Below, in pieces: positions 1 through 64,000 of a stretch of DNA of 64,000 bases. Below the pieces are notes generated by a model. That model ran no database searches and had not been told where the DNA came from. It was given only the letters and a program-made list of their open reading frames with translations. How positions within the stretch are numbered: position 1 is the first letter of the stretch; each line of letters starts with the position of its first letter. The DNA lies in the NCBI GenBank assembly GCA_031459915.1, contig JAVKHO010000014.1, positions 1-64,000 of the forward strand, read 5' to 3'. The position numbers and the translations under genes are program-made. This stretch comes from Candidatus Tepidifontimicrobium thermophilum. Its GTDB lineage: Bacteria > Sysuimicrobiota > Sysuimicrobiia > Sysuimicrobiales > Sysuimicrobiaceae.

Positions 1-480
1 ATGCAGAACTACACCCTCCTGCGGGAAGTGGGCCGGGCCCGCTGCCCCGTGCTCCTCAAGCGCGGCCCCGCCGCCACCCTGGAAGAGACCCTCCTGGCTG
101 CGGAGTACATCCTCTCCGAGGGCAACCCCTATGTGGTCCTGTGCGAGCGCGGCCTGCGCAGCTTCGACAACCACACCCGCTTCCTCCTGGACATCAGCGC
201 CGTCCCCGTGCTCCAGCGCCTCAGCCACCTGCCCGTGCTGGTGGACCCCAGCCAGGCCGCGGGCAAGCGCCAGTGGGTCCCTCCCCTCGCCCGGGCCGCG
301 GTGGCCGCGGGCGCCGACGGCCTCCTGGTCGAAGTCCACCCCGACCCCGAGCGCGCCCTCAGCGACGGCCCCCAGCAGCTGCGGCCCGACCAGTTCGCCC
401 AACTCATGCACGAGCTGCGCCGGCTGGCCCAGGCCGTGGGCCGCAGCGTAGCCGGAGCGGCGGTGGGCGCGTCCGTTTGA
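1..480 (+). CDS. aroF: DAHP synthase (type I-beta), C-terminal part; gene begins before window
   Basis: MQNY, PVLLKRG, AAEYI, LCERG, DPS, GADGLLVEVHPDP and ALSDG motifs. Confidence 0.9.
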   Translation: MQNYTLLREVGRARCPVLLKRGPAATLEETLLAAEYILSEGNPYVVLCERGLRSFDNHTRFLLDISAVPVLQRLSHLPVLVDPSQAAGKRQWVPPLARAAVAAGADGLLVEVHPDPERALSDGPQQLRPDQFAQLMHELRRLAQAVGRSVAGAAVGASV

Positions 481-504
481 TAAGGAACGTGAATCGCGGC
501 TGCG

Positions 505-533
505 TTGACACCCACACGGGCCGCTGGTACAAG
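505..533 (+). promoter_or_regulatory. Sigma70-type promoter for the ilv-leu leader
   Basis: TTGACA (505-510), 17-bp spacer, TGgTACAAG extended -10 (528-533). Confidence 0.7.
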
Positions 534-692
534 TAAACGCAAACGCACACCGGGAGGATCGGTGGCACGGCGACGCGGCCTCACCGATGGCCTGCACCGC
601 CGGCCGGCCGGACCGGACCCAGGGTCCGGGGCACCCCAGGGCACCGTCCGAGGCACCCAAGCGGGGCTCCCCGGGTGTGCGTCTTTCAACCA

Positions 693-922
693 GGCGAGGA
701 AGGGAAGCAGTAGGCGCGGGAGCTCTCGCAGAGAGCCGGAGACGGTGTGATCCGGTAGAGCCAGGCGCTGAACCTCGTCCCCGAGCCTGCCGGGCGAACG
801 TTTTTCAAGTAGTCCGGCACGCGGCCGGCGTGATCGGCGAACGAGGGCCGAGCTCTTGGGGCTCGGAACTAAGGTGGTACCGCGGGAGCCAACCCGTCCT
901 TAGGTTGGCTCCCGCTGGTTTT
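693..922 (+). ncRNA. T-box riboswitch, leucine specifier (CUC)
   Basis: Stem I with AGTA and AGAGA..GGTGTGA motifs; specifier CTC at 774-776; T-box AAGGTGGTACCGCG at 871-884; antiterminator AAGG/CCTT plus GCGGG/CCCGT; lies upstream of ilvB. Confidence 0.93.
882..922 (+). terminator. T-box leader terminator
   Basis: GCGGGAGCCAACC/GGTTGGCTCCCGC stem followed by TGGTTTT; mutually exclusive with the antiterminator. Confidence 0.75.
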
Positions 923-955
923 CCGGGGCCCGAGTGAAGACAGAGGAGGAGGACG

Positions 956-2656
956 ATGCGGGTTACAACGGTGGAGACGCGCAAGGCCACCCGAACCATC
1001 TCCGGGGCACAGGCGGTGGTACGGGTCCTGGAGGAAGCCGGGGTGGAGTGGATCTTCGGGCACCCCGGGGGCGCCTCCCTGCCCCTGTACGACGCGCTGT
1101 ACGACGCGCCCAAGATCCGTCACGTGCTGTGCCGTCACGAGCAGGTGGCGGCGCACGCGGCCACCGGCTACGCGCGGGCTTCCGGCCGTTTCGGGGTGTG
1201 CACCGCCACCTCGGGCCCCGGCGCCACGAACCTGGTCACGGGGCTGGCGGACGCCATGATGGACTCCGCGGCGGTGCTGGCCATCACGGGCCAGGTCGTC
1301 CGGGCGAACATCGGGACCGACGCCTTCCAGGAGGCGGACGTCACCTCCATCACGACCCCCATCACCAAGCACAACGCGCTGGTGATGGACCCGCACGGCC
1401 TGGTGCGGACGTTGCGGGAGGCCATCTACCTGTGTCAGTCGGGCCGGCCGGGACCGGTCCTGGTGGACGTGCCCCGGGACGTTTTCCAGACCCAGATCCC
1501 CGAGGAACTGTTGGACGAACCCTTTGAGCCCCGGCGGCGTCCGGTGACCAAGGGGCACCCCGCCCGCATCGCGGAGGCCGCGGAGGCCATCTCCCAGAGC
1601 CGACGGCCGATCCTGTACGTGGGCGGGGGCGCGCAGGGCGCCAGCGAGCCCCTGGCCCGCCTAGCGCGGCGCTGCCGGATCCCCGTCACCGTCACCCTCA
1701 TGGGGAAGGGGGCCTTCGACGAGACGGACCCCCTGTGCCTGGGCATGCTGGGGATGCACGGGACCGCGTACGCCAACTACGCCATCAACGCCGCGGACCT
1801 GGTGATCGCGGTGGGGGCGCGGTTCGACGACCGGGTGACGGGCCGGCTGAAGGACTTCTGTCCCCACGCCCGGTTCATCCACATCGACATCGACCCCTCG
1901 GAGATCGGCAAGAACAAGCCAGCGCACGTCCCCATCGTGGGCGACGCCCGGGAGGTGCTGGAGGCGCTGGAACCCCTGGTCCAGCCGCCGGACGTGGAGG
2001 CCTGGTGGAAGCAGATCGAGGAGTGGCGGACGCGTTACCCCCTGCGCTGGAAGCCCGGGCCGCTCCTGAAACCCCAGGAGGCCATCGAGGCCATCTACCG
2101 CGTGACGCGGGGGGAGGCGGTGGTGGTCACGGACGTGGGGCAGCACCAGATGTGGGCGGCCCAGTACTACAAGTGCCGCAGGCCCCGCACCTTCATCTCG
2201 TCCGGCGGGCTGGGCGCCATGGGGTTCGGTTTCCCCGCGGCCATGGGAGTCCAGTTCGCGCGTCCCGACGCCCTCGTGGCGGCCATCGTGGGCGACGGGG
2301 GCTTCCAGATGACCATGCAGGACCTCATCACCGCGGTGGAGTGGAAGCTGCCGCTCAAGATCTACGTGATCAACAACGGGTCCCTGGGCATGGTACGGCA
2401 GTGGCAGGAGCTGTTCTACAACCAGCGCTACTCCGCGGTGCAGCTCCGCAATCCGGACTTCGCGCGGATCGCGGAGGCCTTCGGGGCCGTGGGGATCCGG
2501 GTGGAGCGGTCGGAGGACCTGGAGCCGGCCCTGCAGCGGTCCCTGGAGGTGACGGACCGTCCCGTGGTGGTGGACCTCATCGTGGACCCAGAGGAGAATT
2601 GTTACCCCATGATCCCCTCGGGCCAGTCCGTGAAGGAGATGATCCTCGGTGAGTAA
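956..2656 (+). CDS. ilvB: Acetolactate synthase large subunit
   Basis: RHEQ, TSGPGATN, DAFQE, GARFDDRVTG, GDGGFQM..NN, GMVRQWQ; GGAGG RBS. Confidence 0.96.
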   Translation: MRVTTVETRKATRTISGAQAVVRVLEEAGVEWIFGHPGGASLPLYDALYDAPKIRHVLCRHEQVAAHAATGYARASGRFGVCTATSGPGATNLVTGLADAMMDSAAVLAITGQVVRANIGTDAFQEADVTSITTPITKHNALVMDPHGLVRTLREAIYLCQSGRPGPVLVDVPRDVFQTQIPEELLDEPFEPRRRPVTKGHPARIAEAAEAISQSRRPILYVGGGAQGASEPLARLARRCRIPVTVTLMGKGAFDETDPLCLGMLGMHGTAYANYAINAADLVIAVGARFDDRVTGRLKDFCPHARFIHIDIDPSEIGKNKPAHVPIVGDAREVLEALEPLVQPPDVEAWWKQIEEWRTRYPLRWKPGPLLKPQEAIEAIYRVTRGEAVVVTDVGQHQMWAAQYYKCRRPRTFISSGGLGAMGFGFPAAMGVQFARPDALVAAIVGDGGFQMTMQDLITAVEWKLPLKIYVINNGSLGMVRQWQELFYNQRYSAVQLRNPDFARIAEAFGAVGIRVERSEDLEPALQRSLEVTDRPVVVDLIVDPEENCYPMIPSGQSVKEMILGE

Positions 2657-3170
2657 CGCGCTTCCGACCCCGCAAGTGCGGTCCGAGCGCCGGGTGCTTT
2701 CCGTGCTGGTGGACAACGTGCCCGGGGTCCTCCTGCGGGTGGTGGCCCTGTTCCGGCGCCGCGGGATCAACATCCACAGCCTCGCGGTGTCGGTCACGGA
2801 GGACCCCGCGGTGTCCCGCATCACCATGACGGTGGAGTGTCCCGCGGCCCTGGCAGAGTCCGTGGTCAAGCAGGTCCGCCGGGTGGTGGAGGTCCGGCGG
2901 GTGCGGGACGTCACCGACGCGCCCCGCACGGAGCGGGAACTCGCGCTGGTGAAGGTCAACGCTCCCGCAGGCGTGCGGTCCGAAATCCTGGAAGCGGCCC
3001 AGGTGTTCCGGGCCCGTCCCATCGACCTGACGGAGAAGACCGTGACCCTGGAGGTCACCGGCAGCCCAGAAAAGATCGACGCGTTCCTGAACCTCGTGGC
3101 GCGCCATGGCGTGCGGGAGGTGGCCCGCACCGGGTCGGTGGTGCTGCTCCGGGGTTCGGCCACCACGTAG
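2649..3170 (+). CDS. ilvH: Acetolactate synthase small regulatory subunit
   Basis: ACT domain [30 protein letters not shown]; overlaps ilvB stop. Confidence 0.93.
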
Positions 3171-3193
3171 ACCACAACGGCGGGAGGTGCGGA

Positions 3194-4228
3194 ATGGCCA
3201 AGGTGTACTACGAGCGCGACGCCCACCCGGAGCTCATCCGGTCCAAGCGCGTGGCCGTCCTTGGGTACGGCAGCCAGGGGCACGCCCACGCCCTCAACCT
3301 GAGGGACCAGGGAGTGTCGGTGGTGGTGGGCCTGAAGCCCGGAGGCTCCTGGGACCGGGCGCGCGCGGACGGCTTCCGGGTGGTGGAGGTGGCGGAGGCG
3401 GTGCGGGACGCGGACGTGGTGTCCGTGCTGCTGCCCGACATGGTGCAGGCGCAGGTGTACCGGGAGTCCATCCGCCCCCACCTGCGCAGGGGACAGGCCC
3501 TGGTCTTCGCCCACGGCTTCACCGTCCTGTACGGGCAGGTGGAACCCCCTCCGGACGTGGACGTGTTCATGGTGGCGCCGAAGTCCCCGGGACACCGCAT
3601 GCGGGAGGTGTTCGTGGACGGGCAGGGCGTGCCTGGCCTGGTGGCCGTCCACCAGGACGCCACCGGCCAGGCGAAGGACCTCGCCCTGGCCTACGCGTGG
3701 GGCGTGGGCTGCCTCCGGGCCGGGGTGGTGGAGACCACCTTCCGCGAGGAGACCGAGAGCGACCTTTTCGGGGAGCAGGCGGTGCTGTGCGGCGGAGTCA
3801 CGGCCCTCATCCAGGCCGGGTTCGAGACCCTGGTGGAGGCCGGCTACCAGCCGGAGATCGCCTACTTCGAGTGCCTGAACGAGCTCAAGCTGATCGTGGA
3901 CCTCATCTACGAGGGCGGGATGCAGTGGATGCGGTACTCCGTTTCGGACACCGCGGAGTACGGCGACTACACCCGCGGCCCGCGGATCATCGACGACCAC
4001 GTGCGGCAGCGCATGAAGGAGATCCTCAAGGAGGTCCAGGACGGGACCTTCGCCCGGGAGTGGATCCTGGAGGCTCAGGCCAACTTCCCGTCCTTCCGGA
4101 ACCTGCGGGTCCGGGCGGCGCAGCACCCCATCGAGGAGGTGGGCCGTCAGCTGCGGGCCATGATGCCGTGGCTGCGGCGCCCTCAGTCCAAGGCAGCACA
4201 GACCGTCGGGACGGGTGGAGGGAGTTAG
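3194..4228 (+). CDS. ilvC: Ketol-acid reductoisomerase
   Basis: [31 protein letters not shown]. Confidence 0.97.
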
Positions 4229-4229
4229 G

Positions 4230-5765
4230 GTGACGGACCGCGTCTACATTTTCGACACCACCCTGCGGGACGGGGAGCAGTCCCCCGGCTTCTCCATGAC
4301 CGTGCAGGAGAAGCTGGAGATGGCCCGGGCCCTGGCGCGCCTGGGCGTGGACGTGATCGAGGCGGGGTTCCCCATCGCGTCGCCCGGGGACCTGGAGGCG
4401 GTGCGGTTGATTGCCCGGGAGGTGCGGGGTCCGGTGATCTGCGGTCTGGCCCGGGCGCAACGCCAGGACATCGAGGTGTGCTGGGAGGGGGTTCGGGAGG
4501 CGGAACGGCCCCGGATCCACACCTTCATCGCCACCTCCCCCATCCACATGGAGCGCAAGCTGCGGATGAAACCGGAGGAGGTGCTGGAGGCCGCCCGCCA
4601 GGCCGTCCGGCTTGCCCGCTCCCTGTGTCCGGAGGTGGAGTTCAGCTGCGAGGACGCCACCCGCTCCGACGTGGAGTTCCTGTGCCGGGTGGTGGAGGCG
4701 GCGATCCGGGAGGGGGCCGCGGTGATCAACCTCCCTGACACCGTGGGGTACGCGGTCCCCCACGAGTACGCGAAGCTCGTCCGCACCGTGCGGGAACGGG
4801 TGCCGGACTCCGACCGGGTGGTCTGGAGCGTGCACTGCCACGACGACCTGGGTATGGCGGTGGCCAACTCCCTGGCCGGTGTGCAGGCGGGGGCGCGGCA
4901 GGTGGAGGGCACCATCAACGGCATCGGGGAGCGGGCGGGCAACGCGGCCCTGGAAGAGGTGATCATGGCCCTGGTCACCCGGCGGGACGTCTTCGGACTG
5001 CGGGTAGGGGTGGACACCACCCGCATCTACCCGACCAGCCGGCTGCTGTCCGCCCTCACGGGGGTGGAGGTCCAGCCCAACAAGGCCATCGTGGGCGCCA
5101 ACGCCTTCGCCCACGAGGCGGGCATTCACCAGCACGGCGTTCTCAGCGACCCGCGGACCTACGAGATCATGACCCCCGCGTCCGTGGGAGTGCCCACCAA
5201 CCGGCTGGTGCTCGGCAAGCACTCCGGACGCCACGGGCTCGTGCACGCGCTCCAGCAGATGGGCTTCCAGCTCACGGACGAGGAAGTGGAGCGGGTGTAC
5301 AGCCGGTTCAAGGCCCTGTGCGACCGGAAGAAGCGGGTGGAGGTGGGCGACCTGGTGGCCCTTGTCCAGGAGGGGTTCGCCGCGGCACCCGAGACCTACC
5401 GGCTGGTGTCCTTCCGGGTCACCACCGCCAGCGACGAGCCGCCGCACGCCGCGGTGCGCCTGGAGCGGTCCGGCCAGCTCTACGTGGCCGAGAGCAGCGG
5501 GGACGGACCCGTGGACGCCCTGTTCGCAGCCATCAACGCGGCCACCGGCCGGCAGGTACGGCTCCTGGACTACAGCCTCCGGTCCGCCACGGGGGGCAGC
5601 GACGCCTTGGGCGAGGCGGTGTGCCGGCTGGAGGAGGGAGACCGGGTCGCCACGGGCCGCGGCAGCAGCACCGACGTCCTGGAGGCCAGCGCTCTGGCGT
5701 ACGTGGCGGCCCTGAACAAGCTGGCGGAGACCCGGCCCGCGGAGACGGTCTCCGCGGGCCTGTAG
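4230..5765 (+). CDS. leuA: 2-isopropylmalate synthase
   Basis: DTTLRDGEQ, HCHDD, GIGERAGN, HEAGIHQHG; C-terminal regulatory domain (GPVDA). Confidence 0.96.
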   Translation: MTDRVYIFDTTLRDGEQSPGFSMTVQEKLEMARALARLGVDVIEAGFPIASPGDLEAVRLIAREVRGPVICGLARAQRQDIEVCWEGVREAERPRIHTFIATSPIHMERKLRMKPEEVLEAARQAVRLARSLCPEVEFSCEDATRSDVEFLCRVVEAAIREGAAVINLPDTVGYAVPHEYAKLVRTVRERVPDSDRVVWSVHCHDDLGMAVANSLAGVQAGARQVEGTINGIGERAGNAALEEVIMALVTRRDVFGLRVGVDTTRIYPTSRLLSALTGVEVQPNKAIVGANAFAHEAGIHQHGVLSDPRTYEIMTPASVGVPTNRLVLGKHSGRHGLVHALQQMGFQLTDEEVERVYSRFKALCDRKKRVEVGDLVALVQEGFAAAPETYRLVSFRVTTASDEPPHAAVRLERSGQLYVAESSGDGPVDALFAAINAATGRQVRLLDYSLRSATGGSDALGEAVCRLEEGDRVATGRGSSTDVLEASALAYVAALNKLAETRPAETVSAGL

Positions 5766-5791
5766 CGAGCAGACCTGTCGAGGGAGATCCC

Positions 5792-7072
5792 ATGGGGATG
5801 ACCATCACGGAAAAGATCCTCGCGTCGCACGCGGGCCTGCCGAAGGTGGAGCCTGGAGATCTGGTGGAGTGCCGGGTGGACATGCTGTTCGCCAACGACA
5901 TTACCGCGCCCTTGGCGATCCAGCAGTTCGAGCGGATCGGAGTGGACCGGGTGTTCGACCCGGACCGGGTCGCCTTCGTCCTGGACCACTACTCGCCCAG
6001 CAAGGACATCGCGTCTGCGGAGCAGTGTCGGATCACCCGGGAGTTCGTCCGCAAGCACGGCCTGCCCCACTTCTACGACGTGGGACGGGCGGGCATCGCC
6101 CACGTGCTCCTGGCGGAGGAGGGGTTCGTGGCCCCCGGCGAGCTGTTCGTAGGGGCGGACTCCCACACCTGCAACCACGGGGCCCTGGGGGCGTTCGCCA
6201 CCGGGGTGGGTAGCTCGGACCTGGCCGCCGCCATGGCCACGGGACGCCTGTGGTTCCGGGTCCCGCCGACCCTGCGGTTCGTGTTCCGGGGCACGTTGCC
6301 CCGGTGGGTGACGGGCAAGGACCTGGTCCTGCGGATCATCGGGGACATCGGCGTGGACGGGGCCCGGTACGCCGCCATGGAGTTCGCAGGTCCTGTGCTG
6401 CAGCAGCTCTCGATGGACGAGCGCTTCTCCATCACCAACATGGCGGTGGAGGCGGGGGCCAAGAACGGGATCATGGAGCCGGACGAGGCGGTCCTGGACT
6501 GGGTCCGCCCCCGAGCCCGGCGTCCCTTCCAACCCGTGTACGGCGACCCGGACGCCTCCTACGCCGCGGTGTACGAGTACGACGTCACGGACATGCAACC
6601 CGTGGTGAGCGCGCCGTCCTCTCCCGCGAATGTGGTGCCGGTCACGGAGGTCAGCGGGGTCCGGGTGGACCAGTGCTTCATCGGCACGTGCACCAACGGG
6701 CGCATCGAGGACCTCCGTCAGGCCGCCCGGGTGCTGGCGGGCCGCAGGGTGCACCCGGACGTGCGGCTGCTGGTGATCCCGGCCAGCCCCCGGATCTACC
6801 GCCAGGCGCTAGAGGAGGGGCTCATCCAGGTGTTCCTGGACGCGGGGGCCGCGGTCTCCACGCCCACCTGCGGGCCCTGCATCGGCGGGCACATGGGCGT
6901 GCTGGCGGACGGGGAGGTGTGCGTGTCCACCAGCAGCCGCAACTTCATCGGGCGGATGGGCCACCGGGGCAGCAAGGTCTACCTGTCCAACGCCGCGGTG
7001 GCCGCCGCCGCCGCGGTGGCGGGGAAGCTGGTGCACCCCGACGAGGTGGTGCGGGAACCGGCACGGGTGTGA
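5792..7072 (+). CDS. leuC: 3-isopropylmalate dehydratase large subunit (short LeuC/HacA-like type)
   Basis: EKIL, GADSHTC, CTNGRIED, PTCGPCIG, RNFIGRMG. Confidence 0.93.
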   Translation: MGMTITEKILASHAGLPKVEPGDLVECRVDMLFANDITAPLAIQQFERIGVDRVFDPDRVAFVLDHYSPSKDIASAEQCRITREFVRKHGLPHFYDVGRAGIAHVLLAEEGFVAPGELFVGADSHTCNHGALGAFATGVGSSDLAAAMATGRLWFRVPPTLRFVFRGTLPRWVTGKDLVLRIIGDIGVDGARYAAMEFAGPVLQQLSMDERFSITNMAVEAGAKNGIMEPDEAVLDWVRPRARRPFQPVYGDPDASYAAVYEYDVTDMQPVVSAPSSPANVVPVTEVSGVRVDQCFIGTCTNGRIEDLRQAARVLAGRRVHPDVRLLVIPASPRIYRQALEEGLIQVFLDAGAAVSTPTCGPCIGGHMGVLADGEVCVSTSSRNFIGRMGHRGSKVYLSNAAVAAAAAVAGKLVHPDEVVREPARV

Positions 7073-7083
7073 GGAGGTCGGCC

Positions 7084-7587
7084 ATGGCGATCCGGGGCAG
7101 GGCCCACAAGGTCGGCGACCACATCGATACGGACCTGATCATCGCGGGGCGGTACCTGGTGACCACGGACCCCGTCAAGCTGGGGGAGCACCTCTTCGAA
7201 GACCTGGACCCGGAGCTGCGGCAGCGCATCCGGCCCGGAGATGTGCTGGTGGCCGGAGAGAACTTCGGGCAGGGCAGCTCGCGGGAGCACGCGCCTCTCG
7301 CCCTCGTGGGGGCCGGTGTGGCCGCGGTGGTGGCGGCATCCTACGCCCGCATCTTCTACCGCAACGCCTTCAACAACGGGCTCCTGCTGCTGGAGTGCCC
7401 GGAGGCCAGCAGGGCGGTGCAGGACGGGGACGAGCTGGAGATCGAGCCGCAGACGGGAGAGATCCGCAACCTCACCCGCGGGGAGGCGTACCGGGCCAAG
7501 CCCATCCCGCCCTTCATGCAGGAGCTCACGCAGCTGGGCGGCATCATCCCGTACGTGCGACGCAAGCTGGGACTGGAGGCGTCCTGA
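7084..7587 (+). CDS. leuD: 3-isopropylmalate dehydratase small subunit
   Basis: IDTDLII, NFGQGSSREHA, ARIFYRN. Confidence 0.93.
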   Translation: MAIRGRAHKVGDHIDTDLIIAGRYLVTTDPVKLGEHLFEDLDPELRQRIRPGDVLVAGENFGQGSSREHAPLALVGAGVAAVVAASYARIFYRNAFNNGLLLLECPEASRAVQDGDELEIEPQTGEIRNLTRGEAYRAKPIPPFMQELTQLGGIIPYVRRKLGLEAS

Positions 7588-9185
7588 TGCGGGTGGAGGT
7601 GTACGACACCACCCTGCGGGACGGCACCCAGGGTGCGGACGTGGAGTTCTCCGTGGAGGACAAGCTGCGGTGCGCCCGCGCCCTGGACGAATTGGGCGTG
7701 GACTTCGTGGAGGGCGGCTGGCCCGGCAGCAACCCCCGGGACCTGGAGTTCTTCCGGCGGGCCGCGCGCACGGCGTGGCGGCACACCCGGATCGTGGCTT
7801 TCGGCAGCACCCGTCGTGCGGGGGTGGCCGCCCATCTGGATCCGAACCTCCGCACGCTCCTGGACGCGCAGACCGAGTGGGTGGCGCTGTTCGGGAAGAG
7901 CTGGGACCTGCACGTGCGGGCGGCCCTGCGGACGTCCCTGGAGGAGAACCTCCAGATGATCGCAGACTCCGTGCGGTTCCTGAAGGGACAGGGACGGAAG
8001 GTGGTCTACGACGCGGAACACTTCTTCGACGGCTTCCGCGCCAACCCTGACTACGCCCTGCAGACCCTCCGGGCCGCGGAGGAAGGGGGAGCGGACCGGA
8101 TCGTGCTATGCGACACCAACGGGGGCAGCCTCCCGCACGAGGTCGGCCCCGTGGTCCAGCGGGTGCGGGAAACCGTCACGGTCCCCCTGGGCGTCCACAC
8201 CCACAACGACGCGGGCTGCGCGGTGGCGAACGCCCTGGAGGCGGTCCGGGCCGGCTGTGTCCACGTCCAGGGCACGGTGAACGGCTACGGGGAGCGGTGC
8301 GGGAACGCGGACCTGTGCGTCCTGGTCCCCAACCTGCTGCTCAAGCTGGGCTACGAATGCCTGATTCCAGGAGCGTTGGCACGGCTCAGCCACCTGAGCC
8401 ACTTCGTGGCGGAGCTGGCGAACCGCCCTCCGGACGACCACCAGCCGTACGTGGGCCGCAACGCCTTCGCCCACAAGGGCGGGGTGCACGTGTCCGCGGT
8501 GCGCCAGGACCCCACCACCTACGAGCACGTGGACCCGTCCACGGTGGGCAACCGGAGGCGATTCGTGGTCTCCGACCTGTCGGGGCGGTCCAACATCCTC
8601 AGCAAGGCGGAGGAGCTGGGCCTGCCCCTGGACCCCGCCAGCCCGTCCACGGCGCAGATCCTCGAGCGGGTCAAGTGGCTGGAGTACACGGGCTACCAGT
8701 TCGAGGGTGCGGACGCCTCCTTCGAGTTGCTCGCGCGGCGGCTGCTGGGCGAGTGGGACGACGGTTTCGAGGCCGGGCCGTTCCTGGTGGTGGTGCACCG
8801 CACGGAGGACCGCACGTGGGCGGAGGCCACCGTCCGGGTCCGGGTGGACGGCACGGAGGAGCACACCGCGGCGGAGGGCAACGGCCCGGTGCACGCGCTG
8901 GACCGGGCCCTCCGGAAAGCCCTAGAGCGCTTCTACCCCGAGCTGCGGGGTATCCGCCTGGTGGACTACAAGGTGCGGGTGCTGAACGCGGAGGCGGCCA
9001 CGGCGGCGCGGGTTCGGGTGTTGATCCAGACCACGGACGGCCAGGACCGCTGGGAGACGGTCGGCGTGTCGGAGAACGTGGTGGAGGCCAGCTGGCTGGC
9101 ACTGGTGGACAGCCTGAGCTACGCCCTGTGGCGGTCCCGCGGCCGGCGCCTGCGGGCCGCGGTGACGGGCGCGGACGGCGGGTAG
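7587..9185 (+). CDS. cimA: Citramalate synthase
   Basis: YDTTLRDGTQ, GWPGSNP, GKSWDLHV, YDAEHFFDG, NGYGERCGNA, HKGGVH, DYKVR. Confidence 0.92.
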   Translation: MRVEVYDTTLRDGTQGADVEFSVEDKLRCARALDELGVDFVEGGWPGSNPRDLEFFRRAARTAWRHTRIVAFGSTRRAGVAAHLDPNLRTLLDAQTEWVALFGKSWDLHVRAALRTSLEENLQMIADSVRFLKGQGRKVVYDAEHFFDGFRANPDYALQTLRAAEEGGADRIVLCDTNGGSLPHEVGPVVQRVRETVTVPLGVHTHNDAGCAVANALEAVRAGCVHVQGTVNGYGERCGNADLCVLVPNLLLKLGYECLIPGALARLSHLSHFVAELANRPPDDHQPYVGRNAFAHKGGVHVSAVRQDPTTYEHVDPSTVGNRRRFVVSDLSGRSNILSKAEELGLPLDPASPSTAQILERVKWLEYTGYQFEGADASFELLARRLLGEWDDGFEAGPFLVVVHRTEDRTWAEATVRVRVDGTEEHTAAEGNGPVHALDRALRKALERFYPELRGIRLVDYKVRVLNAEAATAARVRVLIQTTDGQDRWETVGVSENVVEASWLALVDSLSYALWRSRGRRLRAAVTGADGG

Positions 9186-9198
9186 GGAGGGAGACGCC

Positions 9199-9315
9199 AT
9201 GGAGGAAGGCCACAGGCAGGAGCTGGAGGCGGAACTGGACCGGATGCTGCAGGCGTCCACCCCGGACCCAGACGAGGATCGGTGGACCATCGCCTGCATC
9301 CAGCAGATGTACTGA
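9199..9315 (+). CDS. Small hypothetical protein, 38 aa (MEEGHRQELEAELDRMLQASTPDPDEDRWTIACIQQMY)
   Basis: GGGAGGGAG RBS before ATG, GC3-rich codons, fills the cimA-leuB gap; below the ORF-track size cutoff. Confidence 0.7.
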   Translation: MEEGHRQELEAELDRMLQASTPDPDEDRWTIACIQQMY

Positions 9316-9318
9316 CCG

Positions 9319-10374
9319 GTGGACGCGCGCATCCTCCTCCTGCCCGGCGACGGGATCGGCCCGGAGGTGGTGGCAGAGGCAGTCCGGGTGCTGGACGCGG
9401 TGGCCCGGCGCTACGGGCACCGGTTCACCTACCGCACCGAGGCCATCGGCGGCGGCGCCATTGACCGGTACGGGGACCCGCTTCCCGGCACCACCCGTGA
9501 GGCCCTCCGGGAGTGCGAGGCGGTCCTGCTGGGTGCGGTGGGAGGTCCCCGTTGGGACCACGGGCCGGTCCGCCCGGAAGCCGGGTTGCTGGCGCTGCGC
9601 TACGAGCTGGGGGTGTACGCCAACCTGAGGCCCGCCCGCCTGCTGGACGGCTTGGAGGCCGCCTCCCCCCTGCGCCCCGAGGTGGTGCGGGGAACCGACT
9701 TCCTCATCGTCCGGGAGCTCACGGGAGGCCTATACTTCGGCCAGCCCAAAGCCCGCGACGCCCGACAGGCGGTGGACACCATGGCGTACACCGCGGAGGA
9801 GGTGGAGCGGGTGGCCCGGGTGGCCTTCCGCGCAGCCCGGGCACGGCGGCGGCGGGTGCACTCCGTGGACAAGGCCAACGTGCTGGAGACCTCGCGCCTG
9901 TGGCGCCAGGTGGTGACCCGCGTGAGCGAGGAGTTCCCGGACGTCACGGTCGAGCACATGCTGGTGGACACCTGTGCCATGCAGCTGGTCCGCCAGCCGA
10001 CTGCCTTCGACGTGATCCTCACGGAGAACACCTTTGGAGACATCCTCAGCGACGAGGCCGCCGCGGTGGTGGGATCCATCGGGATCCTCCCCTCCGCCAG
10101 CCTCGGGGACCGCCCCCCCTTTCTGTACGAGCCGGTCCACGGCTCCGCGCCTGACATCGCGGGGCGTGGGGTCGCCAACCCCCTGGGGGCCATCCTCAGC
10201 GCGGCCCTGATGCTCCGCTACTCCTTCGCGCTCGAGGAGGAAGCGCGGGCAGTGGAGGAGGCGGTGCGGGAGGTGGTCGGGGAGGGCACCACCACCCCCG
10301 ACCTGGGGGGCCGCTGCAGGACCTCGGAGGTGGGGAGCGCGGTGGCCGAGCGCGTCCTCGGCAGGGAAACCTGA
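9319..10374 (+). CDS. leuB: 3-isopropylmalate dehydrogenase
   Basis: [46 protein letters not shown]. Confidence 0.96.
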
Positions 10375-10439
10375 ACTCCGCACCGAATCCCCGGGCGGGG
10401 CCACGGCGCCCGTCGCGAAACGCGCTGGAGGGGGGAACG

Positions 10440-11795
10440 GTGATGCGTCACCGGTTCGAACGGGTCACCCGACGTCGTTTCCTGAAGGACACTGCCCGGG
10501 CCGCTTCTGCTTTGGCGCTGTCCGCCTGGGGCCTGGAAGCAGGCCGCAAGGCCTCGGACGCTCAGGAGCTCACGTTCCCCGTGGAGCGCGGCGCCAGCCT
10601 GCGGGTGTTGCGTTGGTCCCAGTTCGTGACCACCGACCGGCCCATCTTCGAGGAGAACGCGGCGCGGTTCACCCAGCGCACCGGGGTCCCCGTCCGGGTG
10701 GAGTACGAGACGTGGACGGACGTACAGCCGAAGGCGGCGGCCGCCGCCAACGTGGGCAGCGGCCCGGACATCGTGATCGGGTTCTTCGACGAGCCGCACC
10801 TTTGGGCAGACAAGCTGGTCCCGGTGACGGACCTGGCGCAGTACCTGGGCCGCAAGTACGGCGGCTGGTTCGACGTCTGTCCCCAGTACGGCTACAGCCC
10901 GCAGCGGAACGCGTGGATCGCCATCCCCATCGGCGCACCGGGCGTGGCCCTGAACTACCGGATCTCCTGGGTCCGGGAGGCGGGGTTCGACCCCGACCCG
11001 GCCCGGTTCCCCAAGACCACCGACGACTTCCTGCGCCTGTGCCGCGCCCTGAAGGCCCGCGGCCACCCCACGGGGTTCGCCCTGGGCAAGGCAGTCGGCG
11101 ACGGCAACACCTGGGTGCACTGGTGCCTGTGGGCCTTCGGGGGACGGGCGGTGGCTCCCGACAACCGGACCATCACCATCAACTCCCCGGAAACCGCCAA
11201 CGCCCTGGAGTACGCGCGGGCTCTGTACGAGACCATGATCCCCGGCGTGGCGGGCTGGCTGGACCCGCACAACAACCGGGCCTTCCTGGCCGGCGAGGTC
11301 TCCCTGACCAACAACGGCATCAGCATCTACTTCGCGGCGAAGAACGACTTCCCGGAGATCGCCCGGGACATGAACCACGCCTTCTTCCCGGTGGGCCCCG
11401 TGGGCCGACCCACAGAGCTCCACCTCTTCAGCCAGGCGTACATCTTCAACTACACCCGCTACCCGAACGCCGCCAAGGAGTTCCTGCGGTGGATCATGGA
11501 GGACACCCAGTACGGCCGGTGGATCAACGGGATGCTGGGCTACGTGTCCCACCCCCTGAAGGCGTACACGGACCTGGCGGTGTGGCGGGCGGACCCGAAG
11601 CACCTGCCGTTCCGGGACGCGGTGGCCCGCATGCTGCCGCACTCGTATGCGGGCCGGCCGGGGCCGGAGGCCGCCCGGGCCCTAGCGGAGTTCGTGATCG
11701 TGGACATGTTCGCGGACGCCTGCACGGGCCGCCGCAGCGTGCGGGACGCCATCCGCGCCGCGGAGGATCGGCTGCGGCGCATCTACCGCAGCTAG
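10440..11795 (+). CDS. Carbohydrate-type (CUT1) ABC substrate-binding protein with Tat signal
   Basis: TRRRFL twin-arginine signal; family-1 SBP-like; followed by two EAA-motif permeases. Confidence 0.85.
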   Translation: MMRHRFERVTRRRFLKDTARAASALALSAWGLEAGRKASDAQELTFPVERGASLRVLRWSQFVTTDRPIFEENAARFTQRTGVPVRVEYETWTDVQPKAAAAANVGSGPDIVIGFFDEPHLWADKLVPVTDLAQYLGRKYGGWFDVCPQYGYSPQRNAWIAIPIGAPGVALNYRISWVREAGFDPDPARFPKTTDDFLRLCRALKARGHPTGFALGKAVGDGNTWVHWCLWAFGGRAVAPDNRTITINSPETANALEYARALYETMIPGVAGWLDPHNNRAFLAGEVSLTNNGISIYFAAKNDFPEIARDMNHAFFPVGPVGRPTELHLFSQAYIFNYTRYPNAAKEFLRWIMEDTQYGRWINGMLGYVSHPLKAYTDLAVWRADPKHLPFRDAVARMLPHSYAGRPGPEAARALAEFVIVDMFADACTGRRSVRDAIRAAEDRLRRIYRS

Positions 11796-11796
11796 G

Positions 11797-12723
11797 ATGG
11801 ACCGGCTGGAGGCCAGCCTCCCGCGGGTAGCCGCGCGGCGCGCCGCGGCGGGCAGCCTCCTGGAAAACCGGGACGCCCTGGGATGGGCTATGGTCGCCCC
11901 GGCCCTGTTTTTGCTGGGCGCCTTCCTGGCCTACCCGTTCCTCCTCGGCGTCTGGCTCAGCTTCACCGACAGCCGCATCGCCAACCCGGGCCGGTTCGTG
12001 GGGCTGGAGAACTTCCGCTACCTGGTCGGGGACGGGGTGTTCCGCCTCGCGGTGCTGAACACCCTCCTGTACGCGGGCGTGGCGGTGGTCCTGAAGTTCG
12101 TGCTGGGCTTCGCCCTGGCCCTCCTGGTCGACCGGGAGTTCCGGGGCAAGCGGTTCGTACGGGCGGCCATGCTCCTGCCGTGGATCGTGCCCACCTCCCT
12201 GTCGGCTCTGGTGTTCTACTGGATCTACGACAGCCAGTTCAGCGTCCTGACGTGGGTGCTGCGGGCGGTGGGGCTGGTCGACCGGTCCGTCAACTACCTG
12301 GGCGACCCGAACCTGGCCCGGGCCTCTTTGATCGCCGCCAACGTGTGGCGCGGGGTTCCCTTCTTCGCCATCGGCCTGCTGGCGGGCCTGCAGACGGTCC
12401 CCCGGGAGCTGTACGAGGCCGCGGCCATGGACGGGGCAGGGCCCTGGGCCCGCTTCCGGTGGATCACGTGGCCGCTTCTGGTGCCGGTCGCGGTGGTGGT
12501 CACGGTCTTCAGCACCATCATGACGGTGGGAGACTTCCAGCTCATCTGGATCGTCACGAAGGGAGGGCCGGCCAACGCCACTCACCTCTTTGGCACCCTG
12601 GCCTACCAGCGGGCCGTCCAGGGCGGCTTCCTGGGCGAGGGGGCCGCGGTGGCGGTGTTCGTGTTGCCGGTCCTGGTGGCGTGCGTGGCCCTGGCGTACC
12701 GGGCGCTGCGGCGGGAGGACTGA
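11797..12723 (+). CDS. Carbohydrate ABC permease (MalF/UgpA-like)
   Basis: FVGLENF, LYEAAAMDGA, TKGGP. Confidence 0.9.
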   Translation: MDRLEASLPRVAARRAAAGSLLENRDALGWAMVAPALFLLGAFLAYPFLLGVWLSFTDSRIANPGRFVGLENFRYLVGDGVFRLAVLNTLLYAGVAVVLKFVLGFALALLVDREFRGKRFVRAAMLLPWIVPTSLSALVFYWIYDSQFSVLTWVLRAVGLVDRSVNYLGDPNLARASLIAANVWRGVPFFAIGLLAGLQTVPRELYEAAAMDGAGPWARFRWITWPLLVPVAVVVTVFSTIMTVGDFQLIWIVTKGGPANATHLFGTLAYQRAVQGGFLGEGAAVAVFVLPVLVACVALAYRALRRED

Positions 12724-12724
12724 C

Positions 12725-13558
12725 GTGAACCGCCCCGCGGCCAGGCTCCTGACCTTCCAGCTCCCCCTGGCGGCATTTCTGGTGTTCCTGCTGTTCCCTT
12801 TCTACTGGATGCTGGTCACCGCCCTGAAGCCCAACCGGGACCTTTACAACCTGACCGTGAATCCCCTTTGGACCTGGACGCCCACCCTGGACCACGTGCG
12901 CCGGCTCCTGTGGGACACCCACTTTTTGCCCTGGATGCGCAACACCCTGGTGATCTCCGTGGGTGCCACCGCGCTGTCCCTGGCTGCCAGCCTGCTGGCC
13001 GCGTACGCCATCGGCCGGCTGCGCTTCCGGGGCTCAGGCGTCCTGGGCATCACCATCTTCCTCACGTACCTGGTACCTCCCGTGATCCTGTTCATCCCCT
13101 TGAGCCGAATCGTGTCCGCCCTGGGCCTGTGGGACCGGCCCGCGGCGTTGGTGCTCACCTACCCCACGTTCCTGGTACCCTTCTGCGTGTGGCTGCTGCT
13201 GGGCTACTTCCGGACCCTCCCCCGGGAGCTGGAGGACTGCGCGCGGGTGGACGGGGCCAGCCGGTTCCAGGTCATGCGGTACGTGACGTTCCCCCTGGCG
13301 CTACCGGGCATCCTGTCCTGCTTGATCTTCGCGTTCACCCTCTCGTGGAACGAGTACCTCTACGCCCTGGTCTTCCTGTCCTCCACGGACCAGAAGACGG
13401 TCCCCGTGGGACTGGCCACCGAGCTGGTCACCGGGGACGTGTTCCAGTGGGGTCCCCTCATGGCTGGCGCCCTGCTGGGGTCCGTGCCCGTGGCGGTGGC
13501 GTACTCGTTTTTCGTGGAGCACTACGTGGCGGCCCTGACGGGCGCGCTCAAGGAGTGA
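12725..13558 (+). CDS. Carbohydrate ABC permease (MalG-like)
   Basis: [22 protein letters not shown]. Confidence 0.9.
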
Positions 13559-13571
13559 AGGAGGCGAGACC

Positions 13572-15233
13572 GTGCGCAGCGACACGTTGAAATCCGGGGT
13601 GGCCCGGTCGCCGGCCCGCGCCATGTTGCGGGCCGTGGGCCTCAAAGACGAGGACTTCCAGCTGCCCTTTGTGGGCGTGGTGAACACGTGGACGGACGGC
13701 ATGCCGTGCAACTTCCACCTGCGCGAGCTGGCCCAGGAGTTGCGGGCCGGCCTGCGGGAGGCGGGTGTGCTGGGGTTCGAGTTCGGCGCCCCCTCGGTGA
13801 ACGACGCCATGGCGATGGGCACGGAGGCCATGCGGGCCAGCCTGATCAGCCGGGAGGTGGTGGCGGACGCGGTGGAGGTGGTCGCCCACGGCTACCTGTA
13901 CGACGGGATGGCGGTGTTGGTGGGGTGCGACAAGACCATCCCCGGAGGAGCGATGGGGGTCATCCGGAGCGGGGTCCCAGGCATCGTCCTGTACGGCGGT
14001 ACCGTTGCCCCGGGGGTCCTGGACGGCCGGAAGCTGACCATCGTGGACCCCTTCGAAGCGGTGGGGAGGTTCAGCGCTGGCCAGATGAGCCGGGAGGAGT
14101 TCGAGGCGGTGGAGCGGCACGCGGTGCCCGGGGCCGGGGCGTGTGGGGGCCAGTACACCGCCAACACCATGGCCCTGGTGCTGGAGGCGCTGGGTCTGTC
14201 ACCGGTGGGCTACAACGCCATCCCTGCCACCGTCCCCGAAAAGAGGGAGGCCACCCGGAGAGCGGGTGCGATCCTGGCGGACGCGGTTCGGGCCGGCCGG
14301 ACGCCCCGAGACTTCCTGACCCGGCAGTCCTTCCTGAACGCCATCGCCACCGTGGCGGCCACGGGAGGGTCCACGAACGCGGTGTTGCACCTGCTGGCCC
14401 TGGCTCAGGAGGTAGGGGTCGCCCTGGAGCTGGACGACTTCGACCGGGTGTCGCGCCGCACGCCCGTGATCGCGGACCTGCGGCCGTGGGGCACCTACAC
14501 CGCCTGGGAGCTGTACGAGGCGGGCGGTACACGCCTGGTGTTCCGCCGGATGCTGGAGGCCGGCCTGCTGGACGGCGACCAGAGGACCATCACCGGTCGT
14601 ACCCTCTCTGAGGAGGTGGGCGCCCCGGAGGAGGCACCGGGCCAGCGGGTGGTGTGGTCCGCCGAAAGACCCCTCAAGCCGCACGGAGGGTTGGCGGTCC
14701 TGCGGGGGTCCCTCGCTCCGGAGGGTGCAGTGATCAAGGTGGCGGGTACCGAACGAATGCAGTTCCGCGGGCCTGCCCGGGTGTTCGACGGGGAAGCCGC
14801 CGCGCTGGAAGCGGTCCTGGGGGGGAGGATCCAGCCTGGAGACGTCGTGGTGATCCGCTACGAAGGGCCCAAGGGCGCCCCCGGGATGCCCGAGATGCTC
14901 TCGGTCACTGCGGCGCTGGTGGGGCGGGGACTCGGGCCGGAGGTCGCCCTGGTGACGGACGGCCGGTTCTCCGGCGGCACGCGGGGCCTGATGGTGGGAC
15001 ACGTAGCTCCCGAGGCGCAAGTGGGCGGGCCCATCGCTCTGGTACGCGAGGGTGACCCCATCGTCATCGACGTGGAGAGCAGGCGGCTGGACGTGGACGT
15101 GCCGCCCGAGGAGCTGCAGCGGAGGAGGGCGGAGTTCGTGCCACCGGCACCGCGGTACCGCGGGGGCCTGTTCGGCCGTTATGCATCCCTCGTGAGCTCC
15201 GCCTCGGAGGGCGCGGTCCTGAGGGTGGGGTAG
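13572..15233 (+). CDS. ilvD: Dihydroxy-acid dehydratase
   Basis: [46 protein letters not shown]. Confidence 0.92.
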
Positions 15234-15243
15234 AGGAGGGGCG

Positions 15244-15672
15244 TCAGCGCAGCCCGTACAGCATCCAGTACACCACCCAGCCGCTTCCGGCCACGTACAG
15301 CCACACCGGCAGGGTCCTCCGCGCGAGCCGCCGGTGGGCGTTGAACTCGCCACGCAGGGCCCGCCGGAGGGTGACCAGGACCATGGGCGCCAGCACCGCG
15401 GCCAACACCACGTGGCTGGCCAATACGATTAGGTAGGCCGTGCGCAGCCACCCGGTACCCTGAAAGGGTTTGGAACCGAGCAGGGCCCACCGGATCCCGT
15501 AGACCACCAGGAAGGCGGCGGCGAACGCGGAGGCGGTCAGCATGAACCGCCGGTGCCAGTCCACCCGCCGGGCCCGGATGCACAGGTAGCCCGCCACGAC
15601 TGCCAGTCCGCTCACCAGGATCAGGCCGGTGTTCAGCGGCGGGAGCCAGAGGAGGGTGCTGGACTCGCCCAC
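15244..15672 (-). CDS. DUF420-family membrane protein
   Basis: Four TM segments; HRRFML, SHVVLA, HRRLAR..PVWLYV..G.VVY. Confidence 0.8.
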   Translation of the reverse strand: MGESSTLLWLPPLNTGLILVSGLAVVAGYLCIRARRVDWHRRFMLTASAFAAAFLVVYGIRWALLGSKPFQGTGWLRTAYLIVLASHVVLAAVLAPMVLVTLRRALRGEFNAHRRLARRTLPVWLYVAGSGWVVYWMLYGLR

Positions 15673-15688
15673 GATCGGATAGCCTACC

Positions 15689-15697
15689 TGCTATAAT
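15689..15697 (+). promoter_or_regulatory. Extended -10 promoter for the glycosyltransferase cluster
   Basis: TGcTATAAT, a perfect extended -10 in a high-GC context. Confidence 0.65.
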
Positions 15698-15791
15698 GGT
15701 ACCGGATCCCCGGGGCGGTCGGACAATCGAGACCTCGTCGCGCGAACACGCGAGCCCGCAGTACCACGGGCTGCCGGGAGGAGGTGGTACG

Positions 15792-17003
15792 GTGAACGGT
15801 CCGCGTGTGGGCGAGACGAACCGCAACGCGTGGCTTCCCGCACGGGAGCCACCTACGGTGGCGTTGGTGTCCACCTACCCGCCCAGGGAGTGTGGGATCG
15901 CCACCTTCACCCGGGACCTCTCCCGGAACCTACGGGAGGCCGGGCTGCGGACGTGGGTGGTGGCCATGGACGAGGAGGGAGCCGGCTACGCCTACGGGCC
16001 CGAGGTCCGGGTACAGATCCACGAGGACGCCCTGGAGGAGTACCGCGCCGCCGCGGACGCCATCAACCGCAGCGACGCCCACGTGGTGAACTTGCAGCAC
16101 GAGTTCGGCATCTTCGGCGGCGAGTGGGGCGAGCACGTACTGGAGCTCGTGGAACGCCTGGACCGGCCCCTGGTGATCACTCTCCACACCGTGCTGCCGG
16201 ACCCTCCGCCGAGGGCGCGTCGGGTCGTCCGAGCGCTCTGCCGACGGGCTGCGGCCGTGGTGGTGATGAGCCCCTCGGCGGTGGATCTCCTGGAGGCGCG
16301 CTACGGGGTGCCGCGGACGCGGGTCCACGTGGTGTGGCACGGCGTGCCCACCATCGAGGCGGTGCCACGGGAGGAGGCAAAGCGACGCCTCGGGCTGGAG
16401 GGACGGCTGGTGGTGTCCACCTTCGGGCTAGTGAGTCCGGGGAAGGGCATCGAGGACGTCCTGGAGGCTCTCCCGGGGGTCGCACGACGCTATCCGCAGG
16501 TGCTGTACCTGGTCCTCGGCGAGACGCACCCCAACGTCCGCAGGAGGGAGGGGGAGCGCTACCGGAACATGCTGCTGGAAAAGGTCCGCGCGCTCGACCT
16601 CTCCCGCCACGTGCGGTTCGAGAACCGCTACCTGCGGGACGAGGAGATCGTGGCGTACCTCCAGGCCACCGACGTGTACGTGACGCCCTACCACAACCCG
16701 GACCAGATCGTGAGCGGGACCCTGTCGTGGGCCCTGGCGGCGGGGTGCGCGGTGGTGTCCACGCCTTACCGGTACGCGGTGGACGTGCTGTCCGACGGAC
16801 GGGGGGTGCTGGTGCCGTTCCAGGATCCCCAGAATTTGGGGCACGCCCTCCAGGAATTGCTGGGCGACCCGCAGAGGCGGACCCGGCTGGGCGAGCGCGC
16901 TTACGCGGCGAGCCTGTCCATGCGCTGGCCCCGGGTGGCAGCCCGGTACGCCTCCCTGTTTGAGCAGGCTGTGGAGCGGGCGGCCGCGGAGGCCGCGGTA
17001 TAG
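15792..17003 (+). CDS. Glycosyltransferase family 4
   Basis: STYPPRECGIATFT, QHEFGIFGG, TLHTV, KGIED, YVTPY..SGTL; GGAGGAGG RBS. Confidence 0.88.
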   Translation: MNGPRVGETNRNAWLPAREPPTVALVSTYPPRECGIATFTRDLSRNLREAGLRTWVVAMDEEGAGYAYGPEVRVQIHEDALEEYRAAADAINRSDAHVVNLQHEFGIFGGEWGEHVLELVERLDRPLVITLHTVLPDPPPRARRVVRALCRRAAAVVVMSPSAVDLLEARYGVPRTRVHVVWHGVPTIEAVPREEAKRRLGLEGRLVVSTFGLVSPGKGIEDVLEALPGVARRYPQVLYLVLGETHPNVRRREGERYRNMLLEKVRALDLSRHVRFENRYLRDEEIVAYLQATDVYVTPYHNPDQIVSGTLSWALAAGCAVVSTPYRYAVDVLSDGRGVLVPFQDPQNLGHALQELLGDPQRRTRLGERAYAASLSMRWPRVAARYASLFEQAVERAAAEAAV

Positions 17004-17049
17004 CTAGCCTTCCTGTCTGGCGAGCCCCTGTTCGCCTGAGGCGGACCTT

Positions 17050-18114
17050 ATGGGTAGCCTGGATCGCGTAGCCGCCAGCGGCCCCCCTGAACGCCGGGTC
17101 GGCGCCTTCCCGGGTCCGGTGGAGCGCCACCTGCGGGGATGGGTGCGGGTGGCGCACCTGCGGCGCATGACCGACTCTTTCGGGATGATCCAGTTCTCCC
17201 GCGGTCCGGTACCCGAACCGAAGACCGGGTACACGGCCGACGACAACGCACGGGCTCTGGTGGTGGCCGCCCGCCTCGGCTTGGAAGACCTCGCGGAGGT
17301 GTACCTGTCCTTTCTGGATCGCAGCCTCCGGCCGGACGGCTGGTTCCACAACCTGTGGCGCCAGGACCGAACTCCGGCTCCGGATGGGCAGTCTGAGGAC
17401 TGCCAGGGCCGCTGCCTGTGGGCTCTGGCAGAGGCAGCCGGCTCCGCCTTGCCCGCACATCTGCGCAGACGGGCGGAGTCCCTGCTGGAGCGGGCGCTAC
17501 CTACCGTGGGCCAGCTGCGCACTCCCAGGGGACGGGCCAATGCATTGATGGGCTTAGCGCGGCTGGCAGACCCCGTACCGCTGGCCGCGGTGGCGGAAGC
17601 GCTGTGTGATCAGCTGGCCGCGACGGACCCCGCGTGGCCCTGGCCGGAGCCCGTCCTCACGTACGAGCTGGGCCGCGTGCCTTGCGGTCTGCTGCGTGCC
17701 TCACGGGTAGGCCTCGAACGCTGGCGCCAGGTGGCGCTACGGACGCTGGACTTCCTTTTGGACGTGATGGTGGAGGACGGTACGGTGGTACCCGTCGGGA
17801 ACCGGGGTTGGTACTCCCGAGGCGGCCAGAAAGCCCGGTGGGACCAGCAGCCCGTGGACCCCGGGGCCCTCGTGGAGGCTTGCGTGGAGGCGTATGCCCT
17901 CACGGGCCAGGCTCGGTACCGGGAGGCGGCGCGCGCCGCCTGGGAGTGGTTCTGGGGTCGGAACCTCAAAGGGGCGGTCCTGGTGGACCCGTCTGGGGCG
18001 TGCCGGGACGGTCTGGGGGAAGACGGGGCGAGCGACAACCGAGGCGCCGAAGCGTGTCTTGCTTACCTTCTGGCCGCCCTGGCGTGGTCCGAGCTGGAGG
18101 TAGAAGGGCCGTGA
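17050..18114 (+). CDS. GT4-associated (alpha/alpha)-barrel glycoside hydrolase-like protein
   Basis: GYTADDNARAL, SEDCQGR, LTYE, DQQP, WFWGRN, CRDGL, NRGAE; a domain often fused C-terminally to this GT4 type. Confidence 0.7.
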   Translation: MGSLDRVAASGPPERRVGAFPGPVERHLRGWVRVAHLRRMTDSFGMIQFSRGPVPEPKTGYTADDNARALVVAARLGLEDLAEVYLSFLDRSLRPDGWFHNLWRQDRTPAPDGQSEDCQGRCLWALAEAAGSALPAHLRRRAESLLERALPTVGQLRTPRGRANALMGLARLADPVPLAAVAEALCDQLAATDPAWPWPEPVLTYELGRVPCGLLRASRVGLERWRQVALRTLDFLLDVMVEDGTVVPVGNRGWYSRGGQKARWDQQPVDPGALVEACVEAYALTGQARYREAARAAWEWFWGRNLKGAVLVDPSGACRDGLGEDGASDNRGAEACLAYLLAALAWSELEVEGP

Positions 18115-19154
18115 GGGTGGCGGTGCTGGCGCCGGTGGCCTGGCGGGTACCTCCCCGGCACTACGGGGGCTGGGAGCAGGCAGTAGCTACGCTCACGGAG
18201 TCCCTGGTGCGCCTAGGGGTGGACGTGACCCTGTTCGCCAGCGGCGACTCCGTCACCTCCGCCAGGTTGGAGAGCGTGATCCCTAGGCCCGTCCAGGAGG
18301 ACCCGGAGCTACGGGCCCGCAGCCGCGCGTACGAGATCCTGCACGCGGTCGCCTGCCTGCAGCGTGCGGAGGAGTTCGACCTGGTGCACAGCCACGCGGG
18401 ATCCTTCGTGGTGGGCTATGCGCCCTTCGTGCGGACCCCTCTTGTGGTGACGCTGCACGGCTCGGGCGCGGAGCCCGACAGCCAGGTGCTGTACCGTCAC
18501 TTCCGCCACCTCCCGTACGTGGCCATCAGTGAGGCCGAGCGCCGCCTGCTGCCGGACCTGAACTACGTGGCCACCATCCACCACGGGGTGGAGGTAGAAC
18601 GCTTCCCCTTCGAGGGACGCCACGGGGACTACCTGCTGTTCGTGGGCCGGATCGCCCGGGTCAAGGGCGTCCACCACGCCATCGCGGTGGCCCGCCGCAC
18701 CGGCATTCCCTTGGTCCTGGGCGGGATCGTGCCTCCCGAGGAAGAGGAGTACTTCCGCCGGGAAGTGGAACCGCACCTGGACGGGGAGCGGGTCCGGTTC
18801 GTGGGACCGGTGGACGCGGAGCAGCGGAACCGGCTTTGCTGCGGTGCCCTGGCGTTCCTGCACCTGGTAGAGTACGAGGAGTCCTTCGGCCTCACCATGA
18901 TCGAGGCGATGGCGTGCGGTCTCCCTGTAGTGGGCACCCGCCGGGGTTCGGTCCCGGAGGTGGTGGCGCAGGGCCGCACCGGCTTCGTAGTGGACCACCC
19001 GGAGCAGGCGGTGGAGGCCGTACGGAGAATCCGCCAGGTCTCCCGGGAGGCGTGCAGGGCCTGGGTGGCCGAGCGCTTCCACGCCCGGAGGGAAGCGGAA
19101 CTGCACGTGCGGGTCTACGAACAGGTCCTCCAGCAGGCTCGGGCCGGGGTTTAG
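18111..19154 (+). CDS. Glycosyltransferase family 4
   Basis: VPPRHYGG.E, FASGDS, TLH, GRI..KG, ESFGLTMIEAMACG. Confidence 0.9.
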   Translation: MRVAVLAPVAWRVPPRHYGGWEQAVATLTESLVRLGVDVTLFASGDSVTSARLESVIPRPVQEDPELRARSRAYEILHAVACLQRAEEFDLVHSHAGSFVVGYAPFVRTPLVVTLHGSGAEPDSQVLYRHFRHLPYVAISEAERRLLPDLNYVATIHHGVEVERFPFEGRHGDYLLFVGRIARVKGVHHAIAVARRTGIPLVLGGIVPPEEEEYFRREVEPHLDGERVRFVGPVDAEQRNRLCCGALAFLHLVEYEESFGLTMIEAMACGLPVVGTRRGSVPEVVAQGRTGFVVDHPEQAVEAVRRIRQVSREACRAWVAERFHARREAELHVRVYEQVLQQARAGV

Positions 19155-19171
19155 ACACGCTTGGCAGGCGT

Positions 19172-20194
19172 CTACGGCGCCTGCCCGTCCTGACGACTCC
19201 GCAAGGCGACCTCCCTGGCCCACGCCCACATGCGGTCCCGGGGCACCGTGGCCAGACACACCACGCTGTCCGCAGCCCCGTAGTACACGAGGATCTGCCC
19301 CCGGTAGTCCACGGCCCCGCACGAGAACACCACGTTGGGGACCAAGCCTTCCTGCTCGTACGGCTCCTCCGGTTCCAGGATCGGGCCGTCGCACCGGCCC
19401 AGCACCCTCCGAGGGTCGTCGAGGTCCAGCAGGGCCACCCCCAGACGGTAGGTTCGGGCTTCGTCCACGCCGTGGTAGATGAGGAGCCAGCCGTAGGGGG
19501 TGGCCAGGGGAGGGCCTGCGATCCCGATCCGGTTCCCGTCCCACATGCCTGGGCGCACCCGCAGGATGGGGCCGTAGTTGTGCCAGTGATGCAGGTCCCG
19601 GGACACTCCCAGGTGGATGTCAGGGAAGATGCGGTGCAGCAGCAGGTAGCGGCCCTCGAACTTTCGCGGGAACAGGGCAGCGTTCTTGTTGTCCCAGTTG
19701 CGGAAGGCGATGGCCCGGCGCCGGAAGTTCCGGAAGTCCCGGGTGGTGGCGATGGCGATGCGCGTCCTCCACGGCACTCCCGCGTCACCGAAGGGGGTGG
19801 GCCGCTTGGACGTCCGCGGCTTGAGGGCAGGGTACAGGGACGCGGCGGTGTAGCACAGGTAGTAGACGTCCCCCATCCGGGTCAGGCGTGGGTCCTCGAC
19901 GCCCAGGCGTTCCCAGGGGTTGTCCACCGCGGGCTCGAACACCGGGCGGGGGCTCCGGTACTCCACCGTGACGCCGTCCTCCGCCAGGATCGCCAGCCCG
20001 AACCGGGAGATCCAGTCCAGACCCTGGGCGCGGTACAGGAGGTGGACCCGGCCCCGGTACACCGCCGCGGCGGCGTTGTACACCCAGCGGTTCTCCCACC
20101 AGTTGTCGGTGGGTCGCAGGATGGGGTTGGCGGGGTGCCGCTGCAGCCGCGGCGCGGAGACGACCACGGGAGAGTGCTCGAGGGTCGACCGCAT
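19172..20194 (-). CDS. GH130-family glycosidase/mannoside phosphorylase
   Basis: NPIL.P, YNAAA, LLYRA, GVEDPRL, NKNAALFP, LLHR, YHGV, PNVVFSCG, YYGAAD. Confidence 0.88.
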   Translation of the reverse strand: MRSTLEHSPVVVSAPRLQRHPANPILRPTDNWWENRWVYNAAAAVYRGRVHLLYRAQGLDWISRFGLAILAEDGVTVEYRSPRPVFEPAVDNPWERLGVEDPRLTRMGDVYYLCYTAASLYPALKPRTSKRPTPFGDAGVPWRTRIAIATTRDFRNFRRRAIAFRNWDNKNAALFPRKFEGRYLLLHRIFPDIHLGVSRDLHHWHNYGPILRVRPGMWDGNRIGIAGPPLATPYGWLLIYHGVDEARTYRLGVALLDLDDPRRVLGRCDGPILEPEEPYEQEGLVPNVVFSCGAVDYRGQILVYYGAADSVVCLATVPRDRMWAWAREVALRSRQDGQAP

Positions 20195-20321
20195 GTCGTC
20201 CAGTTCTCCTTCCTCGCTTACCTCGCTTACGCGCTCCAGTTCAAGCGTGTTCCGGCCACCAAGACACCAGCATACTGCATGCCGCAAGGCCCACCCGGCC
20301 GCCCAGGGGCCGGGCGACTCA

Positions 20322-20349
20322 ACTTCGCATAATGTACGTTATGTCAAGT
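20322..20349 (+). other. dif: Probable dif site (XerC/XerD recombination site)
   Basis: ACTTCGCATAA-TGTACG-TTATGTCAAGT, 11-6-11 architecture; AT-rich island where gene orientation converges. Confidence 0.85.
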
Positions 20350-20677
20350 AACCCCCCTCACCGGCCCCGCCTAGGACTTCCTCCACCCAGCCGAGGCCGG
20401 CGATGGCGGCCGGAAAGCCCCGGGTCGTGAGGGCCAGAAGGGCCACGTGCCGCACCTCCTCCGCGGTGGCCCCGGCCTCCAGGGCGCGCCGTACGTTCGA
20501 CCGAACGGCCCCCTCGGCCAGGGCCCCGATGGCGATCCCCAGCTTCACCAGCCGCTGGGTCTTGGCATCCAGGGGCCCCGCGGCCTCGGTGGCCGCTCCC
20601 AGGCGGTCCAGGGCTTCCGCGACCTGGGGGTACCTCCGGCGGAACCCGGTGTACACCTGCGGCAGGTACTCCGACAC
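20339..20677 (-). CDS. Carboxymuconolactone decarboxylase-family protein (no CxxC)
   Basis: GPLDAKTQRLVKLGIAIG, GATAEEV, GFPAA; GGAGG RBS. Confidence 0.85.
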   Translation of the reverse strand: MSEYLPQVYTGFRRRYPQVAEALDRLGAATEAAGPLDAKTQRLVKLGIAIGALAEGAVRSNVRRALEAGATAEEVRHVALLALTTRGFPAAIAGLGWVEEVLGGAGEGGYLT

Positions 20678-20758
20678 GGTTCTCACCTCCAACAGTGTGT
20701 TCGACACCCCCCTGCGGGATCCTGGCGAGCACCTCAAGTTAGCTCGGGGGACCTGCAC

Positions 20759-22447
20759 TCAGACCGCGGGCGCGCGCCTGGCCTCCTGTTCTTGCGTCTG
20801 CCCCGATTTCCCCCGCCAGCTGTCCTGTCTGGCGCGGAGCTCGCGGTAGTGACGCAGCTGGCGGTCCACTTCCTGCGGGGTCCAGCTGAGCTCCCGCGCC
20901 ATGAGCTCCGCGATATGTGGCGCGGCCAGGTCTGCCGCGGCGGAGTCCAGCACCGCAAGCCGCGTGTGCAGGTACAGGCAGTCAGCCAGGGTAACCGCGT
21001 ACTGCCGGCGGCACGCGTACGCCACCTCGGCGGCCAAGTGCGGCAGGCCGGGGGCCAGGCGGGCCGCCAGCTCGGGGGACTCCTCCATAATGGCCACCAC
21101 TTCCGTCGCGGCCCCACCGTAAGCGGCCAGCAGGTGCGCCCTCTGGTCCGGCTCGAAGGGGCTGCGCTCCAGCTGGGTCCGCGCCTCCTCTAGCCCCGAA
21201 GCGCCCGCCAGGGGCAGCCCGTGCGTCCTGCAGCTCCTCGGCCTGCCCTCCATCCGGGCGATGGCGTTCACGGTGTCCTCCGCCATCCTCCGGTACGTGG
21301 TGAGCTTGCCTCCCGTCACGGTGACGAGGCCGCCTTCGGAGGCCACGACCACGTGGTCTCGGCTCAAGGCGGCGGTGGATCCCGCGGGCCGGCTCACCAG
21401 CGGCCGGATACCCGCGTAGACCGCGGTCACGTCCTCCGCCCGTAGCGGGACCCCCAGGTACCGGTTGGCGTGGTCCAGGAGGTAGTCGGCGTCCGCACGG
21501 GTCACCGGCGGCTCGTCCAGGTCCCCTCCGTAGGGTTCGTCGGTGGTCCCCAGCACGAGCCTCCCCTCCCACGGGACCAGGAACGCCAGGCGGCCGTCGT
21601 CGGTCTCGGGGATCACCAGGGCCGCCGACGCCCGCACCACATGCGGGCGCAGGACCAAGTGGACGCCCTTGCTGTGCCGGATCCGCACGGGAGGCTCTCC
21701 GGCCAGGGCGGCCACCCGCTCCGCCCAGATACCTGTGGCGTTGACCACCCACCGCACGGGCACCTCGGCTGTCCGTCCGGTCAGGCGGTCCACCACCCCC
21801 ACAGCGCGGATGCGGCCACCCACGCGCTCGAACCCTACCACCTCGACGTAGTTCACCGTACAGGCGCCCAGCGCGCGGGCCGTACTCAGGACCGCCCGGG
21901 TGAGCCGCACGTCGTCCGTCTGTCCGTCCCAGTACAAGAAGGCCGCCCGCAGCCCTTCGGTCCGCAGGTCGGGGACCAGGTCGTGCACTTCCTTTACGGA
22001 CAGGCGCCGGTGCCGCAACCGGGGGTCCCGGCTGAACAGGTCGTAGGCCCACAGCCCCACCCCGACGCCCACGGGCGCCAGCGGCGCCAGCCAGCGCGGA
22101 AGCCTCATCCCCAAGGGCCTGCGCGTCCCGCGGTACAGGGGAATCAAAAACCCCAGGGGCCGGACTACGTGCGGGGCCAGCCGGAGCAGCAGCTGGCGCT
22201 CCCGAAGGGCCTCCCGCACCAGCCCCAGGTGTCCCTGCGGCAGGTAACGGACGCCGCCGTGCACCAGTCGGGTGGACCGGCTGCTGGTTCCGGAGGCGAA
22301 GTCCCGGCGCTCCACCAGGCCGACGCGGTAGCCGCGGCTGGCAGCGTCCAGCGCCACTCCGGCGCCCGTGATCCCCCCTCCCACGACCAGCACGTCCACG
22401 CCCCGGGTGAGGATCTCCAGGGCCTCCTGCCGAGAAGGGGACCGCAC
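20759..22447 (-). CDS. glpD: FAD-dependent glycerol-3-phosphate dehydrogenase
   Basis: GGGITG, DFASGTSSRSTRLVHGGVRYL, GGKLTTYR. Confidence 0.93.
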   Translation of the reverse strand: MRSPSRQEALEILTRGVDVLVVGGGITGAGVALDAASRGYRVGLVERRDFASGTSSRSTRLVHGGVRYLPQGHLGLVREALRERQLLLRLAPHVVRPLGFLIPLYRGTRRPLGMRLPRWLAPLAPVGVGVGLWAYDLFSRDPRLRHRRLSVKEVHDLVPDLRTEGLRAAFLYWDGQTDDVRLTRAVLSTARALGACTVNYVEVVGFERVGGRIRAVGVVDRLTGRTAEVPVRWVVNATGIWAERVAALAGEPPVRIRHSKGVHLVLRPHVVRASAALVIPETDDGRLAFLVPWEGRLVLGTTDEPYGGDLDEPPVTRADADYLLDHANRYLGVPLRAEDVTAVYAGIRPLVSRPAGSTAALSRDHVVVASEGGLVTVTGGKLTTYRRMAEDTVNAIARMEGRPRSCRTHGLPLAGASGLEEARTQLERSPFEPDQRAHLLAAYGGAATEVVAIMEESPELAARLAPGLPHLAAEVAYACRRQYAVTLADCLYLHTRLAVLDSAAADLAAPHIAELMARELSWTPQEVDRQLRHYRELRARQDSWRGKSGQTQEQEARRAPAV

Positions 22448-22449
22448 AG

Positions 22450-23949
22450 TTAACCCTCCAACCAGCCGAAGGTGCGCTCCACGGCCCGTAGCCAGCGCCG
22501 GTACAGGGCCTCCCGAGCTTCCGCGGGCATAGCGGGCTGCCAGCTGCGGTCCGCGGCCCAAAGGGACCGTAGCTCGTCCAGGTCCTTCCACACGCCCACC
22601 GCCAGGCCGGCGGCGTACGCGGCGCCGAGCGCCGTGGTCTCCTGCACGGCGGCCCGCACCACCGGGATCCCCAGGACGTCCGCCTGGAACTGCATCAGCA
22701 GCTGGTTGCGCACCATGCCGCCGTCCACCCGCAGGGCCGGCGGCCGGACCCCGGAATCCCGCACCATGGCCTCCAGCACCTCCCGGGTCTGGTACGCGGT
22801 AGCCTCCAAAGTGGCGCGGGCGATGTGTCCCCGGTGGGTGTGGCGGGTCAGTCCCACGATGACCCCGCGGGCGTCGCTCCTCCAGTGCGGTGCGAACAGG
22901 CCGGAGAAAGCCGGCACGAAGTACACCCCGCCGTTGTCCTCCACCGACCGGGCCAGCTCCTCCACCTCCGGGGACGTGCGGATCAGGCCCAGGTTGTCCC
23001 GGAGCCACTGCACCGCAGCCCCCGCGATGGCCACGGACCCTTCCAGGGCGTAGGCGGGCGGGCTGCCACACAGCTGGTACGCCACCGTGGTGAGGAGGCC
23101 GTGGCGGGAGGCGACCGGTTGGGGGCCGGTGTTGAGGAGCAAAAAGCAGCCGGTGCCGTAGGTGTTCTTCGCCTCGCCCGGGGAAAAACAGGTCTGTCCG
23201 AACAGGGCGGCCTGCTGATCCCCCAGGTCCGCAGCCACCAGGACCCCAGACAGTTCTTCCACCACCGCCTCGCCGTACACCTCACAGCTGGAGCGGATCT
23301 CAGGCAGCATGGCGCGCGGGATCCCGAGTTCCCGCAGGATCCCGTCGTCCCAGTCCAGGGTGTGCAGGTTCATGAGCAGCGTACGGCTGGCGTTCGTGAC
23401 GTCCGTCACGTGCACTCCACCCGCAGGCCCGCCCGTGAGCCACCACAGGAGCCACGTGTCCACGGTCCCGAACAGCAGCTCCCCCCGCTCCGCGGCCTGC
23501 TGGGCGCCGGGCGTGTGGTCCAGGATCCACCGCAGCTTCGGGCCGGAGAAGTACGTGGCCACCGGAAGCCCGGTCCTTTCCCGGAACCGATCCACCCCAC
23601 CCGTGCGGCTCAGCTCCCGGCAAAGGGTGTCGGTCCGGGTGTCCTGCCACACCACCGCGTTGGCCACCGGGCGGCCCGTGGCGCGCTCCCACACCACCGT
23701 GGTCTCCCGCTGGTTGGTCACCCCCACCGCGGCGAGGTCCCGGGGCGTGATGCCCGCCTGGCTGCACGCCCGGCGGACCACCTGCCGGGTCCGTTCCCAG
23801 ATCTCCACGGGGTCGTGCTCCACCCAGCCCGGCTGCGGGGTGATCTGGCGGTGCTCCTCCTGCGCGGAGGCCACCACGCGGCCCCGCTCGTCAAACACCA
23901 GGAAGCGGGTGCTGGAAGTCCCCTGGTCGACGGCGCCGACGTACCGCAC
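22450..23949 (-). CDS. glpK: Glycerol kinase
   Basis: [43 protein letters not shown]. Confidence 0.97.
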
Positions 23950-24876
23950 CTACTTCTCCGTCTCCGTGAGCCCCTGCACGAACCACCGCTGCATGGCCAC
24001 GATCACCACCGTGGGGGGCAGGAGGGCCAGCAGGGCGCTGGCCATGATCACCGGCCAGTCCACCAGGGCCTCTCCGGTGCCGATCATCTTCGTGATGGCC
24101 ACCACCACCACTTCCTTTTCCAGCGAGGTGGTCACCAGCAGGGGCCACAGGTACTGGTTCCAGCCGTAGATGAACAGGACCACGAACAGCGCGGCCACGG
24201 TGGTGCGGGAGACCGGGAGGAGCACGCTCCACAGGAAGCGCAGCGGCCCCGCCCCGTCGATCTTGGCCGCGTCCACCAGCTCGTCGGGGACCGTGAGGAA
24301 GAACTGCCGGAACAGCAACGTCCCGGTGGCGGACACGGTGAGGGGCACGATCAGGCCGGTGTACGTGTTCACCAGCCCCAGGTCGGAGGCTACCTTGTAC
24401 GTGGGGATGATCCGAACTTCCACCGGCAGCATCAGGGTCAGGAAGATGAGCCAGAAGGCCGGGGCCCGCCAGCGAAAGTCGAAGAACACGATGCCGTACG
24501 CGGACAGCAGGGACAGCGCGATCTTCCCCAGGGCGATCCCCAGGGCCACCACCAGGCTGTTCAGCATGGCCCGCGCCATGGGGATCCCGCGGATCCGCTC
24601 CCCGGTACCGGCGACGAACGCCTTCCAGTAGTTCTCCGCCGCGTGGGGTCCGGGCAGCAACCGGAGGGTCCCCGAGGTGACCTCCGGCAGGTCCGCGGTG
24701 GAGGCCACGAAGGCCACGTAGACCGGGAACACGAACAGCGCCACCCCCGCCAGCAGCACCACGTGGGCGGGGAGAAAACGCAGCCCCCGGCGGACCCGCC
24801 ACCGCAGGCTTCCGGCCAGCGGTGCGGGGACCGCCACGGCACCGGTCGGGTTGGGAGCGCGTCCGAAGCCCCTCAT
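23950..24876 (-). CDS. ugpE: sn-glycerol-3-phosphate ABC permease
   Basis: LMLPVEVRI.PT, LFRQFFLTVP, WNQYLWP, GLTETEK C-terminus. Confidence 0.9.
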   Translation of the reverse strand: MRGFGRAPNPTGAVAVPAPLAGSLRWRVRRGLRFLPAHVVLLAGVALFVFPVYVAFVASTADLPEVTSGTLRLLPGPHAAENYWKAFVAGTGERIRGIPMARAMLNSLVVALGIALGKIALSLLSAYGIVFFDFRWRAPAFWLIFLTLMLPVEVRIIPTYKVASDLGLVNTYTGLIVPLTVSATGTLLFRQFFLTVPDELVDAAKIDGAGPLRFLWSVLLPVSRTTVAALFVVLFIYGWNQYLWPLLVTTSLEKEVVVVAITKMIGTGEALVDWPVIMASALLALLPPTVVIVAMQRWFVQGLTETEK

Positions 24877-25754
24877 GCGTAGTGCACCCGGCGCTCCAGG
24901 AACCGGAACTGGAAGCTGGTGAGGACAACCGCGAGGACCAGCAGGATCACCGACTGGGCGCTGGACGAACCCAGGTTCAGATTGACCACGCCGTCCACGT
25001 ACACCTTGTAGATGAGGGTCTCCGTGGCCTTGCCGGGCCCTCCCTTGGTCAGGGCGTGGATCACCGCGAAGGTGTCGAACAGGGCGTACAGGGCGTTCAC
25101 CACCAGGAGGAAGAAGGTGGTGGGGGCCAAAAGCGGCAGGGTCACCTGGCGGAAACTCTGGAACCACGTGGCTCCGTCCACCTGCGCGGCCTCGTGCAAG
25201 GAGCTGGGGATGGACTGCAGGCCCGCCAGGAAGAACACGAAGTTGTAGGCCACCCGGGACCACACGGACGCCACCACGACCAGCAGCAGGGCGTGGCTGC
25301 CGTTCAGGGTGTAATCCCAGCCCACGCCTGACCGCACCAGGGCGCGGCCGACGATCCCCACGCTGGGGTGGGCCAGGAAAAGCCAGAGGGCGGCGGCCAC
25401 CGCGGGGGCCACCGCGTACGGCCAGACCAGCAGCGTCCGGTACACCTGCACGCCCCGCAGAGGCTGTGCCGCCGCAGCAGCCAGGACCAGGCCCAGCAGC
25501 ATCGCGCCGGCCACCACCGCGCCGGAGAACAGCACCGTCACCCGCACCGCGTTCCCGTACAGGGGATCCCCGAGCACCGAGGCGAAGTTCGCCAGCCCGG
25601 CAAACGACGTCCGCAGCCCGAAGGGGTCCTGGATCAGGAAGGACTGGTAGATGCCCTGCAGGGCCGGCCAGTAGAAGAACACCAGGGTGAGCAGCAGCTG
25701 CGGCGCCACCAGCAGGTACGGCAGGAACGGCGCCCGGAAGAGCGACCTCCGCAC
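24873..25754 (-). CDS. ugpA: sn-glycerol-3-phosphate ABC permease
   Basis: PYLLVAPQL, DPFG, WPYAVAPA, LQSIP, SSAQSVIL, ERRVHY. Confidence 0.92.
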   Translation of the reverse strand: MRRSLFRAPFLPYLLVAPQLLLTLVFFYWPALQGIYQSFLIQDPFGLRTSFAGLANFASVLGDPLYGNAVRVTVLFSGAVVAGAMLLGLVLAAAAAQPLRGVQVYRTLLVWPYAVAPAVAAALWLFLAHPSVGIVGRALVRSGVGWDYTLNGSHALLLVVVASVWSRVAYNFVFFLAGLQSIPSSLHEAAQVDGATWFQSFRQVTLPLLAPTTFFLLVVNALYALFDTFAVIHALTKGGPGKATETLIYKVYVDGVVNLNLGSSSAQSVILLVLAVVLTSFQFRFLERRVHYA

Positions 25755-25755
25755 C

Positions 25756-26541
25756 TCACGCCCTCCCCTTCGCCGCTCCCGGACTGCGAAAGGCCTGCAG
25801 GATCCGGTCTGGGAAGTCGGTGGCCACGCAGTCCTCCGGGTGAGCGCCCAGCCCCGCCTGCCACAGCCACAGGGCCCGGCCCGGGTCGTTCACCGTCCAC
25901 GCGTACACGCCGACCCCGTGGCCGTGGAGAGCCTCCAAACGCTGGGAGGTGACCGCCGGGTGGTGCGCGCCCCACACCTGAGCCTGCCGGAGCCGGACGA
26001 ACTCCAAGGGGTCGGTGGGGTCCAGGGCGTCCTGCAGGGCCACGAGCGCCACCTCCGGCCGCACCTCCCGGGCCCCCAGCAGAGGTTCGGCCCAAAACGA
26101 GGCCAGGCGGACGCGCTCCACCAGGCCCCAGCGGTCCACGAGGTCCACGACCTCCTGTGCCAGCCGCTTCCCCTCCTCCCCCTGCTCCTTAACCTCCACG
26201 TACGCGCCGGCGTCTGGGTGCTGGGCCAGCAACCCCAGCAGCTGTTCGAGAGACGGAACCCGTTCGCCGCGGTAGGCGCTGGAAAACCAGCTGCCCGCGT
26301 CCAGCTCACGGAGCTGGACGAAGCTGAACTGGCGCACGGCTCCGTGTCCGTCCGTGGTCCGGTCCACGGTGTCGTCGTGCACCAGCACCGGGACTCGGTC
26401 CGCGGTGTATCGGACATCCACCTCCACCCACCGGATCCCCAGCTGCAGGGCCTGGCGGCAGGCCGCCAGGGTGTTCTCGGGGGCCAGCCCCGCGCCCCCA
26501 CGGTGCGCGCAGACGCGGGGCTGGGCCCGTGGCTGCGTCAT
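25756..26541 (-). CDS. ugpQ: Glycerophosphodiester phosphodiesterase
   Basis: AHRG..PENT, EVDV, HDDTVDRTT, WTVND, TDFP. Confidence 0.88.
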   Translation of the reverse strand: MTQPRAQPRVCAHRGGAGLAPENTLAACRQALQLGIRWVEVDVRYTADRVPVLVHDDTVDRTTDGHGAVRQFSFVQLRELDAGSWFSSAYRGERVPSLEQLLGLLAQHPDAGAYVEVKEQGEEGKRLAQEVVDLVDRWGLVERVRLASFWAEPLLGAREVRPEVALVALQDALDPTDPLEFVRLRQAQVWGAHHPAVTSQRLEALHGHGVGVYAWTVNDPGRALWLWQAGLGAHPEDCVATDFPDRILQAFRSPGAAKGRA

Positions 26542-27884
26542 CGGCCTGCGGTTCTCTGGAACTGCCGGAGCACTTCGTTGCCCCGCCGCACCGCGGCGTC
26601 CAGGGCCGCCTTGGGAGACTGCTGTCCCTGCAGGGCCCGTTCGACCTCTTCGTACAGGATGGTCCGGATCTCCGGCATGTTGCCCAGCCGGATCCCCTTG
26701 GAGTTCGCCGTGGGCCGGGTCCGGGTCAGCTGCTGGATGGGGATCTCCGCCCAAGGGTTCCGCTGGTAGTACCCGAGGGCCCTGGCCCGCTGGATGGCGG
26801 TGAAGGTGATGGGGATGTAGCCGGTCTCCATGTGCCACTTAGCAGAGACCTCCGGGCTGCTGAGGTACCGGAAGAACTCCGCCACCGCCTTGTACTCCTC
26901 CGGGGTGCGGCGCGGGGAGGTCATCACCCACAGGGACGCCCCACCGATGATGGAGTTCTTAGGTGCCCCCTTCACGTCGTCGTAGTAGGGCAAGAAGCCC
27001 ACGCCCCACTCGAAGCGCGCTTCCCGCTGGTACCGGGCGAACAGTGCGGAGGACGCCGTCAGCATGGCGCACTCCCCTGAGGGGCCCAGGGCATCGCCTG
27101 CGGCGTCCCGGCCACCGTACTTGAACAGGCCTTCCCGCTGCATCTGCACGATGTTCTCCAGGTGCCTCACGTACAGGGGGGCGTTGACCAAGAGCTGCGC
27201 GTCCGTCCCATCGAAGCCGTTGGCCCGGGTGGCGAACGGGACGTCGTGGATGGCCCCGAAGTTCTCAAAGTGGATCCAGGTGGGCCACGCAGTGGACCAG
27301 CCGCACGGCGCCGCGTTGCTGGCCCGGATGCGCTGCGCCGCCTCCCGGAGCTCTGCCCAGGTTCGTGGCGGGCGCTCCGGGTTCAGCCCGGCTCGGCGGA
27401 AGGCGTCCTTGTTGTACCACAGGACCGGGGTGGAGCTGTTGAAGGGCATGGACACCATGCGCCCGTCCGGCGTGCTGTAGTACCCGCGCACCGCGGGCAG
27501 GTAGACGCTGGGGTCGAACGGGGTCCTGGTCTCCTGCATCAGCTCGTACACCGGCTTGATGGCGCCTCGGGCCGCCATCATGGTGGCGGTGCCCACCTCG
27601 AACATCTGGACGATGTGGGGCGCGTTGCCCGCCCGGAAGGCCGCGATGGCCGCCACCATGGTCTCCGGGTAGGACCCCTTGAAGGTGGCGTTCACCCGGT
27701 AGTTGGCCTGGCTGGCGTTGAACCCGCTCACGATGCTCTCCAACGCCTCGCCCAGCGGACCCCGCAGGGCGTGCCAGAACTCCACCTGGACCCGTGGGGC
27801 CTGCGCACGCCCGGCAGCGGCCCCCAGGACCAGCAACAGGGCGACTGCCGCCGCGCAGACGGCGCCCCGGTTCAACCGGCTCAT
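26538..27884 (-). CDS. ugpB: sn-glycerol-3-phosphate ABC substrate-binding protein
   Basis: FWHA, QMFEVGTATMM, PFNSSTP, IIGGASLW, TGYIP; signal peptide. Confidence 0.92.
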   Translation of the reverse strand: MSRLNRGAVCAAAVALLLVLGAAAGRAQAPRVQVEFWHALRGPLGEALESIVSGFNASQANYRVNATFKGSYPETMVAAIAAFRAGNAPHIVQMFEVGTATMMAARGAIKPVYELMQETRTPFDPSVYLPAVRGYYSTPDGRMVSMPFNSSTPVLWYNKDAFRRAGLNPERPPRTWAELREAAQRIRASNAAPCGWSTAWPTWIHFENFGAIHDVPFATRANGFDGTDAQLLVNAPLYVRHLENIVQMQREGLFKYGGRDAAGDALGPSGECAMLTASSALFARYQREARFEWGVGFLPYYDDVKGAPKNSIIGGASLWVMTSPRRTPEEYKAVAEFFRYLSSPEVSAKWHMETGYIPITFTAIQRARALGYYQRNPWAEIPIQQLTRTRPTANSKGIRLGNMPEIRTILYEEVERALQGQQSPKAALDAAVRRGNEVLRQFQRTAGR

Positions 27885-28732
27885 GACCTCACCTCCTGTT
27901 GTGTTTGCTCCCGTCCGGTACCGAGTCGTTCGAACCCCTCCGGGAGGACGTCCGCGAGGCTGTCGAGGACGAACTCGGGCGGTTCCGGACACCGCGCCAC
28001 CATCTCCCGCGTCGTGGCCCCGGTCAGTACCACGGCGGTGGCGCTGCCCATGGCCCGGCCCAAGGCCACGTCCGTCTCCAGCCGGTCACCCACCACCAGG
28101 GTGTCTTCCGGCCGTGTCCCCAGGTGCTCCAACAGAACCCGCGCCATGATGGACGAGGGCTTCCCCACCACCTCCTCGAGGGCCCGTCCCGTGGCGGCCT
28201 CCAGGGCCGCCACCACGGCGCCCGCGTCCGGGAGGCCGCCGTCCGGCGTGGGGCAGTACGGGTCGCGGTTGGTAGCGATGAACCGCGCGCCCCGCCGCAG
28301 GGCGTCGAACCCGATCTTCAGCTTGCGGTAGTCAAAGGTACGGTCGAAGCACGCCACCACGTAGTCCACCTGGTCGGGGTCCTCCACCAAGGAGAATCCC
28401 GCCGCCCGGAGCTCCCGCTTCACGGAGTCCTCGCCGATGACGAACAGCCGCGAACCGGGCGCGGTGGCCGCCAGGTGCTGGACCAACACCATGGAGGAGT
28501 TGATCACGTCCTCCGGCTGCGTGGGGATCCCCAGGCGAGTGAGCTTGGCCGCGTAGTCGTCCCGCGTGTACAGGGGGTTGTTGGAGAGGAACACCACCCG
28601 GGCCCCGACCCCCCGCAACGCCGCGATGGCGCGGTCCGCGCCGGGCAACAGGCGGTCCCCCAGGTACACCGTCCCGTCGAGATCCACGGCGTAGCCACGG
28701 TAGACGCGGTCGGGCCGGGACCGGGGCCTCAT
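27881..28732 (-). CDS. HAD-IIA (NagD-family) phosphatase
   Basis: DLDGT, SNN, ATNRD, GKPS, GDRLETD. Confidence 0.9.
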   Translation of the reverse strand: MRPRSRPDRVYRGYAVDLDGTVYLGDRLLPGADRAIAALRGVGARVVFLSNNPLYTRDDYAAKLTRLGIPTQPEDVINSSMVLVQHLAATAPGSRLFVIGEDSVKRELRAAGFSLVEDPDQVDYVVACFDRTFDYRKLKIGFDALRRGARFIATNRDPYCPTPDGGLPDAGAVVAALEAATGRALEEVVGKPSSIMARVLLEHLGTRPEDTLVVGDRLETDVALGRAMGSATAVVLTGATTREMVARCPEPPEFVLDSLADVLPEGFERLGTGREQTQQEVRS

Positions 28733-30447
28733 CCGCCGCCGCTCCCGAACAGCCCTCCGAGCCGCGCTCCCGTGAGGCGGTAGATGGCGTACAGGATAAC
28801 CGCCGACAGCGTGACCAGCACCACGCCCAGGGCGGCAGCCTGCCCGAAGGTCCCGGAGGTGTAGAAGGTGAAGATGCCCACGGTGATCGTCTCCCACCCC
28901 GGCAGCACCAGGAGGATGGTGGCCGCGGCCTCCTGCAGCGCAAACAGCAGGGAGAACAGCGCGCCCGCCACCACGCCGCGCCAGATCAGGGGCAAGGACA
29001 CGTCGAAGAACGTGCGGAGGCTGGAAGCGCCCACGCTGGCCGCAGCCTCCTCCATGGCCCGGTGCACCGTGAGCAGGGACGCGAAGGTGGCGCGCACCGT
29101 GTACGGCATCCGGCGGACCGCCAGCACCAGCGGCATCACGAACCACGACCGGGTGAGGGTGATCCCCGCCAGGGGTGCGTGGAAAGCCCGCAGGTAGGCG
29201 ATTCCCACCGCCGTCCCCGGCAGCGCCAGCACCAGGGTCACCACCGAGTCCACCAGCTCCCGGCCTGGAAGGGAGGTCCGGGCCAGCATCCAGCCGATGG
29301 ACACGCCCAGCACCAGGATCAGGGCCACCGCCACGGCGCCCCACCGGAGGCTGTTCACCACGTAGGTGGGCGTGAGGTGCAGGACCTGGTCGAAGTGCTC
29401 CAGGGTGAACCGCGTGGGGAACGGGGTCAGGGACCACGCCTTCCCGAAGGCCGCCAGCAGCAGTCCCAGGTGGGGAAGGAACGCCAGCCCGAGCACGGCG
29501 GCGAACAGGGCGGGTGCGATCAGCCGCCACGCGCCCCGGAGGGGCCGGCGCTCCACCGCGCGGTACGAAACCACCGCGTACTCCCGCATGGCCACTGCCC
29601 GCCGGGCAACCACCAGAAAGCCCACGGCCATGAGGGACATGAGGGCCCCCACCACCAGTCCCATGCGGAAAAGCCGGCGGTCCACGAACTGAACGATGTT
29701 CAGGTAGGCCTGGGCCGCCAGCAGGTCCTGCATCCCCACCACCAGGGGCGTGGCAAAGTCCGCGAAGGACAGGATAAACACCAGGGTCGCGCCCGAGACC
29801 AAGCCGGGTGTCAGCAGCGGTAACGTGATGTCCCGCACCCTGCGCAAACCCCGGGACCCCATGGCCTCCGCAGCCTCCTCGAGGGAGGCGTCCACCTTCG
29901 TGAGGGCGTCCACCACGTTCAGGGTCACCAGGGGGAAGTAGTGCAGGACCATGGCCAGGAGGACCCCGTGCCAGCCGTACAGGAAGTTCACCGGCCGGGG
30001 CAGCCCGAGGTAGTCCATCAGGAGCACGTTGACAGTGCCCGCGCGGCCGAGGACGAATACCAGGCCCATGATGCCCACCAGGGGAGGCATGACGATGGGC
30101 AGCACCGTGAGGTAGGACCACAGCTCGCGGCCCGGGAAGTCGTACCGTACCAGCAGGAACGCGGCCGGCAGTCCCAGGGCGAGGCAGCCCACCACGGTCC
30201 CGCCCGCGACCCACAAGGAGTTCACCAGAGCTTTCCGGTAGAAGGGGTCCCCCGCGAACTGCGCCAGGTAGTTCACGGTGAAGCGGCCTCCCTCGTCCGT
30301 GACCGCCTCCGCCAGGAGGCGGACCAAGGGATAGACCACGAACAGCAGGAGGAACGTGTACACCGGCGCAGCCCAGAGCCAGCCCGGCAACCGCCAGCGG
30401 GGCCGTGCGCGCGGCCAGGCAGCCTCCCGGGCCACTTCCACGCTCAC
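28729..30447 (-). CDS. Fe3+/Afu-type ABC permease (double permease domain)
   Basis: Two EAA loops (LEEAAEAMG, MEEAAASVG), DFATP. Confidence 0.88.
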   Translation of the reverse strand: MSVEVAREAAWPRARPRWRLPGWLWAAPVYTFLLLFVVYPLVRLLAEAVTDEGGRFTVNYLAQFAGDPFYRKALVNSLWVAGGTVVGCLALGLPAAFLLVRYDFPGRELWSYLTVLPIVMPPLVGIMGLVFVLGRAGTVNVLLMDYLGLPRPVNFLYGWHGVLLAMVLHYFPLVTLNVVDALTKVDASLEEAAEAMGSRGLRRVRDITLPLLTPGLVSGATLVFILSFADFATPLVVGMQDLLAAQAYLNIVQFVDRRLFRMGLVVGALMSLMAVGFLVVARRAVAMREYAVVSYRAVERRPLRGAWRLIAPALFAAVLGLAFLPHLGLLLAAFGKAWSLTPFPTRFTLEHFDQVLHLTPTYVVNSLRWGAVAVALILVLGVSIGWMLARTSLPGRELVDSVVTLVLALPGTAVGIAYLRAFHAPLAGITLTRSWFVMPLVLAVRRMPYTVRATFASLLTVHRAMEEAAASVGASSLRTFFDVSLPLIWRGVVAGALFSLLFALQEAAATILLVLPGWETITVGIFTFYTSGTFGQAAALGVVLVTLSAVILYAIYRLTGARLGGLFGSGGG

Positions 30448-31517
30448 GGGGCCTCCTCCGGAAACACCAGCGCCGACTCGGGATGGAAGCTGACCACGGT
30501 CCGCTGGCCCGGACTCAGGACGGGGTGGCCCTTGGGGTTGTGGACGTCCACCAGCAGGACCCGTCCCCCTTCCACCTCCACTTCGTAGCGGAGGAGAGAG
30601 CCCAAGTACTGCGACAGGGCCACTCTTCCGGGTACCCCCACGTCCCCGGGCGTCCCGTCGGAGATGCGGAGGGCTTCCGGCCGCACCGCCAGCACCGCCC
30701 GCGCCCCGGGGTGCAGGGGAGCCGCGGCGCGCCCGCGCAGCACACCCGCGGGAGTAGCGAGTTCCACCCACCCGTCCCGCAGGCCCGCAACGGTCCCCGG
30801 CAGGAGGTTGTTGGTCCCCACGAAGTCCGCCACGAACAGGTCCGCGGGTCGCTCGTACAGCTCCACGGGTGTGCCCACCTGCGCCACCCGTCCGTCCCGC
30901 ATCACCGCGATACGGTCGGAGATCACCATGGCCTCTTCCTGGTCGTGGGTCACGTAGACGGTGGTGATCCGGAGCTCCTGCTGCAGCCGGCGGATCTCGC
31001 TGCGCAGCCGGGCACGGACCTTGGCGTCCAGGTTCGAGAGCGGCTCGTCCAGCAGCAACAGGCGCGGGTTGAGGACCAAGGCCCGGGCCACGGCCACCCG
31101 CTGCTGCTGTCCCCCGGACAGCTGCCCGGGTGTACGGTCCTCCAACCCCAGAAGGCCTACCTGCTGCAGGACCTCCTCCACCCGGCGGCGGACCTCCGCA
31201 GCCGGCAGCCGTCTGAGCCGTAGGCCGTAGGCGACGTTGTCGAACACCGTCATGTGCGGCCAGAGGGCGTAGTTCTGGAATACGATACCCACCCCGCGCT
31301 CCGCGGGCGGAACGCCGCGGACGGATACGTCGTCGAAGTACACCTCGCCCTCGTCGGGGTCCACGAAGCCCGCGAGGATGCGCAGGGTGGTGGTCTTCCC
31401 ACACCCCGACGGTCCCAGGAGGGTGAACAGCTCGCCCTCCCGGATCTCGAGACTGACCCCGGCCAGGGCTACGGTGGCCCCGAACCGCTTGACTACGCCC
31501 TCCAGCCGGACCCGCAT
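30444..31517 (-). CDS. ABC ATPase (FbpC/PotA/AfuC type) with TOBE domain
   Basis: GPSGCGKT, FQNYALWPHM, LSGGQQQR, DEPLSNLD. Confidence 0.92.
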   Translation of the reverse strand: MRVRLEGVVKRFGATVALAGVSLEIREGELFTLLGPSGCGKTTTLRILAGFVDPDEGEVYFDDVSVRGVPPAERGVGIVFQNYALWPHMTVFDNVAYGLRLRRLPAAEVRRRVEEVLQQVGLLGLEDRTPGQLSGGQQQRVAVARALVLNPRLLLLDEPLSNLDAKVRARLRSEIRRLQQELRITTVYVTHDQEEAMVISDRIAVMRDGRVAQVGTPVELYERPADLFVADFVGTNNLLPGTVAGLRDGWVELATPAGVLRGRAAAPLHPGARAVLAVRPEALRISDGTPGDVGVPGRVALSQYLGSLLRYEVEVEGGRVLLVDVHNPKGHPVLSPGQRTVVSFHPESALVFPEEAP

Positions 31518-31520
31518 CCC

Positions 31521-32666
31521 CTACGGGCAGAAGCGGCGCTTGAGCTCCGCGTGTCGCTCCAGGACCAGCTTGCGGAACACCTCGTTGACCTCGCTGTACC
31601 GCTTCTGGGCCACGTTGTCGTCGTACACGTTGTGCACGGGTTTCTCGAAGAACGACTTGATCCCCGTGAACTCCGCCATGCGGGCCAGCGGCGAGCCGGG
31701 AGGGCCCTCCATCTTGTACTTGGGAGAGATCCCGTACTGACCCCGGGCCATCATGGTCTTCTGCCCCTCCTCGCTGAGGGCGAACTGGATGAACTCCCGC
31801 GCCGCCCGCGGGTTCCGGGCTCCGGCCAGCACTGCCAGCGGCTCCGGGGTGACGAAGGCGGCGGTCGGGTGCACGTACCGGAGCTCGTACCCGCTGAGCA
31901 GGTCCTCGAACGCCATGTAGGCGGGAACCGCGAAGCCCACCGCGAACTCGCCCTTGGCCACCACCGTGGGCACGTCGCGGCTGCGGGCTACGAAGATCCC
32001 GGTATTGGCCCCCAATCGCTGTGCCCACTCCCAGCCCTTCTGCCAGCCGTACAGCTGCAGGATCACCTCGTAGGTGGCGTGGTTGGAGCTGGACCGGTCC
32101 GGAGTCGCCTGCGCGATCTGGCCCTTGAGCCGGCAGTCAAGAAGGTCGTCCCACTCCCGCAGGGTCTGGAGCCCGACGCGCCGCAGCAGGCGCGGGTGGT
32201 ACACCAAGCCGTAGGGGGTCAGGCAGCACCCTACCCAGAACCCACGGGGGTCCTTGAGGAGCACAGGCTTCGGCGTTCCGATGGACGCGGGGATCTCCCG
32301 GAGCACGCTTTCCGGTAGCTCCAGGGGGGCCAGGAGCTTACGCTCCGCCAGGTCGTCAAACAGGGCGGGCTCGCCGCCCCAGAAGATGTCCGCCTCGGGC
32401 CGCCCGCCCCACTCCCGGATGCGGCCGTAGGCCACGGGGGTGCCCGCGGACACCACGGTGACCTGCACGTCCACGTTGTGCCGCCGCCGCGCGAACTCGC
32501 GGAAGGCCGCCACCGTGGGCTCCGTCACCGTACGGGCCACCGGCGTGATGATCACCAGCCGGTTCTCGATGGCCTGCTGGGCCCGCGACGGCCACGCTGG
32601 CAGCAGCGTGGTCATCATCGCTACGCTCAGCAGCGTGACAACCCACCAGGACCGAGCTTCCCTCAT
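31521..32666 (-). CDS. Fe3+/Afu-family ABC substrate-binding protein
   Basis: Signal peptide, PEADIFWGG, WDDLLD, PDRSSS, AREFIQF.LS.EGQ. Confidence 0.85.
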   Translation of the reverse strand: MREARSWWVVTLLSVAMMTTLLPAWPSRAQQAIENRLVIITPVARTVTEPTVAAFREFARRRHNVDVQVTVVSAGTPVAYGRIREWGGRPEADIFWGGEPALFDDLAERKLLAPLELPESVLREIPASIGTPKPVLLKDPRGFWVGCCLTPYGLVYHPRLLRRVGLQTLREWDDLLDCRLKGQIAQATPDRSSSNHATYEVILQLYGWQKGWEWAQRLGANTGIFVARSRDVPTVVAKGEFAVGFAVPAYMAFEDLLSGYELRYVHPTAAFVTPEPLAVLAGARNPRAAREFIQFALSEEGQKTMMARGQYGISPKYKMEGPPGSPLARMAEFTGIKSFFEKPVHNVYDDNVAQKRYSEVNEVFRKLVLERHAELKRRFCP

Positions 32667-32749
32667 CCCTCCACCTCCCTCTGTGACTGGTCCCCGCATC
32701 GCCTCGACACGGACTCCACCTCTTCCCTTAAGCCCCTTCCAAACAAGGC

Positions 32750-32812
32750 AAAAACCCACTCGACCCCGCACCCAGGGTCGAGCGGGTCCTCTCAGGTCTC
32801 TCCCGCCCGTAT
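32750..32812 (-). terminator. Leader terminator/antiterminator, probable GlpP target
   Basis: Minus strand ACGG..GAGAGACCTGAGAGG, then ACCCGCTCGACCC/GGGTCGAGTGGGT stem plus TTTT, between glpP and the operon. Confidence 0.7.
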
Positions 32813-32855
32813 TCGGTTCTACCAAACTGACTATGGCCCAGCCGCGGGCCATCGG

Positions 32856-33476
32856 TCAAGCTTCCCGGGCGACCGTGGGCTGGACACGTAGACCCCACAG
32901 CCGCCTGGCGCTGGCTGACACCCCCACCGCCCCCGACCGGAGGATGACTGCCACCTGTTCGGGCTGGGTCACCAGCCCCGCCCCGATCACCGGGTGGGGT
33001 ACCGAAGCCCGCAGCTCCCGGATCACGTACGGCACCGCCAGTCCGGGCAGGACCTCCACCAGGTCCGGGTCCGAGGCCCGCACCGCTGCGGTGCCCGTCC
33101 GCAAGGCCTCCGAGTCCACCATGAAAACCCGGTGGATGGCCAGGAGCCCCGCCGCCCTGGCCTCCCGCAGCAGGGCCCCCCGGGTACTCACCACGCCCGC
33201 CGCCCCCAGCTCCCTCAGCAGTCGGATCCCCGCGGCATCCTTGCCTACCCCCTCCACCAGGTCCAGGTGGACGTAGACCGGGATGCCGGCGTCCCCGCAC
33301 CTCGGCAAGGCCTCCCGCAGCCCGAACACGTCGCCCTTGAAGAAGAAGATGGCCGCGGCCCCACGGCGGCAGGCCTCCTCCACGTCCTCCAAGCTGCGGA
33401 CCGCGGGCACCACAGGGAGCTCCCGCAGCCGCGCCAGGAGCGCTTCCACCGCCGCGCTGGTGTGGCCGTCCGCCAC
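32856..33476 (-). CDS. glpP: Glycerol-3-phosphate-responsive antiterminator
   Basis: VVPAVR, VHLDLVEG, GVVST, IHRVFMVDS, EVLPG, I.AGLV; upstream of glp genes. Confidence 0.9.
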   Translation of the reverse strand: MADGHTSAAVEALLARLRELPVVPAVRSLEDVEEACRRGAAAIFFFKGDVFGLREALPRCGDAGIPVYVHLDLVEGVGKDAAGIRLLRELGAAGVVSTRGALLREARAAGLLAIHRVFMVDSEALRTGTAAVRASDPDLVEVLPGLAVPYVIRELRASVPHPVIGAGLVTQPEQVAVILRSGAVGVSASARRLWGLRVQPTVAREA

Positions 33477-33647
33477 TGTTGCAGCTCCCTCCCGCGACCT
33501 GCCCCAGTTGGGGCGCGCCCGCGTGTGGACCATTCCACTCCTCTGGCTCCGTCTCCTCCGGAGCTGCAAGACTCCCTTTCCACGGCCTTCCGGGTGCCGC
33601 ACAATGGAGCCGAGACCGAGTCCCACAACCGACCCGGAGGTCACGCC

Positions 33648-35933
33648 ATGGCGCTCCGAGAGGAAGCCCTCGACTACCACGCCCGCGGCAGGCCCGGCAA
33701 GTTGGCGATCCACATCACCAAGCCCTTCGCCACGCAGCGAGACCTGTCCCTAGCGTACACGCCCGGGGTAGCGGAACCCGTGCGGGAGATCGCCCACGCC
33801 CCCCTGGAGGCGTACCGGTATACCGCCAAGGGCAACCTGGTGGGGGTGGTGTCCAACGGGACCGCGGTGCTGGGGCTGGGGAACGTGGGAGCCCTGGCCA
33901 GCAAGCCCGTCATGGAGGGCAAGGCGGTCCTGTTCAAGCGGTTCGCGGACGTGGACGTGTTCGACGTCGAGGTGGACACCACGGACCCGGAAGAGTTCGT
34001 CCGGGTGGTCCGGGCCATCGCGCCCACCTTCGGGGGGATCAACCTGGAGGACATCCGGGCGCCGGATTGTTTCTGGATCGAGCAGCGGCTGCGGGAGGAG
34101 CTGGACATCCCCGTGTTCCACGACGACCAGCACGGGACTGCCATCATCGCGGGCGCGGCCCTGCTGAACGCCCTGGAACTGGTGGACAAGCGCATCGACG
34201 CCGTCCGGCTCGTCATCAGTGGCGCGGGGGCTTCCGCCATCGCCTGCGCGGAGTTCTTCCTGCTGCTGGGCATGCGGCGGGACCAGATCGTGTTGGTGGA
34301 CACCAAGGGGGTCGTCTACCGGGGTCGCACGGACGGGATGAATCCCTACAAGGAGCGGTTCGCTGCAGACACCCCGGCCCGGACCCTCGCGGAGGCCCTG
34401 GCGGGTGCGGACGTGTTCGTGGGCCTGTCGGCGCCCAACATCGTGACCGGCGAGATGCTGAAGACGATGGCCGACCACCCCATCGTCTTCGCCCTGGCCA
34501 ACCCGGACCCGGAGATCCCGTACGAGGAAGCCCGTGCTGCGCGGCCGGACGCCATCGTAGCCACCGGACGGTCCGACTACCCGAACCAGGTGAACAACGT
34601 CCTGGGCTTCCCCTTCATCTTCCGGGGCGCCCTGGACGTGCGCGCCCGCGCCATCAACGAGGAGATGAAGCTGGCCGCGTGCCGGGCCCTGGCCGCCCTG
34701 GCCAAGCAGGAGGTGCCCGACTCCGTCCTGCGTGCCTACGGCCTGGAGAAGCTGGCCTTCGGGCCGGACTACCTGATCCCCAAGCCCCTGGACCCGCGGG
34801 TCGCACTGTGGGTCGCGCCCGCGGTAGCGGAGGCCGCCATGCGTAGCGGGGTCGCCCGGCGGCACGTGGACCTGGAGGTCTACCGGGAGGAGCTGGCTCG
34901 GCGCCTGGTGCGCGGTCGCGAGGTGATGGGGGTGGTGTTCCAGAAGGCCCGGCGGGACCCCAAGCGCATCGTCTTCAGCGAGGGCGAAGAGCCCAAAATC
35001 CTGCGCGCCGCGGCCATCGTGGCGCAGGAGGGGATCGCCACGCCCCTGCTCCTCGGCCGGGAGGCGGTGGTGCGGGCGCGCATGGAGGAGCTGCGGATCA
35101 ACGGCGCCATCCAGGTGGTGGACCCCGACCGGTTCGACGGGCTCGAGGCGTACGCGCAGGAGCTGTACCGGCTGCGCCAGCGAAAAGGGGTCACCCTCCG
35201 CGAGGCCCGCACCCTGATCCGCCAGCCCAACTACTTCGGGGCCATGATGGTGCGCAGGGGGGATGCGGACGGGTTCGTGGCGGGGCTCACCTACCACTAC
35301 CCGGACGTGATCCGGCCCGCTCTCCAGGTCATCGGCCCGGGGCCGGGGGTCAGCCGCGTGGCGGGCCTGTACCTCATGATCCTGGACGGCCGGGCGTACC
35401 TCTTCACGGACCCCACGGTGAACATCGACCCCACCGAGGAGGAACTGGCGGAGATCGCCATCATGGCTGCGGACAAGGCCCGGGAGTTCGACCTGGAGCC
35501 CCGGGTGGCCATGATCTCCTTCTCCAACTTCGGGTCCACCCGCCACCCCCGGTCCGACAAGGTGGCCCGGGCCACGGAACTGGTGAAGGAGGCCCGCCCG
35601 GACCTCATGGTGGACGGCGAGATGATGGCGGACGTGGCCCTTTCCCCGGAGCTTCGGGCGGAGGACTACCCGTTCTCCGCCCTGGTGGGCGAGGCCAACG
35701 TGCTGGTGTTCCCGAGCCTGGAGGCCGCCAACGTGGCCTACAAGCTGGTCCAGCGCCTAGGAGGAGCTGTCGCGGTGGGGCCCATCCTCATGGGGATGGC
35801 GAAGCCGGTGCACGTGCTCAGCCGCGGTGCGGAAGTGAGCGACGTGGTGAACATCACGGCCATTGCCGTGGTGGACGCCCAGACCCCGAGGAAACCGGTG
35901 GGCGTCCGCTCGCTGTCCGGGGTCCGGCTGTGA
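33648..35933 (+). CDS. maeB: NADP-dependent malic enzyme with PTA domain
   Basis: [40 protein letters not shown]-terminal PTA-like domain. Confidence 0.95.
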
Positions 35934-35936
35934 GGG

Positions 35937-36512
35937 CTACTCCTTCTTGCGCTTGGCCCGCTCCACGTAGGTGCTGGTGGCCACCTCCACCCGCACCCAC
36001 TCCCCGGGCGCGATGAAGGGGGGCACGAGGATCACCAGGCCGTTCTCCAGCCGCGCCTCCTTCCACACGTTCTCGTTCCCCACGGAGCGCGTGGGCGGCG
36101 CGGTCTCCACCACCTGCAGCTCCACCACGTCCGGAAAGACCACGCCCACCGCTTGACCCTCCGAGAACTCTACGGGAACCGTGCTCCCCTCCGTGAGGTA
36201 GGCGGCGGCCGGGCCCAGCCGCTCGTTGTCAATGGACACCTGCTCGAAGGTCTCGCTGTCCATGAAGTGGGTGGCCTCCGCGTCGCGGTACAGCACCTGC
36301 ATGGGGCGCCGCTCCAGCTGGACGTCCTCCACGGTCTCGTCGGCGCGGAAGCGCACCTCGCGGACCGCGCCGGTGTGCAGGTTGCGGAGCTTCGCGTGGG
36401 TCACCCCACCCATCTGCCCGCCTCCTGCGTGGTAGGACGCCGTCACCACCTTGTACAGCTCCCCTCCGACCCGGATGGCCATCCCGCTGCGGAGTTCGGA
36501 CGCCACCACCAT
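35937..36512 (-). CDS. efp: Elongation factor P-like protein with non-canonical loop
   Basis: KOW-OB-OB layout: SELRSG, KLRNL.TG, HFMDSETFEQ, KEARLENG, VPPFI..GE, YVER; TATACT -10 at 36545-36550. Confidence 0.85.
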   Translation of the reverse strand: MVVASELRSGMAIRVGGELYKVVTASYHAGGGQMGGVTHAKLRNLHTGAVREVRFRADETVEDVQLERRPMQVLYRDAEATHFMDSETFEQVSIDNERLGPAAAYLTEGSTVPVEFSEGQAVGVVFPDVVELQVVETAPPTRSVGNENVWKEARLENGLVILVPPFIAPGEWVRVEVATSTYVERAKRKKE

Positions 36513-36565
36513 GTCCGCTCCTCCCGCCCGCGCCTCCACGCTCTAGTATAGGCAGGCGGGCCCCT

Positions 36566-37933
36566 TCACGGGGACTCAGACCCGCGGAGCTGGATCCAGA
36601 GGCTCGCGACTTCCTGCGTCCTGTCCAGCTCCACGTCTGCCAGCCGCACCACGGAGCCCCGGGCCACCGGGGATCGTACCCGTACCCGGTGCGCCAGCCC
36701 CACGGGCAGGGCGTCGAGCCCGTCTGCCTCCTGCGCGGGCAGGAGCTTACCGAACACCGTGTAGCCTCCCTCCCCGTCCAGGACGTCCCCTGGCCTCAGG
36801 TCCCTCTTGGCTACCGCTACCACCTCCGCCAGCCGCTCCGCGGGCTGGCCCGTGGCTTCCCCCCGCAGCACCGCCCGGGCTACGCTCACGCCGACCTCCA
36901 GGCCCACCCAGTGCGTCGGGCGGTACAGGGCCGCGTACGTTCCTGAGGAGTCGGTCCGGATCCCGTACTCGGAGAAGCAACGTGCCACGTAGTCGGAACC
37001 CGCCCGCACCACGACGAACACACCCCACCGCAGGTCGCCGGGGACCGGGCTGCCGTCCGGGTTGAGGCTGGACACCACCTCCAACGTGCCCGCCCGCTCC
37101 AGGATCCCGCCCGCGTCCCGCGGCTTGCAGACCTCCGCCAGGCCGTCCACCCCGCAGGCCGGAAACTGCAGGCCCCCGCTCTGCGGTACGAGTCCCGTAG
37201 CGTTGGCCACCGCCGCCATCTCGATGGCGGACTTGGTGCCGTCCAGAAAGGAGGTGAACATGCGGGCGTTGTAGTCGCCGGCCGCCACCATCTCCGGAGT
37301 GAACCCGTAGTGCTCCCACACCTGGTCAGGGGTGACGAAGGAGTAGCCGGGCAGGTAGCGCGTACCCTTTCCCGCGCAGACGACCTCGAACCCGCAGATC
37401 CGGGCCCAGTCCACCAGCTCGCAGATCAGCGCCGGCTGATCCCCGTACGCCAGGGTGTAGACCACTCCCTGCTCCCGAGCCCGCTGCGCCAGCAGCGGCC
37501 CCACCAGCACGTCCGCCTCCACGGTGGCCATGACCACGTGCCGGCCCGCGCGGATGCCCTCCAGGGCGTGCCGGACGGCGGCCGCGGGAGAGCCCGTGGC
37601 TTCCACCAGCACGTCCAGGGCGGGCGCCGAGATCAGCGCCTGAGCGTCGTCGGTCACCCACGTCGTCCCCTGCCGCAGCGCCGTGGCCGGGTCCGGTGCG
37701 GAGAACCGTTCCTCTGGCCAGCCTGCGCGCCTCAGGCTCTCTCTGGCCCTGTCCGGCCACAGGTCGCAGACGCCCAGCACCTGCAGCCCCGGGGTGTGCA
37801 GGGCCTGGGCGAGGAACATGGTCCCGAACTTTCCGCTGCCCACGAGTCCGACCCGTACCGGCCTGCCCTGCTCCGCCCGGCGGGCTAACTCGGCGGCGAG
37901 CCCGCCAAACCCTGGGTCCCGTTCTCTCACCAT
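36566..37933 (-). CDS. NAD(P)-dependent oxidoreductase, homoserine-dehydrogenase-like with C-terminal SAF domain
   Basis: GSGKFG, EATG, VEAD, GDQP, DGTKSAIEM, LDGEGGY. Confidence 0.85.
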   Translation of the reverse strand: MVRERDPGFGGLAAELARRAEQGRPVRVGLVGSGKFGTMFLAQALHTPGLQVLGVCDLWPDRARESLRRAGWPEERFSAPDPATALRQGTTWVTDDAQALISAPALDVLVEATGSPAAAVRHALEGIRAGRHVVMATVEADVLVGPLLAQRAREQGVVYTLAYGDQPALICELVDWARICGFEVVCAGKGTRYLPGYSFVTPDQVWEHYGFTPEMVAAGDYNARMFTSFLDGTKSAIEMAAVANATGLVPQSGGLQFPACGVDGLAEVCKPRDAGGILERAGTLEVVSSLNPDGSPVPGDLRWGVFVVVRAGSDYVARCFSEYGIRTDSSGTYAALYRPTHWVGLEVGVSVARAVLRGEATGQPAERLAEVVAVAKRDLRPGDVLDGEGGYTVFGKLLPAQEADGLDALPVGLAHRVRVRSPVARGSVVRLADVELDRTQEVASLWIQLRGSESP

Positions 37934-38041
37934 GGCGTCCTCCGTCCTTCACCTGGCCTCGGCAGGGAAGTTGTGACCCCGCGTGGTACCATCTTGACCG
38001 TCACGGACAGGGAAGAAAAACGGGGAAGAGGGAGGGCTGGC

Positions 38042-39640
38042 ATGAGGCGTTACGGGTTGCCCGGACTGGTGGTGGCCGCGCTGCTCGCGGCCCTGGTGGC
38101 GGGGGCCGACGGCCCGGTGGGAGCCCAGTCGGTCCCGCGGCAACTGCGCGTCGCCATCGGCATCGACGCGGACCGCCTGGACCCGGCTGAACAGACCACC
38201 ACGACCATCGCCAACATCGTGGACTACATGTTCGAGACCCTGGTGGACCTGCACCCCACCAAGCAGCAGATCGTGCCCCGGCTGGCGACCCGGTGGCAGG
38301 TCTCCCGGGACGGCCTCACCTACACCTTCACCCTGCGCCGCGGGGTACGTTTCCACGACGGCACGCCGCTCAACGCGGAGGCGGTCAAGTTCAGCCTGGA
38401 ACGGCTGAAGGACCCCAGGGTGGCCATGGCCCTCCGGTTCCTCGTCCAGCCCGTACAGTCTGTGGAGGCCGTGGGCGAGGACACCGTCCGGATCCGCCTG
38501 AACAAGGTCACCCCTACCTTCCTTTCGGACCTGTCCACCACACAGTTTGCCATCGTCTCTCCCACCGCAGTGCAGCGGGCGGGAGACCGCTGGCGGTCGG
38601 CACCGGTGGGGGGTGGCACGGGCCCGTACATGTTCAAGGAGTGGCGTCGCGGGGACTCCATCCTTCTGGAGCGCAACCCCAACTACTGGGGCAAGAAGCC
38701 CCTGTTTGATGAGATCCTGTTCCGGGTCGTCCCGGACGCCGGCACGCGCCTCACCCAGGTCCTGGCCGGGGACGTGCACCAAGCCATGCTGCCCCCGGCG
38801 CCGGACGTCAAGGGTCTGCGGCGCAACCCCCAGGTGAAGGTGGTGGAAGCGCCCAGCGACCGGGTGATCTTCGTGGCCATGAACACCCAGTGGGGCCCCT
38901 TCAAGGACGTCCGGGTCCGGCAGGCCATGAACTACGCGGTCAACAAGAAGGCGATTCTGGCCAGCGTGCTGTTCGACCTGGGTACGGTGTCCGACTCGCC
39001 CTGCCCGCCCATGATGTTCGGCTACCACAAGGTGCGGGACGGCGGCTGGCCCTTCAGCCCCACCCGGGCCAAGGAGCTCCTGGCGCAGGCGGGCTACCGG
39101 GACGGGTTCGAGGTGAACTTCTTCACGCCCACGGGGCGGTACATCCAGGACTTCCAGTTCGCGCAGGCCATCGCGGGCCAGCTCCGCAACGTGGGCGTCC
39201 GGGCCAACGTCACCACCATGGACTGGCCGAGCTACGTGGCCATGATCCAGACGCCCCTGGAAAGGACGCGGATCCAGATGCTCGTGCTGGGCTGGGCGTG
39301 GCCGGTGCTGGACTGCGACGGGGTCCTGTACGGTCAGTTCCACTCCTCCAGTCACCCGCCGCGCGGCCTGGGTCCCGCCTTTTACAGCAACCCGCGGGTG
39401 GACCAGCTCCTGGACCAGCAGCGGCAGGAGGCCAACGTGGAACGCCGGAAGGCCCTCCTCAAGGAAGCACAGGAGGTCATCTGGAACGACGCCCCGTGGA
39501 TCTGGTTGTGGAGCCAGAAGTGGTACGTGGTGACCACCCGGAACCTGGACGGTGTGCTCATCCACCCCATCGAGAAGTGGACGGCCCTGTGCGAGCCCCA
39601 GGAGCCGGCGGTAGGCCACCACTGCGTGAACTGGAGGTGA
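38042..39640 (+). CDS. Peptide/nickel ABC substrate-binding protein (family 5)
   Basis: Signal peptide, YTFTLRRGVRFHDG, GTGPY, RVRQAMNYA. Confidence 0.92.
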   Translation: MRRYGLPGLVVAALLAALVAGADGPVGAQSVPRQLRVAIGIDADRLDPAEQTTTTIANIVDYMFETLVDLHPTKQQIVPRLATRWQVSRDGLTYTFTLRRGVRFHDGTPLNAEAVKFSLERLKDPRVAMALRFLVQPVQSVEAVGEDTVRIRLNKVTPTFLSDLSTTQFAIVSPTAVQRAGDRWRSAPVGGGTGPYMFKEWRRGDSILLERNPNYWGKKPLFDEILFRVVPDAGTRLTQVLAGDVHQAMLPPAPDVKGLRRNPQVKVVEAPSDRVIFVAMNTQWGPFKDVRVRQAMNYAVNKKAILASVLFDLGTVSDSPCPPMMFGYHKVRDGGWPFSPTRAKELLAQAGYRDGFEVNFFTPTGRYIQDFQFAQAIAGQLRNVGVRANVTTMDWPSYVAMIQTPLERTRIQMLVLGWAWPVLDCDGVLYGQFHSSSHPPRGLGPAFYSNPRVDQLLDQQRQEANVERRKALLKEAQEVIWNDAPWIWLWSQKWYVVTTRNLDGVLIHPIEKWTALCEPQEPAVGHHCVNWR

Positions 39641-39654
39641 CGGCGTAGCCTGCT

Positions 39655-40575
39655 TTGGGGGCGTACGTCCTCCGCCGGTTGGCCCTGGCGGTCCCGACCC
39701 TGGTCGGGGTCACGGTGGTGGTGTTCGCCCTCATCCGGCTGGTACCGGGCGACCCCGCGCGGCTCGTGCTGGGCCTGCAGGCCTCGGAGGAGGAAGTCCA
39801 GCGCCTGAGGGTCGAGCTGGGGCTGGACCAACCGTTGCCGGTGCAGTACGCGCGGTTCCTCGGGCGGCTCGTCCAGGGTGACCTGGGCAGGTCGGTGGTC
39901 ACCGGCGAGCCGGTCACCCGGGAGATCGCTGCGCGGCTGCCGGCCACGGTCCAGCTGGCGGTGGCCAGCACCCTGCTGGCCACCGCCGCCGGGATGGTCG
40001 CGGGCGTGATCTCCGCCACCCGACAGTACTCGTGGGTGGACTACCTCGTGATGACCGTGGCCCTGTTCGGCATCTCCCTGCCGGTTTTCTGGCTGGGGCT
40101 CATGCTGATGCTGCTGTTCAGCGTGCACCTCCGCTGGCTGCCCGCGGGAGGGTACGGGACGCCCGCGCACTTGGTCCTGCCCACGATAACCCTGGCGGCG
40201 TTCTCCGTGGCCATCATCGCCCGCATGACCCGCAGCAGTCTCCTGGAGGTGCTGCACCAGGACTACGTCCGCACCGCGTGGGCCAAGGGCCTGGGCGCGC
40301 GGGCGGTGGTCCTGCGCCACGCCCTGAAGAACGCCCTGATCCCGGTGGTGACCGTCATCGGGCTGCAGTTCGGAGGCCTGCTGGGAGGGGCCATCCTCAC
40401 GGAGACGGTGTTCGCCTGGCCGGGGATGGGCCGGCTCCTGGTGGGGGCCATCGTGGCCCGCGACTACCCCGTGGTCCAGGGCGCGGTCCTGGTGTTCGCC
40501 GCCCTGTTCACCCTGGTCAACTTGGCGGTGGACGTGCTGTACGCGTATGTGGACCCGCGCATCCACTACGGTTAG
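39655..40575 (+). CDS. Peptide ABC permease (DppB-like)
   Basis: PGDPA, GDLGRS, DYVRTA.AKG, ETVFAWPG, DPRI. Confidence 0.92.
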   Translation: MGAYVLRRLALAVPTLVGVTVVVFALIRLVPGDPARLVLGLQASEEEVQRLRVELGLDQPLPVQYARFLGRLVQGDLGRSVVTGEPVTREIAARLPATVQLAVASTLLATAAGMVAGVISATRQYSWVDYLVMTVALFGISLPVFWLGLMLMLLFSVHLRWLPAGGYGTPAHLVLPTITLAAFSVAIIARMTRSSLLEVLHQDYVRTAWAKGLGARAVVLRHALKNALIPVVTVIGLQFGGLLGGAILTETVFAWPGMGRLLVGAIVARDYPVVQGAVLVFAALFTLVNLAVDVLYAYVDPRIHYG

Positions 40576-41440
40576 CTGGGCCGGCCCCCGCGAGGCAGCC
40601 CGTACCCCGCCCACGGTGTGGCGGCGGCTGCGCCGGCACCGCACCGCGGTGGCCGGCTTGGCCGTCCTGGCCACGCTCCTGTTCGTGGCCGCGGCGGCGC
40701 CTTTGCTGTTCCCCGAGGACCCCACGGAGCCGCGGTTCGAGCGGGTCCTGCGGCCGCCCTCGCCGGAACACCCCCTGGGTACGGACAACCTCGGCCGTGA
40801 CCTGCTGGCCCGGATCGCCTACGGGGGCCGCGTTTCCTTTGTCATCGGCGTGCTGGCGGTGAGCTTCAGCGCGCTGGTGGGAGTGCCGGTGGGACTGCTG
40901 TCGGGCTACTACGGCGGGAAGTTCGACCTGGTGGTCCAGCGCCTCGTGGACCTGCTTCTGGCCTTCCCGGGATTCCTTCTCGCCCTGACGTTGGTCGCCG
41001 TGTTGGGGGTCGGGGTGACCAACGTGGTGGTGGCCGTGGGCCTTGCTTCCGCCCCCGTGTACGTCCGGCTGGTCCGCGGGGTGGCCCTGTCGGTACGCAA
41101 CCAGACTTTCGTGGAAGCCGCGAGGGCCCTGGGCGCTTCGGACCGCCGGATCCTGTTCCGCCACGTGCTGCCGAACTGTACCGCACCCGTGATCGTGCAG
41201 TCCACCCTCCAGCTGGGCACCGCGATCCTCACCGCTGCCGGGCTGGGCTTCCTGGGGCTGGGCGTAAAACCGCCCACACCCGAGTGGGGGACGATGTTGG
41301 GAGAGGGCCAGACGTACCTTTTCTCCTCCTGGTACATGGCCACGTTTCCGGGCCTGGCGATCTTCCTGACCGTGTTGGCCTTCAACCTCCTGGGGGACGG
41401 CTTGCGGGACGCCCTGGATCCCCGGATGAAACTGGCGTAG
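40547..41440 (+). CDS. Peptide ABC permease (DppC-like); start uncertain
   Basis: HPLGTD.LGRD, HVLPN, PEWG, GDGLRDALDP. Confidence 0.9.
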   Translation: MWTRASTTVSWAGPREAARTPPTVWRRLRRHRTAVAGLAVLATLLFVAAAAPLLFPEDPTEPRFERVLRPPSPEHPLGTDNLGRDLLARIAYGGRVSFVIGVLAVSFSALVGVPVGLLSGYYGGKFDLVVQRLVDLLLAFPGFLLALTLVAVLGVGVTNVVVAVGLASAPVYVRLVRGVALSVRNQTFVEAARALGASDRRILFRHVLPNCTAPVIVQSTLQLGTAILTAAGLGFLGLGVKPPTPEWGTMLGEGQTYLFSSWYMATFPGLAIFLTVLAFNLLGDGLRDALDPRMKLA

Positions 41441-41451
41441 GAGAGTCGCCG

Positions 41452-42216
41452 ATGAGCGGGAGCGTACGGCTCGAGGACATGACCTGGCCCGAGGTTCAGG
41501 CAGCTCTACAGGCTGGCGTACGGACCGTGGTGGTGGTCGCTGCCTCCACCGAGCAGCACGGGCCCCACCTGCCCCTGAGCACCGACGCCCTGATCGCGGA
41601 AGCCGTGGGCGAGCGGGTGGCCCGTCGGCTGGGAGCCTTGGTGGCGCCGGTGATCCGTCCGGGGTGCTCCGACCACCACCTGGCCTTCCCCGGCAGTCTT
41701 TCGGTCTCGCCTGGGCTCCTGGTCGAACTGCTGGCCAGCTACGTGCGGTGTCTGGTGCCCTACGGCTTCGACACCTTCGTGCTGCTCTCTTCCCACGGTG
41801 GCAACTTCCGGCCCTTGGAGGACGCCGCCCGGAGGCTCCGGGACGAGTACGGGCCGAGGGGCGTCCGGGTGGTGGCGGTGGCGGGAGACGCGGCGCTGGT
41901 GGACATGATGCGGGAGATGGTGGACGTAGCCGCGGGCCTGGGAGCGCCCCAGGACGTGGACGCCATCCACGCGGACGCCTGCGAGACATCCATCGTGATG
42001 CACCTGCGGCCCGACCTCGTGCGCGCCGACCGGATCGAGCCGGGTTTCACCGGAAGGCTCGACCTGGACACCCTCTTCCACGAGGGGCTGCGGGCCGTCA
42101 CGGCCAACGGAGTCCTGGGCGACCCCCGGCGTTCGAGCGCCGAGATCGGCGCTGCAGTCCTGGACCGTCTGGTGGACCACCTGGTGGACCGGGTCCGCGC
42201 GCAGCTGGGTACCTGA
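41452..42216 (+). CDS. Creatininase/MftE-family amidohydrolase
   Basis: MTWPEV, EQHGPHLPL.TD, HGGN, HA...ETS, NGVLGDP. Confidence 0.88.
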   Translation: MSGSVRLEDMTWPEVQAALQAGVRTVVVVAASTEQHGPHLPLSTDALIAEAVGERVARRLGALVAPVIRPGCSDHHLAFPGSLSVSPGLLVELLASYVRCLVPYGFDTFVLLSSHGGNFRPLEDAARRLRDEYGPRGVRVVAVAGDAALVDMMREMVDVAAGLGAPQDVDAIHADACETSIVMHLRPDLVRADRIEPGFTGRLDLDTLFHEGLRAVTANGVLGDPRRSSAEIGAAVLDRLVDHLVDRVRAQLGT

Positions 42217-42272
42217 CTTCTCCACAGCGAGAAGGCGTGGCGATGCCACGCTTCTTGCCGCAGGGCGGATCT

Positions 42273-42701
42273 TCAGCCAACCGCCCGTGGGAACTCCGTG
42301 TCCACCCTCCGGGCGGCGTTCACCAGCTCCCTGGCGGCGGTCAGGTAACCCGAGAGGGCTCCCACGTTGCCCTTGACGATCTTCAGTTTGCCGCGCATCA
42401 CGGCCGCCAGCGGGTCCAGCTCGCCTTCCAGGACCTGCTTCCACGTCTCAGCCTCGGCGCTGATCACGTAGGGAGCACGTTGGAAGTCGTCCTCCGTCGC
42501 CACTCTCGCGTCGCGGCACTCGCCGCGGTAGAGGTCAAGAAGGATCGCCCGATTCTCCTCGATGCCCAGGGACGGGTCGGCCTCCAGGACCAGGACGAGC
42601 GGCCACTCCCAGCTGCGGGCAGCCTCCCGGTAGTTGGGGGTGGCGTTGATTCGCTCCTGGTAGGCCTTGGCCCACTCCGCCGAGAAAGCCTCGTATGCCA
42701 T
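42273..42701 (-). CDS. SCP2 sterol-carrier-domain protein
   Basis: FS.EW, WEW, DLYRGEC, LDPLAAVMRGKLKI.KG. Confidence 0.8.
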   Translation of the reverse strand: MAYEAFSAEWAKAYQERINATPNYREAARSWEWPLVLVLEADPSLGIEENRAILLDLYRGECRDARVATEDDFQRAPYVISAEAETWKQVLEGELDPLAAVMRGKLKIVKGNVGALSGYLTAARELVNAARRVDTEFPRAVG

Positions 42702-42785
42702 GGGGCCCTCCCTCCTGTCCGCCTGACGCGATGCTAGGACCTTCAGCGGTCAAGGACGGAGCCATCTGTTCTTGAAGAGCGCGGA

Positions 42786-44429
42786 TCAAACCGCGATCGC
42801 CCCGGCCCGGAAATCCGAGGTCCCCATCCGGACGTTCACCAGGGCCGGCTTGCCCGAGGCCAGCGCCCGCTCGAGGGCAGGCCGCACCTGCTCCGGCCGT
42901 TCCACCCACTCGCCGTGCCCCCCCAGGGCGGCGACCACCAGATCGTACCGGGCATGGCTGAGGGCCGTAGCCACCGCCCGCTCGGGGCCGAACAACTGCA
43001 CCTGCAGCCGGCGAATCTGAGTCCACGCGGCGTCGTTCCCCACCACGGCCACGAAGGGGAGCTCCTGCCGCACCGCCGCCTCGTACTCCAGCAGGTCCAG
43101 CCCGGCCGCACCGTCGCCGAGCAGGACCACTACGGGCGCCTCCGGCCGCAGGACGCAGGCCGCCAAGGCAAAGCCCAACCCCACCCCCAACGTCCCCAGC
43201 GGACCCGGGTCAAGCCAGCCGGCAGGGTACCGACGCGGCCGCACGACTTTCGCCGCGGTGCCGATGAAGTCTCCACCGTCCCCGATCACCGTCGTGCCCG
43301 GGGGCAGGGCAGCGTCGATCTCCGCACAGAGTCGGAGGGGATCTACAGGAACCGCCTCGCTCGTCACACCCGCCCGGATCCGGTCGGCCTCCTGGTGCTC
43401 TGCCTCCCCCAGATGGTCCAGCCATTGCTGGCGGGCCCGCGGGTCGTCCGGCTCGAGGCCCGCTCCCACCAACTGGTCGAGCACGGCCCCCGTGTCCCCG
43501 GGCAGCCCGACCTCCACGTCGCGGTTGCGACCCAGTTCTGCGCCGTCGAGGTCGATCTGGATCAGCCGGGCGTCCCGGTTGATGGCCTTGCCGTAGTCCA
43601 GGCGGAAGTCGAGGGGCGTCCCTGCCACCAAGACCACGTCCGCCTCCGCGAGGGCCTGCTTGCGGCTGAGCTGGAAAAAGCAAGGATCCTCGGGCCCCAC
43701 CACCCCACGGGCCATCCCGCTGGTGAACACCGGGACCTGGCCCGCCCGTGCGAAGCGCGCCACGGCTTGCGGATCATGAGACCATTGGACCTGGCTGCCC
43801 ACCAAAGCCACGGGACGACGAGCCTGACGGAGCACAGCCGCGGCTCGCTCCACGTCCGAGGGGCTGGCCGGGCAGGGCGGTCGGTCCGGCACCGGAGCCG
43901 GAAAGCGGACCGCTTCGAGGTTCACCTGGGCGAAGATCACGTCCAGCGGGATCTCCACGTACACGGGACCTGGAACGCCGTACAGGCTCCTGCGGAAGGC
44001 CAGGTTCAGGATCTCCGGCAGGCGCTCGGGGTCCTGGACCTGCACCGCCCACTTCGTGATGGGGCGCACCACGCTCAGGTGGTCCATCTCCTGCAAGCTG
44101 CCACGGCCCGCGTGCTCGAGGGGCCCCTGGCCCCCGAGGACGACCACGGGCGACTGGGCGCGGTGGGCATTGGCGATGGCGGTGACGGCGTTCATCACCC
44201 CGGGGCCAGCCGTGACGGCGGCGACCCCGGGCCGCCGGGTGATGCGGGCGTACGCGTCTGCCGCGTACACCGCCGCCTGCTCGTGACGGACGTCAACCAC
44301 ACGGATGTCCTCATCCAGGCAGCCGTCGTAGATGGGCATGATGTGACCACCGCAAAGCGTGAAAAGGGCCCGGACTCCCTCCCGGGCCAGCGCACGAGCG
44401 ACGACGCGCCCAGCATGGACGAGCGCCAC
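42786..44429 (-). CDS. TPP-dependent enzyme (2-hydroxyacyl-CoA lyase/acetolactate synthase-like)
   Basis: [43 protein letters not shown]. Confidence 0.85.
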
Positions 44430-44539
44430 GGCGGTACCCCTCAGCGGATCAGTGGTCTCCGCATCCAACCGGTTTCAAGTCATGATGATACCGGAGACGT
44501 GGGCCCTGAGGGTCCGGGTTCGGGACAAGGAGGTGACGG

Positions 44540-46162
44540 ATGTTCCCGCAGGGACGGAGCGTGGTCATGGCCAGGCGCGGGATGGTGGCTTCCGGCCATC
44601 CCCTCGCCTCCGCCGCTGGGCTTCGGGTGCTCATGTCCGGGGGAAACGCCATAGATGGGGCGGTGGCCACAGCCGCGGTCCTGGGTGTGGTACAGCCCAT
44701 GATGAGCGGCGTGGGCGGCGACACGTTCCTCCTCTACTACCCCGCCCGGGAGGGGCGGGTCTGGGCTCTCAACGGGAGCGGCATCGCACCATATGCGGCC
44801 AGCCGACAGTTTTTCCTCGACCGGGGCTACACGCGGATGCCCTTCCGGGGTATGCTTTCCGTTTCTGTGCCCGGGGCCGTGGACGCCATGGTCACCGCGC
44901 TGGAGCGGTGGGGAACCGGGAGGTTCTCCCTCGCGCAGCTGCTGGAACCCGCGATCTTCTACGCGGAAGAGGGGTTCCCGGTGACCGAGAAGGTGAGTGT
45001 TTGGATCGCAGAGGCGGAGGAGGTCCTGAAAGCTCATCCGTCCACCGCCCGGATCTACCTTCCCCAGGGCAGGCCACCCCGGCCGGGGGAGGTCCTGGTG
45101 CAGAAGGACCTAGCGCAAACCCTGCGCCGGATCGCCCAGGGCGGGCGCGAGGTCTTCTACCGGGGCGAGCTGGCCCGATCCATCGTCCGGTACTGCCGCG
45201 AGCACGGAGGGCTGCTCACGGAGCGGGAGTTCGCGGAGCACCAGAGCGAGATCTACGCGCCGCTGGAGACGACCTACCGCGGCTACCGCGTCCTGACCAC
45301 CGCCCCTCCCTCCCAGGGCCTGATCCTGCTAGAGATGCTCAACATCCTGGAGGAGTTCGAGCTTTCCCGGCTGGGCTGGGGATCTCCCGATACCGTCCAC
45401 CTCATGGTGGAGGCCAAGAAGGTGGCTTTCGCGGATCGGCTGGGGTACGTGGGCGACCCCCGGTTCGTGGACAACCCCGTCGGGACGCTGCTGTCGAAGG
45501 AATACGCCCGCCGCCGGGCCCGGGAGATCCATCCCTTCCGGGCCAGCGCCGAGCCCCGGCCCGGCTCCCTCCGGGAGGAACTGGGCGCCACCACCTACTT
45601 CGCGGTGGCGGACGCGGAGGGGAATCTGGTCTCCTACATCACCAGCCTCTCCGCGAGCTTCGGGTGTGCGCAGGTGGTGGAGGGAACGGGGATCCTGCTC
45701 AACAACCGGGCGGGAAGGGGGTTCACCCTGGAGGCGGGGCATCCGAACGTGATCGCACCCGGCAAGCGCACCATGCACACCCTGATGAGCTTCATGGCCC
45801 TTTATCCCGACGGGCGTCCCTTCCTGGTGTGGGGCACCCCGGGCGGGGACGGACAGCCTCAGTGGTGCGCCCAGGTGTTCACCAACCTGGTGGACTTCGG
45901 CATGAACGTCCAGCAGGCCGTGGAAGCGCCCCGCTGGCTGAGCTTCCCCGGTACGGACCCCGCAGACCTCCCGGCACCCTTCGAGCTCCGCGTGGAACCC
46001 GGCTTCGCCGAGGAGGCGGTCGAGGAGCTACAACGCCGCGGACATCGGGTGGTCCCGATGTCCGGATTCGCCGGTGGAGCTCAGGTGATTCAGGTGGACC
46101 CTGCTGGCGTGTACCACGGAGGCTCCGATCCCCGGGTGGACGGGGCCGCCATGGGGTGGTGA
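44540..46162 (+). CDS. ggt: Gamma-glutamyltransferase family protein
   Basis: GGNAIDG, GVGGD, VPG, catalytic TT (ATTYF), PGK, GTPGG, GGSDPR. Confidence 0.9.
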   Translation: MFPQGRSVVMARRGMVASGHPLASAAGLRVLMSGGNAIDGAVATAAVLGVVQPMMSGVGGDTFLLYYPAREGRVWALNGSGIAPYAASRQFFLDRGYTRMPFRGMLSVSVPGAVDAMVTALERWGTGRFSLAQLLEPAIFYAEEGFPVTEKVSVWIAEAEEVLKAHPSTARIYLPQGRPPRPGEVLVQKDLAQTLRRIAQGGREVFYRGELARSIVRYCREHGGLLTEREFAEHQSEIYAPLETTYRGYRVLTTAPPSQGLILLEMLNILEEFELSRLGWGSPDTVHLMVEAKKVAFADRLGYVGDPRFVDNPVGTLLSKEYARRRAREIHPFRASAEPRPGSLREELGATTYFAVADAEGNLVSYITSLSASFGCAQVVEGTGILLNNRAGRGFTLEAGHPNVIAPGKRTMHTLMSFMALYPDGRPFLVWGTPGGDGQPQWCAQVFTNLVDFGMNVQQAVEAPRWLSFPGTDPADLPAPFELRVEPGFAEEAVEELQRRGHRVVPMSGFAGGAQVIQVDPAGVYHGGSDPRVDGAAMGW

Positions 46163-46327
46163 CGGAGATCCCGCCGGACAGGCGCCCGACACTCGGCCGT
46201 TGGACGACCCGGCCAGAAAATCCCCGCGGCTGCCGACCAGGGTGCGAACGGGTTTTCGCACTGACCGATGGCCCACGCTGCAGGAGTTCGGCGGGGTGCC
46301 GCAAAGAAAAGGGCGGGAGGTGGGAGT

Positions 46328-47077
46328 GTGCGCTGGCTGGCGGGACTGGTGGTGCTGGCGGTGGGCTTGCTGGTGGCCGGGCAGGGACTCTCCGTCTCCG
46401 CTGCGGTCCGGATTCGCTACCACGGCCACGCCTTTTTCGTGGTCACAGCTCCCGACGGGGTCCGATTCGCCATCGACCCCTACGGCCAGATCGGTTACCC
46501 CCTCCCAGAGGTGTCCGCGGACGTGGTCCTGGTCACCCACGAGCACCGGGACCACAACAACGTGGGACTGGTCCGCGGGGCGCGGGCCGTACTGCGGGGC
46601 CTGACCGCAGATGGCCGGGATTGGAACCGGATCCGCGAGCGCGTGGGCGTCACCACGGTGACCTCCATCCCCTCCTTCCACGACGACCAGGGGGGCACCA
46701 GCCCGCGCGGCCTCAACACCTTCTTCCTGATGGAGATGGGTGACCTCCGGCTCGCCCACCTGGGAGACGTGGGTCAGCCTGCCCTCACGGACGCCCAGCT
46801 CCGGGCGCTGGGCAGGCTCGACGTGCTGATGATCCCTGTGGGCGACGGTCCCTTTACCATCGGTGCGGCCGAGGCCACCCGGATCACCGAGCAGCTCCAG
46901 CCCGCGGTGGTCATCCCCATGCACTACAAGACCGCCGCCCGACCCGACTGGCCCGGCACGGACGAGGGGCCGTTTCTGGAAGGCAAGCGGGACGTCCTGC
47001 GGACCGGGACCACCTACGAGGTCCGCAAGGACCGTCTCCCCAGACCGACCCGGGTGGTGGTGATGGCCTGGAGATAG
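46328..47077 (+). CDS. Exported metallo-beta-lactamase-fold hydrolase
   Basis: Signal peptide, GHA.F, IDPY, THEHRDHN, HLGD, IPMHY. Confidence 0.85.
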   Translation: MRWLAGLVVLAVGLLVAGQGLSVSAAVRIRYHGHAFFVVTAPDGVRFAIDPYGQIGYPLPEVSADVVLVTHEHRDHNNVGLVRGARAVLRGLTADGRDWNRIRERVGVTTVTSIPSFHDDQGGTSPRGLNTFFLMEMGDLRLAHLGDVGQPALTDAQLRALGRLDVLMIPVGDGPFTIGAAEATRITEQLQPAVVIPMHYKTAARPDWPGTDEGPFLEGKRDVLRTGTTYEVRKDRLPRPTRVVVMAWR

Positions 47078-47159
47078 CCTTTCCCGGCGCGTAGGACCCG
47101 CCACGGTGAGGGGACAGCTCACGCCCCACGCTGTCGCCGCCCGTAGCGCCGTGCACCTT

Positions 47160-47924
47160 CTACTGGACCAGCCGGCGGCGCAGCAGCACCGCCGGGACGG
47201 GCAGGAGTACCACGGCCACCGCCGCCAGCCAGACTACCTCCGGGACCGCGGCCACCGGGGTCCCGAAGGCCAGGGCCCGGGTCGCGCGCACCACGTGGTA
47301 CAGCGGCGTGAACCACGCCGCGGTCTGCACCCACCCCGGTAGGGCGTCCAGGGGAAAGAAGATCCCGCTGAACATGAACATGGGCGTGATCCACAGAGAG
47401 AAGTAATACGGGAACAGGTCGATGGAGGGTGTCACCGCGGTGAACGCCAGGGCCACCGTAGAGAACACGACCCCGCCGAGGAAAAACACCCCGGGGAGGG
47501 CCAGCGCCCACAAAGACCGTGCCACGCCGAACAAAGCTACGACCAGGAGGAAAGCGGTCCCGTAGATCACGCTGCGGGTGGCGCCCCACAGGACTTCCCC
47601 CACCGCCACGTCCTCCGCGGAAAGGGGCGTGGTGACGATGGCGTCGTAGGACCGGTCGTAGTAGAACTGGACGTAGGCGTTGTACGTACACTCGAAGGTG
47701 GCGCCGAACATCGCCGCGGAGGCCGCCAGACCCGTGGCCACGAATGCCACGTACGGGAGGCCCTGGATCTCCCTCAGGTAGGCCCCGAGCCCGAGCCCGA
47801 GGGCCAACAGGTACACGACGGGTTCCAGGAAGTTCTCCGGGACCGTGAAAGGGAACGTCTTCCGGAAGATCAGCAGGTTCCGCTGCCAGAACCGGAAAGC
47901 CCCCACCGGCGAGAAGTCCATCAC
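47160..47924 (-). CDS. ABC-2 exporter permease (NodJ-like)
   Basis: EPVVYL, TFECT, PMFMFSGIFFP, PLYH. Confidence 0.85.
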   Translation of the reverse strand: MMDFSPVGAFRFWQRNLLIFRKTFPFTVPENFLEPVVYLLALGLGLGAYLREIQGLPYVAFVATGLAASAAMFGATFECTYNAYVQFYYDRSYDAIVTTPLSAEDVAVGEVLWGATRSVIYGTAFLLVVALFGVARSLWALALPGVFFLGGVVFSTVALAFTAVTPSIDLFPYYFSLWITPMFMFSGIFFPLDALPGWVQTAAWFTPLYHVVRATRALAFGTPVAAVPEVVWLAAVAVVLLPVPAVLLRRRLVQ

Positions 47925-48847
47925 TCCCGCAACCTCCTGCCGGTGAGCCGCAGGAACACGTCCTCCAGGGTCGCCCGCCGAAGGACCACCGCCTCCACGG
48001 GAAGCCGGAGCGCCCGCACCCGGTGCACCAGCTCTTCACCGTCGCGGGTGTGGAGGAACACCCGGTCGCCCGCCACTTCAAAACCCTCCGCGAGGCCTGC
48101 GGCCTGCTCTGCCACAGCCCACGCCGGGGCTCCGTCCGCCGCCACCTGCAGCTCCACCACCTCCCGCCCCACGTAGCGCTCCACCAGCTCCCGGGGCGGT
48201 CCTTCGGCCACGATGCGCCCGTGGTCCACGATGGCGACCCGGTCGCACAGGTGCTCGGCCTCCTCCATGTAGTGGGTGGTCAAGATCTGAGTCACTCCCC
48301 CACGCTTGAGCTGTCGCAGCCGGTCCCACACCGCGTGGCGTGCCTGGGGATCCAGCCCGGTGGTGGGCTCGTCCAGGACCAGCAGCCGGGGGTTGGCCAT
48401 CAGGGCCCGGGCGATCATCAGCCGGCGCTGCATCCCCCCCGACAGTTTCGACACCCGTTCGTCCGCGCGTGCCTCCAGCTCCGCGAAGGCCAGCAGCTCG
48501 TCCGCCCGCCGCCGCGCTTCCGCCCAGCTCAGGTCGAAGTACCGTCCGTACACCACCAGGTTCTCCCGGACGGTGAGGGCGTCGTCCAGGGTCACGGACT
48601 GGTGTACCACGCCCAGCTGGCGTTTGATGGCCCTCCCGTGACGTCGGACGTCCAGTCCGAACACGCGCAACGAACCGGCCGTCGGCCGGGCGGTGCAGCA
48701 GACCATGCGCATGGTGGTGGTCTTGCCGGCTCCGTTGGGGCCCAGGAAGCCGTAGCACTCCCCCTCCCGGACCTGGAAGGAGATCCGATCCACGGCCACC
48801 AAACTCCCGAACCGCTTGAGCAACTCCTCCGCTTCCACCAGGGCCAC
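47921..48847 (-). CDS. ABC-2 exporter ATPase (NodI-like)
   Basis: GPNGAGKTT, LSGGM, DEPTTGLDPQARH, THYMEEA, LEDVFL.LTGR. Confidence 0.9.
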   Translation of the reverse strand: MALVEAEELLKRFGSLVAVDRISFQVREGECYGFLGPNGAGKTTTMRMVCCTARPTAGSLRVFGLDVRRHGRAIKRQLGVVHQSVTLDDALTVRENLVVYGRYFDLSWAEARRRADELLAFAELEARADERVSKLSGGMQRRLMIARALMANPRLLVLDEPTTGLDPQARHAVWDRLRQLKRGGVTQILTTHYMEEAEHLCDRVAIVDHGRIVAEGPPRELVERYVGREVVELQVAADGAPAWAVAEQAAGLAEGFEVAGDRVFLHTRDGEELVHRVRALRLPVEAVVLRRATLEDVFLRLTGRRLRE

Positions 48848-48963
48848 GTAGGCTGGATTCGGAGGATCCCCGCGGACTTCCTGGCCTCGCAGTTGCGCTC
48901 AATCCCAGGGCCGGGTAGGGTCGGGCTTGAAGCCATAGGACGGCCACGAGGGAGGTGAAGCGT

Positions 48964-49299
48964 ATGGTGCACGAGGTATACCCGCACCCCACGCGGGAGC
49001 TGGCAGCCAGGCGTCGGGAGCTGCAGCCGGAGACCCTGGACGCCTTCCGGCGTTTCTCCCAGCAGGTGTTCGCCGAGGGAGCCCTCCCGGCCAAGACCAA
49101 ACAGCTCATCGCAGTGGCGGTGGCCCACGTGACGCAGTGTCCGTACTGCATCCGCAGCCACACCAAAGCCGCCCGACAGCACGGTGCCAGTCCTGAGGAG
49201 ATCATGGAGGCCATCTGGGTGGCCGCGGAGATGCGGGCCGGAGCCGCCTACGCCCACGCCCTGTTGGCCCTGGACGCGCTGGAGGAGGACAGCGGCTAG
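48964..49299 (+). CDS. AhpD/CMD-family protein
   Basis: LPAKTKQLIAVAVA, CPYCI..H, EEI.EA. Confidence 0.88.
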   Translation: MVHEVYPHPTRELAARRRELQPETLDAFRRFSQQVFAEGALPAKTKQLIAVAVAHVTQCPYCIRSHTKAARQHGASPEEIMEAIWVAAEMRAGAAYAHALLALDALEEDSG

Positions 49300-49329
49300 A
49301 TCCCTGCGGTACGGGCCCTCCGACTGCCG

Positions 49330-49704
49330 TCAGAACCCCGAGGAGCTGACGGTAGAGGTGCCGTCGCCGGAGAGCGTCACGGTGACCGTAGCCCCCTCCA
49401 CCCGGGTCCCCGAGCGGCCCGTGGCCACCATCTGGCAGGCAGTACCGCCACACGAGACGTAGGAGAAGTCCCAGTTCTCGGTGGAGGCTGGCGAGGCAGT
49501 GAAACCGTCGAAGGTCTGCTTCTCGGCGTAGAAGCTCCAGGCGAACTCCCGCATCTCCTGGAGGCGCTCCGCGGCCTCGGCGAAGTACGCGTTGCGCCGT
49601 GCCGAGAGGTACGAAGGGAACGCCAGGGCCAGCAGGATGCCGAGGATGACCAGGACCATGATCAGCTCGACCAGGGTGAAGCCGGCCTCGAATCTGCCGC
49701 GCAC
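49330..49704 (-). CDS. Type IV pilin
   Basis: Class III signal G|FTLVEL plus hydrophobic helix; C-terminal Cys pair. Confidence 0.88.
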   Translation of the reverse strand: MRGRFEAGFTLVELIMVLVILGILLALAFPSYLSARRNAYFAEAAERLQEMREFAWSFYAEKQTFDGFTASPASTENWDFSYVSCGGTACQMVATGRSGTRVEGATVTVTLSGDGTSTVSSSGF

Positions 49705-49786
49705 GGCGACCCTCCTTCCCCCCCCGTACGTGGGTATCTACCCAAGAGGAGGAGGACTTAGACCTCCGGAAGGACGAGCCGCCTTT

Positions 49787-50197
49787 TTATCCGTCCGGAT
49801 GTACAGGCTGCCGGACGGAGCCTTGCCGCCCGGCTGCCAGTTCCCGAAGGGGGCAGTACGCGTCGAGCCAGCTCGTGACCTGTTCCCGCGCCCAGTGCGC
49901 CCACGGGCGGTCGCCGTACTCGGCCCGCCGGGCGGCGGAAAAAACCCTCAGGTCATCTCCTCCACCCCGGGCGGCAAAGGAAAGCAGGAGCCCGCACGGG
50001 TAGTGCACGCACAGGCCGCAGTGCTCCACCCGCCGGCGCTTAGCGCACAGCCGGATGGGACACGCCGCCTGGCCCAGGATTTCTTCCTGGGACGCGCACG
50101 AGAACGGGAGTGCCTCATACCAGGCACTGCCCTCCCAGTAGGCCCCGCAGACCCCCGCGTACCGCTCGGCCTGCCTCCCTCTCCAGTCACCTGCCAT
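49787..50197 (-). CDS. Cys-rich protein, DUF3795-like
   Basis: CPIRLC..HCGLC..YPC pattern; GAGG RBS. Confidence 0.6.
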   Translation of the reverse strand: MAGDWRGRQAERYAGVCGAYWEGSAWYEALPFSCASQEEILGQAACPIRLCAKRRRVEHCGLCVHYPCGLLLSFAARGGGDDLRVFSAARRAEYGDRPWAHWAREQVTSWLDAYCPLRELAAGRQGSVRQPVHPDG

Positions 50198-50274
50198 GGC
50201 TCACCGCCTCCTGCTACCAGTTAGCGGAGCGGCGACTGACCCGGCCATCGGCTCGACGCCCGATTCCGGACCGG

Positions 50275-50283
50275 TGGTATTCT
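50275..50283 (+). promoter_or_regulatory. Extended -10 promoter of the copper operon (near-leaderless)
   Basis: TGgTATTCT 10 nt before the ATG at 50294. Confidence 0.5.
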
Positions 50284-50293
50284 GGGGACCGGA

Positions 50294-50668
50294 ATGGTCG
50301 GCGTCCGGCTCGCTGCGGTGCTGTGGGCCGTGCTCCTGCTGGGCCCCCTGGTCGATCCCCACGCCCACGACCTGTACCACACGCACTGGGTGCTTTCCGA
50401 GGCCATCCCGAGCCCGGGATGGGACGTACCGGCCGGCCAGTCCCCGCCAAGGCCCGACCGGTCTCCCCATGCTCCTGGCGTGGTCTGGCTCCGCGGCGCG
50501 GACCCGTCTGTGCCGGCGGTGGTGCACCTGGGGGCCCTGGTGCCGGGGGCTGCGGTGCCGGTGCTGCTCGTCCCGCCCATGCTGGGGCCCCAGCTAGACG
50601 CAGGCCCCTGCGGCTCGTGGACTTCCGCGGACCTAGACCCCCAGGATCCCCCTCCCCGCCGCGCCTGA
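50294..50668 (+). CDS. Exported His-rich protein ending in PQDPPPR; candidate CutF-like regulatory uORF
   Basis: Hydrophobic N-terminus, HAHDLYHTH, polyproline C-terminus; first ORF of the copper operon. Confidence 0.65.
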   Translation: MVGVRLAAVLWAVLLLGPLVDPHAHDLYHTHWVLSEAIPSPGWDVPAGQSPPRPDRSPHAPGVVWLRGADPSVPAVVHLGALVPGAAVPVLLVPPMLGPQLDAGPCGSWTSADLDPQDPPPRRA

Positions 50669-50732
50669 CCACGCATCAGGGTTCGTGACCGAAGGGGTCC
50701 CCGACGCCCCCGTCGGGCACAGGAGGTATGCC

Positions 50733-51335
50733 ATGATCTGGAGGGCAACTGCGGTCTTGGCGGTCCTGAGCGCGTCAGCGGTGGCCACGGTGGCCTGCTC
50801 CCGCACGGAGGCTCTCCGGGGCCAGCAGCTGGATCCCCCTCGCCCGGTCCCGGACCTAGTGGCCCGGGACCAGCGGGGCCAGGTGTTCCGGTTGGCCGAC
50901 CAGCGGGGCAAGGTGGTGGTCCTGTTCTTCGGCTACACCACGTGTCCGGACGTGTGCCCGGCCACCCTGGCGCGGTGGAAGCGGGTCCGGCAGCAGCTGG
51001 GCGACGATGCGGCCCGGGTGCGGTTCGTGTTCGTCACCGTGGATCCCGAACGGGACACCGCCCAGAAGGTGAGGGAGTACCTGGAGCTGTTCAGCCAGGA
51101 CTTCATCGGGCTAGTGGGCTCGGAGTCGGAACTGCGGCCCTTCTACCAGGCCTTCGGCGCCGCGTTTGAGAAGGTACCGCAGCCGGGTAGCGCCGCCGGC
51201 TACCTGGTGGCGCACACCGCCGCGGTCCCCGTGGTAGACACCCAGGGGCGCTGGCGGCTTCGGTTCACCCAGGAGACCTCCGTGGACGACTACGTCCACG
51301 ACCTCCGGGTGCTGCTCCGGGAGAGGAAATCTTGA
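50733..51335 (+). CDS. SCO1/SenC-family copper chaperone lipoprotein
   Basis: Lipobox VAC, FFGYTTCPDVC, VDPERD, conserved His; AGGAGG RBS. Confidence 0.93.
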   Translation: MIWRATAVLAVLSASAVATVACSRTEALRGQQLDPPRPVPDLVARDQRGQVFRLADQRGKVVVLFFGYTTCPDVCPATLARWKRVRQQLGDDAARVRFVFVTVDPERDTAQKVREYLELFSQDFIGLVGSESELRPFYQAFGAAFEKVPQPGSAAGYLVAHTAAVPVVDTQGRWRLRFTQETSVDDYVHDLRVLLRERKS

Positions 51336-51355
51336 GAACGGAGGGAGGGTTGAAG

Positions 51356-51799
51356 ATGAGGACGGCAGCAATTCTCGCAGCCCTGCTACTGGCTGTGGGC
51401 CTTGCCCAGGCAGGGCAGGCGCCGGTGGAGGTGAAAAACCCGTGGGCCCGTCCCGGGAACCGCGGGGGCAATAGCGCGGTGTACATGGAGATCCACAACG
51501 CGCAGGCGTACGCTGACCGCCTGGTGGCCGCGGGCACCGACGTGGCGGAGGCGGTGGAGCTACACGAGACCCGCGTGGAGGGCGGGATGCACCGCATGAA
51601 CAAGGTGGAGGCCATCGACGTACCGCCCAACGGCAGGGTAGAGCTGCGGCCCGGTGGCCTCCACGTCATGCTGATCAAGTTGAACACCGCCCTGCGGGTG
51701 GGCGACCGGTTCCCCCTGATCCTGCGGTTCGAGCGGGCCGGTCGTCTCACCGTAGAAGTGGTGGTGCGCGAGCAGGCGGCAGGAGGGGAACACCGGTGA
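51356..51799 (+). CDS. PCuAC copper chaperone
   Basis: WAR, H-x10-M-x21-HVM motif (ELHET..MHRM..PGGLHVML). Confidence 0.93.
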   Translation: MRTAAILAALLLAVGLAQAGQAPVEVKNPWARPGNRGGNSAVYMEIHNAQAYADRLVAAGTDVAEAVELHETRVEGGMHRMNKVEAIDVPPNGRVELRPGGLHVMLIKLNTALRVGDRFPLILRFERAGRLTVEVVVREQAAGGEHR

Positions 51800-52584
51800 A
51801 AGCCCGCCGAGCTCCGCTGGGCTGGCCGCTGGCGGCTCTGGCGGGTGCAGGCTTCCTCCTGAGCGGGTACCTTTGGTTCGGCACCGGCGGGGCAGAGCTG
51901 CGGCTCTGCCCCGCCGGCAGCGGCTGCCAGGTCGTACAGTCCAGCCGGTACGCGTTCCTCCTGGGAGTCCCGCTTCCCGTGTACGGGCTCGTGTACTACG
52001 GAGTTCTGCTGGTGGTGTCGGGATGGGGTACGGACCCCGCACGGCGCTGGCAGCTGGCGCTGCCGGTAGCGGCCGCCGGTTCGGGGGCGTCCCTGGTGTT
52101 CCTGGGCGTGCAGCGCTTCGTCCTGCAGACCTTCTGCACCCTCTGCGTCCTGTCTGCCGTGCTGTCGTTCGCTCTGCTCGCCCTGAGCTGGACGTACACC
52201 CGCCCCAAGGTAGGGTGGCCCGTGATGGTGCTGCCGGCGCTGGCCGCCCTCGTGGCGGTTGTGGGCGGCTACACCCTGACAGAACGCCAGACGGCGGCCA
52301 CCGCCTACGCGGAGGGGCTGGCCAAGCACCTCGCGGCGTCAGGCGCCAGGTTCTACGGAGCCTACTGGTGTCCACACTGTACGGAGCAGAAGCGGATGTT
52401 CGGCGACGCAGCACGGTACCTCCCGTACGTGGAGTGCGACGCCCGCGCTCCGGACGGAAGGCCCGAGGAGTGCAGGAAGGCCGGGGTCCGGGCCTACCCC
52501 ACGTGGGTGATCGGAGGACGGAAGTACGAGGGGACGATCCCCCTGGAGGAACTGGCCAGGCTGTCCGGCTACCCGCCGCCATGA
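51796..52584 (+). CDS. VKOR-thioredoxin fusion (disulfide bond formation)
   Basis: C-x5-C..V..SRY, FCTLC; Trx domain YWCPHC, YVEC, YPTW. Confidence 0.9.
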   Translation: MKARRAPLGWPLAALAGAGFLLSGYLWFGTGGAELRLCPAGSGCQVVQSSRYAFLLGVPLPVYGLVYYGVLLVVSGWGTDPARRWQLALPVAAAGSGASLVFLGVQRFVLQTFCTLCVLSAVLSFALLALSWTYTRPKVGWPVMVLPALAALVAVVGGYTLTERQTAATAYAEGLAKHLAASGARFYGAYWCPHCTEQKRMFGDAARYLPYVECDARAPDGRPEECRKAGVRAYPTWVIGGRKYEGTIPLEELARLSGYPPP

Positions 52585-53588
52585 GACGCTTGCTGCTCGC
52601 CTGGCTGGTCTTCGCGGCCCTCGCCGTGGCCACACCCGCTGAGGCCCAGGTGCGGTGCCTGTCGTCGTTTCCTGCGCCGGGGACGCGGCTGGAGGCACCT
52701 CCCGGCAGCGTCATCTTGTGGATGAACGAGCCGGTGGACCTCCAGCTGAGTCAGTTCCGGGTCCTGGACCCCCGCGGCCGGCGGTTCGACCTGCCCGCCC
52801 GGATCTCCGCGGACGGTCTGCGGGTGGAGGTTCCGCTGTACCCCCTTCCCGACGGCGTGTACGTGGTGCACTACCGGGCGGCGTCGGTCCTGAACGGGCA
52901 CGTGAGCGTGGGGCTGTACAGCTTCGGGGTCCGCACGGCCGTCGAGGTGGAGGAGAGATCCTTTGCCGGGGTGGCGGCGCTGCGCGCGGTGGGCGCCGCG
53001 GCCACCCTGGCCGCACTCGCGTCGGGCTCAGTCCTCGGCGCAGTTCTGGCCACGCTGACCGCGTTTCTGGAGTGGGCGCAGGCCTCGCTCTTCACGGTCC
53101 CGGCTCCCTGGCCGATCCTGCTGCACGGTGGGTGGGTCGGTCTGCTGCTGGCCGGGACCCAGCCGGGGTGGGCCCTGCTCCTGGCCACCGCCACTACAGC
53201 CGCGTGGGCGGTACCCGTCCGGCCTCCCCGGACGCTGCTACGTCTGGTGGCCGCGGCCTGGATCCTGCTGGTCACGCCCGTAGTGGCCGCCGCAGGCGGG
53301 CCCCTGAGCTTGCTGGCCAGCAGCCACGGCCCCGCCCTGGTCCTCATGGTGGCGGCCTACGGGACCGCGGGCGTGCTCGCTGCTCTCGCGCTGCCCGTCC
53401 TGGGCGTGCGGGTACAGGAGCCTTCCTGGACGCGGCTGCTGCTGGCCCTGCTGCTCGCCGCGGCGTGGGCGCTGCGACCTGCGAGGGACGTGGGTGAGTT
53501 CTTCGCGCTGTGGACGGCTCTGGGCGCCCTGTGCGCTGGGGCGTACCTGCTGGGCCAGGGTCGCCTGCGGTGGGGGATTCGGCGGTGA
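52581..53588 (+). CDS. Degenerate CopC domain fused to a multi-TM region
   Basis: Signal peptide, S.PAPG..L..PP, G.Y.V.Y...S..NGH...Y.F.V; hydrophobic C-terminal half. Confidence 0.7.
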   Translation: MRRLLLAWLVFAALAVATPAEAQVRCLSSFPAPGTRLEAPPGSVILWMNEPVDLQLSQFRVLDPRGRRFDLPARISADGLRVEVPLYPLPDGVYVVHYRAASVLNGHVSVGLYSFGVRTAVEVEERSFAGVAALRAVGAAATLAALASGSVLGAVLATLTAFLEWAQASLFTVPAPWPILLHGGWVGLLLAGTQPGWALLLATATTAAWAVPVRPPRTLLRLVAAAWILLVTPVVAAAGGPLSLLASSHGPALVLMVAAYGTAGVLAALALPVLGVRVQEPSWTRLLLALLLAAAWALRPARDVGEFFALWTALGALCAGAYLLGQGRLRWGIRR

Positions 53589-54058
53589 CGCGGCCGACCT
53601 GGGACCTGGTCGTGCTGGGGGCTGTGGTGGCCCTGCTGGGCTTCGGCACCGTGGCCTGGGGGCTGCGTTCGCGCCGCGGCTCCTCGGTGTGGGTGGGGGT
53701 TTTCGTCCTGGCGACCGCGGGCCTGTTCTTCCACCAGGCGGTGCGGATCTCGAGGCTCCCACCCCGCAACCCCATTCCCGCCACCGAACAGTCGGTGCAG
53801 CTCGGCCACCAACTGTACCGCGCTCACTGCGCCGTTTGCCACGGATCCGAAGGACGTGGGGACGGGCCTGCGGCCGCGAGCCTAGTGCCCAGGCCCGCGG
53901 ACCTACGGCGCACCGCGCGCATGGCAGACCCGTTGCTGTTCACCCGCATCACCGAAGGCCTGCCGGGAACCGCCATGCCTGCGTTCCGAGACGTCCTGAC
54001 CGAGGAGGAACGCTGGCACGTGGTGAACTTCCTCCGAGCTCTGGCGGACCGGCCGTGA
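53585..54058 (+). CDS. Membrane-anchored monoheme cytochrome c
   Basis: Two TM segments, CAVCH, GDGP, GTAMPAF, ERWHVV. Confidence 0.88.
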   Translation: MTRPTWDLVVLGAVVALLGFGTVAWGLRSRRGSSVWVGVFVLATAGLFFHQAVRISRLPPRNPIPATEQSVQLGHQLYRAHCAVCHGSEGRGDGPAAASLVPRPADLRRTARMADPLLFTRITEGLPGTAMPAFRDVLTEEERWHVVNFLRALADRP

Positions 54059-54585
54059 GGGAAGCCCTACTTCCACCGTTCCTGCACGGTGCGCTGACCG
54101 GAGGTGGGCCCGGGTTTCTGGGCTGGACCCTCCTCATAGCCGGTCTGCTGCTGGCCTTCTACGGCGTGAAGGCAAGCCTGCGGACCGCGGAGGGGCGGGC
54201 TTTCTTCCTGGCGGGTCTTGCCGCTGCAGCCGTGAGCGGGGCCGGGCTGCTGCGACCAGCCCCGCCTCCTGCGGTCGTACCCTCCCGCAACCCGGTCCCC
54301 CTCACCGCGGAGTCCGTGGAGGCCGGGCGGCGGGTGTACGAGGTGCACTGCGCCGCGTGCCACGGCCAACAGGGGGCTGGCGACGGTCCCGCAGCCGCAG
54401 GCTTAGCCAGGGGGCCGGCGGACCTGCGCCTGCACGTTCCCATGCACTCGGACGGGCAGCTGTACCTGTGGATCACAGTGGGCGTCCCGGGAAACGCCAT
54501 GCCGCCCTTCGGGGATCGTTTGAGCGACGAGGACCGCTGGCATGTAGTTAACTACCTGAGGGTCCTGGCCCTGAGCGCCCGTTGA
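54055..54585 (+). CDS. Membrane-anchored monoheme cytochrome c
   Basis: Two TM segments, CAACH, GDGP, GNAMPPF, DRWHVV. Confidence 0.88.
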   Translation: MREALLPPFLHGALTGGGPGFLGWTLLIAGLLLAFYGVKASLRTAEGRAFFLAGLAAAAVSGAGLLRPAPPPAVVPSRNPVPLTAESVEAGRRVYEVHCAACHGQQGAGDGPAAAGLARGPADLRLHVPMHSDGQLYLWITVGVPGNAMPPFGDRLSDEDRWHVVNYLRVLALSAR

Positions 54586-54631
54586 TACACGGGTGTGACG
54601 GAGGACAGACAGGTTGCGGTGGAGGTGAGCG

Positions 54632-55003
54632 GTGAGGGCATACAGAACCCTTGTGGCCGTGCTGGCCTGCGCTGGCCTTGTGGGAGTTGCGGCCGCGCAC
54701 GCGAAGCTGGTACGCGCGGAGCCGGCTCCCGGAGCGGTGCTGCGCACTGCCCCCCGCGTGGTGCGCGCGGTTTTCAACGAGGAGCTCGCAGCACGCGGCA
54801 GCTTCCTCGTGGTCGTGGACGCGCGGGGCCGGCGGGTAGACGACGGCAAGAGCGGGCTGGACCTGGACGACCTGGACCGCAGGACCCTCCTGGCCAGGCT
54901 GCGGCCATTGGGGCCCGGCCGGTACACGGTCCGCTGGCAGGCCACCTCCGCGGACGACGGCTACGTGGCGCGGGGTAGCTACGTCTTCACCGTGCGGCCG
55001 TGA
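54632..55003 (+). CDS. copC: CopC-family protein
   Basis: Signal peptide then His1 (HAKL..AEP), FNE, GRYTVRW..S.DDGY. Confidence 0.85.
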   Translation: MRAYRTLVAVLACAGLVGVAAAHAKLVRAEPAPGAVLRTAPRVVRAVFNEELAARGSFLVVVDARGRRVDDGKSGLDLDDLDRRTLLARLRPLGPGRYTVRWQATSADDGYVARGSYVFTVRP

Positions 55004-57093
55004 AGCGGGTACGAAGACTCCTCCTCGCCTGCCTGCTGGTGGCCACGACCGCGGGTCCGGCCCTGGCCCACGCGGTGCTGCAGACCTCCACGCCGGCCCA
55101 CGGTGCCAGCCTGGATACCCCACCCGCGGAGGTGGTGCTGACCTTCACGGAGCCCGTGCACCCGCAGGCCAGCTCCGCACAGGTGGTAGACGCCGCGGGC
55201 CGTGTGGTCTCGGAGGGCTTCGAGGTGGTCCCAGACGGACGGACCGTGCGGGTGAAGGTGGGGCGCCTGGATCGCGGCACGTACACCGTGCGGTGGAAAG
55301 TCCTCAGCCGCCTGGACGGACACGTGACTGAGGGCCGCGTGAGCTTCGGGGTCGGCGTGGCTCCCGCTCCAGCCCCCCTGGCCTCGCAGGGTCCGCCGTG
55401 GTGGCAGGTGTTCCTGCGCTGGCTGGGCTACCTGGCAGCCCTTTCGCTAGCGGGTGCTCTCGCTTTCCAGCACTTGGTCCTGAGCGGAGCAGCTCCGGAC
55501 CGGGCGGCCGAGGTCCGTCGTGTGGTGCGGGTGTCCGCGTCAGCCCTGGCCGCCGCCGCGTTGGCGGACACCCTCGCCCGCAGCGTGTGGCTGCAGTCGC
55601 CCGGACAGGGAACGTGGGCGACCCTGTGGACGCTGGTCCGGACCTCTCAAGAGGGTCCTTCCCTGCTCCTCCGCGTGGGCGCTGCGGTCCTGGCCCTAGA
55701 CGCAGCACGCACCGGTTCACCATGGACGGCCGGGCTTGCGGGTGGGGCGGCGCTGCTGGGGATCACCGTCACGTCCCACGCGTGGGCCGTCGGGCCGCTG
55801 GCGGCGGCAGTAGACTGGCTGCACCTAGCCGCGGCCTCCGTGTGGGTCGGAGGGCTAGCCTGTGTGGCGGTGCTGCTTTCAGCCGCGCGGCCCCGGGACA
55901 GCACGGTACCGATTCTGCGGGCCTTCTCCCGGTGGGCGGGGTACAGCCTGGCGGTGGTGGCGGCCACCGGCGCTTACGCCGTGGTGCTGCACGTCCCCAG
56001 CTGGGACGCCCTGGCCGCGACCGGCTACGGGCGGTGGCTGGTGGCAAAGATCCTCCTGGTAGCGGTCCTGGTGGGGTTGGGTGCTTTGAACCGCTACCGG
56101 CTCCTCCCCCGGCTTGAGGTGGCTCGGGGGACCCTCCGCCGTCTGCGGCTGTCCGTGCGGGCGGAGGTCGCTGTGGCCTCGCTCGTCCTGCTGGCTGCGG
56201 GGGCCATCGCCGTGACCCCGCCCGCGCGCACCGTGCAGGCCGCGGGGAAGCAGCCCCTGGTTCTGGCCGCCCTCGCGGACTCCACCCGTGTCCTGTTGAC
56301 CGTGGACCCCGGGGAGCCCGGGTGGAACCGCTTTTTGCTGGCCGTGCGGGACGCGCGGGGGAACCCTGTGCCCGTGGACCGCGTGGTGCTGCGTCTTCGG
56401 AAGCTGGACGAGGAGGGCAGCGTGCCCGCGGTGGTTCTGGAACCCAGACCGGACGGAAGCTACATTGCGGAAGGGACGCAGCTGGGTCTCGCGGGTTTCT
56501 GGGAGCTGGAGGTGGTGCTGCGGGTCCGGGGCCGGCCGGACCGGACGGTGTGGTTCCCGTTGCGGTCGGGGTCGTTCCAGCTGCGGTCGGACCTCGAGGC
56601 GTTCCGCTTCCTGCGGCGCGCCCAGGAAGCTCTGGAACGGCTCCGGACCTGGCGCGAGACGGAGCAGATCACCGACGGCGCGGGAAACGTGGTGGTCACC
56701 CGCTACACCTACCAGCGCCCGGACCGGCTGGCGTTCGAGGTGGTGGGCGGGATGCGGGGCGTGCTGATCGGGAAGGATCGGTTCGTCCGCACGGATCGAG
56801 GCTGGCAACGGGACACACTTCCGGAGGCGTTCACCGCCCGCGGCCCGGCCCTGTACATGCAGAACCCGCTGCGGGCGGCCCTGGGAAGACAGGAGCCGTG
56901 CCCGGACGACCCCACGGAGCCCTGTCAGGCGGTGCTGTGGGACTCGCCCGACGGGCTGGCCTCCTTCGGCGCGTGGGTGGGCACGCGGACCCACCGGGTC
57001 CACCGGCTGCTCATGTGGGCGCCCGCCCACGCCATGACCAGCGTCCTGGAGGACTTCGACGCCCCCGCAAGGGTGGAGGCCCCGGGCCCCTAG
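55000..57093 (+). CDS. CopC-CopD fusion with extended extracytoplasmic C-terminal domains
   Basis: His1 HAVL, DGH; CopD SHA..DWLHL...WVGG, TG, YG..L..K; ~280 aa C-terminal extension. Confidence 0.88.
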   Translation: MKRVRRLLLACLLVATTAGPALAHAVLQTSTPAHGASLDTPPAEVVLTFTEPVHPQASSAQVVDAAGRVVSEGFEVVPDGRTVRVKVGRLDRGTYTVRWKVLSRLDGHVTEGRVSFGVGVAPAPAPLASQGPPWWQVFLRWLGYLAALSLAGALAFQHLVLSGAAPDRAAEVRRVVRVSASALAAAALADTLARSVWLQSPGQGTWATLWTLVRTSQEGPSLLLRVGAAVLALDAARTGSPWTAGLAGGAALLGITVTSHAWAVGPLAAAVDWLHLAAASVWVGGLACVAVLLSAARPRDSTVPILRAFSRWAGYSLAVVAATGAYAVVLHVPSWDALAATGYGRWLVAKILLVAVLVGLGALNRYRLLPRLEVARGTLRRLRLSVRAEVAVASLVLLAAGAIAVTPPARTVQAAGKQPLVLAALADSTRVLLTVDPGEPGWNRFLLAVRDARGNPVPVDRVVLRLRKLDEEGSVPAVVLEPRPDGSYIAEGTQLGLAGFWELEVVLRVRGRPDRTVWFPLRSGSFQLRSDLEAFRFLRRAQEALERLRTWRETEQITDGAGNVVVTRYTYQRPDRLAFEVVGGMRGVLIGKDRFVRTDRGWQRDTLPEAFTARGPALYMQNPLRAALGRQEPCPDDPTEPCQAVLWDSPDGLASFGAWVGTRTHRVHRLLMWAPAHAMTSVLEDFDAPARVEAPGP

Positions 57094-57210
57094 ACCGGGC
57101 CGCGGTGGCGACGTCCCTGAGGGTCAGCCTGGCTTGACCCCGGGGATGTACTGCGATCGGTGGCGTGAGCGTCGGTAGCGGCACCTCCCCGTGCGGGCTG
57201 CAGGTTGGGG

Positions 57211-57492
57211 GTGAGGGTGAAGGCGGCCGCCCTGCTCGGCCTGCTCCTCAGCCTGGTTCCTGCCTGTGACCGTCTGTCCAGCGCGCGGCCGGACGCCTCA
57301 GCGCTGGAGGTGCGCCGGGGCGAGCGCCGGTACAACCAGTACTGCCTGAGTTGCCACGCTGGGCCTACGGGTGGGTCGATGATGGACTACCCGCCCCGAC
57401 ACAACGCGAGGGGCCACACCTGGCACCATTCCGACTGCCAGCTCAAGGAGACCATCAAGAATGGGGGCGACGAGATGACCGCCACCAGGTGA
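57211..57492 (+). pseudogene. Truncated cytochrome c
   Basis: Lipoprotein-like signal, CLSCH, GHTWHH; stops before the expected MP axial-ligand segment. Confidence 0.6.
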
Positions 57493-57521
57493 CCCAGTCC
57501 CGCTGCTAGAGGTCCGAACGC

Positions 57522-58334
57522 TTAGAACAGCTGACACGCCAGGTAGGAGACCCGCTCCCGGGTCTCCGGGTCGAACCAAGGAGGGTCTCCCGCCTGCGCG
57601 TTCTCCACGGCCCGCTCCGGCCGCGCGGTGGCGGGGATGACCACGGAGACCCTGGGGTCGCTGGCCACCCACTTCAAGAGGGCCTGCGCCCAGCTACGCA
57701 CCCCGAAGGGCTCCAGGCGCCGGAGCTCGTGCGCGGGTGGGCTTTGCCGGACCAGCTCTCCCTCCGCCAGGGGTCGCATGACGATGACTCCGATCCCGAG
57801 CTCGTGGGCGCGGGGCAGGATGTCCTGTTCGACTTCTCGATCGACGGCGTTGTAGGGGACCTGCACGCACTGAACGCGACCGGCCTCCATCCAACGCAGG
57901 ATTTCGGGGAACGCCCGGTGGCTGTAGTGGGTGACCCCCAACGCGCGCACGCGGCCCTCCGCCCGCAGCGCTTCCAGGTACGGCAGGTGTACTTCGGCGG
58001 CCAGGAGGTTGTGCACCTGGTAGACGTCCACCCAACCCCCGTACCAGGCCAGCGCCCGCTGCACCTGCCGGCGGCCTTCCGCCGCGGAGGACGTCCACAC
58101 CTTCGTAGCGATCAGGACGGACGACCGGACCGGCCGCACCGCGTCAGCCAGCACGCGCTCCGCCTGGCCGTACATGGGGGAGGTGTCGAAAAAGTCGGAA
58201 CCGGCCCGGATGGCGGTCCGGACCACCTCGTGCCGGAGGGCTTCCTCGGGACCCCGCACGTCCAGGGTCCGCCAGGTGCCCATGCCGATCACGGGGACGG
58301 AAAGGCCGCTGCGGCCGAGGGGGCGGCGTTCCAC
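57522..58334 (-). CDS. Aldo/keto reductase
   Basis: LGRSGL, GMGTW, DTSPMYG, IATK, QVHN, QVPYN, IPAT. Confidence 0.92.
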   Translation of the reverse strand: MERRPLGRSGLSVPVIGMGTWRTLDVRGPEEALRHEVVRTAIRAGSDFFDTSPMYGQAERVLADAVRPVRSSVLIATKVWTSSAAEGRRQVQRALAWYGGWVDVYQVHNLLAAEVHLPYLEALRAEGRVRALGVTHYSHRAFPEILRWMEAGRVQCVQVPYNAVDREVEQDILPRAHELGIGVIVMRPLAEGELVRQSPPAHELRRLEPFGVRSWAQALLKWVASDPRVSVVIPATARPERAVENAQAGDPPWFDPETRERVSYLACQLF

Positions 58335-58349
58335 TGCGGGCCGACCGGG

Positions 58350-58745
58350 TCAGCGCTTCGAGTACTGGAAGCCCCGCCGGGCCCGCTTGCGCCCGTACTT
58401 CTTTCGCTCCTTGGCCCGCGGGTCGCGGGTCAGCAGGCCGTGCTGCCGCAGCAGCGGCCGGAGGTTGGGGTCCACGTTTAGCAGGGCGCGGGCGATGCCG
58501 TGCCGCACCGCGTCCGCCTGGCCGGAGACCCCGCCCCCCTGCACGTTGGCGAAGACGTCGAACCGGCCCTCGAGGTCGGCCACCCGCAGCGGCTCCAGGA
58601 TCCGGTACCGCCGGGCCACACCGGGGAAGTACTCCTCCAGCGGTCGGCCGTTCACCACCACCCGCCCCGACCCGGGCCGCAAAATCACCCGGGCACTGGC
58701 TTCCTTCCGCCGTCCGGTGGCCTGGGGCAGGGTCAGGGTGCTCAT
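58350..58745 (-). CDS. rpsI: 30S ribosomal protein S9
   Basis: TGRRK, GGG.SGQ, LTRDPR.KERKK, QYSKR. Confidence 0.98.
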   Translation of the reverse strand: MSTLTLPQATGRRKEASARVILRPGSGRVVVNGRPLEEYFPGVARRYRILEPLRVADLEGRFDVFANVQGGGVSGQADAVRHGIARALLNVDPNLRPLLRQHGLLTRDPRAKERKKYGRKRARRGFQYSKR

Positions 58746-58763
58746 GGGGCCTCCCTCACGTTC

Positions 58764-59192
58764 CTACAGATCCAGCGGTTTCGGCTGCTGGGCCGCATGT
58801 GGGTGGTCGGGGCCGCGGTAGACCTTCAGCTTCTTCAGCATCCTGCGGCCGAGCGGGTTCTTGGGCAGCATCCGCTGCACCGCCTTCTGAAGCACCCACT
58901 CCGGCTTGCGCTCCAGCATCTGCCCGGCGGTGGCGGACTTGATCCCGCCGGGGTACCCCGAGTGCCAGTAGTACACCTTCTCCTCGCGCTTACGGCCCGT
59001 AAGCCGCACCTTCTCCGCGTTCACCACCACCACGAAGTCGCCCCCGTCCACGTGGGGCGTGAAGGTAGGCTTGTGCTTTCCCCGAAGAATGGCGGCGATG
59101 CGGCTCGCCAGGCGCCCGAGGATTTTCCCCCGGGCGTCCACCAGGAACCACTCCCGCTGGACCTCCGACGGCTTCTGTTGGTACGTCTTCAC
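58764..59192 (-). CDS. rplM: 50S ribosomal protein L13
   Basis: [34 protein letters not shown]. Confidence 0.98.
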
Positions 59193-59219
59193 CGTCCGCC
59201 TCCGAACAAACCAACGGCA

Positions 59220-59248
59220 AGCCTACCATGCGCTCCCGGAGGTGTCAA
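59220..59248 (-). promoter_or_regulatory. Sigma70 promoter of rplM-rpsI
   Basis: Minus strand TTGACA-17 bp-TAGGCT; the -35 overlaps the upstream gene's stop codon. Confidence 0.75.
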
Positions 59249-61197
59249 ACCCGGTCGGGCTCCGCCCGTTCGTCTCCTGGCCCGCACACCCGCTCCAGAG
59301 CCTCCAGCTGGGACGGTGTCCCCATGGCCACCACCCGGTCCCCCGGCCGCAGCACCTCGTGCGGACCCGGGTTCACCACCTGCCGTCCGTCCGCGCGGCG
59401 CAGCGCCGCCAACACGCTGCCGGTACGCTCTGTGAGCCGCGCCTCCCGCAGGGACCGGCCCACCAGTCGCGGGCTCCTCACCACCACCTCCCGCGCCTCC
59501 AGTCCCTCCGGGACCCCCTCTGACCGCAGCGCCTCGGGCCAGTGGGCCCGGGCGCGCTTGAGGTACGCCCGCCCCGCCTCGTGCGGGACGCCCAGCCAGT
59601 CCAGGCTGTGGCGCACCATGGTCAGCGCCGCCTCTACCTCCGGCTGAACCACCTCGCTGGCGCCAGCTTCCAGCAGGAGTCCCCGCACGGTGGCGTGGTG
59701 CGCCCTCGCGACCACCGGGACCTGGGGGTTTGACTGCCGTACCGCCCGGACGCAGCGCGCTGCGGCGCCTGCGTCCGGCACCGCGACCACGACGATTCGG
59801 GCGTGCCGCACGCCCGCCCGCTCCAGCGCCCGGGAGCCACCCACGTCTCCGAACACTCCCACTGCCCCGCGTGCCCGCGCTGCCTGCAACGCCTCTGGGT
59901 CCAGGTCCACCACCGCGTATCGGATCCCGAAAGCGTCCAGGGCGTCCGCCAGCTCGCGGCCCACCCTCCCGAAACCGCAGATCACCGCGTGCCCCGACAG
60001 CTCCGGCGGGGCCGGGCTCGCCCTCTCCCCTTCCCCGGTGTCCCGCTCCCGCCGCAGCCAGGAGTCCAGCCAGCGGGGCCGTCCGCGGAACACGACTGCG
60101 TTGACCAGGATGGTCAGGAGGGAGGCAGCGAGGACCGACTGGTACGCCGCGTCGTCCACGATGCCGAGCCCGCGGGCGGTGCCCGCGATCAGGTACGAGA
60201 ACTCGCCCATCTGCCCCAGGCCCAGGCCGAACAGTGCCGCCACCCGCCACGGGTACCCGAACGCGCGCGCCACCGAGGTCCACACGACGGTGCTGCCCAC
60301 CACGACCACAGCGGCCACACCGAGCACCTCCGGGAGCTGCGTTGCCAGTACGTCCGGGCGCAGCAGCATCCCCACGGACACGAAGAACAGGGCCACGAAC
60401 ACGTCCCGGAGGGGCAGGACCCGCGCCAGGGCCTCGTGGGCGAACTCCGACTCGCTGACCACTAGACCCGCCAGGAAGGCGCCGAGGGCGGGCGACAGGC
60501 CGAGGCCAGACGCCAGGGCCCCGGTCCCGATCGCCAGGGCGACCGCGGTCACGAGGAACAGCTCCATGCTGCGGGTACGCGCCACCCGCGCCAGCAACCC
60601 GGGCACGAGCCGCCGGGCCAGCCACAGAAGGGGAGCCAGCACGGCGGCCGCCTGCAAAAGCCCCCGCACCGCGGCTGCGGAAAAGGCCTGGCCCGGCCGA
60701 AGGGCGGGCAGTAGAGCGATGAGCAAGACCGCGAGCAGGTCCTGCGCGAGGCTGACGCCCACCAGGAGCCGCCCGTGGGCGGAACCCAGTTCGTGCCGGT
60801 CCTCCAGGGACTTGAACAGCACCGCGGTGCTGGCCACGCTGATGGCGGCCCCCACCGCCACCGCCTCTGGGAGGGTCCAGCCCGTCACCGTGCCAAAGCC
60901 TACTGCCAACACTGTCACCCCGGCCATCCCGAGCGGGGTCCCGTACAGGGCCAGTCTCCGCACCCGCTGCAGGTCCGACAGCGAGAACTCCACCCCGGCG
61001 GTGAAGAGGAGCAGCACCACGCCGACCTGCGCGAACAGCTCCGACCCACGGAGCCCTCCGGTGGCCGCGCCCACCGCCAGGCCGGCCAGCACGTAGCCCA
61101 CCAGGGGCGGCTGGCGCAGGGTGTGGGCGGCCATGCCACCGGCCACCGCCGCCAGGAGCAACACGCCGAGTTCTGCCAGAAAAGACGGAGTGCTCAC
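59245..61197 (-). CDS. CPA2 cation:proton antiporter (Kef/YbaL-like) with TrkA-N and TrkA-C domains
   Basis: GVVLLLF..GVE, STA, QD, LGAFLAG, FFVSVG, GEFS, CGFGRVG, GD. Confidence 0.92.
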   Translation of the reverse strand: MSTPSFLAELGVLLLAAVAGGMAAHTLRQPPLVGYVLAGLAVGAATGGLRGSELFAQVGVVLLLFTAGVEFSLSDLQRVRRLALYGTPLGMAGVTVLAVGFGTVTGWTLPEAVAVGAAISVASTAVLFKSLEDRHELGSAHGRLLVGVSLAQDLLAVLLIALLPALRPGQAFSAAAVRGLLQAAAVLAPLLWLARRLVPGLLARVARTRSMELFLVTAVALAIGTGALASGLGLSPALGAFLAGLVVSESEFAHEALARVLPLRDVFVALFFVSVGMLLRPDVLATQLPEVLGVAAVVVVGSTVVWTSVARAFGYPWRVAALFGLGLGQMGEFSYLIAGTARGLGIVDDAAYQSVLAASLLTILVNAVVFRGRPRWLDSWLRRERDTGEGERASPAPPELSGHAVICGFGRVGRELADALDAFGIRYAVVDLDPEALQAARARGAVGVFGDVGGSRALERAGVRHARIVVVAVPDAGAAARCVRAVRQSNPQVPVVARAHHATVRGLLLEAGASEVVQPEVEAALTMVRHSLDWLGVPHEAGRAYLKRARAHWPEALRSEGVPEGLEAREVVVRSPRLVGRSLREARLTERTGSVLAALRRADGRQVVNPGPHEVLRPGDRVVAMGTPSQLEALERVCGPGDERAEPDRV

Positions 61198-61257
61198 GAT
61201 ATGGCCCCGGACCGCTCCAGCTCCCCTGGGAACCTCACGGCCTGTGCGAACGAGATG

Positions 61258-61989
61258 CTACCGTTCCAGGCGTGCCCACCGGTACGTGAGGGCGCCCGTG
61301 TACGCGGGCAGCCGCAGGTCTTCCCGGCGCCGGACCCGCACGTCCACCCCCACTGCCCGGAGCCCTTCCACGAAGCCACCCCGCGCCCGCAGGCTGGCCT
61401 CCATGGCGTCTGCGGGTCCGATGGCCGCCACCACGTAAGGTGGACGTACCACTGCCCCGTCCACCACGATCCGCCGGCCCGACTGCCTGTAGGCGGACCG
61501 GCTCAGCACCCGCCGGCCGTTTACCGCCACCGCCTCGGCCCCGGCTCCCCACAGCTCGTTCACCAAGCCGGCCAAGTCCAGAGCCTGCACCTCCGCGGGT
61601 ACGGGCAGCTGCGGGGCGGCGCCGGGGACGAGCACCACCTCGATCCCGGGACCCCGCACGGGCTCCAGCCCCAGAACCATCCGGTACAGGCGGATTTCCT
61701 CCAGCAGAGCCTGCGTGAGGGTCCTCCCCTGCTCGGTCAGCCGTTCGTACTCCGCCAGACGGGACCGCAGGCGGGCCAGCTCCGCCTCCAGGACGGCCCG
61801 GTTCGCTTCCGCGCGGGCCACCAGGGCCGCCAGCTCCTCGGCCCGCTGGACCGGGGGTGCAGGCGGCCGTACCTGCACGGCGCTGCGGGCGTGGACCACC
61901 ACCGCGAAGCCCACCAGCGCCGCCACCGCCGCCAGGAGGCCGGGCACGGGGTCCAGGGGGTTCCGATGGCCGCCCGCAGAGTCCCTCAC
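61258..61989 (-). CDS. DUF881-family protein
   Basis: TM segment, coiled coil, G...V.GPG, VNELW.AGAEAVAVNG, PPY...AIG. Confidence 0.85.
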   Translation of the reverse strand: MRDSAGGHRNPLDPVPGLLAAVAALVGFAVVVHARSAVQVRPPAPPVQRAEELAALVARAEANRAVLEAELARLRSRLAEYERLTEQGRTLTQALLEEIRLYRMVLGLEPVRGPGIEVVLVPGAAPQLPVPAEVQALDLAGLVNELWGAGAEAVAVNGRRVLSRSAYRQSGRRIVVDGAVVRPPYVVAAIGPADAMEASLRARGGFVEGLRAVGVDVRVRRREDLRLPAYTGALTYRWARLER

Positions 61990-62014
61990 GGCCCCAGGCT
62001 ACCACGGGCCGGGG

Positions 62015-62041
62015 TTAGCACTCTGCACCTGCGAGTGCTAA
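62015..62041 (+). promoter_or_regulatory. CIRCE element (HrcA operator)
   Basis: Perfect TTAGCACTC-N9-GAGTGCTAA; overlaps TGcTAAAAT -10 (62036-62044). Confidence 0.97.
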
Positions 62042-62074
62042 AATTGGGGGCGATCCAGTCCAAAACCCATGTAA

Positions 62075-63715
<1,641 letters not shown>

Positions 63716-63734
63716 CCCGCACCCCGGGGATCGT

Positions 63735-63773
63735 CCGCGGGGTCGGAGCGGTGCTCCGGCCCCGCGGTTTTTT
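63735..63773 (+). terminator. Intrinsic terminator of groL
   Basis: CCGCGGGGTCGGAGC/GCTCCGGCCCCGCGG stem plus T6. Confidence 0.9.
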
Positions 63774-64000
63774 CACAAGAGCTTCCCCGGGTTCAGGATC
63801 CCCTTCGGGTCCAGCGCCTGCTTGATCCCCCGCAGCACGTCCAGCCCCGTCCCCAGGGCCTCGGGCACCAGGTGGCGGAGCTTGACCCCTGCGCCGTGGC
63901 AGTACTCGAGCCCGCCCCCCGCGCGTAACGCGCGGCGCAGGAGCCAGTCGCTCACCTCCGCGAGGCGGCGCCGATCAGCTTCCGCCGCGGGGTCGCCGTC
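63773..64000 (-). CDS. FAD-linked oxidase (GlcD/ADHAPS-like), C-terminal end only
   Basis: HGAG..K, IKQALDP.GILNPGK C-terminus. Confidence 0.8.
   Translation of the reverse strand, partial: DGDPAAEADRRRLAEVSDWLLRRALRAGGGLEYCHGAGVKLRHLVPEALGTGLDVLRGIKQALDPKGILNPGKLL

Follow-up and report, generated by a model that had tools for sequence, protein, structure and literature searches.

A proline-ending, histidine-bearing leader family ahead of copper genes in Sysuimicrobiota: a candidate cysteine-independent counterpart of CutF and CruR

The locus

The window analysed here, a stretch of 64,000 nucleotides from the genome of Candidatus Tepidifontimicrobium thermophilum (Sysuimicrobiota), holds a small open reading frame directly ahead of a run of genes that begins with sco. 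The features of this locus are as follows, the strand being given in brackets.

50275-50283 (+): extended -10 element TGGTATTCT, 10 nt upstream of the leader ATG, so placed that a near-leaderless transcript is predicted
50294-50668 (+): leader ORF (P0001), 124 aa, conserved, outside the Pfam and NCBIfam families
50294-50353 (+): N-terminal hydrophobic segment, putative signal peptide or anchor
50360-50386 (+): His cluster H23-H31, core D26-(P/L)27-x-H29-x-H31, predicted metal site
50480-50491 (+): conserved hydrophobic segment V63-L66, a predicted beta-strand at a fixed distance from PPP
50513-50572 (+): second hydrophobic segment, of moderate strength, at roughly -45 to -27 relative to PPP
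50645-50668 (+): D-P-P-P-R-R-A-stop, predicted pause site, the Pro codons holding CCTCC at 50651-50655
50669-50732 (+): 64-nt spacer, with a local hairpin at 50700-50717 and the sco Shine-Dalgarno (SD) sequence AGGAGG at 50721-50726
50733-51335 (+): sco (SCO1/SenC), first gene after the leader (PF02630, E 5e-40)
51356-51799 (+): PCu(A)C copper chaperone (PF04314, E 2.5e-34)
51796-52584 (+): VKOR-thioredoxin fusion (PF07884, E 4e-20)
52584-53588 (+): CopC-domain membrane protein (PF04234, E 7e-13)
53510-54585 (+): two membrane-anchored c-type cytochromes (PF13442, PF00034)
54632-55003 (+): CopC (PF04234, E 8e-18)
55000-57093 (+): CopC-CopD fusion with the layout of a YcnJ-like importer (PF04234 and PF05425, both strong)

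In the CopC-CopD fusion the FixH-like stretch is weak (PF05751, E 0.034) and NF033808 scores under its cut-off. The VKOR fusion itself has a PP or PPP end (52570-52587, +, in this window) at 8 of 9 family loci; at all nine its stop codon runs into the start codon of the following gene, and the PP end may be no more than a consequence of this overlap. Elsewhere the genome encodes Rho, a separate CsoR gene with, directly behind it, an ORF that starts with a CxxC metal-binding motif, four matches over cut-off to the heme-copper-oxidase subunit I family, and two EF-P-family genes, one of them on contig C24 and the other at 35943-36512 (-), 14 kb upstream of the leader, which scores above the cut-off for PRK00529, below it for TIGR00038 and far below it for EfpL.

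An earlier note on this DNA had described an ORF of 124 aa beginning 10 nt after an extended -10 element, with a signal or transmembrane N-terminus and the C-terminus LDPQDPPPRRA; the coordinates are right, the promoter motif lies at 50275-50283, the N-terminus is hydrophobic and the C-terminus reads as given. Two other points of that description stand only in part. The run HAHDLYHTH is present, but what is conserved among relatives is the core D-P-x-H-x-H, with H29 and H31, and not the whole run; and the label “Cys-free” passes over Cys106, the one cysteine of a protein that has no CxxC and whose histidines are at positions 23, 25, 29, 31, 59 and 78.

Membership of the leader family and its conserved residues

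An orthologous ORF upstream of sco in related genomes was found at 9 of 9 same-family loci and at 2 of 21 other loci, in a comparison of 30 loci taken from 61 genomes. A profile search of the phylum (94 genomes, all of one order) matched the leader family in 26 and then in 29 genomes, and among 1.84 billion representative proteins the leader profile gave 55 matches, of which four were dropped, P0029 and P0038 as long hits of repeat type, P0041 and P0054 because they were mis-started or partial; L054-L056 and L059 were discarded as spurious. A corresponding search of Chloroflexota, of low sensitivity in that the best nine candidates were scored per genome, matched at least 3 of 401 genomes, and one of the three matches (G275, unpublished) was left out of further use. 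Judged by such matches, the family is found in both of the groups checked, namely the phylum Sysuimicrobiota and Chloroflexota.

Mean column identity across the 52 aligned leader proteins is 25%, and only H29, H31 and the PPP triplet are invariant (52/52). The arginine after PPP (Arg122) and Pro27 are each present in 51 of the 52, the present genome being itself the exception in the second case (Leu27). By alignment column, H23 occurs in 26/52 and H25 in 3/52; D or E stands just before PPP in 37/52, the stretch beyond PPP is two to four residues long in 45/52, and a CxxC or CxxxC motif is seen in one leader alone. Non-conservation of the PPPR end and of the His cluster had been named beforehand as what would tell against a leader, and these counts, with HxH and PPP in every member and the arginine in all except one, run the other way. 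The best 13-residue hydropathy value ahead of H29 exceeds 1.6 in 51/52 leaders.

No Pfam or NCBIfam family fits P0001 or its relatives, and the DUF2946 profile (PF11162) failed to match P0001 and reached one of the 52 leaders at E 0.32. The AlphaFold model of the leader has a mean pLDDT of 58.5, with a helix at residues 2-20 at high pLDDT, low-confidence strands at residues 31-35 and 63-67, and low confidence generally beyond the first helix and tail; an outer fold of the leader is accordingly no more than hypothetical, its strands being modelled at low pLDDT. A structure search of the Atlas, made on a poor model, reached a best TM of 0.29 and was uninformative. In language-model features the nearest named clusters are CzcI (PF28244) and DUF6769 (PF20558), with scores of 0.93-0.94; homology to these was not adopted, 104-108 of 256 features being shared with no alignment, and it is kept as a lead only, at the same level as a further neighbouring cluster that is 12% DUF2946. 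A literature search, with subscription papers and bioRxiv supplements outside its scope, found no description of the family or of His-only leaders before sco or copC, and the family could be listed in the protein list of the CutF paper.

Three unusual copies may be recorded here. One, before sco, carries an in-frame TAG (L086, G013:C30:17791-18162, -), and another lacks the PPP end and any clear downstream gene (L060, G031:C46); both are possibly decayed leaders. A third, divergent copy before sco (L006, G005:C131) has lost D-P-Y but retains HxH and PPPR, and carries two additional cysteines.

Promoter, selection and transcription

The pattern [T/C]GnTAnnnT lies 9-11 nt upstream of the ATG at 10 of 10 same-family loci, compared with 45 of 32,743 ATGs genome-wide, so that the placement of the extended -10 element exceeds chance. 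A sigma-70 scan found no full promoter, and a terminator scan found nothing. A CsoR-like palindrome is absent at the leader promoter and has 47 matches elsewhere in the genome, so that the search was uninformative.

The leader ORF is a real conserved gene under purifying selection: dN/dS is 0.30-0.66 in all eight pairs compared (0.11-0.26 for sco), and substitutions fall mostly at third codon positions. The selection is nevertheless weak.

Transcription was seen in a stranded hot-spring metatranscriptome (X6), of which about 5% was sampled. Its + strand reads, 16 in total, start in the bin 50273-50313, with none in 50232-50272; their depth is 4-6 across the first two-thirds of the leader ORF and 0-1.4 across sco, and the depth over the leader, from these few reads, is the highest of the operon. 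Since there are only 16 reads and the drop in depth starts inside the ORF, these data show transcription and not attenuation. RNA contigs X1-X3 were left out, neither strand nor level being readable from them, and X4 and X5 comprise six and two reads respectively. A divergent, Cys-rich DUF3795 gene at 49787-50197 (-) of the window is more highly transcribed in X6 than the leader is.

Predicted occlusion of the SD by the proline codons

The 64-nt gap to the sco ATG at 50733, with CCTGA at 50664 and TCAGG at 50676, is as first described. Of the two hairpins proposed within it, that at 50700-50717 is confirmed by folding (-11.1 kcal/mol), but 50685-50720, folded alone, gives two small hairpins; the intergenic hairpins vary in sequence among relatives. 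Similarly, the positions of CCTCC (50651-50655) and of the SD with which it was said to pair (50721-50726) are right, but the pairing is window-dependent, having a probability of 0.00-0.82 at 37 °C, and in one wider folding window the SD pairs with another stretch of the ORF 3' end. At the same temperature the SD of this locus is unpaired with a probability of 0.01-0.24 when the RNA is free and 0.47-0.95 when the ORF 3' end is masked. Three results at this locus count against the reading preferred below: the pairing depends on the window, the occlusion weakens at 55-65 °C, and the duplex z is only -1.2.

Across the family, CCTCC lies in the PPP codons at 25 of 34 loci, as against 87 of 261 PPP runs in the genes of this genome, which alone supplies the background; taking one locus per genus, the count is 13/16 (p 2e-4). 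The middle proline codon is CCT at 21/34 loci (background 52/261). These codon counts exclude L060 and L086, which have no in-frame terminal PPP. At the other 9/34 loci CCTCC is missing from the PPP codons, which again counts against the preferred reading, and at some loci the arm that faces the SD is not in PPP but coincides with the stop codon or follows closely after it.

For folding, a set of 29 loci was used, which excludes L042, L076, L077 and L085 (uncertain start) and L079 (contig end). CCTCC occurs near the 3' end at 23 of these 29 loci and in 3 of 158 control genes, and the mean probability that the SD is unpaired is 0.12 at the leader loci compared with 0.38 for 158 control gene pairs; with a ribosome footprint masked at PPP the values become 0.40 and 0.42, a gain of more than 0.2 being seen at only 19/29 leader loci and at 30/158 controls. 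Duplexes between the cognate arm and SD outperform permuted pairs (p 0.0016, or 0.0005 in a 19-locus subset), the same test giving p 0.037 and 0.27 for two control regions; no more than 4/29 loci have their cognate duplex in the best tenth, which, like the p of 0.037 for a control region, is a further point against. By folding, the SD is predicted to stay inaccessible until PPP is covered by a ribosome. The combination typical of an arrest leader, a hidden SD together with overlap with the footprint of the stalled ribosome, is therefore present in prediction, window-dependently at this locus.

Geometry of the C-terminal module

What is held constant in the leaders is not the position of the metal motif. 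The spacing from V64 to P119 is 55.2 +/- 0.6 residues (range 54-57, n=52), that from H31 to V64 is 44 +/- 7 (29-58, n=52), and the His motif floats, with H31 lying 84-113 residues from P119 across the family. An alignment-free check placed the best 4-mer 55-58 residues from PPP in 42/52. It must be remembered that the loci are related and that the HMM may have selected for leaders of constant length and so added to the apparent constancy. In a PPP-anchored profile, the best 19-residue hydropathy window, corresponding to the second hydrophobic segment, starts -48 to -40 from PPP in 33/52.

In published force-profile work, some 50 residues separate the peptidyl transferase centre from the outer exit of SecYEG (PMC7513700), and a hydrophobic helix is reported to give its first force or pull at about 45 residues (PMC7886326). 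By these distances, which the leader geometry matches, a ribosome pausing at PPP would have both the His motif and the strand beyond the exit, with the second segment on its way into the translocon.

Genes downstream of the leader

At 36 distinct loci the next gene is sco in 14 cases, CopC in three, CopD in two and a cytochrome c in one; at a further 14 it encodes an unannotated secreted Ig-like protein with an N-terminal His, and two are uncallable. No sec gene follows the leader at any of the 36, the downstream genes belong to copper families at every locus with an identification, and HupE/UreJ is absent from the next genes identified at 34/36 loci.

Several individual arrangements deserve mention. 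In L042 (G003:C286) the leader stands directly before the cytochrome c pair and CopC, with sco, PCuAC and VKOR missing between, which may be read as the leader having stayed while the first genes changed. In L076 a CopD gene comes after the leader, with a very short, remnant-like ORF between the two, as if the first gene had been internally deleted, and in L087 (G026:C45:78000-91000) two leader-headed copper operons lie back to back, with a third copy on the same contig.

The Ig-like protein has an invariant His directly after its signal peptide and an invariant Glu-Pro (examples are L088:4588-5043 (-), L050, L078, L043, L065 and L089, among others), and its gene is followed by CopC or CopD at 11 of 11 loci tested. 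The model has a pLDDT of 89.7 and its best match is H. pylori CrdA (E 2e-5, Z 11.2, rmsd 2.5, 102 residues aligned), which is taken as a lead and not as a sign of function, because the list of matching folds is also full of generic Ig-like domains. In a PDB sequence search the best hit for this protein was a filamin repeat (E 0.008), which was set aside. The family occurs in 34 of 151 Chloroflexota genomes (a tally that includes the unpublished G132), adjoining CopC/CopD, and is a candidate new copper-binding protein family.

This gene offers a test that is independent of the leader profile. Thirty Chloroflexota loci were picked by the Ig-like downstream gene, and dropping the unpublished L118 (G132) left 29. 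A PP-ending ORF lies upstream at 21 of these and none at the other eight; sorted by eye, the 21 comprise 13 of His type, one of CxxxC type (L111, CxxxC/DPPP) and seven membrane ORFs ending in R(A/G)PP or RPPP (L102, L103, L114, L116, L117, L119 and L120). Only two of the 13 His-type ORFs are clear members of the leader family. Since His-, CxxxC- and membrane-type ORFs are all found there, several kinds of leader fill the slot before the Ig-like copper gene, and some of them resemble known arrest peptides. The 13 His leaders replicate the folding result weakly, which counts against the reading preferred below, the unpaired probability of the SD rising from 0.23 to 0.37 with a gain of more than 0.2 in 4/13; their hydrophobic segment is more hydrophobic and starts -37 to -59 from PPP.

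Comparison with known leaders

CutF, from the cutFOG locus of Rhodobacter capsulatus, has the tail PEPEGPPPRL, in which PPP is required (bioRxiv 2025.02.05.636593). Like it, the present leader is a small, putatively exported uORF with PPPR a few residues before the stop, a short spacer whose structure is predicted to hide the SD, and copper genes downstream (PMC9973294). It differs in having no CxxxC and a His motif 84-113 residues from PPP, in carrying its anti-SD inside the proline codons, and in preceding Sco, PCuAC, CopC and CopD rather than a multicopper oxidase. “CutF-like proteins” were defined by rules in Ozturk 2023, which calls Chloroflexota members scarce (PMC9973294). By those rules the leader is shorter than 150 aa (124 aa), has PP within its last 15 residues (P119-P121 of 124) and has a same-strand neighbour within 1000 nt (sco, at 64 nt); the signal-peptide filter is itself SignalP-based, and the hydrophobic N-terminus of 51/52 leaders is a hydropathy result.

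CruR (Bp2923, DUF2946/PF11162) of Bordetella pertussis is likewise a uORF before copper-acquisition genes, with conserved spacing and a proposed release by folding force, and its homologues precede Sco, PCuAC, YcnI and CopC (PMC9426467). Its CXXC and RAPP are 45 residues apart, and it is described there as needing neither signal peptide nor EF-P, with Rho termination over a 162-bp gap (PMC9426467). CruR fixes the position of the metal motif, whereas in the present family the fixed spacing (55) belongs to the hydrophobic strand and the metal motif floats. No similarity to DUF2946 was detected in the leader, and membership fails on the profile, on CXXC/CxxxC (there is the single Cys106), on RAPP ((D/E)PPPR instead) and on a metal motif fixed at about 45 residues.

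His-only leaders are not new in principle: CutF-like SSN clusters 14 and 17, located upstream of HupE/UreJ (Ni/Co), have been published (PMC9973294). These share with the present leader a His-only motif, an export signal (putative in the present leader) and a terminal PP, and differ from it in their downstream genes, the present leader preceding copper genes. The RAPP/RGPP arrest peptides, too, are small exported or membrane uORFs; they end in PP and are over-represented ahead of PCu(A)C and YcnI genes (PMC12992588); as the motif here is (D/E)PPPR and not R(A/G)PP, EF-P-resistant arrest is not expected of the leader (PMC12992588).

Interpretation and alternatives

The earlier note's suggestion of a ribosome-stalling copper leader gains support from the copper operons that the family heads and from the enrichment of the anti-SD over controls; copper sensing and stalling themselves we infer. 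The leader is likely to be a cysteine-independent switch of the CutF/CruR kind, in which stalling, copper binding and polarity are all predictions. More specifically, our tentative choice, which falls somewhat short of being probable, is a stall-gated leader that keeps a copper-supply operon ON when copper is scarce. The N-terminal segment would thread the chain into SecY, and the ribosome would slow at (D/E)PPPR, where its footprint would cover CCTCC and free the SD, so that sco and the genes coupled to it are translated; that dwelling there would free the SD is a consequence of the predicted structure and agrees with cutFO. During the pause the His motif would be 88 residues out and the V63-L66 strand 53-56 residues, both just past the membrane, and the second hydrophobic segment would begin to enter the translocon. 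Binding of Cu(II) would then fold or engage the outer part, pull on the chain and end the pause, whereupon the hairpin would re-form and sco translation would be shut off, perhaps with Rho polarity following.

The direction of the copper effect is the least certain step of this scheme. Release by copper is favoured because the cargo is of supply type, the genome has oxidase-family matches and a separate CsoR locus, and disulfides of the CutF type are absent; YcnJ, a CopC-CopD-YtkA protein, is reported to support growth and oxidases under copper starvation (PMC13344008). Apart from the points raised above, four things count against the scheme: PPP stalls are normally relieved by EF-P, of which this genome has two family genes; the tail is not RAPP/RGPP; the published His-only CutF-like clusters go with Ni/Co genes; and the otherwise near-invariant Pro27 is missing in this copy. 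Moreover, CutF, the only PPPR leader known to have been characterised, has a copper-induced stall, the opposite polarity.

The alternative that survives best, although we regard it as rather unlikely, adopts that CutF polarity: copper at the His site would prolong the PPP pause and turn the operon ON, to load cuproproteins or to buffer copper. In its favour, the tail is like that of CutF (PEPEGPPPRL) and unlike CruR's RAPP; most loci have a short gap, of 36-110 nt, and, like cutFO, a hairpin that would hide the SD; PPP would by default be cleared by EF-P (bioRxiv 2025.02.05.636593); and the Ig-like neighbour is similar to CrdA, a resistance determinant. However, the first and second genes are of delivery or import types (Sco, PCuAC, CopC, CopD), among scanned families that included no oxidase or efflux family, and the CutF model needs disulfides, for which 51 of the 52 leaders lack CxxC/CxxxC.

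A metal-blind leader, in which the PPP pause and the hairpin would couple sco to translation of the leader or to Sec/YidC capacity, we judge to be unlikely. Coupling to Sec/YidC capacity suggests itself because every downstream product is exported or membrane-located; the fixed spacing is that of hydrophobic segments and not of the His motif, as for a secretion or insertion monitor, and His-less membrane leaders of RAPP type occupy the same slot in Chloroflexota. Such a leader would, however, hardly account for an HxH kept in 52/52 proteins at about 25% mean column identity, or for a family that stands before copper genes and before sec genes at 0/36 loci.

That the histidines of a stalling leader sense Ni, Co or Zn is improbable. 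The published His-only clusters 14 and 17 precede HupE/UreJ (PMC9973294), and upstream of one leader (L010, G047:C22) an adjoining divergent ORF has, by eye, the look of a Fur-family regulator, but the downstream genes of the present family are copper families wherever identified. Least probable of all is an ordinary small exported copper-binding protein as first gene of the operon, its tail having no regulatory role, for although it has its own promoter, an export signal and the highest RNA depth of the operon (from few reads), this would leave unexplained the synonymous CCT bias in PPP (middle codon 21/34 against 52/261), CCTCC near the 3' end (23/29 against 3/158) and the 2-4-residue tail after PPP in 45/52, and selection on the protein is weak and its model poorly folded.

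Implications

CutF and CruR, although opposite in polarity, both rely on cysteines, and they raise the question of how a metal outside the membrane alters a ribosome stall inside. A family without the paired cysteines takes disulfide chemistry out of that question, and the tight 55-residue spacing provides a geometry that can be tested. A bolder form of the reading preferred here, which we consider doubtful, is of a trans-membrane force sensor with a 55-residue ruler, the strand sitting at the outer mouth of SecY, the marginal membrane segment at its inner mouth and the ribosome on PPP. Extracellular Cu(II), captured at a Cys-free His site, would complete a small outer fold, pull the stall open and so turn a copper-import operon off without a transcription factor, and His-, Cys- and membrane RAPP-type leaders would be interchangeable plug-ins of a switch that arose repeatedly. 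The concept of such a switch is already published, and the gain lies in a new family and a testable geometry rather than in a new principle; if the reading is true, it would explain how the Sco/PCuAC/CopCD arm of copper supply is regulated in these uncultured bacteria.
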